A stretch of 64,000 bases of DNA from the human T2T-CHM13v2.0 reference genome, Homo sapiens: the NCBI RefSeq assembly GCF_009914755.1, contig NC_060929.1. The stretch is one strand, 5' to 3'. Shown here one piece after another: positions 1-64,000 of the stretch (its first letter is position 1; each line of letters begins with the position of its first letter). Below the pieces are notes generated by a model. That model saw only the letters and a list, made by a program, of their open reading frames with translations. It was not told the origin of the DNA and made no database searches. The translations under genes were made by a program, and so were the position numbers.

Positions 1-75
1 GCAATATACCCATGTAACAACCTGCACATGAACCATCTGAATCTTAAAAAAATGGAAAAAATAAAAATAATAAAT
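1..75 (+). mobile_element. LINE-1 3' end and A-rich tail (L1PB/L1MA-like)
   Basis: CAATATACCCATGTAACAACCTGCACATG followed by an A-rich tail matches the L1 3' UTR terminus. Confidence 0.8.
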
Positions 76-89
76 ATAATGTTTTTCTG

Positions 90-461
90 TTCCTTTGATA
101 TGTAAATTTCCTCTGAGCCCCTGGCCAGTTTTACAACTTAGGAATGTCTTTTCATGGATCTGGAAGCCATGTCTTTGAAATATAATCACCAGAAAAAGAT
201 TGCACTCCCATCCCCCAGTCTCTGTGAGAAGATAGGGGCCTAACTTCTTCAATAAGCAACAATTAGCAAACTCAGATGGCCTCACTGCATTGATCAACCT
301 CCTTTCTAACATCTTCCAGTACTTGTTTTTCACTAACTCACTAACTCCTCCTGTCTTTTGTTTCAGTGGAGTTAAGTTTAGTCTTTTTCCCCTATTGCAA
401 AAGTCTTGAATAATGTCTTCTCTGCCTGTTTAATTCTGTCTGGTGCACTTTTTCTTTGACA
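90..461 (+). mobile_element. ERV1 solo-LTR fragment (MER34/MER39-like)
   Basis: Ends CCCCTATTGCAAAAGTCTTGAATAATGTC...TTTCTTTGACA, resembling MER34/39 U5; subfamily uncertain. Confidence 0.6.
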
Positions 462-499
462 TCGAGGACACTTTAGGTGTAGGCTTTATGACATGCAGG

Positions 500-725
500 T
501 TGAAAGTGTGACCAGGGAACCAGGCTGTATGGATTAGATCCTGGTGACACTGTTTATCATATAGGTGTGTTTGGGCAAGTATCGATCTCTCTGAGTCTGT
601 GTTTCATCATTTATATAACAGAAATATTAACAGTATCTATTTTATTGAGCTGTGAGAAATAATTGAGATATCCATTTATAGTGTTTAGCCAATTTAAGCT
701 TGGCTAAATAAATGTTAGCTATTAA
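500..725 (+). mobile_element. MIR SINE
   Basis: Degenerate MIR core TTGGGCAAGT...CTCTCTGAGTCTGTGTTTCATCAT and tail AAATAAATGTTAGCTATTA. Confidence 0.75.
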
Positions 726-879
726 GAACTATCGCAATATATGTTACCTGTTAATTGTAGTCACAGCATAAAAAACATATTATTTGGCCTTGGCTTTGGT
801 CCTAGCTTTCAGCATCTCTTTTTATGACTACTGGAAGAGTTTGTGATTTTCTTTTCCAGCCTGCAGCTTTGACTACTCC

Positions 880-1360
880 TTCTGATCAATCCTTAACACA
901 GTTTTTTTTCTCTAAACTACAGCTTCCATTATTTTTCCCATTCTTAGTACCCTTCAATACTTTCCCATTAATTTGAGGATAAAGTTTAAATTACATAGTA
1001 TTGCATTCACAGGGCATCCAGATATGGCCTGAGCCATTACTCCAGCTTCATTTCTAATGACCCTCCCAAATCTGGCCCCAGCCATCTCTCCAGCCTCATT
1101 TCTGGTGACTCCCAGATCTGGCCCCAGCCATGTCTCTAGACTCCAAACTTATTCCTTATAATGCTCCCACTCACATCTCTCTCAATGTACCCAGTCCCTC
1201 ATCATTCCAACTTCATCAGGGTCCTGGCAGCATTGTGTTATCTACTCAGTGGCTCACACCACTCTCTCTCTCTTTGCTGGAACATCTTTTTCTTTCTTAT
1301 TTCCCAGGTACGAAGCATCCAGTTTTTAAGATTCAGTCAAGTGTGAAATCCCCTGTGAAG
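880..1360 (+). mobile_element. L2 LINE fragment with an internal ~47-bp tandem duplication
   Basis: L2-like motifs GAGGATAAAGTTTAAA, ATCTGGCCCCAGCC, TTAAGATTCAGTCAAGTGT. Confidence 0.55.
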
Positions 1361-1669
1361 TTTTTATGTTTGTTTATTTTTCTCCTAATTTTTTCTATAT
1401 CTTAATTTTGAAATAACTTGTGCTCATGGTTTAATATTTACAAAATTCAAAGATGAAACGTGGAGATAATTTTCTTCATATTTATTTCCTTTTCCATACC
1501 CCTTCTGAAATCTCTCCCTTGTCGAGTTTCATTTTATTCTTCTTTTTATTGCATTTATAAATATTTATACAGAAAAACACACTTGGTATACATGTTTACA
1601 CAAAATTATAGTCAGACTATACATACAATTCTAAAACTTGTTTCTTTTAAAAATGTATTTTGTGAGTGA

Positions 1670-1830
1670 TATCATTTAATCCCATAACGATTCCATGAAA
1701 TAGGAAAGAGTATTATCTCCTATTTTCCAACTGAGAAAACAGGTTCAGAGAAATTAACTCTACTGCTTAAGCTCATATGGATAGTAGTAACAGGCAGAGA
1801 TGGATGAAAAATTAACCTATCTGACTCTAA
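1670..1830 (-). mobile_element. MIR SINE
   Basis: Reverse MIR core TATTATCTCCTATTTTCCAACTGAGAAAACAGGTTCAGAGAAATTAA. Confidence 0.75.
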
Positions 1831-2325
1831 ATTGCTTTATCTCAACAATGTTAATATGTGGGTAATCTCAGTAAACAAGAACTGGGCTGACAAGTTGGGA
1901 GAATCTGGAGAGGGTTGAGGGACCAAAGGTGCTGATAAGAACATCATGAAAGCTCAGCAAGAATAAGGTATGGCAGAGGTGAGATAATGGTAGGTGGTCA
2001 TCGGGAAAAGGCCAGGATTTGACGTCTTATTAGTAAAAGAGTTTGGGACCAGAGTAGGCTTAAAGAATCATTAATCTTGGTAAGAGAAGTGCAGCTGGAG
2101 GTAACTGGGAAAGATAAGGAACTTTGGAGTCTTAAACCTCACTTCTCAGAAAATGTGGTAGAGACAGGGAAAGCTGCCTGAAGTTTCCTAAAGCTGACAC
2201 CTAAGGTCTGGCCATATGGGACTGTGTGTGTTTTGCTGTTTGTGAAGTTAGAAGGAATGGCAGGAAAGGTGTTGATTGTTCTCTAGGTGATCAACCATCT
2301 GGGTTTGCCCTTTGCCCATGACATG

Positions 2326-2684
2326 TGTCTTAGACCATGAGGGTTGCTATAACAAAATATAATAAACTGGGTAACTTATAAACAATAGACATTTATTTCT
2401 CATGGCTCTGGAGGTTGGGAAGTCTCAAATCAAAGCACTGGCAATTTGATGTCTGGTGAGGGCCCTCTTCCTCATAGACAACCATCTGCTCACTCTAACC
2501 TCACATGGTGGAAGGGGTGAGGGGTCTCTCTGGGGCCTCTTTCATAAGGGTACTAATCCTTTTCATGAGAGCTCCACCCCGATGATACAATCACTCCAAA
2601 AGGCCTCACCTCCTAATATCATCACATTGCAGTGAGGATTTCAACATATGAATTTGGGGGGATATGAACATTCAGATCATAGCA
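2326..2684 (-). mobile_element. MaLR solo LTR (MLT1A/MLT1A0-like)
   Basis: TG...CA ends, 359 bp, MLT1A motifs; perfect 5-bp TSD ACATG at 2321-2325 and 2685-2689. Confidence 0.9.
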
Positions 2685-2848
2685 ACATGGGACTTTCAGT
2701 ACTAAAACTGGAAAGTACCAAACAAACAAGGATGAACTGGTCACCCTGCTTTAAAATAACATTTTGGAACTACTCTTTCTCCTGTATTTTTATCCCCTTC
2801 TCACTTAGACCTATTTGGATCCTACTCAGCTATAAAAATCCTCCTGAA

Positions 2849-3147
2849 GGCCAGGCACAGTTGGTCATGCCTGTAATCCCAGCACTTTGGGAGGCCGAAG
2901 CGGGTGGATCACTGGAGGTCAGGAGTTCGTGACCAGCCTGGACAACATGGTGAAACCCCATCTCTACTAAAAATACAAACATTAGCTAGGTGTGGTGGCA
3001 TGTGGCTGTAATCCCAGCTACTTGGGAAGCTGAGGCAGGAAAATCACTTGAACTCTGAACCCGGGAGGTGGAGGTTGCAGTGAGCTGAGATCACACCACT
3101 GCACTCCAGCCTGGGTGACAAAGTGAAACTGTCTCAAAGAAAAAAAA
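2849..3147 (+). mobile_element. Alu (AluS-like)
   Basis: Dimeric Alu with A tail; TSD AAAAATCCTCCT(G/T)AA. Confidence 0.95.
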
Positions 3148-4185
3148 TCCTCCTTAAGTGTTGATTCCATCCTCAATTCAGAATTATAATTGCTTACCTT
3201 TACTTTGATTTTACTTAACATTTAGAATTTGTGTCATTTTATCTTGAATCACAGTTATTTGTGGCATGTGCCTCTCCTCTATTAAAATTTAAACTCCTCA
3301 CCTAGAGATCATTATCTTAGCTATGCTGAACCACCACTACCACCAATGTCAAACTCTATACTTCCTATTTGGTAGATACTTAATAAATATTTACTGAACT
3401 TAACTAAAAGAAGCCTACTATTGTTATAAGTCCCTTTTCTCTTTTACTACTTTAGAGCAAGTTACAAGATTCATGGCAATTTTATATTTGCTAGATCTGA
3501 AAGGCTATATCATTTCAATCTGTTTGCATTACAAAGCCATAAAAACTTGTTCAATAATTTTATAACTATTTACTTGAATTACATTTCAAACATGACATTA
3601 CATTTAGTTCTAGGACAGAAAAATGCTGTATCATTTTAATTTAAAGCAACCAAAGTACTCTTTTGAAAATGAATATGAAGATGGAAGAATGGTTTTCAAA
3701 ATTTATTTGAAAACATGGAAACACTGTTTGTGAAACAAAATTATGTCTATTGACATTCTAATGAAAATGAGATCAAGACAGTAGCAAAGAAATGTGTTGT
3801 TGGGGAAAATCATGTGCTATATAAGATTATCAAGTTTCTGGCTTTTGTTGTGAGTGACATGTGTTTATTTATTACTTAAAATAACTAATTAAATAATAAC
3901 TAAAACATAGGCTATATATGAACCAATGATAAGACCACATTATAAACTATAGGTTATGATTAATCCTAAGCTGTACCACTAAAGTACAATAAAAAAAGTA
4001 TGGTTGTCAATAATGTAGATAAACAGAAATATATCATGTCTATATTTTTACACTGGATGTCAGCCCACTTCAACACCCATATATATGCTGAACATGTGTT
4101 ACAGACTTCAGACTTGAATTTTCTTGTTGTTGCTATTGTGGTTAAAAAAAACCTACATATCATGAAATCTACCCTCTGAAAATTT

Positions 4186-4230
4186 TAATTATAATTATAT
4201 TAAACTAATTATAATTATATTAAACTAATT
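4186..4230. repeat. 20-bp tandem duplication TAATTATAATTATATTAAAC
   Basis: Two exact copies plus a partial third. Confidence 0.9.
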
Positions 4231-5890
4231 ACAACAATATTGTTAGGTATAAGCATGGTGTTGTACAGAAGATTGCTAGAACTTTTTCATCTTGCATAAC
4301 TGAAACTTTATACCCATCGAACAATGACTCTTCACTTCCTCTTCCAGCCCAGCAACCACCATTCTACTTTCTGTTTCTGTGGGTTTGACTACTATATATG
4401 CCTTGTATAAGTGGAATCATATGTTATTTGCCTTTTTGTGATGTGTTTATTTCACTTAGCATAATGTTCTCAAGGTTCATACATGTTGTTGCATATGATA
4501 GGATTGCCTTCTTGCTTTAAGGACAATAACATTTTATTGTATGTATATGCTACATTTTCCTCATCCATTCATCTGTTGATGGACATATAGGGCATGGTGA
4601 ATAATGCTGCAATGAACATGGGTGTGCAAGTAACTTCAAAATCCAGCTTTCAGTTGTTTTAGAAATATATACCCAGAAGTGGAAATTCTGGGTCTTACGG
4701 TGGTTCTACATTTAAATTTTGGAGGAATCTTCATACTTTCTACAGTAGCTGCCCCATTTCACATTCCAACCAAGAGTGCACATCAATCCCAACTTCTCCA
4801 CATCCTCACCAATACTTGTTTTTTTTCATAATGAGTATCCCAACAGATGTGAGGTTATATGTCATTGTGGTTTTGATTTGCATTTCCCTGATGATTAGTA
4901 ATATTGAGCATCTTAACATATTTTTGTGGCCATTTTGTGTCTCCTTGGAAAATTGCATGTTTAAGTCCTTTGTCCATTTTTTAAACTATAAGGGTTTTAT
5001 TGCTATTGAGTTGTAGAAGTTCTTTATATATTTAAGATATTAACTCCTTATCAGATACTTGGTTTGTAAATATTTTTTTCTCATTCTGTAGGTTACTTTT
5101 CCATTCTGCTGATTGTTTCCTTTGCTGTACAGAAGCTTGATGTAGTTTGGTGTTGTGCCACGTCTATTTTTACTTTTTGTTGGCTGTGCTTTTGGCATTT
5201 TGTAAAAGAAATAATTGATAAGACCAGTGTCATAAAGCTTTTCCCCTTTGTTTCTTTCTAGGAGCTTTAAAGTTTCAGGTATCATATTTAAGCCTTTACT
5301 CCATTTTGAGTTGATTTTTCTGTATTGGGTTATGTAAGAAAGAGTCCAACTTTATTCTTTGGTATGTGGATATTCAGTTTTCCCAACACCATTTGTTGAA
5401 GAGACTTTTTCCCATTGCGTATTCTTGGCATACTTGTCAAATATGAGTTGACTGTATATGTATAGGTTTATTTCTGGGCTCTCTATTCTGTTCTATCAGT
5501 CTATATATCTATTTTTACTCCAGTACCACACTGTTTTAATTACTGTAGCTTTGTAATGTGCTTTGAAATTACATATTCAAGTGTGAGAATTCTAGCTTTG
5601 TTCATTCTCAAGATGGTTTGGCTATTTGAAGTCCTCTGTGGTTTCATATGAATTGTAGAATTGTTTTTACTATTTCTGTAAAACATTCCATTAAGATTTG
5701 ATAGAAATTGCATTGAATCTGTAGATCATTTTCAATAGTATGTACATTTTAACAATATTAAGTCTTCCAATTCATGAACATGGAAAGTCTCTCCATTTCT
5801 TTGTCTTTTGAAATTTCTTTCATCAATGTTTTGTGATTTTCCGTGTACAAGTCTTTCACTTCCTCAGTTAAGTTTCTGTCTTATTCTTTT

Positions 5891-6185
5891 TTTTTTACTT
5901 TGAGACAGAGTCTCGCTCTGTCGCCCAGGCTGGAGTGTGGTGGTGCAATCTCAGCTCACTCACCGCAAGCTCCACCTCCCAGGTTCATGCCATTCTCCTG
6001 CCTCAGGCTTCCAAGTAGCTGGGACTACAGGCATCTGCCACCACACCCGGCTAATTTTTTTGTATTTTTAATAGAGACAGGATTTCACGATGTGAGCCAG
6101 GATGGTCTCGATCTCCTGACCTCATGATCTGCCCACCTTGGCCTCCCAAAGTGCTGGGATTACAGGTGTGAGCCACCGCGCCCAG
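5891..6185 (-). mobile_element. Alu (AluY-like) inserted in L1MA
   Basis: GCAAGCTCC...GGTTCATGCCATTCTCC diagnostic sequence; TSD CTGTCTTATTCTTTT at 5876-5890 and 6186-6200. Confidence 0.92.
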
Positions 6186-7220
6186 CTGTCTTATTCTTTT
6201 GGATGCTCTTTTAAATGGGCTTGTTTCCTTAATTTTCTTTTTGGATAATTCATTTTTAGTGTATAGAAATACAACTCATTTTTGTATGTTGATCTTCTGT
6301 CCTGCAACTTTGCCAGATTCATTTATTAGTTCTAATAGTTTTTTATGGAGTCTTTTTTTCTACACATAAGATTATGTCATTGCAAACAGAGATAATTTTA
6401 CATCTTCCTTTCTGATTTGAATTTCTTTGATTTCTTTCTCTTGCCTAATTGCTTTCCCTAGGACTTCCAGTATTACATTGAATAGAAGTGGTAAGAATGG
6501 ACATTCTTGCTTTGTTCCCAATCTTAGAGAAAAAGATTTTAGTTTTTCATCATTGAGCATGATGTTGGCTGTGGGCTTTTCATATATGACTTTATTATGT
6601 TAAGGTAATTTCCTTCTATTTTTAGTTTATTGAGTGTTATTTGTAAAAAGTGTCGGGTGCTTCTTCTTATCTATTGAGATAATCATGTGAGTTTTATCCA
6701 TTATTCTACTAATATAGTATATCACTACATTAATTGATTTTTAAATGCTGAACCATTCTTGCATCAAAGAGATAACTCCCACTTAATCATGGTGTATGAT
6801 TCTTTTAATGTGCTATTGAATCTGTTTGCTAATGTTTTGTGGAGTATTTTTCTATTTATGTTCATTAGGGATATTGGCCTATAGTCCTCTTTTCTTGAAG
6901 TGTCTTTGTCTCATGTTACTATCAGGATAGTGTTGGCCATAAAAAATAAGTTTAAAAGTGTTCATTTCTCTTCAATTTTTGAAAGAATTTGAGAAAAATT
7001 GGTATTAACTTTCTTTAAATGTTTAGTAGATTTCACCAATGAAGCCATCTGGTTCTGGGCTTTTCCTTGTCAAGAGGTTTTGATAACTTATTCAATTTCT
7101 TACTGGTTATAACCTATAGGTCTGTTCAGATTGTCTATTTCTTTATGATTCAGTCTTGGTACATTGGGTGATAATAGAAACATCCATTTCACCTAGCTTA
7201 TCTAATTTGTTAGCATATAA

Positions 7221-7721
<501 letters not shown>

Positions 7722-8958
7722 TCAGCTTCCTGTAATGTCTCCTTTTTCATTTCTGATTTTATTTGAGTCTTTTCTCTTCTCTTTCTTGGTAATTCTGGCT
7801 AAAATTTTGTCAATTTTATCTTTTCAAAAAAACCCTCAGTTTTATCACATAATTTCTATTGTTTTTTATTTCCCATTTTGTTTATTTCTACTCTAAGCTT
7901 CTTTGTTTTTCCCCTTCTACTAAATTTTGTGGTCATTGAGGTGCAAAATTAGGTTGTTTATTTGATATCTTTCTTTTTTTAATGTAGGCATTTACTGCTA
8001 TAAACTTCTAAGTATTGCTTTTGCTGCATTCCATAGGTTTTGGTATGTTGTATTTCATTTTTGTTTTTCTCAAAATATTTTCCGATTTTGCTTTTGATTT
8101 CTTCTTTGATCCATTAGCTGTTCAAGAATATATTTTTTACTTTCCACATATTAATGAAAAATTTCCAGTTTTCTTTCTTTTGTTGATTTCTAGTTTCATT
8201 CCATTGTGGTCACAAAAATACTTTGTATTATTTCAATCTCATTAAATTTGTTAACTTATTTTGTGACCTAACATGTAATCTATCTTGAAGAATGTTCCAA
8301 GTATGCCTGAGAAGAATGTGTATTCTGCTGCTGTTGGATGATATGTTCTGTATATATCTGTTAGGTTCATTTGATCTATGTTATTTTTCAGATTTGCTGT
8401 CTCATTAATTATCTGTCTGAATATTCTATCCCTTATTGAAAGGAGGGGTATTGAAGTATTCTAATATTATTGTATTGCTGTTTCTCTCTTCAGTTATGTC
8501 AATATTTCCTTTATATATTTAGGTACTCTGATGACAGATGTATATGCTTTGTAATTGTTTTATCTCCCTGGCAATTTAACGCTTTTATGATTATATAATG
8601 TCCATCTTTGTTTCTTGTGGCAGTTTATTACTTAAGTCTATTTTGTCTGATATAAACACAGCCATCCCTGCTCCCTTTGGGTTACCATTTCCATAGAATA
8701 CCTTTTCTCCACCTTTTATCATTCAGTCTGTGTGTCTTTAAATCTAAAATTATTCTCTCATAGACAGTAAAACGTTGAGTTTTCTTGTATCCATTCAGCC
8801 ACTATGCGCCTTTTGATGGGGGAGTTTAATCTATTTACAAGTAATATTGATAGGTAAGGATTTATTATTGCCATTTTATTAATTTTTTTGTCTATTTTGT
8901 AGCTTTTTTGTCTCTCTTTTGTTATCTTCCTGGTGTTTCAATTATTATTTTGTAGTGA

Positions 8959-11415
8959 TTTGCTGCACCTATCAACCCATCACCTAGATATTCAGCCCAG
9001 CATGCCTTAGCCATTTTTCCTGATGCTCTCCCTTTTCCCGGCCCCTCCTGAGAGGCCCCAGTGTGTGTTGTTCCCCTCTCTTTGTCTATGTGTTCACATT
9101 GTTCAACTCCCACTGATAAGCGAGAACATGTGGTGTTTGGTTTTCTGTTCCTGTGTTAGTTTGCTGAGGTTAATGGCTTCCAGCTCCATCCATGTCCATA
9201 AAAAGGGACACAATCACATCCCTTTTTATGGCTGCATAGTATCCCTTGGTATATACGCACCACATGTTCTTTGTCCAGTCTATCATTGATGGGCATTTGG
9301 GTTGACTCCATGTCTTTGCTATTGTGAATAGTGCTCCAGTGAACATAATGTGTACATGTATCTTTATAACAGAATGATTTATATTCCTTTGGGTATACAC
9401 CCAGTAATGGGATTTCTGGGTCAAATGGTATTTCTGGGTCTAGAGCTTTGAGGAATCACCATACTATCTTCCACAATGGTTGAACTAATTTACGTTCCCA
9501 CCAACAGTGAAAAGCGTTCCTATTTCTCTGCAGTCTCACCAGCATCTGATGTTTCTTGACTTTTTAACAATCACCATTCTGACTGGCATGAGATAGTATC
9601 TCATTATGGTTTTAATTTGCATGTCTCTAATGATCAGTGATGTTGAGCTTTTTTTCATATGTTTGGTGGCTGCATGTATGTCTTCTTTTGAAAAGTGTCC
9701 TTTGCCCACTTTTTAATAGGGTTGCTTGTTTATTTATTGTGAATTTGCTTAAGTTCCTTGTAGATTCTGGATATTAGACCTTTGTCAGATGGATATATTG
9801 CAAAAATTTTCTTCCATTTTGTAGGTTGTCTGTTTGCTCTTATGATCATTTTCTTTGCTGTGCAGAAGCTCTTTAGTTTAATTAGATCCCATTTGTCAAT
9901 TTTTTGGTCGCAATTGTTTTTGAGGTTTTCGTTATGAAATCTTTGCCATTACCTATGTCCTGAATGGTATTGCCTAGATTTTCTTCTAGGGTTTTTACAG
10001 TTTTGGGTTTTACATTTAAGTCTTTAATTCATCTTGAATTAATTTTTGTATAAGGTATAAGGAAGGGGTCCAGTTTCAATTTTCTGCATATAACTAGCCA
10101 GTTCTCCCAGCGTCATTTCTTAAATAGGAATCCTTTCCCCATGCTTGTTTTTGTGAGATTTGTCAAAGATCAGATGGTTGTAGATATGTGGTCTCATTTC
10201 TGATTTCTCTATTCTATTCCATTAGTCTAAGTATCTGTTTTTGTACTAGTACCATGCTGTTTTATTACTGTAGCCTTGTAGTATAGTTTGAAGTCGGGTA
10301 GTGTGATGCCTCCAGCCTTGTTCTTTTTGCTTGGGATTGTCTTGGTTATTTAGGCTCATTTTTGGTTCCATATGAAATTTAAAGTATTTTTTTCTAATTC
10401 TGTGAAGAATGTCAATGGTTATTTAATGAGAATAGCATTGAATCTATAAATTGCTTTGGGCAGTATGGCCATTTTCAAGATACTGATTCTTCCTGTCCAT
10501 GAGCATGGAATATTTTTTCACCAGTTCATGTCCTCTCTGATTTCCTTGAGCAGTGGTTTGTAGCTCTCATTGAAGAGGTCCCTCACTTCTCTTGTTAGCT
10601 GTATTCCTAGGTATTTTATTCTCTTTGTAGCAATTGTAAATGGGAGTTCATTTATGATTTGGCTCTCTGCTTGGCTGTTGTTGGTGTATAGGAATGTTTG
10701 TGATTTTTGCACATCGATTTTGTATCCTGAGACTCTGCTGAAGTTGCTCATCAGCTTAAGAAGCTTTTGGGTTGAAACAATGGGGTTTTCTAGATAGAGG
10801 ATCATGTCATCTCCAAACAGAGACAATTTAACTTCTTTCTCTTCCTATTTGAATACCCTTTATTTCTTTCTCTTGCCTGATTTACCTGGCCAAAATTTCT
10901 AATACTATGTTGAATAGGAATGATGAGAGAGGGCATCCTTGTCTTCTGCTGGTTTTCAAGGGGAATGCTTCCAGCTTTTGCCCATTCAGTATGATATTGG
11001 CTGTGCATTAGTCATAAATGGCTCATTATTTTGAGGAATGTTCCTTCAATGTGCCTAATTTCTTGAGAGTTTTTAAGATAAAGCAATGTTGAATTTTATG
11101 GAAGGCCTTTTCTGCATCTATTGAGATAATTTTGTGGATTTTGTCATTGGTCCTGTTTGTGTGATGAAATCCATTAATTGATTTGCATATGTTGAACCAG
11201 TCTTGCATCCTTGGGATGAACCCAACTTGATCATGCTGAATAAGTTTCTTGATGTGCTGCTGGATTTGGTTTCCCAGTATTTTATTGAAGACTTTTGCAT
11301 TGATGTTCATCAGGGATAGTGGCCTGAAGTTTTCTTATGTTGTTGTATCTCCGCTATGTTTGGTATCAGGAACATGCTGGCCTTATAAAATCAGTCAGGG
11401 AGAAGTCCTTCATTT
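8959..11415 (-). mobile_element. L1PA8-10-like LINE-1, 3' part (3' UTR lacking its terminus, ORF2 RT and C-terminus)
   Basis: 3' UTR TTTGCTGCACCTATCAACCCATCACCTAG; RT motif [14 protein letters not shown] (10518-10826); many stops and frameshifts. Confidence 0.92.
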
Positions 11416-11416
11416 C

Positions 11417-14570
<3,154 letters not shown>

Positions 14571-15913
14571 TTATTTATTACTGCCTTAATTTTAGAACAT
14601 GTTATTGGACTATTCAGGGATTGAACTTTTTTCTGGTTTAATCTTGGGAGGGTGTATGCGTCCAGGGATCTATGCATTTCCTCTAGATTTTTCAGTTTAT
14701 TAGCATAAAGGTGTTTATAGTATTCTCTGATGGTTGTTTGCATTTCTGTGGCATCAGTGGTGATATCCCCTTTATCACTTTTTATTGTGTCTATCTTTGA
14801 TTCTTCTCTCTTTTCTTATTAATATAGCTAGCAGTCTATTTTATTAATTTTTTCTAAAAATCCAAATCCTGGATTCGTTGATTTTTTGAAGGTTTTTTTT
14901 TTTTTTATCTCTATCTCCTTCAGTTTTGTGTTGATCTTGGTTATTTCTTGTCTTCTGCTAGCTTTGGGGTTTGTTTGCTCTTGTTTCTCTGGTTCTTTTT
15001 GTTGTGATGTTAGGATGTAAATTTGAGAACTTTTTAGCTTTTTGATGTGGGCATTTAATGATATAAATTTCTCTCTTAACACTGCTTTAGCTGCATCCCT
15101 AAGAGTCTGGTATATTGTCTCTTTTTTCTCATTAGTTTTAAAGAACTTCTTAATTTCTGCCTTAATTTCATTATTTACCCAGGAGTCATTCAGGAGCAGG
15201 TTGTTCAATTTCCATGTAGTTGTGTGGTTTTGAGTAAGTTTCTTAACCTTGAGTTCTAATTTGATTGCATTGTGGTCTGAGAGACTATTATGATTTCAGT
15301 TCTTCTGCCTTTTCTAAGGAATGTTTTACTTCCAGTTATGTGATCAGTTTTAGAGTAAGTGCCATGTGGCACTTAGAAGAATGTATATTCTGTTGTTTGG
15401 GGGTGGAGAGATCTGTAGATATCTTTCAGGTCCACTTGAACCAGAGCTGAGTTCAAGTCTTGAATAGCTGTTAATTTTCTGTCTCAATGAACTGTCTACT
15501 ATTGACAATGGGGTGTTAAAGTCTCCCACTATTAGTGTGTGGGAATCTAAGTCTCTTTGTAGGTCTCTAAGAACTTGTCTTATGGAGTCCTCCTGTATTG
15601 AGTGCATATACCTTTAGGACAGTTAGCTCTTCTTGTTGAATTGAACCTTTTACCATTATGTAATCTCCATCTTTGTCTTTTTTGATCTTTGTTTAAAGTC
15701 TGTTTTGTCAGAAACCAGGATTGCAACTTGGTTCTATTCGCTTGGTAAATTTTCCTCCATCCATTTATTTGCGCCCATGTGTGTCTTTACATGTGAGATG
15801 GGTCTCTTGAATACAGCACACCAGTGGATCTTGACTCTTTATTCAGCTTGCCATTCTGTCTTTTCATTGGTACATGTAGCCCATTTACATTTAAAGTTAA
15901 TGTTTTTATGTTT

Positions 15914-16125
15914 GAATTTAATCCTGTCGTCAGGATTCTAGCTGGTCATTTTGCAGACTTGTTAATGAATTTAAACCTGTCATCATGATTCTAGCTGGTC
16001 ATTTTGCAGACTTGTTAATGAATTTAAACCTGTCATCATGATTCTAGCTGGTCATTTTGCAGACTTGTTAATGAATTTAAACCTGTCATCATGATTCTAG
16101 CTGGTCATTTTGCAGACTTGTTAAT
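15914..16125. repeat. 4 x 53-bp tandem repeat spanning the L1 inter-ORF spacer and ORF2 start
   Basis: Unit GAATTTAAACCTGTCATCATGATTCTAGCTGGTCATTTTGCAGACTTGTTAAT starting at 15914, 15967, 16020 and 16073. Confidence 0.97.
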
Positions 16126-16873
16126 GTAGTTGCTTCATAGTGACATTGGTAGGCGTACTTCAGTGTGTTTTTGTAGTGGCTGGTAACAATTTTTCCTTTC
16201 CATATTTAATGCTTCCTTCAGGAGCTCTTGCAAGATAGGGCTGATGGTGATGAATTCCCTTAGCTTTTGCTTATCTGAAAATGACTTTATTTCTCCTTTG
16301 TTTACGAAGATTAGTTTGACTGGATATGAAATTATAGGTTGGAAATTCTTTTCTTTAAGAAAGTTGACTATTGCCCTCCTGTCCCTTCTGGCTTGTAAGT
16401 TTCCTCTGAGAGGCCTGCTGTTAGTCTGATGGTGGGCTTTCCTTTGTAGGTGATCTGACCTTTCTCTCTGGCTGCCCTTAACATTTTTTTTCTTCCTTTC
16501 AACTTTGGAGAATCTGATGATTATGTGTCTTGGGGCTGATCTTCTCATGGAGTATTTTACTAGGGTTCTCTGGATTTCCTGAATTTGAATCTTGGCCTTT
16601 CTTGTTAGGTTGGGAAAGTTTTCCTGGGTGATACCCTGAAGTATGTTTTCCAACTTGGTTCCATTCTTCCCATCTCTTTCAGGTACCCCAATCAGTCATA
16701 GGTTCAGTCTTTTTACATAATCCCATAGTTCTTGAAGGTTTTGTTCATTCCCTGTCATTCTGTTTTCTCTAATCTTGTTTGCCTGTCTTATTTCAGGAAT
16801 ATAGTCTTCAAGCTCTGAGATTCTTTTCTCTGCTTGGCCTATTCAGCTGTTGATGCTCGTTGTTGCATTGTGA

Positions 16874-17498
<625 letters not shown>

Positions 17499-18719
17499 TG
17501 AACTTATCTACCTTCGATCTTTGAGGCTGCTGACCTTTGCATAGGGTTTTTGTGGGGTCTTTTTGTTGATGTTGTTGTTGCTTTCTGTTTGTTTGTTTTC
17601 CTTTTAACAGTCAGGCCCCTCTTCTCTAGGGCTGCTGTAGTTTACTGGGGGTCTGCTCCAGACCCTATTCACCTGGGTCCCTCCTGCACTTGGAGGTGTC
17701 ACCAGTGGAGGCTACAGAACAGAAAGATGGCTGCCTGCTCTTTCCTCTGGGAGCTTTGTTGCAGAGGGACAACAATTTGATGTTAGTGGGAATGGTCCTG
17801 TATAAGGTGTCTGGTGACCCCTGTTGGGGGGTTCTCACACAGTTAGGAGGTATGGGATCAGGGACTTGCTTAACAAATAATTCTGGCTGCCCCTTAGCTG
17901 AGCAGTGTGCTGTGCCAGAGGGAATCCCCCTCATCTGGACTGCCTGGACTCTTCAGGGCTAGCAGACAAGAGAGGTTAAGTCTGATGAACCATGGAGATC
18001 ATGGCTGCATTTCCTGCCATGGGCTCCATCTCAGGGAGATTAGAGTTCTGTCTGCAAACCCTGGCTGGAGTTATTGAAATTCCCACAGGGAGGCTTCACC
18101 CAGTGAGAAGGAATGGATCTGAGTCCCACCTAAACAAGAAGTCTGGCCATGATCTGCACACAGCCGCTGTGCTGCCCTGTGGAGAATTCCTCTTGGTCCA
18201 AACCACCCAGTCTCTCTGGCACCAGCAGGGGAAAACAACAGACTGGAGCCACAGTGATGGCTGTTCCCCTCCCCTTGGGAGGGAGTATTTGGCAGTCATC
18301 TTAGGCAGTCCCAATCATCTTATGCAGTATCCAGCCTGCAGCTGCTGGCTGCAACCTGAGCGGCCATCAAGCATCTGCACAGCTCTGTGCTTGGGAACCT
18401 AGGCCCTGGTGGCATGGGCTCACGAAGAGATCTCCTGATCTGAAGGTTGCACAGATCTGTGGAGAAAGTGTTGTTTCCCAGGTAGGGTAGCACAATCACT
18501 CACTTTCTCCCTTGGCTGAGGGTGGTAATTCCTCTTGTCCTGTGTGGCTCCTAGGTGAGCTGTCACTCCACTTTGCTTTTCCTCTCTCTTCATGGGTCAC
18601 ACCAACTGCCTAGTCAGTCCCAGTGAGAGAACCTGGCTACCTCAGCTGAAGGTGCAGGATTCACTTGCTGGTTTTCTTCTTTTTGGTGGGAGCCACTGAC
18701 AGATAGCTACTTCCAGTCA

Positions 18720-18728
18720 GCCATCTTG
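18720..18728 (-). promoter_or_regulatory. YY1 site of the L1 5' UTR promoter
   Basis: CAAGATGGC about 13 nt inside the L1 5' end, the canonical L1 YY1 position. Confidence 0.7.
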
Positions 18729-18740
18729 GTGCCTCCTCCC

Positions 18741-18916
18741 AGCATCTTTATTCATGAGGCACACAACATTTTGTGGAGTTAACTAGAAGCTTCCAATTTT
18801 TCTGGGTGCATCCAGCATAATCCCTATCACAAGAATTCATAGGCCACAGTCTTTATAAAATGGGGTGCTTCATTCCTCTCATACTTGCATGTTAATGATA
18901 TTGCAGCCTCAGCATC
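18741..18916 (-). other. Putative 5'-transduced unique sequence (source-locus flank, second exon)
   Basis: Not L1-like; abuts the L1 5' end; ends ATGAATAAAGATGCT on the minus strand. Confidence 0.6.
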
Positions 18917-19016
18917 AGTTCAGCATGACTGGGGAGGCCTCAGAAAATTTGCTATCATGGCAGAAGGTGAAGCGGAAGCAAATCACCTTCTTCAGAAGGC
19001 AGCAGGTAGGAGAAGT
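18917..19016 (-). mobile_element. THE1 (THE1C/D-like) LTR fragment from about the TSS to the splice donor
   Basis: Minus strand ACTTCTCCTACCTGCTGCCTTCTGAAGAAGG...TGAGGCCTCCCCAGTCATGCTGAACT; no U3 and no U5. Confidence 0.85.
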
Positions 19017-20065
19017 CCACTATTGAAGAAAATAAGATTCTTCCCTTTTCTCTTTCTGCTCCTTCTGAGACTACCACCATGTGTATATCAGTTCACATCA
19101 TGGTTTCCCATAAGTCCCTAGAGCTTTCTTCACTTTTTAAAATTATATTTTCTGTTTGTTCCTCAGACTAGATAACTTTAAATGGCTTGTTTTAAAGTTT
19201 GCTTATACTTTTGCTTGATCTAGTCAACCGTTGAACCTTTTTAGGAAATTTTTTATCACAGTTATTGGACTCTTCATTTCCAATTTTTTGTTTGATTTTT
19301 AAAACAATATATATTTTCTATCTTTTTGTTGAAATACTCCTTTTTTATGTATTGTTTCCTTAAACTTGTTGAGCATTTTTATGATGGTTATTTTGAACTC
19401 TTTGTTAGGTAATTCATATACCTCTGTTTCTTTAGCATGGCTTTCTGAAGATTTACTTATATTTGTTTGCTCCATATTTTCCTGTTTCTTTGTGCTTGAC
19501 ATTTTGTGTTGGTGTCTAAACATTTGAAAAAACAGCCACTTCTTCCAATGTTTATAGATTGGCTTCCTACAGGAGACCATCTCCACCAGTCAACCCAGCT
19601 AAAGATTTTAGGGATCTCTCAAACTTTTTTTGTGGATGTGACTTCTCTAGATGTGTGCATGTAAATTTCTATTTAAAGGGGTTCTCCAGCTTCTGTTTCA
19701 GGAGTTTATTATATCTTGCTTCCTCTGATGTCTGTTTACTGTACTGTATGTCCTCTGGAGCAGCAACACACCATCCAACTATTTTTATTTTTTGTTCACA
19801 GTATGCTGTGTTCCATCAGTGCTCCAAGACAGGAGAGACAGAAATCAGTCCTCAGGCAGCTCCCAAAAATGTCTGAATGTTAGATCTATGTTTAGTCTTC
19901 TCTTTCTCTCTCTAGGCAGAAGCTGTATGCTATGGATTTTTCTGATCATTTCATGCTGAGCTCAGGGGAGGGACTCTAAAGTGAGTGCATACAAGTCCAA
20001 ACTGTTACCATTGTTGTCAACTGCCCCCAGGCATGCTGAGTGTGCTGAGTCCCTACAGTGTTCCT
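19017..20065 (-). mobile_element. Old L1MA resumes (5' ORF1 and 5' UTR remnant)
   Basis: ORF1 N-terminal peptide EVYELPNKEFKITIIKMLNK (19299-19586); L1M motif TCCCATAAGTCCCTAGAGCTTTCTTCACT. Confidence 0.75.
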
Positions 20066-20109
20066 TTGCGAGAAGAAGAAGAGTGAAAAGATGAAGGTTG
20101 GAAGTCTGA

Positions 20110-20310
20110 ACAGGCTCATGTCAGATGAGTCTTCCTTTATAATGGCAATTCCTTCTTAAATTGCATTGGCCATGGATAGGAACATAGCTAGCCTCAATTG
20201 TGTTAGTCTGGAGGTGCAGCATTTTTAACATAGCACATTTCCCCCCACCCCCTGCAAGATTAGGATTTTATCAAGAAGAGAGAACGGATTCTAGGTGAGC
20301 AATCAGCCAA
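20110..20310 (-). mobile_element. Old MaLR (MLT1) LTR fragment
   Basis: Weak similarity: CATTGGCCA...GGATTCTAGGTGAGCAATCAGC. Confidence 0.35.
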
Positions 20311-20339
20311 GATTTATCAGAGCTTTATATTTCTCAGCA

Positions 20340-20495
20340 AAGCACTTAGTTTTGCTGAGATTCAGTTTCTTCATACTTGAAATGGGAAAAATAAAGTGTC
20401 TCATGGGGTTGTTGTGAGGACATAAGGCATGTATGTAAAGCAATCAGCACAATGCCTAACATATAATAAGCATTCAAGAAATTTCAGCTATTACA
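20340..20495 (+). mobile_element. MIR SINE
   Basis: TCAGTTTCTTCATACTTGAAATGGG...GGTTGTTGTGAGGA...AGCACAATGCCTAACATATAATAAGCATTCAA. Confidence 0.8.
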
Positions 20496-21255
20496 TATTA
20501 AAATGCTTATAAACATAATAATCTATCATATGATTGTACCTCAATTTCATTGGCAACGCTAATTGAATTTTTGGTTATTGTAAATTTCTTATAAATAATA
20601 ATAAATACTTGTATTTTTATTTAAGCTTATGCTGCTGGGAATAATTCGTGTGTATATTTTTCTTCAGTTTGTGTTATATTCTTAAAAATTCATAGGAATT
20701 AAAGTAATGGATCAAGGTGCTTCAACATTTTAAAAATACTCAATTCATCTTGATGGCTTGCTCTTCAAAATGCACTTTTTACACAATTCATTTCCACAGC
20801 AGTTCCCATTTCTTCATTCTAAACTTTACCTCATTGAGTATAGTCATTAGAAATGAAATTGCTAATATGATGGGTGATATGGAAGACTATTACCTACTCA
20901 TCAAAGCCCAGACTCTCTTCTTCTTCATGGGAATACTGCTTATGTATATTCCTCATCTGCCCTTGCAGATAGGTATGTTCGTGTCACTGAGTTTTAGTCA
21001 GTAGAATATGAGTAGACATGATGTACACCATTTCCAGGTTCCCAAAATTCTCTCACATATATCTCTCCATATTCTTCTTCTCTTTTGGCTAGCTTGGATG
21101 GGAACAATGATGATGACTTTGGAAACTGCATCTTGAACAAGGCAAACGTCCTTCAGCTGGTCCCTGGTCCCCTGAGGTCTCCTTCACCTGAATCCTGCTT
21201 CTCTGCCTTTTCATGAAAGAATATTATATGAGCAAGAAATAAACTTCTATTGAAT

Positions 21256-21986
21256 TAGCTTCTAATTTGAGGCCCATAGATCTCCAAGGGGTCTGTAGAT
21301 TGAATTCAAGGGGTCTGTGAACTTGGAATGGGAAAAATATGATTTTTACTAATGTCTTTCTTACCTCAATTTAGCATTTTCTTTTGTTATGAGTATAAAC
21401 AACAAACCAGTCGCATTAGCAGTACCTATGAAAAGTATTTTTGTATCACATTACAATTGTAACAAATATCTGAAATTTAATTCATACTCATCAAGATTTT
21501 AAAAATATAGTAGTAATGAACCTGCTGGTATATTTTATTTGATGTTTTAATAAATAAGCATCTTTATTATTATATCATAAATTATTTTAATACTTTAGCA
21601 CTGCATTTCAATGTAATTAGTTTCTTTTGAAACTTTAAAAATTTTCTTTCATGTATTTAAAAACACTATTTTGATGATGTGTACACATGGGCATAGAGAG
21701 TAAAATAATAAAGGTTGGAGACTCAGAAAAGTGGGAGAGTGGCAGGGGGATGATGGATGAGAAATTACCAGGTACAATGTATATTATTTGGGTTATATTA
21801 CACTAAAAACCCAGGCTTTACCACCACACAATATATCCATGTAACAAAACTGCACTTGTACCCCTTAAATCTATAAAAATAAAAAATATATAAAATACAA
21901 AGAAATAAAAAATTATTTTGAGAAGGGATTCTAAGCTTCACCAGACTGCTAACATGGCCCTGGTATAAAAAGTTTACAAATGCTTG
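21256..21986. mobile_element. hAT-Charlie DNA transposon (Charlie4a-like)
   Basis: GGGGTCTGTGAACTTGGAATGGGAAAAA...GAGAAGGGATTCTAAGCTTCACCAGACTGC. Confidence 0.75.
21675..21908 (+). mobile_element. 5'-truncated L1MA 3' end inside the Charlie element
   Basis: ATATATCCATGTAACAAAACTGCACTTGTACCCC plus A tail; approximate TSD AAAA..TATTTTGA. Confidence 0.85.
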
Positions 21987-22039
21987 TTTCTATTATATTT
22001 GAGCCATTTTACAATTTGGGATATTTTTGTTATATCTTT

Positions 22040-22690
22040 TAACATCACCCTAATTTATAGAAGTAATGAATGTTATTGCTGGGGATTTGAGTGTTGGTCA
22101 TTACATATACATGAATTTATACACAAATCCTGCGAGGATATAATATTTATTGCAAATGTTTTTACCAGTCATTCTTTGTCGTAATTTGTATAAGACAAAT
22201 TAAGTTTGATGTATAATATTCAACTGTGTTGATATGGTCAAATCTATGAATCTCACTTATGTGATTTTCATATTGCTTTCCCACTTAAAAAATTCTTTCC
22301 CAACCAAAAATCAGTTGCAAGGTGTTAAAACCATTCACCTAGGTGTCATTGTGCAGCTGCACACGACTTGGGCAACCATATCTAGCATTCCCAATTTGTT
22401 AAATACTTACCTATACATTTTATTTGCATTTAATTATTTCATCTACTTGGAATATATTTCAATCCCTGTTGTGAGATGAATAAAAATGATGGATATTCTT
22501 TCTAACACCATTTTTTGAATAATTTAACTCTTACACCTCTATTTCTTTTGGGGCATATAAAAGTTTTTTAATATATTTGGGACTGCTTTTGAACTGTTCC
22601 ATGATGTGTACTAGTACCACATTTTTAAAGTTATTGTTAATCTTATAATATTGTTTAATATATGACAGGGTAAGTTTCCTTTCATTAGTA
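22040..22690 (-). mobile_element. Highly decayed L1M fragments
   Basis: Weak antisense ORF2 motifs, e.g. TAGTACCACATTTTTAAAGTTATTG...TTATAATATTGTTTAATAT. Confidence 0.45.
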
Positions 22691-22909
22691 CCAATTTTTG
22701 GTGTCTTTGATAGTCATAAAAAAAGTATTATTCCAAAAAATTGCAGAACGTGCTCTTGGCAGAATGGAACTTTGTTTGACAGTTGCAGGAAAAACCTGTA
22801 TTTCCAAACAAAGAATGACTGCAAGATTTCTCTGTATATTTGGCCCCAAAGAAAATATTTTATGTTTCACCCACAAATTTATGAGTGACTTCACTTCAGC
22901 TTTCTCACT

Positions 22910-23160
22910 TAGGCGTTATGTGTGGTGAGAAGAGCTCTGGAAAAAAAGTCAGAAATCCTCAACTTGAAACCAACTTTAATTCTTTGCAGGTGTCTAACCT
23001 GAGACTGGTTGCTTATTGTCTTAGAGTTTTTGTTTCCTTAAGGGTAAAATATGAGTATAATTTCTATTCTACCTTTCACACAGGGCTGCTGTAAAGAATG
23101 AGATAATATATTTGAAATCTCTTTTAAAACTACTTAGCATTATAGGTAACAAATTAACAT
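22910..23160 (+). mobile_element. MIR SINE
   Basis: CTACCTTTCACACAGGGCTGCTGTAAAGAATGAGATAATATATTTGAAA. Confidence 0.65.
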
Positions 23161-23634
23161 TTAATTAAAAAGTTACTGTTGTACTTGAGCCAGAGATGTA
23201 TTTACTCTTGTCTACATCCACATTGCCACATTCTGTAGAGCAGAACTTGATTTAAAACAGATGTGTCTTGGATATTATCCAAGAAGGTGTAGTTTTACTG
23301 GAGAAGCCAAAAAGATCTCATTATAAGTTAGTCTCATGACATGGACTCTGAGGATGGTATTAGACACTGGTTACAATTTATGTACCTTCCAGTGTGCGAA
23401 TGGGATAAATGGGGAACAAAATTAATAACCTGGTCTGATATGACCCAAAGTTAAAACTAGGGGATGAAAGCTAGGAGGATGTTATACAAAGAAAATAAGA
23501 GCCTGGTTTTAGTTGTATAAAAGAAGAATCTTTGGAACAGGAATTAAGATTCTAAATGGTTAAGAGTTGTCAAATTTATATATGTCAAATCCATATTTGC
23601 AAAGAGTTTTAGTATAAGGTAGAACACAGTTGTT

Positions 23635-23709
23635 TTATATATATATATATATGTGTATATATATATATGTGTGTATATATATATATATGTATATATATAT
23701 GTGTGTGTG

Positions 23710-23741
<32 letters not shown>

Positions 23742-23742
23742 T
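23635..23742. repeat. Compound (TA)n/(TG)n microsatellite
   Basis: About 108 bp of alternating purine-pyrimidine sequence. Confidence 0.97.
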
Positions 23743-24249
23743 GGTAACATTTAATGAAAAGTTACATTTTATTTCCTTGCAAAACAAACACATTCCTGGA
23801 AGACAGTGTATAGCACACTATGCCTTCTAAAATTATGTGTACAAATTGTGATTGATATGTTTCTACTCTGAAATTACCATTATGTGTGTATAGTATAGAT
23901 AGTATAGTCTGTGCTGCTGTTCTGGAGAGAATTACTGCAAGCATCAGCAGGAGGAGTGCATTTTCTTACAAAACGCCCAGTACTATAAATGTGTTTACCT
24001 AAACAAAGTGTATTTTTTTTAAACAGACTCCATGTTCAGTCTTCTGTTGTTCTTTTGAAAATAAGTAATGTCTTTACCACTTAGCTGGGAAAGTGGTGAA
24101 GGAACTAGTATTTTATGGACTCTAACTACGTGTCGCCCACACGCAGCAGTATGTTACAATCATAGCATGAAATGCTTCTATTCATAATAGCTTTGCAAGT
24201 TGATTTATAAGTTTACCATTGTTAACTTGATAAGGCAGAAAAAGTATCC

Positions 24250-24796
<547 letters not shown>

Positions 24797-25279
24797 TAAC
24801 TGTTCATAATTATTATTAAGACTCCAAAACTTCTCTTGGTGACAACAAAATTTTCCCACTAAAATGACTTTTCACAAATATTTTTTCTTACTAAAATTTC
24901 TGCTACAACTATTAAATTTCTAATTGATTCTGATTACTAACTGAATCTATTTAATGTGTACAGCATCATAAACAGATAGGAATTCAGTCCTGCTTCATGT
25001 TAAATTTCTAAATTGCTATCTTAATGCCATGGACTGAGTGAAACTGGCTAACTCAACTGTCTTCCAGAAAAAAAAAACAAACAAAAAATTCTTCTTAGCC
25101 TGACTGATTTAACATTAAAAAAAAAAACTATTTTAAAATAATACATACATGCAGCATGAAGTGAACAGCTAGAGTTTAATATATTTGCAAAAATAATTGA
25201 ATTGTAGCTCTTTAATTTCTCCAACAAAAAATTTCTCAAAGCATTGTAATTGTTAAAGAGAAGACTAAAATTCTTTCAA

Positions 25280-25850
25280 ATTCAATCCACTGGCTTCCAA
25301 CTCACTGGGAGAAAGACTGACATTTTGGAATGGCCCACAAGGTACCAAAAAATCTGCCTCCCTTGGTGTTTTTCCTGCAACATTCACACCTTTACCTCTA
25401 ACACCTTGCTTTCTCCTATCAGCACTAATTCTAGCTACACTAGTTTTTTCACCAAGACCAGAAGCCTCCTGTCTGCATCTGTCTTTTCCTGTGCCTATTC
25501 CAGGATCTTCTCTGAGATATCCTGATGACTTCCTTGCTCACTCCATTTGGAAATTTACTTAAATGTGACTATTTTGGCAAGGTCTATTTTGCTCCTCCAC
25601 ATAACTAACTTCCCCTTTTTCCAATGCCCTCTGTCTCCCTTGCCTATTTAATTTTCCTCTACAATACTTATCAACTATCTTATATACTTTGTATTTTACT
25701 CATTTATTTTCTTTATTATCTGTGTCCTCTGTAACAGAATATAAGCTGTATGATAGCAAAGATTTCCATTTTGTTCATAGCTCTATCTCCAGTGCCTAGA
25801 ATAGTTCCTGGGACATAATAGACACTTGTGAAATCTTGACCAAATGAATA
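25280..25850 (+). mobile_element. L2 (L2a-like) 3' end
   Basis: AGAATATAAGCTGTATGATAGCAAAGA...TTTGTTCATAGCTCTATCTCCAGTGCCTAGAATAGTTCCTGGGACATAATAGACACT. Confidence 0.8.
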
Positions 25851-28800
25851 CTTTCTTTCTTCACCTTTTAATTGGTGACTCCAAATATGAAAAATAAATG
25901 GACATGTACCTCTTTGGGATGGTAGACACTTAGATGTCTACTGTCAGTCCAAGAACAAGAAAGAACTCTAGGAGCTTAATTTATTTAAGAGGACATTCAT
26001 ACATAATGTTATACAACTGGAGGGAATGAAAAATGTGAAAAATGTAATGCTGATAGGAGAGACTGAGCTTAGGGGTACTGGAATCTTCAAGTGCAATGGA
26101 GACAACTAATTGAGTCATACAATAAATTATCGAAAGAAGTACGTAATAGAGATCTTCTATACCAAAATAAAATAGTGTTAAACTATGGAATAAGATATGT
26201 TAAAACTGTAAGTAAAACAGGTATTGATGCATGTTTGTCTTGATTGTTATGTTGCATTATTTGGAATGAATTTTTTTTTAATTTTGTGGCCCTTACTACT
26301 GGTGTGACAATTTCTAGTTGCATATCCAACAAAATTACCACTACTAGATTTTTGCAGATCTGCTAGCAATATTTGTTTATTTTGTCTTACATCTGCGTGA
26401 TTTTTTAAAGCTCTATCCCAATGCCATACAGCACGACCAGATTGATAGGTCAATCCCTTCTTTAACTTTGAGAATGCTACTAGACATCGTTTTCAATCCT
26501 GATAATTGGTACAAACAGTACTGTGGACAAAGGAAAAGTGAAATGGAATTTGCTCAATTGTTGTGAAGCATGCAACATAGCATCTTATTAATGCGATAAA
26601 AGCCTAATAAAAGCCTCGGCACCCATCAGCTGGGCTGTAATGAGCACAGAAAAATTTCTTCTATAAAACAAGGATAAGGCTTATCTTTACTAACCAGTAA
26701 AAAAATACTGGAAAAGATGATGTTAAAGTGATCTATGAACTTCTTGGATTATGAAGCCTTTCATCTCATGTAAAAAGCATGTGAGTAGCTCTTTGGAATA
26801 GTGAGGGGCAGAGCTTGTAACATCATCTCTCAGAGAAGTAAAGCTGTTTGCTTCTCATACAGACTTGTGATGACAGAGACTTGCATTTTGTTGCTTTTAT
26901 TATTTCGTCAATGTTGACTGTCTTTTTCATGGAAACAATTGCTAAAAATATTCCGTTTCATCATTTAGATTCTTATGACTTGCTGAGAATGCTTTTCAGA
27001 AGGATGTTTAAATCATTAATTACAATAAACATTGGCTTTGTAACCTTATCTAAGAACTACAACTCCAATATTTCCAAATGTTATTTTTAATAACACAGAT
27101 TGTCTAAAAGCATAGTTAATCAAATTCAAAGAGTTGTCTCACATTCGTGCCTCTCATCTACCTCATTCCATGACAGCAGAAAGAAATTGACTTTTTATTT
27201 AAAATTTCTTGGTTTTCTAAGTCATTACTTTCATTAAATTGCCTTCATAATATAAGACTAACAGCTTTTTGATAAACAGAGGTCAAAAACATGACTTTTA
27301 TTTTTAAAAAATTAATATATATCCTAATTTTGGCTGCATTTGAAGAAAGCACAAACACAAAATAACTCGCGGGTATCCTGGCCAATATGTTTCAACTGCA
27401 ACTTAACTTTCTTTTTATGTACACAACTGGAAACAAGTAGGTGAAATTTTTTAAAAAGCCAAAGAATGAGAGCCAATGGTCTCTCCCTTGGTATATCTGC
27501 TCAATGTGCAAAGGGATCAGAATTTATTCATGGGAAACTGCTGTCTCATTTTTCTCTGGTGTCATAAGATATCCTTGCTTGTAAGGACATTCTAGAAACC
27601 TGTAGATAATCTTATTTGAAGCTTTCTAGTCTACAATCAAGTTCCAAGAATCAGTGTCCATATTTACTGTGTCATTTGTCTACAGGTTTTTATGTAGACA
27701 ATACAGGAAATTTACAATACAGGAAAGCCCATTGCTTTCTTATGGTCATATACTACTTTTAATTTTTCAAAGTGCTTTCAAAACAAAAGTGAAAAATAAG
27801 TGTATTCCCTGTGAGGGTGACATTGCCATATATGTCCAGCTTAGATATTAAGAATGTTAACGTAAAAAATAATGCCAAATAATTTTTAAGTGTTCAAAAT
27901 TTGTTGAACATTATCAGGTAAACATGACATAATTGGTGAATCGTATTTTCATGTGAGGCTCAGCCACTTATAACATAAGTATCACTATCCATGAATGTGC
28001 CATGAGGCTTCTCAGCCACTTATTCAAATGCAACTTAAAGGGAAATGGAAACCTTCTACTCAAATATTTAGATTCTAAAGGAAAATGTATTTCTAGATTT
28101 AAATGATTTTTCCATTTTTATTTATTTCTTCTATTTCTTTGTAATATAATTGTTCTTACCAAGTATTTATCAACAAGTTATGCCTTTTATTAAAAAAATT
28201 CTTAAATTTTTATTTTAACTGGTCGACAATCATCTACCTGATGAAGAATACTGTAAATGGAATAATGCAATAACTCCCATAAATATGTATCTTGTTTATC
28301 TTAGTGATATACAAAATATTTTCTAAAGCTGTATCTACAAAGTCAACATGAACAGAGGTGAAACATGGGAATAATTCATGACATGATATGTCAATATATT
28401 TAAATAAATTTATTTCTTGTGTGATTTTTCTCTCACTTGTGAAGACATAAACAAGTAAAGTGCTTGATGGTCTAATATAATTTATCATAAAAATTAATTC
28501 TGTGTGAATACAATGAAATTTCTTGTTAAATTACCTTTGCTGAGATATTAAGGTTTTGTTTTGCCTTATCAGGTCATTTGCCTTTACAGAATTATTTTTG
28601 GGCTTTTTAGATCAGTTTATAAAACTGAAGAATACAATTATAAAATGACATGTTTAAGGCCATGGATAAGAACAGTAAATTATTATCAATAATTATTATA
28701 ATAGCTACTTCTTATATTTGGATTTATATAGTATGCATCTTCATCTAACTACTAGATAAATTTAATGCTAATTCCATGCAGATGGACCACATAATCCAAT

Positions 28801-30866
28801 CTCATATTTTGCTAAAAACACCCAGATGTTCAATGTATTTTTTAGGTTCTGCCTGGGTTCAGTCACTGTATATCATCTATTTTCCCAATGGACCATAAGT
28901 CTCAACCTTATCCTGTCTCCATCACACCTAAGGACTTTGACTTATTTTTATCAGAGATAATAACTTACTATAGTAGTATTTCTGGGTAGGGTGAGAGGAA
29001 AGAGAAAAATAAAAACTAAAAAAAGAGGTGATCTGAGAAAAAAAGAGAAAAGTGTGAATAATTTAAAATATCTACCACCACACAAAATGATCTGATGAAA
29101 CTTGCTTTCTACCCGTGAATTCACTCCTGTCATATTCTCTAAGATAAATCCCAAAGTAAGACAAGAAGGTGTTTGAAGTGGCTTGGATTAATGCTCTGGC
29201 ACTCGATGCCAGCTTCCTCATGAAGCTACCCTAGAAGCAGTTTAAGGAGGCATATTTTTAAAAGAAGTATTCCTCTATCTTATTTCCAAGTCCTACTGTC
29301 TACCTTGGACTCTATTTCATTTAGCTGTGTTTGGGCCTGGTTATGGGGTCACTTTCTCAGCAGGCCTTCATCTCCCCAACACTGGGGCTCTGCCATGTTC
29401 TTGCTTACCTTCTCCCTAGGGCTGTATTGTTTATTCAGGTTTATTGTAGCATAAATGTAGCATTTTAAAGCTGAAAAACCATTAAAGAATCATTAAATTC
29501 AATATCCTCCTTTCAGGAGTGTGGAAACCAGAGGTAAAATCAGAGGTCAAATTTTCCCAATTAAGCACTAAAGGCGTGGCTTGAGTATTGCACATCTTGC
29601 AATACTTTTCTTTTCCTTCTCACCGTGACTACTACTAGTATTACTAGTGTATTTTGTACAAAGTAAGTTCTTCCTCACCTAACATATATTTCCTCCCTTC
29701 TCAATTATACTTTCTTTCTGTGTGTATCTTGTGTCTTGTCCCACCAGCAGAAAGATATCTTTCTTGAACAAAATGCAAGTCTGTAGCTGCATTCAGGTAC
29801 AGGTGGTCTGCATTCAGACCTCCATTTGTTGGAGAGAAACTTCTCATTCTTTCTCAATTCAGAGAACCTAGGATGTATCTGGCGTTCTTTGAGCAGATAG
29901 AAAACAATGTCATTTCTCCCACTGAAATGCAGAATTAAGAAAATGGTTTTGAAACCTGTTCCCATCTCTAACTTTTCTATCGCCTGGCCTTTTCCTTATG
30001 CATCTGCTGCCACTATCAGAATCAGTCACACCTGCTTTAGAAATGGCCCAGCTGTGAAAGTCTGGGGCTTGAAATATTTTCTTCCATGGAAACAATGTGA
30101 GATACGTTGAAACAGTACTATTATTACCATTACTTAAGTACATTATGCATTAAATAGGCATTCTTTTTCATTCTGTCTCAAGAACATAACCAGCAGATAC
30201 ATATAATTTCAATGAAAAACAATGTTCTCAGATCCAAATAATCAATTTCAAAATTAATATTTTTACTCTTGTAATCCACTAAAAAGTCCACAACTACTAG
30301 AACTTACCAGTTTATAGTAGACTGCATTTCTTGTTGTGATGTTTTGAATGGTGTTTCAATATAACTGCATTTCTTCCTTTTGAATTGTCTTTTATAGCAT
30401 TGACAGTCAAGAGTTTATATATAAACATGAGTAAGAAGTAACAATTCATTATCAAATGTCTGTTAAAGCTCTTTCTTCTTTCTTGATGGATTAGAAAAAA
30501 AAACATAATGTTAGAGCAAAAGATAGTTAGATGGTCAAGGTTCTGAACAAAATTGGCCAGGGACTGCCTGTTTGACCTTAGGTTGGGTATTGCAGCATTC
30601 TGTAGGTCAAATTCCACATCTACCAAATACCCTCAGCCCTTGCTTGTAAAATACAGTAAAGTCCTTGAGAAACTCTATTATGTGTTACTGTGCAAAGTAG
30701 GCTTATCACTGAGAAGAATACATTAAAGGGCTCATCTTCCACCTTTTGTGCTCATAAAATCAACCCATGTTTCTGGAAATGCATGCATTGTCAGGGCTAT
30801 AAAAAAAGGATGCATTTAATACAGCAAAGTGTTTTACTAACTAAATGTTGTGTGCCATGGTTCAGT

Positions 30867-31556
30867 TGTAACCACCCAAGGGGTTCACCTTGCCTGCTGC
30901 CTAGACAGAGCTGATTCATCAAGACAAGGGAATTGCAATAGAGGAAGAGTAATTCACACAGAGCTGGCTGTGTGGGAGACTGGAGGTTTATGATTACTCA
31001 AATCAGTCTCCTTGAGCATTCAGGGAGCAGAATTTTTAAGGATAACTTGGTGGGTGGGGGGAAGCCAGTGAGCCAGGAGTGTTGATTGGTCAGAGATGAA
31101 ATCAGAAGGAGCAGGAGCTGGAGCTGTCTTCCTGTATGCAGTCAGTTCCTGGGTGGGGGCCTCAAGATCAGATGAGCCAGTTTATTGATCTGGGTGGGGC
31201 CAGCTGATCCATCAAGTGCAGGGTCTGCAAAATATCTCAAGCACTGATCTTAGGAGCAGTTTAGGGAAGGTCAGAATCTTGTAGCCTCCAGCTGCATGAC
31301 TCCTAAACCATAATTTCTACTCTTGTGGCTAATGTTAGTCCTACAAAGGCAATCTAGTCCTCAGGCAAAAAGGAGGTCTGCTTTGGGAAAGGGGTTTTAC
31401 TGTCTTTGTTTAAACTGTAAACTAAGTTTCTCCCAAAGTTAGTTCAGCCTTCCCCCAGAAATGAACAAAGACAGCTTGGAGGTTGGAAGCAAGATGGAGT
31501 CAGTTAATTTAGCTCTCTTTCACTATCTCAATCATAATTTTGCAAAGGCAGTTACA
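30867..31556 (-). mobile_element. 3' LTR (LTR8)
   Basis: TG...CA ends; direct repeat of 38599-39281. Confidence 0.92.
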
Positions 31557-31568
31557 ATCCCTCCCTTT
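31557..31568 (-). other. Polypurine tract
   Basis: Minus strand AAAGGGAGGGAT immediately before the 3' LTR. Confidence 0.85.
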
Positions 31569-32215
31569 GGGTTTTATAACACCTTCATCTTAAGGTGTAG
31601 GCTATGAAGATGGGAAAAGGCCATCAATCAATCTGGCTTCTTCCTGCTAACAGGAGACATAGTGGGAATGGGAGTTAACCCCGAGATGACAAGAGTGGAA
31701 CTGCTTTGCACTGATCTGGGTGTAATCATGCAGGCCCGGATGGGATTTCAAGGCTTGCATGGCAAAAATATTAGTACTCTCATCTATAGATTTACTACAG
31801 TGTTTAAGTGAACAGCCTACTATAAGGCAAATAACAAGCCCTAGGATGAGGAGTACAATTCCCAATTTTAAAAGCAAAGATTTAAAAACATTAGTTTGGG
31901 GACTTCTAACCAACAAAGAATTTAGGATTTAGTCTAAACTACAGAAAAAAACCTCAAGAACAGCTAATAACAGTGTACTATAGTTTTTCTTTTGAAGCAT
32001 AATTTTTCTCTCCCTAGTCCCCATTTTAATTAAAAACAAATCATGATAGAACTGATTTGTTTACAAAATAAACTCTAGTCTTACAGTACTTGGCATGATT
32101 ATTTGCTTAAAGTGCAGCAAGAATAATTATTTTTCACTTAGGCTTTTTAAATTGGCTTTGATAGAACTCTGTTACATGAGGAATCTCAGATAAGACTTTT
32201 TAAAAGCTGAGCCCA

Positions 32216-32520
<305 letters not shown>

Positions 32521-34378
32521 AAACCCGAGCCCAGCCATGGGTTTGTACCCTCAACACCTATGAGTTTGGCAAATTCCTCTCCTCTTAGGGCCCAAGAGAG
32601 CTTGGGGTTCCTGGGCCTGTTAGAAAGTGACATTCTTTACTTACCACAGGTCGGGAAACTTGTACAAGGACTCTGTGTGGACAAGGTATGAGACCAGATT
32701 CCCCAACAGGGCTTAATTGGCTGTATAAGTCAAGCTTGAATTTTTTAAAGGAATCATGCCATTCCAGTCAAAGCCTGGGTAAAATAATCAGTTTCTCCAA
32801 TTTTGTCCTGTTACAAAAGAAAACAGATTCTTATTGCACTTATGCAATTAACTATACCACCATAAATTGAAAATATTCACAAACAGTTTCCAAATTCTGG
32901 AGAAATCAGGCAGAGAGGAACAAATATGCTCCAAATTTTGTTCACAGGAGTTGCAAAAAGCTCTAAAATATAAGTTATCTTGACTCTGATAACAAAAGGT
33001 TTACCAATGTTTAACACATTTGCTCTCCAGGAGAGTCCTAGAAGTTTGATTTTTTTCCTCTATTCCAATAGCACAGTTTTAAAAGTTATCTGAAACCTGC
33101 ACTTACAGTCCTATATCTGATTATAAACTGCCTTTTGAAAAGGACCAAAGCAAGACAAAGCAAGAGAAACGTCTGTGAATGACAAAAGTCTACAGCCACT
33201 ATTAAAGCTACAATTGACTAGGAATTTTGGTTACTTCTGTGGCATACAACAATTTTATGTAACAATTATAATTATTAAGAATGGACACTAAGTTTCCCAT
33301 AATTTTGGAACACACACTAATAAGATATTTATACAAATACAGTCCAAAGTAAACCAAAGACCATTCACTTTTCTATTCAAAAATTTTTTCTCTATTCTAA
33401 TGTCACAATCTCCAGTGTTATTAATCAGAATCCTGCATTTAAGAGCACCTGTTACATTTTATAGGTGATTATAAAACCATCTTTTAAAGAGGACCAAAAT
33501 GAGATAACAGGTGTCTATGGACAACAACATTTTAGGGCAGCCACAGGTAAAGGCAAGATTGTAAAGGAAATTTGTTACCTCTGTGGCACAGTCTGTTAAA
33601 CAATAATTGTAATTATTACTGATAACATACACTAAGTGATATTAGAATTATAGGAGTTTTACATAATTTTGGAACATACACCAATAACACATTTACACAA
33701 ATATAGGCAAAAGAAAGCAAAACACCATTTCATATTTGACAATGCTTCCTGTATGATTTTTGCACCAAATAAGCCAAATGTCATTTTTGGACTTCAGAGG
33801 ACCTAATATCTAAAATATTAGGTAAGAAAGAGACATAATTTCTGATTTGATTTTGGAAAGTTTGTCAAATATCAAAGGTTTAAAACATTGGATATCACAA
33901 AATAGAATCCCAGGTCACCATAAGTCATTCATTTGGCCAAAATAACTGCAAAATTTTTTTTAAAAAGAAAAACCTTTACTCTGATAGAGGAGACTTAGCT
34001 TTCCAAACGAGACCCTGCGAAGATAGCATAAGACCAAATGAATCTGTCTCTTCTCTCTCTCCTATTTTTTCCTGCCATTTACTCATAGGAGAAAACAAAA
34101 CACTTTCATTTTCTTTTAACAGTACATAAAAATCATATTCACAAGAGAAAACCAAATTTAATGTTGCATTAGTACATCTTTAATGTTAAAGCTAGTTTTT
34201 TAATATAAAATTTTATATCTCTATCGAGTTTTAATTAGTTTGACCATAAGGTATGATTTTCACAAACCTTTTAGAACCCTTTACAATTTTCCATCAAACA
34301 GCAGATCAACTTTGTAAGAAAACCCTGTTATTCAAACACAGGGGCCCAGATTCTAGCCCCACATCAGTATGATTTTAA

Positions 34379-34676
<298 letters not shown>

Positions 34677-35483
34677 AATTTCTTTTAAATCTTAGCCAAC
34701 TTGTTTATGCCCACAGAATTTTTACAATATCAACCCTTTACAAACCCTTTTCACTTTGCTAAACCTTCAGTTTTGTTCTGTTAACTCTTTCACGTTAAGA
34801 CAATCTTTAAATCCCTCTGAAATAGACAAAATTACATTCCCTTTAACAAAAGCCACATTCCCGTGCCTTCTTATAATCTTTTACCAAAAACACATTCCCT
34901 ACACACATTGTATGTAAAACTGCTTCTCAGGTGGTCTCAACTAGATGTTACAATGTTAACTCTTAGCAACTTTTATTTTTAGTGAAAAACCTGATAAGTA
35001 AGCAATTTATATGTACTAGCGGTGGAGCCTAGGACATCAGACAGAAATGAAGATAAGGTCTGACTCCTTTTAACATAGCTAGCAGGCATGGGTCTCCATA
35101 TGTCCCTAGGCCTTATCTATAATCTAATGCTCCAAAGTAGGTAAATCGAATAATTTTCAAAAGTCAAAGACACAGTTTGACCTTAATGCATTTAGCAAAT
35201 CTGATATCTGACCTTAATTTAGACCAAATGTCTACATTTTCAAAACATTTTATTTTATCAATAATCTTTAAAACTGTCTTTATATCCAAAAGATTCCTAA
35301 AGGCATGTGAACAAAAAGGCATTAAAGTTTCCATTTTTCTGACAAAATATTTGATTTAAGCGCTTATTTTCCTAAGCCAATTAATCAGAACTCTTTTATA
35401 TAGAAACAAAAAACACACATAAATACACAGACAGAAAGACAGAAGATTCAGCACTTGTAAGATTTTTTATTTGCCAGTTTCTT

Positions 35484-35490
35484 TTTTTTC

Positions 35491-35527
<37 letters not shown>

Positions 35528-35816
35528 TTTTGAGACAGAGTCTTTCTCTGTCGCCCAGGCTGGAGTGCAGCAGCGCAATGTCGGCTCACTACAAGCTCCG
35601 CCTCCCACGTTCAGGCTATTCTCTTGCCTCAGCCTCCTGAGTAGCTGGGACTACAAGCGCCTGCCACCACGCCTGGCTAATTTTTTGTATTTTTTGTATT
35701 TTTAGTAGAAACGGGGTTTCACCGTGTTAGCCAGGATGGTATAGATCTCCTGACCTCGTGATCCGCCCGCCTCTGCCTCCCAAAGTGCTGGGATTACAGG
35801 CATAAGCCACCACGCC
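35484..35816 (-). mobile_element. Alu (AluY-like) in provirus with (TTTTC)n tail
   Basis: CAAGCTCCGCCTCCC and CCGTGTTAGCCAGGATGG diagnostics; TSD GCCAGTTTCTT at 35473-35483 and 35814-35824. Confidence 0.92.
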
Positions 35817-38576
35817 AGTTTCTTAATTGAATTACTGGCTTCAGGGAGGAGGAACAGGGCCAGGAAAGCATGCATTTCTAGGGCCAAATAAGCAGCAAAT
35901 TAGCAGCTGAAGGCAAAGACAGATCCCCAAAATTAAGTGTGCCATTTTATACTGGATCCCGGATCCACAAAAGGAGGGAAATACTACGGGAGAAGACAGT
36001 GCAGTGCTCCTACCCTGCATTTCATTGCAAGACAACCCAAAGCCAATCAGCCCATTTTGTAATCAGCCCATTTCTCATGGAAGTCTTATCTCCCAGTGCG
36101 GGCTGGAGATGTTTCCTTATTTTCCAGGTGAACAAAAGCATGCTTCTCTGATCCAAGTGTGCAAAGATTCAAATATAACTACTATTAGCCATCCCTTAAA
36201 GTATATTTCCCACCTAGTTATTACACAGCAAAGCTCTCTCATAATGTGAAGTAATTTTTGATGCCCTCAAAACTCAAAACTGTCAGATAATAGAATGTAA
36301 AACAGAGAGAGATCCGTCCGCTTTTAGTTCCTGGGGTTTCATGAGGAAAACAGAGGGTTTTTTTCCCAAAATGGGGTCTGTGGCGCCCCCTTTGCTTTTC
36401 CCAATAAGTCCCAGGCTACCAGAAGTTATCTTAGAGCCTCTCATGTGTGCATTAAGAGTGGCAAGACAAAAAACTGGAGAAAAATAATTCAGTAGACTGA
36501 GAAGAAAAAAACTTTTTCCAGAAAAACAGGTTCCAAGAAGACAAAAACATAAAGGCCTTTTAAATACATCTATAGTTTATTCAATTTTAATTAAGCTGAC
36601 TTTTAACCATAGTACTCTTTAAAAAAGAAATCCTTTCAAATCTCTTATTACCTGACTTTAGCCATGCCAAGCCAATATATCTAGCCTCTGAAATTTACCA
36701 AAGGTAACTTCCTAGGTGCTTCAAATACATGGCAAGCAGTTTCTTTTTTTACAAGATTTAGAATCTGCACAAGGTAGTTCTGAGAAAGGAAAATTCAAGA
36801 GAGGAAATCAGAAGCTATCTATGAGGGGAAAAAAAAAACCTCAATAAATGGCAAAGTTACACAATTAACAAACCAGAAAGCAATCATTCCAGAAGCCAAC
36901 TATTGAACCCAGGCCACCACTGTCGAAAGATAAAGCCTTAGCTGCTGAGCTCTACAGCATTGAGCAGTTTCTATTGCTTTTCCTAGAAGAGCCTAGAGAA
37001 GCCAATTTCTAGCTTGCAAGGCTTTTAACTGCTCAAGAAAAATTTTTAGGGCTAACTATGACATGAACTCCCAAATTCCTGTCCTCTGGGTGGTGGAAAC
37101 CAAAAGAATGTATCCCCACATGGTCATAAGGTTAAGCTCTTAAAACACAAAACAAGACAGAGAAATTTTATAAATACAGTATTTGTTTCAGGGACCCATA
37201 GCAAAGTTTGTAACTGACCAACTTGCCAAACTGACTTGAAAAGCAGGATTATAGGGGCCCTATACCCACATTCTATCCTGTGATACCTCTCTCTCCATTA
37301 CAGAACACAGAAAGACAGATTCTTAGCACAAAGTACACCAGATTTCCTACAGCCTAAGACTAGTCTCACAAATCCTTCTTTCTGTTAATCAAACCCTTGC
37401 AGAGGTGACAAATAGTTTACTGTTTATCCAGACAGAGAAAGAGAGAGAGAGAGAGACCAGAAACTTGGCTGGGAAGAATTTCTTACCCTTTTTGCTGGCA
37501 TACCAGGTTTCTGGGTTCCCTTTCTCTGCAGCTTCCAGAAGAACAGAGCAGCTTCTGATGACCCTGCTTACTTGTGCTATAGCTGTGGAGCTCAAGGCAC
37601 TTTACAAGAGAAAATTCCTTTTATTGCTCATGGAGCCATAGATAAGATTCTCAGTTTGCAAGATGCTGCCCAACAGGCTGCTTGGGGAACCAAATTAACA
37701 TTTTCCATCCCAGCAAAATACAAATAACAAAACAGACATTAGTCACCTCATTCAGCACCCAGTATCAGCCTGGCAAAGCTCAAACGCTTTCCCTTTGGTC
37801 CCTGTTGTCTTTGATACACTCCAGGTGGTGATGGACGACCTCTGAATGGTAATTCACAATAGGGTTTCTGGGCAAGGGGAAGAGCAGATAGTCACCCTGA
37901 CAGACAGGCCTGTTGAGCCTTCTTTAGATCTCATCGAGTGTGACCACACAAATAAGGAGGGTTCTCTGAGTTAGTTCTGCTAGATTTCCATCAGCAGCCC
38001 CTCTGAGATCCCTTCCACATATACAGACACATACAAAGATGAGATGGACAGAAGGCCTTCCAAATCAGATCCCTAACCAAGAACTCCAAGAGTATCCCTT
38101 CAAAACTATCCTCTTATTCTCTGTCTGAGAAACTTCTCAAAAACTTCCTGATTGAGGAGAAATTTCCCAAACCAGGATTCTTCCCACTAGTTAGAAAGAA
38201 CCAACTGAGACCACCCCCACTGCCCCCACAAGGAGCTGAACCATACAGCTACAGAACCAGTTGGGAGAAGGAAAGAGGTGTTGGCAGTACTTAAGATTCA
38301 CCAATCCAGACACCCCGTAACGAGGCTACAGACAGACACCCCACCACGGGGCTACAGACAGACACCCTGTGATAGGGCTACAGTTAAGGATGTCTCCCCA
38401 GGACTATTTCTCCATTGCAATTAAATCCATGCACATTGGGTCAGCAGCACCCAGCCAGTAGAGAGAGTACCAGAGTCAGTCCCCAGTCCAAGAGAACTAG
38501 GCAGTCACTTGGGCTGGCTTCTGAATCCATCACTGGAGGGGGCCCACTGAACCACGGGAAGGTAGCCACAAGGGCA

Positions 38577-38594
38577 ATCCTGGATGAGCCCTCA
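38577..38594 (-). other. Primer binding site, tRNA-Pro
   Basis: TGAGGGCTCATCCAGGAT vs canonical TGGGGGCTCGTCCGGGAT (15/18), 4 nt after the 5' LTR. Confidence 0.88.
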
Positions 38595-38598
38595 AACT

Positions 38599-39281
38599 TG
38601 TAACCGCCCAAGGGGTTCACTTTGCCCACTGCCTAAACATAGCCAATTCATCAAGACAAGGGAATTGCAATAGAGAAAGAGTAATTCATGCAGAGCCAGA
38701 TGTGAGGGAGACTGGAGTTTTATTATTACTCAAATCAGTCTCCTTGAGCTTTCAGAGAGCAGAGTTTTTAAGGATAACTTGGTGAGTGGGGGAAGCCAGT
38801 GGGCCAGAAGTGCTCATTGGTCAGAGATGAAATCATAGGAAGTTGGAGCTGTCTTCTTGCATCCAGTCAGTTCTTGGGTGGGGGCCACAAGATCAGATGA
38901 GCCAGTTTATTGATCTGGGTGGGGCCAACTGATCCATCAAGTGCAGGGTCTGCAAAATATCTCAAGCATTGATCTTAGGAGCAGTTTATGGAGGGTCAGA
39001 ATCTTGTATCCTCCAGCTGCATGACTCCTAAACCATAATTTCTACTCTTGTGGCTAATGTTAGTCTTACAAACACAATCTAGTCCCCAGGTAAGAAGGAG
39101 GTCTGCCTTGGGAAAAGGTTGTTACCATCTTTGCTTAAACTATAAACTAATTTTTTCCCAAAGTTAGTTCAGCCTACGCCCAGGAATGAACAAGGATAGC
39201 TGGGAGGTTGGAAGCAAGATGGAGTCAGTTAAGTTAGATCTCTTTCACCATCTCAGTCATAATTTTGCCAACGCAGTTTCA
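38599..39281 (-). mobile_element. 5' LTR (LTR8)
   Basis: Minus strand starts TGAAACTGCGTTGGCAAAATTATGACTGAGATGGTGAAAGAGATCTAAC and ends TTACA. Confidence 0.92.
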
Positions 39282-40603
39282 CAGTTACTGAGGAAGAAGG
39301 GCAGAGAATATTTTATCTGGTGAATCTGTGGAAATGCATCTTTCTATAGCCAAAGAAATTGCTCTGTCAGAAGGGGAAAGCAAGGAGAATATGTTATATG
39401 GGCATATTTCTATTTAACAAAACCTAGGGAAAGCTAATTGTTCCAAGCTAAGATCAGAAAGATAGAACAAAAGTGAAAAATGTGAATTTGTTTTACAAAT
39501 CTTGCCGGTATCTGGATACACAACGAATGACTCATCCAGGGGCCTATTTTTGCACAGGACCACAAAGACCGGTAACTGTTTATGAGTGGGCATAAGGAAC
39601 CCAGCAGAGTAATCATCTGGCAATTCAGATGCAGATTGCAGGCATGCAGGAAAAGGGTGGGAACTTGCAGCTTTGATGGGTAAAACTGCTGACTTTAGTC
39701 ATAAAGACCAAGGATTAAATATGTTTGCTTTGTTAGGGATGAATCAGACTGAACAAAAATTGTCTCTAGTTGAGGTAGTTGAGTAGAGTGGCTGTGTTGT
39801 GAGTGCCTGGCAAATGTTGTTCTGTGTGAGACTGAAAAAAAAAGTCCCTACTACTGTCTCCATTGGCCAAGTAATCTTGTGGCAAACATTTATATAAATT
39901 ATACAAACACTGCAATGCACTTTATGCCATGCTGTGATGCAAACTAGTTAATTAATATTATTGAACATATGGCATATGAAAGAAGAATGAGTTGAAAATG
40001 AGATATCAAATCTACATAATTAATAATATTTTGATTTAGAGGAATGGTAAGACAAGTGTCTCCAACATAGAAAGAGTGTGACTTCAGACAGGTCAGCTCA
40101 GCTTGTCTGTCTGTACAAATTGCTCTAGACCTGACACTACAACACATTGTGAGGGATAAATTCAAGGGAGAAGCAACAGCAGGAAAAGAAGGCCATTCCT
40201 TGGGGTGGGGCGGGGGGTGGAATTAAAATAACAGTAGATGCGTGTTCAAGTACTATGTTGTAGGGCCAAGATTATAAATCCTACAGAAATTTAAAGAGAT
40301 CACTCAAAATGAAAACAAGTTAAAAATTTTGATGATCCATTTTACATTTGGTCAGTTGGGAAGCAATACAGTGTGATAGAAAACTAACTATATAATTTTA
40401 GAAAAATTACTCATTTCCTTTAAGCTTCAGCTTTTTTACTTGCAAGTTGAAAATCACTCTAGTAAGAATAAACAATGCTTACTGACAATATATCCCATTG
40501 AGAATTTCAAACTAGACTTTTGAGCTCGTTTATGAGCCATTATTTCACTCTTAATGCCTTACCTCTAATATGTCAATATTCATTTATTGACTGAAATCAG
40601 TGA

Positions 40604-40957
<354 letters not shown>

Positions 40958-40979
40958 TAACAACAAAAAATAAATTAGA

Positions 40980-41780
40980 CAGTGCTTATGGTGATGTGAT
41001 AATTGTGCAATTGCTGATGGAATTGTCATCCTTTGGAATGCAAATTGGAAATATCTATTATGCTTATATCTTTTGACCTAATAATTCTGTCTCTGTCTAA
41101 GGTATAATATATATTGCAGGAAACCTATTAGTACAGAGGTGCTCACTCCAACCTTGATCAATAGAGCAATGTATTATATGCAACAAAATAAAAAATATAT
41201 AGAGCTGTTTAGGAAAATTGATGGAATATCATAAAACTACTAAAACTGACAGTTAAAGACTATAATAAAGGCAACCCAAGTGTCCATCCAAGTGAAAATA
41301 GAAGAAAAAAATGTGGTATATTCACAATGGTTTATTGTACAGAAATCATAATGAATGACATAGAGTGACAGACAACATTGGGAATAAATCTTAGTAATAA
41401 GATTATTAAATGAAAAGATAAATTCCAAAAGATTACATGCAGTATGCTCAACTTTTAAACAATCTAAAAAAAAATAAGCTTTTAAGGAGTGCATCTAAAT
41501 GCAATACATGAAATAAGAGATTGGTAAGAACAGAATTTTGAATGATTGTTACCTTTAGTAGGGAAAGGCAGAGTGAGGAATGAGGAACAAAACATTTGAT
41601 GTAGGTTAATATGAAGCTCCTAATATATGAGGAGATGATGGTGAATTTGTGAGAGATCTTATAGTGTTACAAATAAGTGAGTAAAAAATTAATAGGGCCT
41701 TGCATGAACATTACATAGCATTTGTCATGAACAAAGATTGTAATTCCTGTAATTATGTATACCTAAGGGCCAAAGGGAAG
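40980..41780 (+). mobile_element. Decayed L1ME/L1MC 3' fragments
   Basis: GGCAACCCAAGTGTCCATC...ATGTGGTATATTCACAATGG...ATAAATCTTAG. Confidence 0.65.
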
Positions 41781-43099
41781 GAGAAGACTAAGACACATAT
41801 TTTTAAAATATACAATAATTTTTAAGGATTTATTACTAAAAAATTAGGTAATAAACACAAATAATAATTGTGTTACTGTGGTGACTGTGATATTTTTCTT
41901 TTCTCTTTCAAATTTTCTAAAATATATTTTTTTAATGACAACAAACGCTTACAACTCATTAAAAAACAGTGTGTCGATGTGTATGTCAATGCACTTTTAT
42001 AAACATGAAGTAGACAAATGAAATAAACTAAAATTGCTTGGCATTTCAGCAGGCTGAGGACCAATCCCCATGGCTGAAAGACCTGAGAAGGGTCACTGTT
42101 GACCTTGCATTGACAAATAGTTTAAAAATCAATCAAGAAAAAACAAATGTGACTATTTGTGAGAGTACATGCCAGATCCAATTAGTAGTGAAAACTTATA
42201 TTGCCTACTAGAAAAATCTCTATTTGGCATCGACCCAGAAGGTGCAACAGTTGGGCCTCAAACATGAAAGCAATATAACTGATATGCGTTCTGGCTCAGT
42301 TATTTCTGCAAAGGTTGTATATGGAAGAATTTTAGATGAGTATACATAGCATGGGCTTTTAGTCTACTCATTGAATGTTGATGTGCAGAAAACCAGTAAG
42401 AATAGGGCATGATTCATAATAGAAGCAAATTGATTGGACACTTTGCAATGATGTTCATAGAGAAGGACACCGGTGCATGCTTGCATGTGAATGTACAGAA
42501 AGCTGGCTCAGAATTGGAAAAATATTATACCAAATTTATGTTTTTATAAAACATTTAGCTACAAACCTTTGATTTGTAGATATTTTAGGCCATTTTCAAC
42601 CTTCCTTTTGGCTTTTGAAATATAAAGCATAGTATTACTTTAAACTATAATACTTTTCATATTTGAAGAATACTAGATGCATGAAATGAGCAGTACATTT
42701 TGCAGCACTGTAGCATGTATGTTTTTCTCTAATTCAGTATTTTCTTTGTAGTATACTCTCTTTAATACAAATAAATCAGTGTATTTCATAGCATATTTAT
42801 TCCAGTTTTTTTCCCCCAGTAATTGAAAAAATATCTTCTTGGACAAGAAGTAACTTTCAAAAAGAAAATGTCTGTTTGGGAGTTTTAAAGGATCCTTTTC
42901 CTTTTTCTTCTCTTTTGTATGGTTCTTCATTGCAAAGTACCAATACAATTGCAAAGTACCACTTAAAAAATATTTTGTGAAACACTTATAATTTCTTATC
43001 AATCATATTTTATAATCAAAAGTGTTTGGGTTTTCTCTTCTTCCTAGTTATTTAAAGACTAGGCCTTTCAGCAGTAGGCATGGAAGGCTGTAGATTGAA

Positions 43100-43295
43100 A
43101 TGAAATCGAGTCTAAGGTTTGAAAGAAAGATAGTTGAGTTTGAACCCTCATCCTGCTCTTTAGAAAAAAATCATGTAAATTCTTTGAATCTCATTTTTCT
43201 AACATGTGAGTAGGAAGAAGAGGAAGGCAGCCAACATAGCTCACAAGATTCTTTTGAAAACAAGTAAGTTAGTGTACATTCATATAAGCAAAAGT
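43100..43295 (+). mobile_element. MIR fragment
   Basis: GAGTTTGAACCCTCATCCTGC...TCTTTGAATCTCATTTTTCT. Confidence 0.5.
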
Positions 43296-43699
43296 CTTAT
43301 TATTTTTACTATTAGGATAAAGAACTTGAAGCCAAACTCTCTTCCCTGTGCAAGTTAGTTGAGTATGTCCTAAAAGGACATGAAAACACCAAACAATTTT
43401 TTTTTTCAAAGTTTCTCCTTCAAACTCAGGCACCTATTGTGAGACAATGCCAATGCCTGCCATGTTTCTCTGAGAGTGAGCATAGCAGCGTTTGCTCTCA
43501 GCAGAGATGAACTGCATGTCTGTAGGCTCCTTTGTGAGCACCTATATAGGTGTGCTGAGGAGATTATGAGTGTGAGGCTTCACTGTGTCAGAAAGTGGAA
43601 TAGAAATGTGGCACAAGTGAATTCTGACAGTATAAACATAGCCTGTAAGGCTTCTTGCATTGCTATAAATCACAATGTTTCAATATATATATATTGCTT

Positions 43700-45290
43700 G
43701 TGTTTGCGCATTTTTAATTGCTTATTCATATTTATGTAGAAAGATTAGAAACAAAAAAATAAAAGCAAGCGGGAAAAAATTGCCCATAATCCTATCACTA
43801 TTGGCATGATAGCCATATTTGCACTGTTAGTGTGTAAGCACTAGTATCATTTTGGAGAATACTTTCTTTTAATGTGTATGAATGAAATAAATGTATCTTT
43901 AAAGTGGGATCATCGTAGATACAGTTTTTGGGAAACTACACTTAGCATATAGCAACATGTCATCAACATGCCACATATTTATCAATATAGACCCCATCAT
44001 TTGTAATGATTGGGTAGAATTTCATTTTATGGCTGTATGAGTTATTTAAGTATTAACCTAAGGCTGTCCATTTATTTTCAATTTTCCCCCTATTATAAAG
44101 AATATTGTGATATTCAAATCTTCACATTTTCATTTTTATGAATCCATCTGATTACTAGGGAAAATTCTTAGAAATAGAATTTCTGAATTAAATGCATCAC
44201 TTCCTTTTATATTTCATAACATTTTTACTAATTTTAATCTGTAAGAGTGTGTTGCTTTTCAGTCTCAATCACAGTGACAATTTTCCTCCTTTGATAGCCT
44301 AATAGTTGGTGAGGGCAGGGAAGACATCTTGTCTTATATTCATGGTTATGGTTACTAGTGAAGTATAATATTTTCATCATATTTTGTTAATCACTTACAT
44401 TTTTTATTTTTGTAAGTTGCTTGTTTATACTTTTTGCCCACTTTCCTAGTGGCTTATATATTCTTTTTATTGACAATTTGTAAGATTTCTATATACTAAA
44501 TTCATTAACCCTTTCTGTCACACATAGTTATAATTCTGTCATTTGCTTTTTCACTTGGATTGTGTTATTTTTCCCCATACGAATGTCTTAAAATATTTAT
44601 TTAGTTAGATCTTTCCATTTCTGCCTTAATTCTTCATTGAAAGAGCTTTCTTTATCTATATAAATGCATTTATATTTTCCTCTAATATTGTTAAATTTCA
44701 TTATTTGTACTTACATCTAATTCATTTGGAGACTTCATTTTATTTTAAGGTGTTAATTAAGGATCTACATTTATTCTTGTCAAATGGTTAGTTGTCATCA
44801 CACTTTTAAAAAAGAAATTATCATATTATACACCTTTTCTTCACTGATTTAAAAGGCCACCTTTATTATGTACTGAATTCTTATTTGTAGTTTTGTCTGT
44901 TTCTGAACTTTCTGTTTTGTTTCCTTGATCTATGTATTTTGGCGCAAGCTTCATACTGTTTTAATATTTGAAGTTTTATAACTTGTTAAAAACTTGATAT
45001 GATCCCCTATAATTATTTTGTTTTAAATCTTTTTTGACTTATTATTCCATGTTTAGTTTTCTAGTTGAATCTTAAAATTATTTTGTTAAGTTCTAAAGAA
45101 AAATTATGAGAATCATTTCCTTATAATGTGTGTCACTTTAGGGACGATTAACATCTTTAGAAAACTGAGTTCTCCCATTCAAAACATGGTGGTTATCTCC
45201 TTATAAGAACATCACTTTTTAGCATTCCTTAGAAAATGTTTGTATACCGTCTCCACATTTTGTGCAAAGTTTTTTCCAGTTTATGAAAGG
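43700..45290 (-). mobile_element. Decayed L1ME
   Basis: Antisense L1 motifs TTTTTGCCCACTTTCCT, ATTAACCCTTTCTGTCA, TTTCTCACTGATTTAAAAGGCCACCTTTATTATGTACT. Confidence 0.75.
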
Positions 45291-45399
45291 TTTTTGTTTT
45301 GTACATTCATTTATTTAGTTTATAAATGTTTATTAACACATTATATACCAAGCCACGGGCTAAGTCTGATACTGAAGAAATATCAATGGGGCCAGAGAA

Positions 45400-46010
<611 letters not shown>

Positions 46011-46019
46011 AGAGAATTT

Positions 46020-46410
46020 GATGTCATTAATATTTAGACAATAATTGAAACTTTTCTCGTGGTGAAGCTTGTCCAAGTGGAGTCAAAGATGGATATAGGA
46101 AGATAGCTCGTAACAGAATACTAAAAAAGCACTGAGAGTTAGGAAATGCCAGCGAAGAGGGGGCCGCAAAAAAAGGTAAGAAAGAATGGTTTAAGAAACA
46201 GGACAAAAGGAACATGACACCTGAGATTTGGAAGATGAAAAAGAGTGTTTCAAGAAAGAGGAGTTTGTTCCTACATTAAGAACTTTGCTAACTTTACCAA
46301 GGTGCATCTTCAGTGAAGAGTTGGATAGCATCAAAAAATTATTGGCAATAAAGAAGTAATGATCAAGTAATTGTTTTAAATTGAGTATCTAAAAAATTTG
46401 GCTAGGCTGA
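46020..46410 (-). mobile_element. L2 fragment
   Basis: AAAAGAGTGTTTCAAGAAAGAGGAGT and purine-rich antisense L2 character. Confidence 0.45.
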
Positions 46411-46611
46411 GAAGAATTTTAACTGTATTATAACTTTCAAATTATTTCAAATGTTTAATTTTTATCTAAAGATACATTTCACACCTAAGTATAAAACTTT
46501 CGATTTCATTATGTAATGTGTAAAGTCATCCTTTACTCCTCAATTTTTCTCACAATTCAAATCTAATAAATTATAAAATCTTGTAGTTTACACATTTAAA
46601 ATCTTATCTCA

Positions 46612-46905
<294 letters not shown>

Positions 46906-46999
46906 TAATTATCTTACAACTCATTCCATGTCATCCAGGCACATGCCACCTTCACCTACTGCAATCCTTTTAAACCAGACTCCCTGATTTCATCTGGCC

Positions 47000-47585
47000 C
47001 CCTATTCCATATTTCACTCTGAGCCAGAGTGATTCTTTTACAATGTAAGTCAGTTCCTCTTATTCCTTTGCTGAAAATCCAGTGAGGGTTTCCTATCTCT
47101 CTCAGAGAATAAGGGAAAGTACTTAAAAATTTCCTGCAAGTTCCTCTGTGATTTGACCATCTGTTGCCTCACTGACAGCAATTCCTGCAGCTCTTCTCCC
47201 TTATACCATCCAACTATTCTGATGGGCCCTTGAGCCTAGAAAGCCTGTTTCCACCTCTGAGCTCCCTCCTTCAATTCATTCAATGTTTTGATCAGATGTC
47301 ACTTTATCAAAAAAAGACCTTTACTGGTATAATAAAAAAAAGCAGTCCCCTTTCCCATCTGCTTTAATTTTTCTTGATAACACTTCTCACCATATGACCT
47401 ATTCTATTCTGTTCTTTTCTATTCTCTTTTCTTCTCTTCTCTTCCCTCCTTCTACTGTAAAGTGGGTGCCATAAAGTAATAGGCTTTCTTTTTCTCACTA
47501 CTAAATCTCCAGAGCCAAGAACAGTGCCTGGCACTTAGTAAGTCTGCAATAATATTTGTTAACTGACTGACTAGCTGAATGAAGG
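47000..47585 (+). mobile_element. L2 3' end
   Basis: AGCCAGAGTGATTCTTTTACAATGTAAGTCAG...TCTCCAGAGCCAAGAACAGTGCCTGGCACTTAGTAAG...TGAATGAA. Confidence 0.8.
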
Positions 47586-47859
47586 ATGTCTAGATGTGAA
47601 ATAATCAACATACATTTAACAATTAATTTTGGAATTAAAAATAATGTTTCCAATTTTGAAGCCTTTCAGAAAGAGATTTTTCTCCCCAAGAGAGGATTCA
47701 ATATCATGCTTTGAAAAACTGAAATAAAAGGGAATTTGAATTATAAAGACAGAATTTGCAAATATTACAATTTTAAGAATTTTTTAACTGATGCAAATTT
47801 ATTGTGATAATTGAGAATAAAATTATTTCTCAAAATGTCATACGACATAGAAATAAAAA

Positions 47860-48100
47860 GGTTAACACTTTGGAGACTTTACTGCAAGATTCTTAGGGCT
47901 CGAGTCCCAGCTCTACCACTTTCTAGCTGCACAACTTTAGGTTCCTCTCTACGCCTCAGTTTTCTCATCTGTTATTTCTTAGGGTTAATGATTGCATCTA
48001 ATTTATAAAGCTGTTGTAAGGAGCAAATGGCTTAAATTATGTAAATGACTTAGAACAGCGTTTGGAACATAGTGTCTCATAAGAATTTATTATTATTTAT
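47860..48100 (+). mobile_element. MIR SINE
   Basis: GGCTCGAGTCCCAGCTCTACCACTTTCTAGCTG...GCCTCAGTTTTCTCATCTGT. Confidence 0.85.
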
Positions 48101-51100
48101 TTGATAATATAGTATTATCCCTTCTCAAGAAAGTAGGTGCTCTTACTTAAGAAAGTAGGTGATGGAATTGGGGGATTTTATTTGTTGTTTGTTTATTTTT
48201 CTCTGCAATGTTTCTAAGGAGAAATCTCATAGGAGGAATCTAGGCAGTGTAAATTGTGTAGATACAATAAGTGGATGAGAGAATTAAGGCAATTTCTAGT
48301 TATGTGCATAAACACCTTATTTTTTTCACATGTGGAATGCAGAGAAACTTTTTGAGCCCTTATGTTTGACAAAAGAATGCTTTATTTCTTCATTTTACTT
48401 TACACGAATAGGCAAAGTTAAATAGCAAATAAGGCAAATTCAGCAGGGGATACCTAAAGCTCCAACCCCAAGCTCTAACCTTGAGACTAAATGAGGATAG
48501 TACAAATGCACAAACCTTAGATTTAAAAAAAAAAACAAAACTGACTTAATGAAAAAGTCATATCCTTAAATATTTATCCTCTTCAGGTAAATCTTATTCA
48601 AACTCTTCATCCATACTTTTCTCCTAGAAATTAACTCCAATAATGATATATTTTAGCCTTCCAAGCTATTTAGTGTCATAATTGATGCTGAGTTTTAAAT
48701 CATTCCTATCGCCTGTGTTTATATGTATTTATCATCCTATTTAGTTGCTATCTTTATAAAATTAGGTCTTCTGCTTCCTTAGTTATTCCCCATAGAGCCA
48801 AGAATAGTGCTCAGCAAATAACATTATTGGTGGAAATATGACAATCAAACAGAATTACTAAGGATGAATGTCATGTCCTCTCTTTAAAATATTATGCTTT
48901 AAAAAATATAATCTGTTATTTAAAAGTAAGTTTTAACAAGGAAAAGATTATTGTTCCATATGTAAAATATTTGACATGGTTTCTTGAACATAATGAACAC
49001 TTAACTAAAAGTTGGTTTCTCTTCTCCTACCATGACCTGAGACACATTTATTAGCTGCTCTCTGTCCAAATGTCTCAGCCTAAAATCCAAGAACAATCAA
49101 GACTTGGCATTCAATTTAACTGAGCAAAATATTCACTTTAAGGATAGCAAATACAAAAGAATGATATAATATTACTTTTCCCCAACTTTGCCCCAGGGTT
49201 TGTAATCTTATCAGAGAGCAAGTCATACAAACAGGAAATGATATCTTATGAAATGCTGAAACAGCACTGATATAAACAAGAGATCAAGAAGGGAACAACA
49301 ATCACTTTGTTATCTTTTTAGATAGGAATTGAGTCAGGGAGAAAGTGGTTTCTCAGCTAAACCCTAAAAAATATTTACAGTTTGGAGAAGAAGATTGGGG
49401 GAAAGATGGTTAAGAATCCTTCTTTGGAAATTTCAGATTTTTAATCTTTGGCCAGGACACATTTACAGACCATCTATTAAATTTAAAAGAGATCTTAGCT
49501 ACCTTTGTAAGCTTTGCTCTTCCCTAATCTACTCAAAGATAACTCAGAGTATAAACAAAGTTTAGAAGATCAATCTAAGACAAAAATCTCATGGAATTAT
49601 ATAAAATGGTTCCTTTAAAAACATACTGAAGGATTTGTGTTGCAGGGAAATAGGTCTTAAGAAGGGGGAAAAGTGAAATATATCCTCAACATTTATCATA
49701 ATAGAGCCTAGTATCTTTTATTTTGTCACCTACACCCTAGGGAAATATACTATGAGCCACATTTTTACCTGCATATTTCTTTCTCTTTTGTAAAAAAAAT
49801 TAACATGAATATAGTCCTTAAAGTCATCATATTGATATGTCATAATTAAAAATTAACTAAATAAACAATTAGTTATTTCATTATTTGCAAAATGTGATTT
49901 TCCTGAAAACAAAACTAACCAGCACAACAAAATCATTTATAGGACATAATCCAGTGGAAAGCAATAGATTAAAGGAGTTGGGGGTGGAGAGAAGGTAATT
50001 TGTTTTACAGTCCCAGCTTTATTTTATTTTAATACGTGTCATCCTGTAAAAATCCTGCATCTTAACTTTAAAAGAAAGGTATTGATGTAAGATTTGGAGA
50101 GGGTTGGAGAAAAAGAATGAGAAAGCTACAGGAATTGGGAGAAATTTATAGTTAGAACTGATACTGAGTGAAAATTAAGAGTACATACCTAGCATGTTTT
50201 GTGCTTCCTTTCTTCCAGAGAGGAAATGACACTTTAGATTCCCTGGGATGCTGGAACCACATGCAAAAAAGGATGGGCAAATTTGTCATTCAGAATTTAT
50301 GAAGGATATTTTTTCTTCTCGCTGACTAAAAAGAACAAATCAAACACTAGGTTTCCAATTCTGAAAATTAGTGGACTCTGGAGAGCCAATTAAACATTAT
50401 TCCCCTATCTCGACTCTGTTTTAACATCTTTCTTTATTGCACTGTTTCTTTCACTCACAAGGCAGGTAGATGGTGTTATCAGGCTAATTTGGGGACAGTT
50501 ATCATTATAATGTAATTTTTTGCAATTATGTGGTAGACCAGGTGGCAAGACAGCATGGCTTTGCATTGCCAAGGTGCAAAATAAATTCAGTGTTCAATCA
50601 ACCTGAGAGAGAAAGGACAACTCTCATTTGCATAAACATGTAGCCACGGAAACGAGATGCGCAGAGGTATAAGGGGAAAGAGACCTATTTTACATGATGT
50701 GCATAGAATATTTGACAGTTTAGATTGGAGGCGTCATTGATGTGGGTTGGAATGGTACGGTTGGTTGCCATGGATATGGTTTTCCCTACTGGCAGTGCAG
50801 AGATTGGCAGGGATGGATGCTGGAAAAAAAAAAAAAACCCAAACCACTGCAACACTCTGGCAGCCTCATTCTTTTCTTTTGTTGAAAAGCTATGTATCCT
50901 TTCTGCACTAATGACAGCTCATCAAGTATGCAGTGTAATCTAGAAACACTGATATTTCTGTAATAAATCATTCATGTATAATATATATGTATTTATACAT
51001 TCTATGCACATATATATGTGGCAATCTACATGTATATATTTGGAATAACATGTATGCAGATTAATAAAAGATTAGATTCAGGAGAAAAATATTTACTTTT

Positions 51101-53714
51101 GCCACTAGTTTCTATTTAGTATTAATTTGGGAAGCCCTTAGATACGAGGATTTATTAAATAAAATAAACAATGTATAAATCTACTGAATTATCATCTAAC
51201 TTAGGAAAAGAGAATTGCATAGTATGTTTTTGTGGATAAGACAAACAATGAAAGGAAGGAGGAGTGGCTTGCCCCAACGGCCTAGTCTCTGAGTATTTGA
51301 CCTCTATAGCCACTGCATTGCTGTCATAGAACTATGCAAATGCAGTTCGTCCATGAGAAAACAAGGCACTTTTTTATTTCCTTTTTGGTTCTATCACAAC
51401 ATGTAGCACAGTAAAAACCCAAGCAGGCTATTTATACTGTTTTTCAGAAATGCTGAAGGCACTTAATTTTCCTTTTCTAAAGGCTCACCCGTTTGTTATC
51501 TTGTTTTCATACAGTTAGTCCGAAACCTTGCTTTTATTAAAAGGTTTTCAGGGATGTCTTTTATCTTTAGAATTCATTCACTAACATATCATGCAAGCTG
51601 GGGCTAAAGGAGCAGAGCCTCAGCTGCCCAATCCTGCAGGGCGAGAACTGAGGACCTTCATCTCTGCTAATGGGCAGCTTTGCACTCGGCCATACTCCCG
51701 AGATTTGAATTCTGGTGGACAAGTTCTTATGACCTTGTGAGTTTCCTTCTACCCCTTCTAGACTGTGGAGGAATGTTGAGCGTCAAGGCATTTTGTAAAT
51801 TATCTGTCCACCCTAACACTGGAAACTGAGAAAAGGGTTGGAAACAGTACTAATTGTGCAATTACAACATAGGATCATTTTTGAAACATAACCTGTCTTC
51901 TGCCCTTAATATTTGACTTTGCCGTGCATAGAGCCAAAATCTGATGAATAATTATCAATCAACTGATCTCAACTGGATTGAGACTTAAAATAATATGTAG
52001 TTGAAAGAATAATCAAAATATTCTTCTCTCACTTTATAAGAAAGTTCTTTTAATGGGCAAAATGAAGAAAGTCTGCATTGATATTACATAATTTTCCCCT
52101 TATTTAACATTTTAGGTGAAAATCTATTATTTATTGATAAAACTCGTGAAAAGCACTGGTTATTTTTGCTATTGCATCTTTCTTACATGAAGTGTACCAG
52201 TGGGTCAGGTCCTGTAAGAATCCACCCCCCACAACCCCAGCCCCATCATTGTTCTCAGCTTTTCCCTAGGAACCACTCAACAATTGCTAATATCCTTTCT
52301 ATGGTAAACTAGTCAGTGACCTGTTTGTCAAGATGAAAATCAGCTGTAATCATATCATTTTTATTTTCATTTTCTTATTTCTTAGTTTACTTTTGTCAGT
52401 GCTTCTTAGAGTGATGAGCTCTTACTTATTCTTCAAATTCATTTGCTCTTAGCTGTACATATTGGACATTAATAAATATTCATTGCAAAAAAGTAAGTTA
52501 GCAACTGCTTTAATCTCTGTATTTCACTGTTTCTTAAGTTTTTAAAGATGAAATAGAACCTTAAATTCTATCCAGAGTTACAAGTGTATTATATAAGACC
52601 TATTTATGAACAATGAGATTCAAAATGATTATAAAGTGTTTAAGAGTGAGTACAAATTTTAATACAGAAAATCAACATAATGCACAGGGTCAAGGTAGAT
52701 GCACCATTTCATCACGTGTAAATGTTCCTGTTTGGGCACCTCTTTTGCTTATACTTTGTTGTCTCATGCGTTTTGTTTTCTTTATTTCCTTTAACACCCC
52801 ATGTTATTTTTTATTTTTCTTTTCCACTCCTGTGCTTCCTGTTTGTGTACACTCCTCCATTTGTAATCGATATAAAAGATACTATGTTGAAGAAAAATCA
52901 AGTGATGCTTGGGGCTTGTTCACCTTTGCCCAAATCTCTTGCAGACACTGGCAAGATTTTAGTATGTTCCTTTGTCTTATACAAAATATTTAGATGCTAT
53001 AGCGTTGAGGCCCTCCACATAATTGTAAATACAGATGGTCCTCGAAAGCTAGTATGTAACACACACAGAAATAAAAGGTTTAAAAATCTTATTTCTAATT
53101 CAAAGAAAAAATTGCTTGCTCATCATTAGAAATCAATTCTTAGTCCTACAGGAATAAAGAAATATGAATGTGGTTATTTTATGAGCAGAGACCTGATTAT
53201 TTCATGCTGTGAGTGTGATTCTTCAGTGGTCAGAAGGAGAGTTCTGGAGAGGTCTACTTTTCATGGGCAAGTGCACACTTGCCTCAATCTCACTCATAAA
53301 TCAGGAGACAGTCACATGCACTTGGGCCTTAAATGTGTTCATTTCAAATCAGGCAGGAGGCCTGACTCACATAGTAAATTTTCAGGATTAGGATCTCCAA
53401 ACCTTTATTATCGCATATGTAGATGGATTCATTTTCAGACTCTGATAACTGGTTCAATATTGTATCATTTTAAGGATTTGGTTGACTATTTTACTTTCTC
53501 ACTTTTAGGTTGTTAAGATATATTATCATACTAGTTTTAGTCATGTCCATAAAAGAAAATGTAAATTTTACACTTTGCATCATAGGTTCATTTGCTCCCT
53601 CTGAAAATAGACATTTTCCTTGTTTCTTAGACTCATTCAAAATATAGACAGTATTTCTTCCTTGAAAGGAGAATAAGGAAGCAAACTGATTATTTGTTGT
53701 GATCAGGCTTATTA

Positions 53715-53860
53715 AAATAGAGACAGAAAACTAGAGTTCATTTCCTAGATCTGTCATGAGATGACTAAAAAGTGAGGGGCTCTCTTTCTTGTCTTACTTT
53801 CCTCATTTGTAAAGTGACGCACTCTGATCTTCACAAGCACATTTTGACTCAGTAATACGT
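53715..53860 (+). mobile_element. MIR3-like fragment
   Basis: AGACAGAAAACTAGAGTTC...TTTCCTCATTTGTAAAGTG. Confidence 0.5.
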
Positions 53861-56839
53861 GTAAGTCAGGATTTCCAAACTCTGTGATGAGGAGCAGTTA
53901 TTGACTTTCCTTATGTGTTTTGACTGCAGCTTCAGGTGGGACAGGTGCTCTCCCGGCCATGATAGAGCCAGTTCCTGATGCAGACAGTGACAGGACAAGT
54001 TGATGACCAAAATATATGAAGGCAAAAATTACTGACACAGACTGGATGTAATCAGTATATGGCTTTGAGAGCTAATGATTTATTATGATCAATCTGTTGA
54101 GAACACCTAATTGTTGATGTCTTAGAATTTCTTGTAGAAAGGATTGCCTATGCTGACATGCCCTTTATACCTCAGCTTCTTTATCAATACGTAAAATTAA
54201 ATATCCCTTTGTCTTCTATTTAAATCCATCCCCTTTCTTCAGATGGCATAAATACTAGTATAATAAAGCATAGGAAGTACAATGGTAATGTGAAAGGTAC
54301 TGAAATTCCTAATATAGCATATATCTCAAATGGCATTTCTTGTATTCTGATAAAATTGTACTGACATTAAATTTTTACTCACAACCTGTCTACCTGCTAT
54401 CTATAATTAACATGACCCCACATCTTTGCCATCAATTTTGTATTCTTTTAAGGCTACTTCTAAAGAGTTAATAGAAAAGAAAAAAAAAACTTTGGATTTC
54501 AGAATTACTGGATAGTGTTTCTTTATCTGGCAAAGAAAAAGCACTTTCATTCAGGGCTAACCTCAAATTTTATTTTTCTGGTCTTCAAAATGCCACATGT
54601 TATTTTCTCACTGTACCACTGCTCCATGTCACCCATGATGACATCAAACCATGTGCCAATATGAACTTACCCTTATCCAGTCTGCTCAATAGGATGATGC
54701 CCTTCACCGTTCAAATTAAATCTGAACCCTATGTCACTGCTCCTAAGCTGCTATTCATCAATTTATTTTTTTCATGTTGTCATGTAGCCATGCTGTGGCT
54801 TTTTCTAATGTCCTTATCTCTATCATTAATTTTACCTTCTGATGTAGTAGTACTGAATGATGTGATTTACAACTTAATGAAATGAGTTTTTGAAACATTA
54901 GATAAAATAGTAAATCAATTTTTATAAGAGTCGGTGATCTAGAGTTCTGAAGGTAGACTTAATTTGCCTCCTTTGCCTGACTTCATCTCAGGTGAAATGA
55001 ATGGCATAGAACAATACAGTACACAATGCATCATGCATAATACATAGCAGTTGAATTCAATTTTAGTGGTTCTCCTAATGGTGTCCAGATGAGGACAGGG
55101 TGGGACTAAAAACATTGATTGGTGTTTTGAGGCAGCTCCTTGACTTTGTAATCTCACTTTCTTACCTTTTGTTTAACCTTTATGCTTGAGAATAAAATTT
55201 ATCTCTATGGACACACATCCTTTGGGAAAGGGTGATTGACTTTTTTTACTGCTTGGGATGCCAAGATTTTAAAAAAAGGACTCAGTTGAAGGATATGTAG
55301 ATTAACATAATAAAGAATATTAATAAACAATTGGGTCCAGTTTCCTGCCTTTAGGCAAGTGATTAGACAAACCACCTAAGTCCAATATTTTACACAATCA
55401 AAGATATTTATATTCTAAGTGGGAAAAGAAATAATTTCTTCTTGTTTCTCACCGAGCAACTCATTTAGGGTACTAAGACAGTTCCAAATATTACTTACAT
55501 GTGTCTGGTATGGTAATCTGAATTCTATAACTGGGTGGTGGTAAATTCCAGGGTAAAACAATTAGAATCCAATCTGTTAAAAAAAATCGTATTTTTGAAT
55601 ACATATGGCGTATGATGCGGTTGTAATTAATCAGTTCATGAAATTCAGCATGAGCTGTTCCTATCATCTGAAGACCTTGTGTGTATATCTGCAAGATCTA
55701 CTGTCAGGGGATCAAAAGGAACTGACACCAAGAGAATTTTTTAGTGGCCCCAAATGGTGGGATAGGAATATTCCAGACTCCCCTACTCATCACCTCATGC
55801 CTGAGGAGATGGAACACTAAGTGAAATTTCCAAGCTCAAAAAAAGGTATTTTTTCCATCTTAATTTTGAAATGTCTGTGGAAAAAGTCAGATTCAAGTAG
55901 GTGCCCACAGTGTAGGTGAACATGGAGCAAAGTGACAGCTGAACTTCACAGAAAACAAGTAGGTTGCTGTTATTCTTTTAGTGAAGTATAATGGAAGCAG
56001 TACTTATAATAAGAATGATACACTAGCAAGACAAATATAGGAAGCTTTGTAAACATTCCTGAAAGATGTTGACTTCACTTCCCTGGGCCTCAGCATCCTT
56101 ATACATGAATAAAAGTATTGGATAGCTTCTAGACTTACAATTTCAATATCATCTGCGGCATAGAACACAAACATTTGTTGAGTCTCATTATGAAATGCAT
56201 TGATGATGAAATAAATAGCAAAACATGTTCAAATTAATGGTGTGTCTGCACTTCGAGTTTCTCTGGCATTTCTGCTTCTGCAATTGAAGAAATAGTATCC
56301 AGTAGATATAACACAGATTAAAAAAAATAATAACCTGGAAAGATCCAGATCCCAGTGGCAGCTTTGTGATTATATATTTATATTCATTGGCCAGAAATAT
56401 TTATATTCACTGTCCAGAAAGACAGGCTTATTGGATGTAGAATCCAAGTTTATAAAATAATGAGAAATTTCTACTTAAAGTAAACAAACTATCTCATAAA
56501 ATCCTGAAATACTACAACTGACTACTCATGGAAACTTGAAAAACTTAATTTTAGCATAGGTCAGTATACCTGTAAGTATTTCATTACGTACCATATCCAA
56601 CACAGGGCTCAATTCTGTAGCAGATATCAAAATATAAGATGTGATTCATACAGCCCAAATTTACAATTTAGTTGGGAGGGAAGATTAATAGACAAAACAA
56701 CAATGAATCATGAAAGAGTTTATAAGTATGTGCTAAATTGTGCAGTGCAGACTACAAATATGCTATTTTACTGTTTTTACTGTGAGTGGTATAATATGGT
56801 ACTCAGAAAAATGAAAATTTAAACAATTAGAAGTTAGAT

Positions 56840-57371
56840 TAGGTGTCCCAAAGTATGTAACTCAGGACACAAATCACAGATGCTTTTAAACATGTTGCTT
56901 TTTGTTTTCTTTTTTTGCGACAAAGTCTCACTCTGTTGCCCAGGTTGGAGTGCAGTGGTGTGATCTTAGCTCACTGCAACCTCCAGCTCGAAGTTTCAAA
57001 TGATTCTTAAGCCTCAGCCTCCAGAGTAGCTGGGACTACAGGCATGTGCCACCATGCCTGGCTAATTTTTAGCAGAGGAGGGGTTTCACCATGTTGGCCA
57101 GGCTGGTCTCAAACTCCTGACCTCAAGTGTTCTGCCTGCCTCGGCGTCTCAAAGTGCTGGGATTATAGGCATGAGCCACCGTGTCCACCTAACACGTGGC
57201 TTTTGAGGATAAAAGAACATTGTACTTTATAGCCCTGCTATTGGTTAGTAATAGTGTATCTCAGCATATATAATTTCATTTAATCTGGTATTTCCCAAAT
57301 TTCATTAACCATAGGACCTTTAATGTCCCTGAGCACTTGTATTTATCCCAAAAACATTTTAGAAAATTCTG
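56840..57371. mobile_element. hAT MITE (MER103C-like) interrupted by an Alu
   Basis: TGTCCCAAAGTATG start; TAATCTGGTATTTCCCAAAT...ACATTTTAGAAAATTCTG end. Confidence 0.5.
56898..57190 (-). mobile_element. Alu (AluS/J-like)
   Basis: Dimer; TSD AACATGTTGCTTTT / AACACGTGGCTTTT. Confidence 0.93.
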
Positions 57372-58223
57372 GACTTTGAAAATTCATAAGTCACAGAAAT
57401 ATAATGTAGTAGTAACTAAAAATAAGAAAGCCAGGAGTATGTTTGTTTTTGAAAAGATGAATTTCAGGATGACAATCAAGATCCAGGTTAATATAAATAT
57501 TTGACTGAGGCCCGTGGCCCATCTAACTTGACTCTGGATAATTCTTAGGAATTATTGTGCTCTTAGGGATTTAGACCAGGCTAATATTTTTGTGTTTTTT
57601 ATAAAATCATGACAAGGGTATAAATATAAGAAGAAATTATTATTAAAATATAGCCATTAATGATAGCCATGAATTAATTAAAACTTACCTCAGCAGTATA
57701 TCATTTGACTCATCTGCATGTACTATCACAAGGTTTTAGTGACAAATTTGCCCTTGAGAATAAGAGCTTAGTTCTGATTGTAAGACGTTTTAGTTGGAAA
57801 TTACTAATATAAACTGTAGCTGTGATTCAATAGAAAACTGGTCTAGGCCCCTCTATGTCTTTTCAGGGTAAATTACATTAAAGATTTACTCTTAAAAAAC
57901 AAACGATTTCAAACACCTTATTTATAGCACTTTCTCCACCTCCACAATAAAATAGTTCACAAAAGTTAGTAATGGTGCTATCAAGATTTTAGCTGGGATA
58001 ATTGGCCCACATCATTTTATGTTAAATCCAGCCACTGCTGTGTCTCAAAGAATTTGCACTCTTTAGTTAGAATAATTCTGAAGCCTCTTGTGTCACTAGG
58101 CTACTTAGAACCACATTGACAGGAAGGGGGTTTAAGGGTAAGTTGTTCGGGTAGAATGACATTTATAAGGATTTTTATTATTAGTATTCAATGATATACT
58201 CCATTGTGAACCCTTGACTCAGA

Positions 58224-58380
58224 GCAGTGTTTCTCAAACTTTCATGTGCAAAAGTACGACCTGGTGGATCTTGTTAAAGTGCATATTCTGATTCAGGAGG
58301 TTTGAGATCAGTTCCAAATTCTGCATTTCTAATAAGCTCCTAGGTGATGCTGGTCCCTGAACTACTCTTTAAGTTGCACA
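58224..58380. mobile_element. MER5A-like hAT MITE
   Basis: CAGTGTTTCTCAAACTT...CTTGTTAAAGTGCATATT...TCTGCATTTCTAATAAGCTCCTAGGTGATGC. Confidence 0.85.
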
Positions 58381-60379
58381 ATTAGAGAGAATACTTAAGA
58401 GAAAGACTTGCTCCTCTTCAGTCCTAGGAGCTTATTGGTTTTTAATTCCCTGTGGCATACAGTACAGGGATATCAGGTACCGAAGCATTTGTTTCAAGAA
58501 TGTTTCAAGAATGCCCCATTTCGACAAAATTTGGTCATTGTCATATCCAAAGCAGTGTTTTCTTAAAATGGGTAGTTTACTTCTTCAAGTAAGTTGCTGA
58601 TTACTTTGTTCTCAAACTTTTGAAAAAGGGCAAGAAATTATTTGTGGGAAATCTCTGATTAATCCTGTCTTTAAAAAGTGAGACCAGAGAGACATTGCCC
58701 TTGCTTAGACCATATTGCATAAAGTCAACGGATCCTTGCACAGACTTAGTTGAGAGGATTTGTGGTTGCTTAAGCTTTAAATCAGAGCTTGAGCAAGACA
58801 CTCGTGGGATTGGTCAGAATATGGCAGGGGCAGTTTTCAGGGAATGACCACTTCATTTTACCCCTAATGAGGTGGCAATGCCAAGATGCTGTGGATTTTA
58901 CCCAAGTTGTTGTGTAGGCACTTTTTAATGAAGTCTCAGGCATATTTTTGCATGCTTTTACCCAGCAGTCTAACCATGCTTCAAAGTTTCAATCTTTTGA
59001 TTGATCTCACTCATCTTGTTTGGGGGTGGGGGCTCGGGGGTAAGGGAAAGCTTCTGTAGCTGGTTGGAGGCAGATCCCACAAGAAAGCAATAAACTTCAG
59101 AATTGAATAAGAATCCAATTTGTGTAGGCTAACTCTTTTTGATAGTGTTAATTTTTTTCATTCTATGTGTACACTTCCATGACCAAAACTTCTTTTTCAT
59201 CGGACCACTCATTAACTATAGCCCACAGCAGTTAATTTCCTGGCTCTCCCTCCCACTGCTACTTCACTTTATTTGTTTAGCTGACAGGCTTTTGAAGCAA
59301 GCCGGCTAAAGCCTACAAGAATTCCTGGTTTTTTTCTTCCTTCATTCTTGTTCTTATTAGGAATATGGACAAGATGCTAGTGTGTATATTCCAACTGAAA
59401 ATTGTGCTAGAGTTTTCTATCTCTTGGGAAAGAATCAAATTGCTTCATAATCATCATGGACCCAATTCTGTAACTATTCGTAGACAAAATTCTTGTTAGT
59501 GCCAAGGGGAGTTTTGCCCTCATTTACGGCTACAAGATCAAGTGGTAAAGGTATTTATAGCCACCTCATTCTCCCTAGGAAAATAAGTTAAACTAGATGG
59601 AAAAAAATTACTAAATGTGCTATAGATGTTTTACTTTTTACTAAAACAATTCTTCTAAGTAAAAAAAATTTTTTAAAAAAAACCTTACAAAGAAGAAAAG
59701 AAAATTAAAATTAACTGCTGACTAGTACTTTAGCTGAAAATTATCTTCTTTCTCACTTTTCATAATATAATGCACATTTTACTTACAGGACACAATGAAA
59801 TATAAAAATTACTGAATCTCCTTTCTTAGCCAAACATGGAGTGCAAATTCTGTCCCTCATAAAACACATAAAAAACTTTGAAAGTTACCGGGCCCTTAGA
59901 AAGTCAAACACATTCAAACAGCACTGTCTTTCCAAAAATGTATAGGCATCGACCTTATCAACACCAAGCTCACTCGTAATAGTACTTAAGTCTCTTCTCA
60001 GCCTTCCTCTTCCCCTCTTTCCACTTTGGCGTTCAAAAGGTGAATGCTGAATAGTAGAAAAAAACAGATAACTTCAAGCTGGAACTTTAGCTCTATTCTA
60101 GTTTCACAACTATCCCTTTGGTGAAAAGTCCTTGACCTTTCTGGTCTTAATAATTCATTTATAAATGAATGGGGTGGAGTAGCTATTCTCAAGTTTCTTC
60201 TAGATAAAAAAAAAAAAAAATCTCATGATAGCGACAGGTTATAAATTTTATACAAATATTTAACTTTATTTACATAATGGTAAAACTGAAAAGGGGAAAG
60301 CCAATTGATATATTATATTATTCATGTCCTACACAACTTTATAAACTTGTTTCTGATTTTAAAAAATTAAATGACTAGT

Positions 60380-60600
60380 TCAGCAGCAAGAGAAGAGACT
60401 TTAAATTCACACAGACTTGTATTAGATTGCTGGCTCTGTAAGGTGACTTTGGGCAAATCACTTTGTCTCAAAATAGAAATTTAAAATCGACTTATCAGTA
60501 AAATAGGGATATTGATACCTGTCTTACAGGATTGTTAAGATAATAAAGCAAGTAACACTTTCCATGCCAGACACATAACATCCCAATAAATGGTTGCCAT
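60380..60600 (+). mobile_element. MIR SINE
   Basis: GTGACTTTGGGCAAATCACTT...GTAAAATAGGGATATTGATACCTGTCTTACAGGATTGTT. Confidence 0.75.
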
Positions 60601-60637
60601 TCTGACTGTATTATGCCCTATATAGGTACAGCTGAGG

Positions 60638-61109
60638 TGAACAAAAGTTCTCTGAAAAGGAATTTGAAGGAAAGAGACTTTATTCCAGGGAACACTTTGC
60701 AAACCGGGGAGATGCAGCCTTCAGTGTAAAAGCGGCCTTCAGTGTAAAATGAAGATATGTTCCAGAGAATAAGGAAAGCTTGACTTCTGTACAGAAAGTT
60801 CCAGCCCAGGTTCCCAATTTCCCAAGTTCACTTAGGCAAATGAAAAACGTCAAACTTGCTTAGTTCTGATTGGTTGATGCTACTGAGTTCTGATTGGTCA
60901 ATGCATCTGAGTTCTGATTGGTTGATGCATGCCAGCCTAAGTGGTTGGCTCAGGCCAGGTGAACAGGAACAGTCAGGTATGAAAACCCTAAAGTTAGACA
61001 GCAGCATAGGTGTTCTGGTAACTCAGAGAAATGTTTGGCTCTATTTTAAATTTAGGCCCAGTTAGCCATTCAGGATTCATCTTGAGGGATTGACTTTTTC
61101 AGGTTCACA
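60638..61109 (-). mobile_element. ERV1 solo LTR (MER67-like)
   Basis: Minus strand begins TGTGAACCTGAAAAAGTCAATCCCTCAAGATGAATCCTGAATGGCTAACTGGGCCTAAATTTAAAATAGAGCC; has AATAAA and CCAAT repeats. Confidence 0.75.
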
Positions 61110-61247
61110 GTAGTAAAAAAAAGTAGTAAAAAAGTAGTTAAAAAAAAATTGGTTTATTATAATTAGGAGACTTGAATAATTCTAGTTCTTCCACAACTAG
61201 TTGAGTCACAGTTTGCTCCTTTATAAAATGAAGTATTGAAAAAAAGA

Positions 61248-61377
61248 TTTTTTTTTTTTTTTTTTAGAGAAAGGGTCTTGCTGTGTTGCCCAAGCTCATC
61301 TTGAACTCCTGGCCTCAAGCAATCTTCCTCAGCCTCCTCAGTAGCTGAGATTTAAGGTGAGCACCACTGTGCCTGGC
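61248..61377 (-). mobile_element. Alu monomer (FLAM)
   Basis: Single arm with poly-T; approximate TSD AAA(A/G)GAT(T/C)TTT. Confidence 0.85.
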
Positions 61378-63084
61378 ACCAAAGGATCTTTAGCTCTCCT
61401 TCTAGCCTAAATGTTTCAATTTAGTATTGAAAACATTTCAATTTAGTACCCAGCATACAGATATTCTTTCCTACAAGGATTTTAATAATCTCAATTGTTT
61501 TCAATAGTTTGTTATAACAGTTCTTGTTCTTCTCTGACTTTGCTAGTAAATATTGAGCCTTTTCCCTCTGGTGTCTGTATTAGTGGTACTTAGAATTAAA
61601 GTAGATTTTTCAAGGACAAACAAATTGATCTGTATTTGAAAACTAGGTCCTTGAATTTTATAGGAAAAGACATTTAAAATAATAAAATACAAATATTGTA
61701 TTTTTAGTATTCAAATCAACCCCTTAGTAATTTGGCTTATGAAGAGCAGAAAGAAAGGAATTTAGAAGAACCTCAACAGAGTAATAATTATTTAAACACA
61801 GGAACATTTCCCTTGAGTTGATAGTGCAGTATATTTTTTTCCTATTCAAAATGAACCTACAATAAAATATGCTAAAAACATAACTGGCACTTTTGTTTTG
61901 TACTGCGAGTGAATTTCAAGTACATACTATTTTACTCTGAGGTATCCATTAGGATTGGATCTTCATTTCATAGTTGGATAGCTTTAATAAAATGAGAATC
62001 TGATTGACAACTCAACATATAGCCATTGTTCATTAAATTATCTGGTTTAAACAAAATAAATCTATTTAACAAATTATCTCTTATACTACGTCTGTGTTCC
62101 CTAAATATTGACAGTCACTCAGAAATACCTATATTGCTATAGCTGGTTTCTCCTGGCACCAAAATATCATAGCTTGAAGAGTATTTAGAAGATTGCAATT
62201 AATTTTACATTTGAAACCACCAAACTATCAATGGCAGATAAAAGTCCGTATCTTTGTAAAAACAAATCTCTATCCCAAAAATCATGCAAAATATATATCC
62301 ATGTTAGAGAAAAAAATGCTGCTAAAATGCCAATGAATTTTTCAAATGTATTTGAACAGGAATGCAGCCGGTGCATCACCTGATAATAAGTACATAAGAT
62401 GTAAAACGAAATATATTGTGTGATGAACCTATATATATATATTCTTAAAGACATCTTGAACCATCATAAAATCATATTAGTATTGATTTTTGTTTAAATA
62501 AGCATTGCAGACTGAAATGCCTTCAGGGCATAGGCAAGTATCATAAATGTACGAAGGAGTCAGAAACAATTGAGAAGTGTTAGGACTCCACTTTATAGCA
62601 CAATGTATGCCTTAACTAAAAACTGTTCACACTACATTAAAATCCAAATAAAAACCATGATAACCAAATTCAACACACAGGGGGCAGATTTTTATTCTCA
62701 AACAAATAAAAGAGTCAGATTCGCACAAGAGGCTTAGAGTTATATTCCTGCTTTAAAAAAGAGATAGTAATAGAAACTAAATACAGGAAGAAAATTTATT
62801 TGAGAAGTTGAGGATGAACGAGGAACAAATGGAAACTTAATTAAATTCAATCACAGAGAAGTCCTGAAAAGTGTATTTTATAATTCAAAGGACATAGCCA
62901 AGATACTTCCTCAGTTTTCCTCAAAGGAAAAAAAAATTGGAACGTTGATAGAAATGTTCTGAACTTTGACCCTAATAATGAAAATTCTATAATCACAGCT
63001 GAGAACCTGAAAAACGAAGACTCCTGGGACAAGGTTATCAATTTCAAATTCTTTCAACTTCTCTGTAGTAGGGACTTCAATGTA

Positions 63085-63152
63085 AAAAGGAAAAGAAAAA
63101 GAAGATGGAAGAGGAGAGGAAGAAAGAGAAAAAGGAAGTAGAGAAAAAAGAT
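63085..63152. repeat. Purine-rich (GA/A-rich) low-complexity tract
   Basis: About 68 nt almost entirely A and G. Confidence 0.8.
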
Positions 63153-64000
63153 CAGAATTTTTTCTCTAGCCCATTGGTTCATGAGGTTTGACTGAGACAA
63201 ATATACCGATCAAATTTAGCATTCTCTGTATTGAGACAGTGAAAGCATGTGGTCAAAATTTTCTCCTGTCTGAATGGCCACATTCAATTTATTAATTCAT
63301 TTTAACTTCAAACAAATCAAATTATTTTCCTACACATCTAATCTGGTTGATTGCTAATCACTCATAAGATGACTGACAGGATGTGTCCCTATGGCCTCTC
63401 TGTCTAATCTCCATGGGATGGCTTGATTGGCTTGGGACTTCTATTAAACTGACATTTTACAGGCAAGGCTCTCATCTTATCTGTGAGGTTGTCTTATTCA
63501 TTATTTTCCGTTCTCTTTTTTCTTTTTTTTTTTTTTTGTTCTCTGTGGCTACATTTTAGCTATATGAGGTTTTAAAGAACATGGGTCATTCTCCAACATA
63601 GGCTCCAAGTCCTAGCCTTTGAGGTAGTTGTGGGATGTGGTTTTAGCTCCCTGTGTCTTAATACCTCCAACTGTATTAAGACATGGCTTTGAGCATGTTT
63701 TCTCAAGGTGATGATGAGGCTTCACTGCACTAACTAACTAAAAGAGCTGTGACACATAGGGGAGTGAGCACTCAGTAAGCATGTGTTCCTTTTACACTCC
63801 TTACAACAAGAACTGGTAATTATAGCAAATCATCTTCAAGACTTTCAGAGCAACCCTGCTGATTACTAGAATCAATTCAAATGCTCTTTCTGGTCAGAAA
63901 TAAAAATTCTCAAACAAAGAAAGCTTAAATTAATGCCTGAGAGGAATCTGAGGATTCCGTCACTGGCCAAGAACAAGGGTAGCAGCTATTGTAAACATGG

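What the first reader, a model, noticed from the sequence alone, without database searches (positions are those of the whole stretch)
18741..19016. Fossil of an LTR-promoted, spliced 5' transduction on a near-full-length L1PA
Seen: read on the minus strand (L1 sense), the insertion is [100-nt THE1 LTR piece, 19016-18917] + [176 nt unique, 18916-18741] + [intact L1 5' end GGGAGGAGGCACCAAGATGG]. All of it sits inside an older L1MA, so it did not originate here as flank. The THE1 piece begins at ACTTCTCC, with no TATA or U3 upstream. It stops at ...CATGCTGAACT and continues GATGCTG rather than GTGAGT. Established: THE1/MaLR LTRs are active promoters with a conserved splice donor AACT|GTGAGT in R/U5, and L1 5' transductions arise when an upstream promoter reads through an L1. 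Inference: at the source locus a THE1 LTR initiated transcription and spliced to an acceptor 176 nt upstream of an L1, and the chimeric mRNA was retrotransposed whole. The unique piece ends in AATAAAGATGCT, as expected for the source L1's A-rich TSD. THE1C/D is older than L1PA8-10, so the order of events is consistent. This would be an ancient record of an ERV LTR driving L1 mobilisation, with a tag identifying the source element.
Basis: partly seen in the sequence, partly recalled or inferred. Interest (0 to 1): 0.82.

Follow-up and report, generated by a model that had tools for sequence, protein, structure and literature searches.

The report
Spliced LTR leader on fossil L1
An ancient, dead human L1 retrotransposon carries a 276-base leader made of the first exon of a retroviral LTR promoter spliced to a unique sequence, which is a fossil of a rare but already described way for L1 to pick up foreign 5' exons.

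Summary
On the minus strand, a 100-nt MaLR (THE1/MST-type) LTR fragment (19016-18917) abuts 176 nt of single-copy DNA (18916-18741). That DNA abuts the canonical first base of an old full-length L1 (18740).

In 29 genomic LTR copies (30 alignments), the fragment's first base lies 27-32 nt after the TATA box in 27. Its last base is followed by GT in 24 and by GTRAGT in 20. This is the published MaLR donor AAST|gtaag. The fragment is therefore an LTR first exon running from start site to donor, so a spliced LTR-initiated RNA was reverse-transcribed. The 176 nt match nothing else in the assembly, the L1 family, the host L1M or the LTR.

Corrections:
- A younger twin-primed L1 (11425-14448) splits the element.
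- The L1's last ~75 nt, poly(A) and 3' TSD are missing at a 9-nt overlap junction (8956-8964), together with ~0.8-1.25 kb of host L1M.
- TSDs therefore cannot prove co-insertion.
- No source locus or sibling was found.

Best reading (0.55): one chimeric LTR-exon/L1 RNA was retrotransposed. The rivals are a template switch or endonuclease-independent capture, or an L1 landing in an older retrocopy. The class was catalogued in 2026 (17 cases) and this locus is not listed, so it is a new member of a known kind.

The parts
18917..19016 (-). MaLR (THE1/MST-type) LTR first exon: predicted transcription start to splice donor. No U3/TATA upstream, no GT-intron downstream.
   Evidence: 82-90% identity to genomic LTR copies. 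TATA-like motif 27-32 nt upstream of the start in 27 of 30 alignments. GT after the end in 24 of 30, GTRAGT in 20 of 30.
18741..18916 (-). 176 nt of single-copy DNA (putative second exon or upstream flank of the source L1). It ends in AATAAAGATGCT.
   Evidence: only self hits in the 3.1-Gb assembly; no significant match to 29 old-L1M loci, 29 L1 sibling loci, 29 LTR loci or the rest of the window; best score against LTR copies is no better than shuffles (7 of 60 reach it); no Rfam family.
14449..18740 (-). Old primate L1, 5' part: canonical 5' terminus, 5'UTR, ORF1, and the N-terminal ORF2 (endonuclease). Decayed.
   Evidence: same terminus as full-length siblings. Transposase_22 and Tnp_22_dsRBD at 16138-16695, weak Exo_endo_phos at 15353-15613; 97 stops in the frame translated.
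11425..14448 (.). Younger L1 insertion that splits the old L1. It is not part of the chimera. Direct 3' segment 11425 to ~12807 (minus), inverted segment ~12808-14448 (plus). TSD copies at 14464-14449 and 11421-11401.
   Evidence: with the host L1 as ruler, the inverted piece ends 11 nt before the direct piece begins (twin-priming pattern).
8957..11400 (-). Old primate L1, 3' part: reverse transcriptase, ORF2 C-terminus, and 3'UTR cut about 75 nt before its end. No poly(A).
   Evidence: RVT_1 at 11029-11334 and 10521-10844; 3'UTR homology stops at 8956, with 75 nt of the ruler L1 left over; 3'UTR best hits 85-89%.
8956..8964 (-). Junction of the truncated L1 3'UTR with old L1M. A 9-nt overlap (AGCAAATCA) can be read as either.
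19017..19400 (-). Old L1M host element, upstream flank (ORF1 region). Homology runs up to ...AATAGTGG at 19017.
   Evidence: 67-73% identity to relatives, whose sequence continues CTGAAAACTTCCC where the insertion begins.
8400..8964 (-). Old L1M host element, downstream flank. It resumes about 830-1250 nt further along the element than the upstream flank ends.

Best explanation
The finding is a fossil of one chimeric RNA that L1 copied back into the genome.

**Proposed sequence of events**
1. At a source locus now lost, a MaLR (THE1/MST-type) LTR promoter fired at its TATA-directed start site.
2. The transcript was spliced from the conserved LTR donor (AACT|GTGAGT) to a downstream exon.
3. That exon lay just upstream of, or was otherwise joined to, a full-length competent L1.
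4. The L1 proteins made from this RNA reverse-transcribed it in cis up to its cap. The insertion therefore starts at the LTR start site and carries the exon-exon junction.
5. The copy landed in ORF1 of an older L1M.

**Later events at this locus**
- A deletion with a 9-nt overlap removed the last ~75 nt of the L1, its poly(A), the 3' TSD and ~0.8-1.25 kb of L1M.
- A younger twin-primed L1 inserted into ORF2.

**Shown versus inferred**
- Shown: the LTR piece has exon boundaries, the 176 nt is single-copy, and the L1 5' end is complete.
- Inferred: the three parts were one RNA, the promoter was the LTR, and the deletion came later.

The element has no present function. It has no LTR promoter (U3), and the L1 reading frames are full of stops.
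For: - **Start and donor of the LTR piece.** The fragment's first base is 27-32 nt after the TATA-like motif in 27 of 30 alignments of 29 LTR copies. The fragment's end is followed by GT in 24 of 30 and by GTRAGT in 20 of 30.
- **Published donor.** Franke 2017, PMC5538554 (passages), describes a conserved MaLR donor AASTgtaag at the LTR 3' end. [quoted passage not shown]
- **A living example.** In Babaian & Mager 2016 (passages), a THE1B LTR initiates and splices from its donor to a downstream exon lying in a LINE.
- **TATA spacing in general.** TE-derived start sites have TATA boxes at -25 to -30, and THE1 start sites are focused.
- **No U3 left at the site.** L1M homology runs to the base before the LTR piece.
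- **The L1 5' end.** It starts at the family's canonical first base, and 29 of 29 siblings have unrelated flanks.
- **The 176 nt is not repeat or flank sequence.**
- **The published class.** Law & Burns 2026 report 17 L1s with first exons of mRNAs or lncRNAs at the 5' end. 15 are sense-oriented, most are near full-length, and six end at splice donors. They argue that a splice junction disfavours template switching.
- **Compatible ages.**
- **The A-rich AATAAAGATGCT** directly before the L1 fits a 12-nt TSD of the source element. This is inference and weak.
Against: - **No hallmark of a single insertion event can be shown.** There is no poly(A) and no 3' TSD. The L1 3' end is truncated and ~0.8-1.25 kb of target is missing.
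- **The same four features define endonuclease-independent insertions.** In these, 15 of 21 carried extra non-L1 DNA and 2 of 21 carried pieces of other cellular RNAs (Sen 2007, PMC1920257).
- **No source, acceptor site or sibling was found.** Searches gave only self hits. One search found no L1 5' end within 1.5 kb of the 29 fetched LTR copies, and no LTR piece within 1.5 kb of the 29 L1 siblings.
- **The start site is predicted from TATA spacing only.** No CAGE data for this subfamily were seen.
- **Possible microhomology at the 5' junction.** Relatives of the old L1M continue with ...AAACTTCCCAAACCTG at the junction. This resembles the LTR exon's ACTTCTCCTACCTG (L076). A microhomology-guided 5' junction inside a longer cDNA is not excluded.
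- **AATAAAGATGCT fits this L1's own TSD equally well** if the L1 landed in an older retrocopy.
Confidence: 0.55

Rival explanations
1. Two RNAs, one insertion. The L1 reverse transcriptase copied a full-length L1 RNA to its 5' end. It then switched to, or captured, a separate spliced LTR-initiated RNA and copied that to its cap. This may have happened during an endonuclease-independent, break-repair type insertion primed by microhomology inside the L1 3'UTR.
For: - The locus meets the descriptive criteria of non-classical L1 insertions: 3' truncation (~75 nt), no poly(A), no TSD, a target deletion of ~0.8-1.25 kb, and a 9-nt overlap at the 3' junction.
- Sen 2007 reports target deletions in 18 of 21 such loci and extra non-L1 DNA of 4-312 bp in 15 of 21. 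Two loci carried fragments of other cellular RNAs, including an mRNA fragment at the 5' end.
- Template switching is the accepted route for U6/L1 chimeras.
Against: - The acceptor RNA would have been entered 6 nt after an AATAAA with no A-run between the parts. This is not what a jump onto a polyadenylated 3' end gives.
- 18 of 21 non-classical insertions were heavily 5' truncated. This L1 is complete at its 5' end.
- A plain later deletion explains the missing 3' end equally well and is far commoner (my estimate).
- The 5' part is not a known small RNA.
Confidence: 0.2
2. Two insertions. First, a processed retrocopy of a spliced, LTR-initiated non-coding RNA inserted into the old L1M. Later, the L1 landed inside that retrocopy, 276 nt from its 5' end and in the same orientation, using AATAAAGATGCT as its own target site. 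The later deletion removed the L1 3' end, its TSD copy, the rest of the retrocopy and part of L1M.
For: - The A-rich 12-mer directly upstream of the L1 5' end is what this L1's own 5' TSD would look like.
- Everything downstream of the L1 that could contradict this has been deleted.
- The LTR exon structure is explained equally well.
Against: - It needs two independent rare events in the same 300 nt and on the same strand. My rough estimate is about ten-fold less likely a priori than a 5' chimera of the catalogued class (inference, no tool).
- The parent gene of the retrocopy would also have to be missing from the genome.
Confidence: 0.1
3. No RNA intermediate for the LTR piece. A solo LTR that inserted into L1M was trimmed on both sides by ordinary deletions or rearrangements. 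The match of its ends to start site and donor is a coincidence.
For: The locus has demonstrably suffered at least one deletion and one later insertion.
Against: - Both ends coincide with functional landmarks: the donor to the base and the start within the TATA window. My arithmetic puts this at about 3e-5 for a random slice of a ~385-nt LTR.
- L1M homology runs right up to the fragment with no LTR U3 remnant.
Confidence: 0.03

Closest known systems
5' transduction / mRNA- and lncRNA-first-exon chimeras on near-full-length L1 (Law & Burns 2026, Cell Genomics, PMC13174262; e.g. MAP3K13 exons 1-2 + L1PA5, FHIT exons 1-3 + L1PA4)
   Same: - Sense-oriented non-L1 leader of 100-300 nt that begins at a transcript start.
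- It contains exon-exon junctions and abuts the first bases of a near-full-length L1.
- As here, the source L1 is usually not found: 15 of 17 gene loci hold no intronic L1.
   Different: - The catalogued cases have TSDs, an endonuclease motif and poly(A), and their leaders map to annotated genes. Here the 3' end is deleted and the second exon maps nowhere.
- The first exon here is an LTR promoter's own exon.
- The terms LTR, THE1 and MST do not occur in their Table S5 file.
- No row for chr5, or for chr5:86-88 Mb, was found there or in the other tables. I read only part 1 of 3 of Table S5 itself.
LTR-initiated chimeric transcripts from MaLR LTRs (Franke 2017, PMC5538554; THE1B-CSF1R in Babaian & Mager 2016, PMC5134097)
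   Same: A TATA-directed start in the LTR, use of the conserved donor near the LTR 3' end, and splicing to a downstream non-LTR exon.
   Different: Those are RNAs seen in living cells. This is a DNA copy of such an RNA, attached to an L1.
Non-classical (endonuclease-independent) L1 insertions (Sen 2007, PMC1920257)
   Same: 3' truncated L1, no poly(A), no TSD, target deletion, junction microhomology and extra non-L1 DNA at the 5' end.
   Different: - Those were verified against the pre-insertion state in other primates, which I could not do.
- They are mostly short and 5' truncated, whereas this L1 has a complete 5' end.
U6/L1 and other small-RNA/L1 chimeras formed by template switching or ligation
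   Same: A bipartite insertion with a sense-oriented foreign RNA copy at the L1 5' side.
   Different: - The 5' partner here is not a small structured RNA.
- It carries a splice junction.
- The L1 is full-length, whereas U6 chimeras are usually 5' truncated.
SVA subfamily carrying MAST2 exon 1 as a spliced 5' transduction
   Same: An upstream promoter's first exon was spliced onto a retroelement and then co-mobilised.
   Different: That leader founded a successful lineage. This one left no second copy.

Membership tests
First-exon/L1 5' chimera (Law & Burns 2026 class) | Sense-oriented non-L1 sequence directly abutting the 5' end of a near-full-length L1 | tested here: met
First-exon/L1 5' chimera (Law & Burns 2026 class) | The non-L1 part begins at a transcript start | tested here: met
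   The start is predicted only. A TATA-like motif lies 27-32 nt upstream in 27 of 30 alignments of LTR copies. No CAGE data were seen.
First-exon/L1 5' chimera (Law & Burns 2026 class) | Exon boundary at a splice donor inside or at the end of the non-L1 part | tested here: met
   The LTR piece ends where GT follows in 24 of 30 copies and GTRAGT in 20 of 30. This matches the published AASTgtaag.
First-exon/L1 5' chimera (Law & Burns 2026 class) | TSD flanking the whole chimera, plus endonuclease motif and poly(A) | tested here: not met
   The L1 3' end, poly(A) and 3' flank are absent in this assembly. Whether they ever existed is open.
First-exon/L1 5' chimera (Law & Burns 2026 class) | Leader and L1 arrive at the same node in multi-species alignments | not testable with these tools
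   No other primate genome or alignment was available.
First-exon/L1 5' chimera (Law & Burns 2026 class) | Leader maps to a source transcript elsewhere in the genome | tested here: not met
   The 176 nt gives self hits only. The LTR exon is repetitive and cannot be assigned to one copy.
MaLR (THE1/MST-type) LTR | Sequence homology to genomic LTR copies over the whole piece | tested here: met
   82-90% identity over 1-100. 784 candidates, 40 scored. The subfamily was not assigned.
MaLR (THE1/MST-type) LTR | Complete LTR (U3-R-U5) present at this site | tested here: not met
   Only about 100 of ~370-390 nt are present. Copies extend 192 nt further upstream and 80 nt further downstream. The flanks here are L1M and unique DNA.
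Endonuclease-independent (non-classical) L1 insertion | 3' truncated L1 without poly(A) and without TSD | tested here: met
   (75 nt plus the tail missing). No TSD could be found.
Endonuclease-independent (non-classical) L1 insertion | Boundaries identical to a gap or deletion in the verified pre-insertion state of an outgroup | not testable with these tools
   No outgroup genome. A later deletion gives the same picture.
Small-RNA/L1 chimera (U6, 5S, etc.) | The 5' partner is a known small RNA | tested here: not met
   Rfam gave two chance-level miRNA matches (E 0.58 and 0.99, far below gathering scores) and nothing else.

The most novel reading that the evidence does not exclude
A germline-active endogenous-retrovirus LTR promoter (MaLR LTRs are oocyte and early-embryo promoters in mammals) directly drove the mobilisation of a competent L1 in an ancestral primate. 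It would have bypassed the L1's own, repressor-targeted 5'UTR. This locus would be a physical record of one transposon family lending its promoter to another, and of a route by which L1 could sample new 5' leaders.
Probability: 0.5. Interest if true: 0.55.

Novelty: new member of a known kind. Interest (0 to 1): 0.42.

Why it matters
L1 lineages have replaced their 5'UTRs repeatedly during primate evolution, and how new leaders and promoters are acquired is still argued. Law & Burns 2026 showed that first exons of genes can be carried onto full-length L1s. This locus adds a case in which the exon is that of a retroviral LTR promoter, so one repeat family may have powered another.

It is a single, dead, childless copy with a damaged 3' end. 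It illustrates the route rather than showing that the route mattered.

It is also a useful test case for pipelines. Its leader cannot be mapped to a gene, and its TSD is lost. Both properties would make catalogue methods miss it.

Tried and rejected
1. **TSD from the 10-mer GGACTTCTCC.** I first took this 10-mer, present at the 5' junction and just after an L1 tail near 11400, for the TSD of the whole unit. Searches showed that the tail belongs to a younger L1. The 10-mer is host-L1 ORF2 sequence within that younger element's TSD. Idea rejected.
2. **Search for the 16-mer upstream of the junction elsewhere in the window.** Only itself, and fewer hits than chance.
3. **Source locus.** The 176 nt, whole and as two halves, gave self hits only. 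None of the 29 fetched LTR loci has the L1 5' end within 1.5 kb. None of the 29 L1 sibling loci has the LTR piece. The sensitivity of the first-look stage for a single ~80%-identical target is unknown, so absence is not proven.
4. **Whether the 176 nt is a diverged LTR, L1M or L1 piece.** No. A 14-of-16 match to an LTR U3 motif is at shuffle level.
5. **Known RNA families.** None.
6. **Age conflict.** L1 5'UTR siblings are only 78-82% identical, against 84-90% for the LTR. The low-CpG L1 3'UTR and ORF1 give 85-89% and 84-87%, so there is no conflict.
7. **Earlier findings database.** It was closed.
8. **Pfam on raw frame translations.** Stop-free ORFs were used instead.
9. **Literature.** Full-text searches turned up no paper describing an LTR-initiated spliced leader on an L1. 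Most hits were seen as listings and abstracts only. PMC6500023 (passages) concerns an engineered L1/MaLR construct, not a natural LTR-driven L1.

Full report
**What is there.**
Read on the minus strand, the window shows four adjoining pieces:
- an old L1M sequence ending ...AATAGTGG at 19017;
- 100 nt beginning ACTTCTCC and ending ...CATGCTGAACT (19016-18917);
- 176 nt beginning GATGCTGAGG and ending AATAAAGATGCT (18916-18741);
- GGGAGGAGGCACCAAGATGG, the start of an L1 (18740 downward).

**The 100 nt is an LTR first exon.**
- A search of the window's own assembly (T2T-CHM13, 3.1 Gb) found 784 first-look candidates. 40 were scored, at 82-90% identity besides the self hit, and nearly all covered bases 1-100.
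- I compared 29 fetched copies pairwise with the fragment, giving 30 alignments.
- A TATA-like motif (mostly TATAAG/TATAAA within TTTTATAAGG) starts 27-32 nt upstream of the fragment's first base in 27 of 30 alignments (29 nt in 14). The three exceptions are one at 22 nt, one truncated copy and one copy without a motif.
- The first base is an A preceded by C in most copies, which is initiator-like.
- The fragment's last base is followed by GT in 24 of 30: GTGAGT in 17, GTAAGT in 3, other GT in 4. Six copies have a mutated or deleted site.
- Homology among copies continues a median 192 nt upstream and 80 nt downstream of the fragment. The fragment is therefore an internal slice of a roughly 370-390-nt LTR, cut at exactly these two landmarks.

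The literature fits this reading:
- Franke et al. 2017 (PMC5538554, passages) describe a conserved MaLR donor AASTgtaag near the LTR 3' end. They also describe LTRs that provide promoters and first exons.
- Babaian & Mager 2016 (PMC5134097, passages) describe a THE1B LTR that initiates and splices from its own donor to an exon inside a LINE.
- A 2026 RAMPAGE atlas (PMC12963367, passages) reports TATA boxes at -25 to -30 of TE-derived start sites, and focused start sites in THE1.

I saw no start-site data for this particular subfamily, so the start is predicted, not measured. I could not assign THE1 versus MST, because no Dfam was available.

**The 176 nt is unique.**
- The whole piece and each half hit only themselves in the assembly.
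- The same tool found 67-70%-identical L1M copies and 82%-identical LTR copies. Its sensitivity for one single ~80% target is nevertheless unknown.
- Local BLAST found nothing significant in 29 old-L1M loci, 29 L1 sibling loci, 29 LTR loci with their flanks, or the rest of the window (best E 0.03).
- The best Smith-Waterman score against LTR copies (27) is reached by 7 of 60 shuffles.
- Rfam gives nothing.

**The L1.**
- The first 300 nt have 860 first-look candidates. 40 were scored, at 78-82% identity apart from the self hit.
- Among the 29 siblings examined, several (L050/L058, L043, L053) begin with the same GGGAGGAGG-type terminus. The rest start up to about 60 nt in, and all 29 have unrelated upstream DNA. 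The L1 is therefore complete at its 5' end.
- Pfam on stop-free ORFs places ORF1 (Transposase_22 and Tnp_22_dsRBD) at 16138-16695 and a weak endonuclease match at 15353-15613. It places reverse transcriptase at 11029-11334 and 10521-10844, all on the minus strand.
- The element is decayed.
- Its low-CpG parts match siblings at 85-89% (3'UTR) and 84-87% (ORF1). This is the same range as the LTR piece, so the LTR family is not visibly younger than the L1 and the proposed order of events is possible.

**Corrections to the anatomy.**
- *A younger L1 splits the element.* It lies at 11425-14448 and has a direct 3' segment (to ~12807, minus strand) and an inverted segment (~12808-14448). With the host L1 as ruler, the inverted segment ends 11 nt before the direct one begins. 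This is the twin-priming pattern.
- *That younger element has its own TSD.* The copies lie at 14464-14449 and 11421-11401 and differ by a 5-nt indel. This disposed of my first idea that GGACTTCTCC, seen at the 5' junction and near 11400, was the TSD of the chimera.
- *The host L1 lacks its 3' end.* With the younger L1's 3' end as ruler, homology stops at 8956 with 75 nt of 3'UTR and the tail missing. Old-L1M homology starts at 8964, so 9 nt (AGCAAATCA) can be read either way.
- *The L1M flanks are not adjacent.* In the relatives where both flanks could be aligned near the junction, the downstream flank starts about 830-1250 nt after the upstream flank ends.

**What follows for mechanism.**
That a spliced, LTR-initiated RNA was reverse-transcribed up to its cap seems secure. 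I put a DNA-level coincidence at about 3%. By my arithmetic, a random slice of the LTR would meet both landmarks with a chance near 3e-5. L1M homology also runs right up to the fragment with no U3 remnant.

Whether that RNA was one molecule with the L1 is not provable here, because the 3' junction is lost. Three readings remain.

- **(a) One chimeric RNA (0.55).**
  - This is the class described by Law & Burns 2026 (PMC13174262; abstract, passages, sections 13 and 20, part 1 of 3 of Table S5).
  - They report 17 L1s in hg38 that carry first exons of mRNAs or lncRNAs. 15 are sense-oriented and most are near full-length.
  - Six leaders end at donors, some of them joined to the first ~10 nt of L1. 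Source L1s are usually not found.
  - They argue that a splice junction disfavours template switching.
  - Within (a), the 176 nt may be the source L1's upstream flank entered through an acceptor, with AATAAAGATGCT as the source's TSD. Alternatively it may be a complete exon joined to the L1 as in their FHIT and MAP3K13 cases. I cannot tell which.
- **(b) A template switch or RNA capture (0.2).**
  - This may have occurred in an endonuclease-independent insertion.
  - The locus shows 3' truncation, no poly(A), no TSD, a target deletion and junction microhomology.
  - Sen et al. 2007 (PMC1920257; passages and section 11) found extra non-L1 DNA at 15 of 21 such loci and other cellular RNA fragments at 2 of them.
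  - Against this reading, most of those insertions are short and 5' truncated. A later deletion also explains the same features.
- **(c) Sequential insertion (0.1).**
  - The L1 landed in an older retrocopy of the LTR-driven RNA.
  - The deletion has erased everything that could test this.

One further caveat concerns the 5' junction. Old-L1M relatives continue there with a sequence resembling the first bases of the LTR exon (L076). A microhomology-guided junction inside a longer cDNA cannot be ruled out. It would, however, require an extra 6-nt loss in the L1M.

**Novelty.**
- The kind is in print.
- This locus is not in the parts I could check. There is no chr5 row in the Table S5 file and no chr5:86-88 Mb row in any of the six supplementary files. 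The terms LTR, THE1 and MST do not occur in Table S5.
- Three full-text searches found no description of an LTR-initiated spliced leader on an L1.
- It is therefore a new member of a known kind, with the particular interest that the donated exon is a retroviral LTR's own.
- It left no second copy. It has no promoter of its own and no open reading frames, so it is a record of an event, not a working element.
- It lies in an intron of LINC02144 on the same strand, according to the hub's annotation. I saw nothing that links it to that gene's exons.

Noticed in passing
window 11425-14448: A younger L1 with a 5' inversion sits inside ORF2 of the old L1. The direct 3' segment runs 11425 to ~12807 (minus strand) and the inverted segment ~12808-14448 (plus strand). 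There is an 11-nt gap between the two in L1 coordinates. TSD copies lie at 14464-14449 and 11421-11401 and differ by a 5-nt indel. This is a textbook twin-priming structure.
   Followed up: yes
window 8956-8964 and flanks 8400-9140: The old L1's 3'UTR is joined to the host L1M through a 9-nt stretch (AGCAAATCA) that both sequences share. About 75 nt of L1 3' end plus the tail, and about 0.8-1.25 kb of L1M, are absent. This is either a microhomology-mediated deletion or the 3' junction of an endonuclease-independent insertion.
   Followed up: partly
window 19009-19018, 14449-14458, 11401-11410: The 10-mer GGACTTCTCC occurs at the 5' junction of the chimera and twice in the TSD of the younger L1 (it is host-L1 ORF2 sequence). 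It mimics a TSD of the whole unit and is a trap for automated TSD callers.
   Followed up: yes
window 19005-19030 versus locus L076:2620-2900 region: Relatives of the host L1M continue past the insertion point with CTGAAAACTTCCCAAACCTG. Its second half resembles the first 14 nt of the LTR exon. This may be chance or microhomology used at the 5' junction.
   Followed up: partly
window ~7290-7760 (minus strand): Two Alu-like sequences in tandem, each followed by an A-rich tail, lie inside the host L1M downstream of the finding. They were identified by eye only.
   Followed up: no
supplementary Table S5 of PMC13174262, SATB1-AS1 row: The first mapped exon of one catalogued L1 chimera looked to me like antisense L1 5'UTR sequence (from recollection, not tested). 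If so, repeat-derived first exons are already hidden in that catalogue without being labelled.
   Followed up: no
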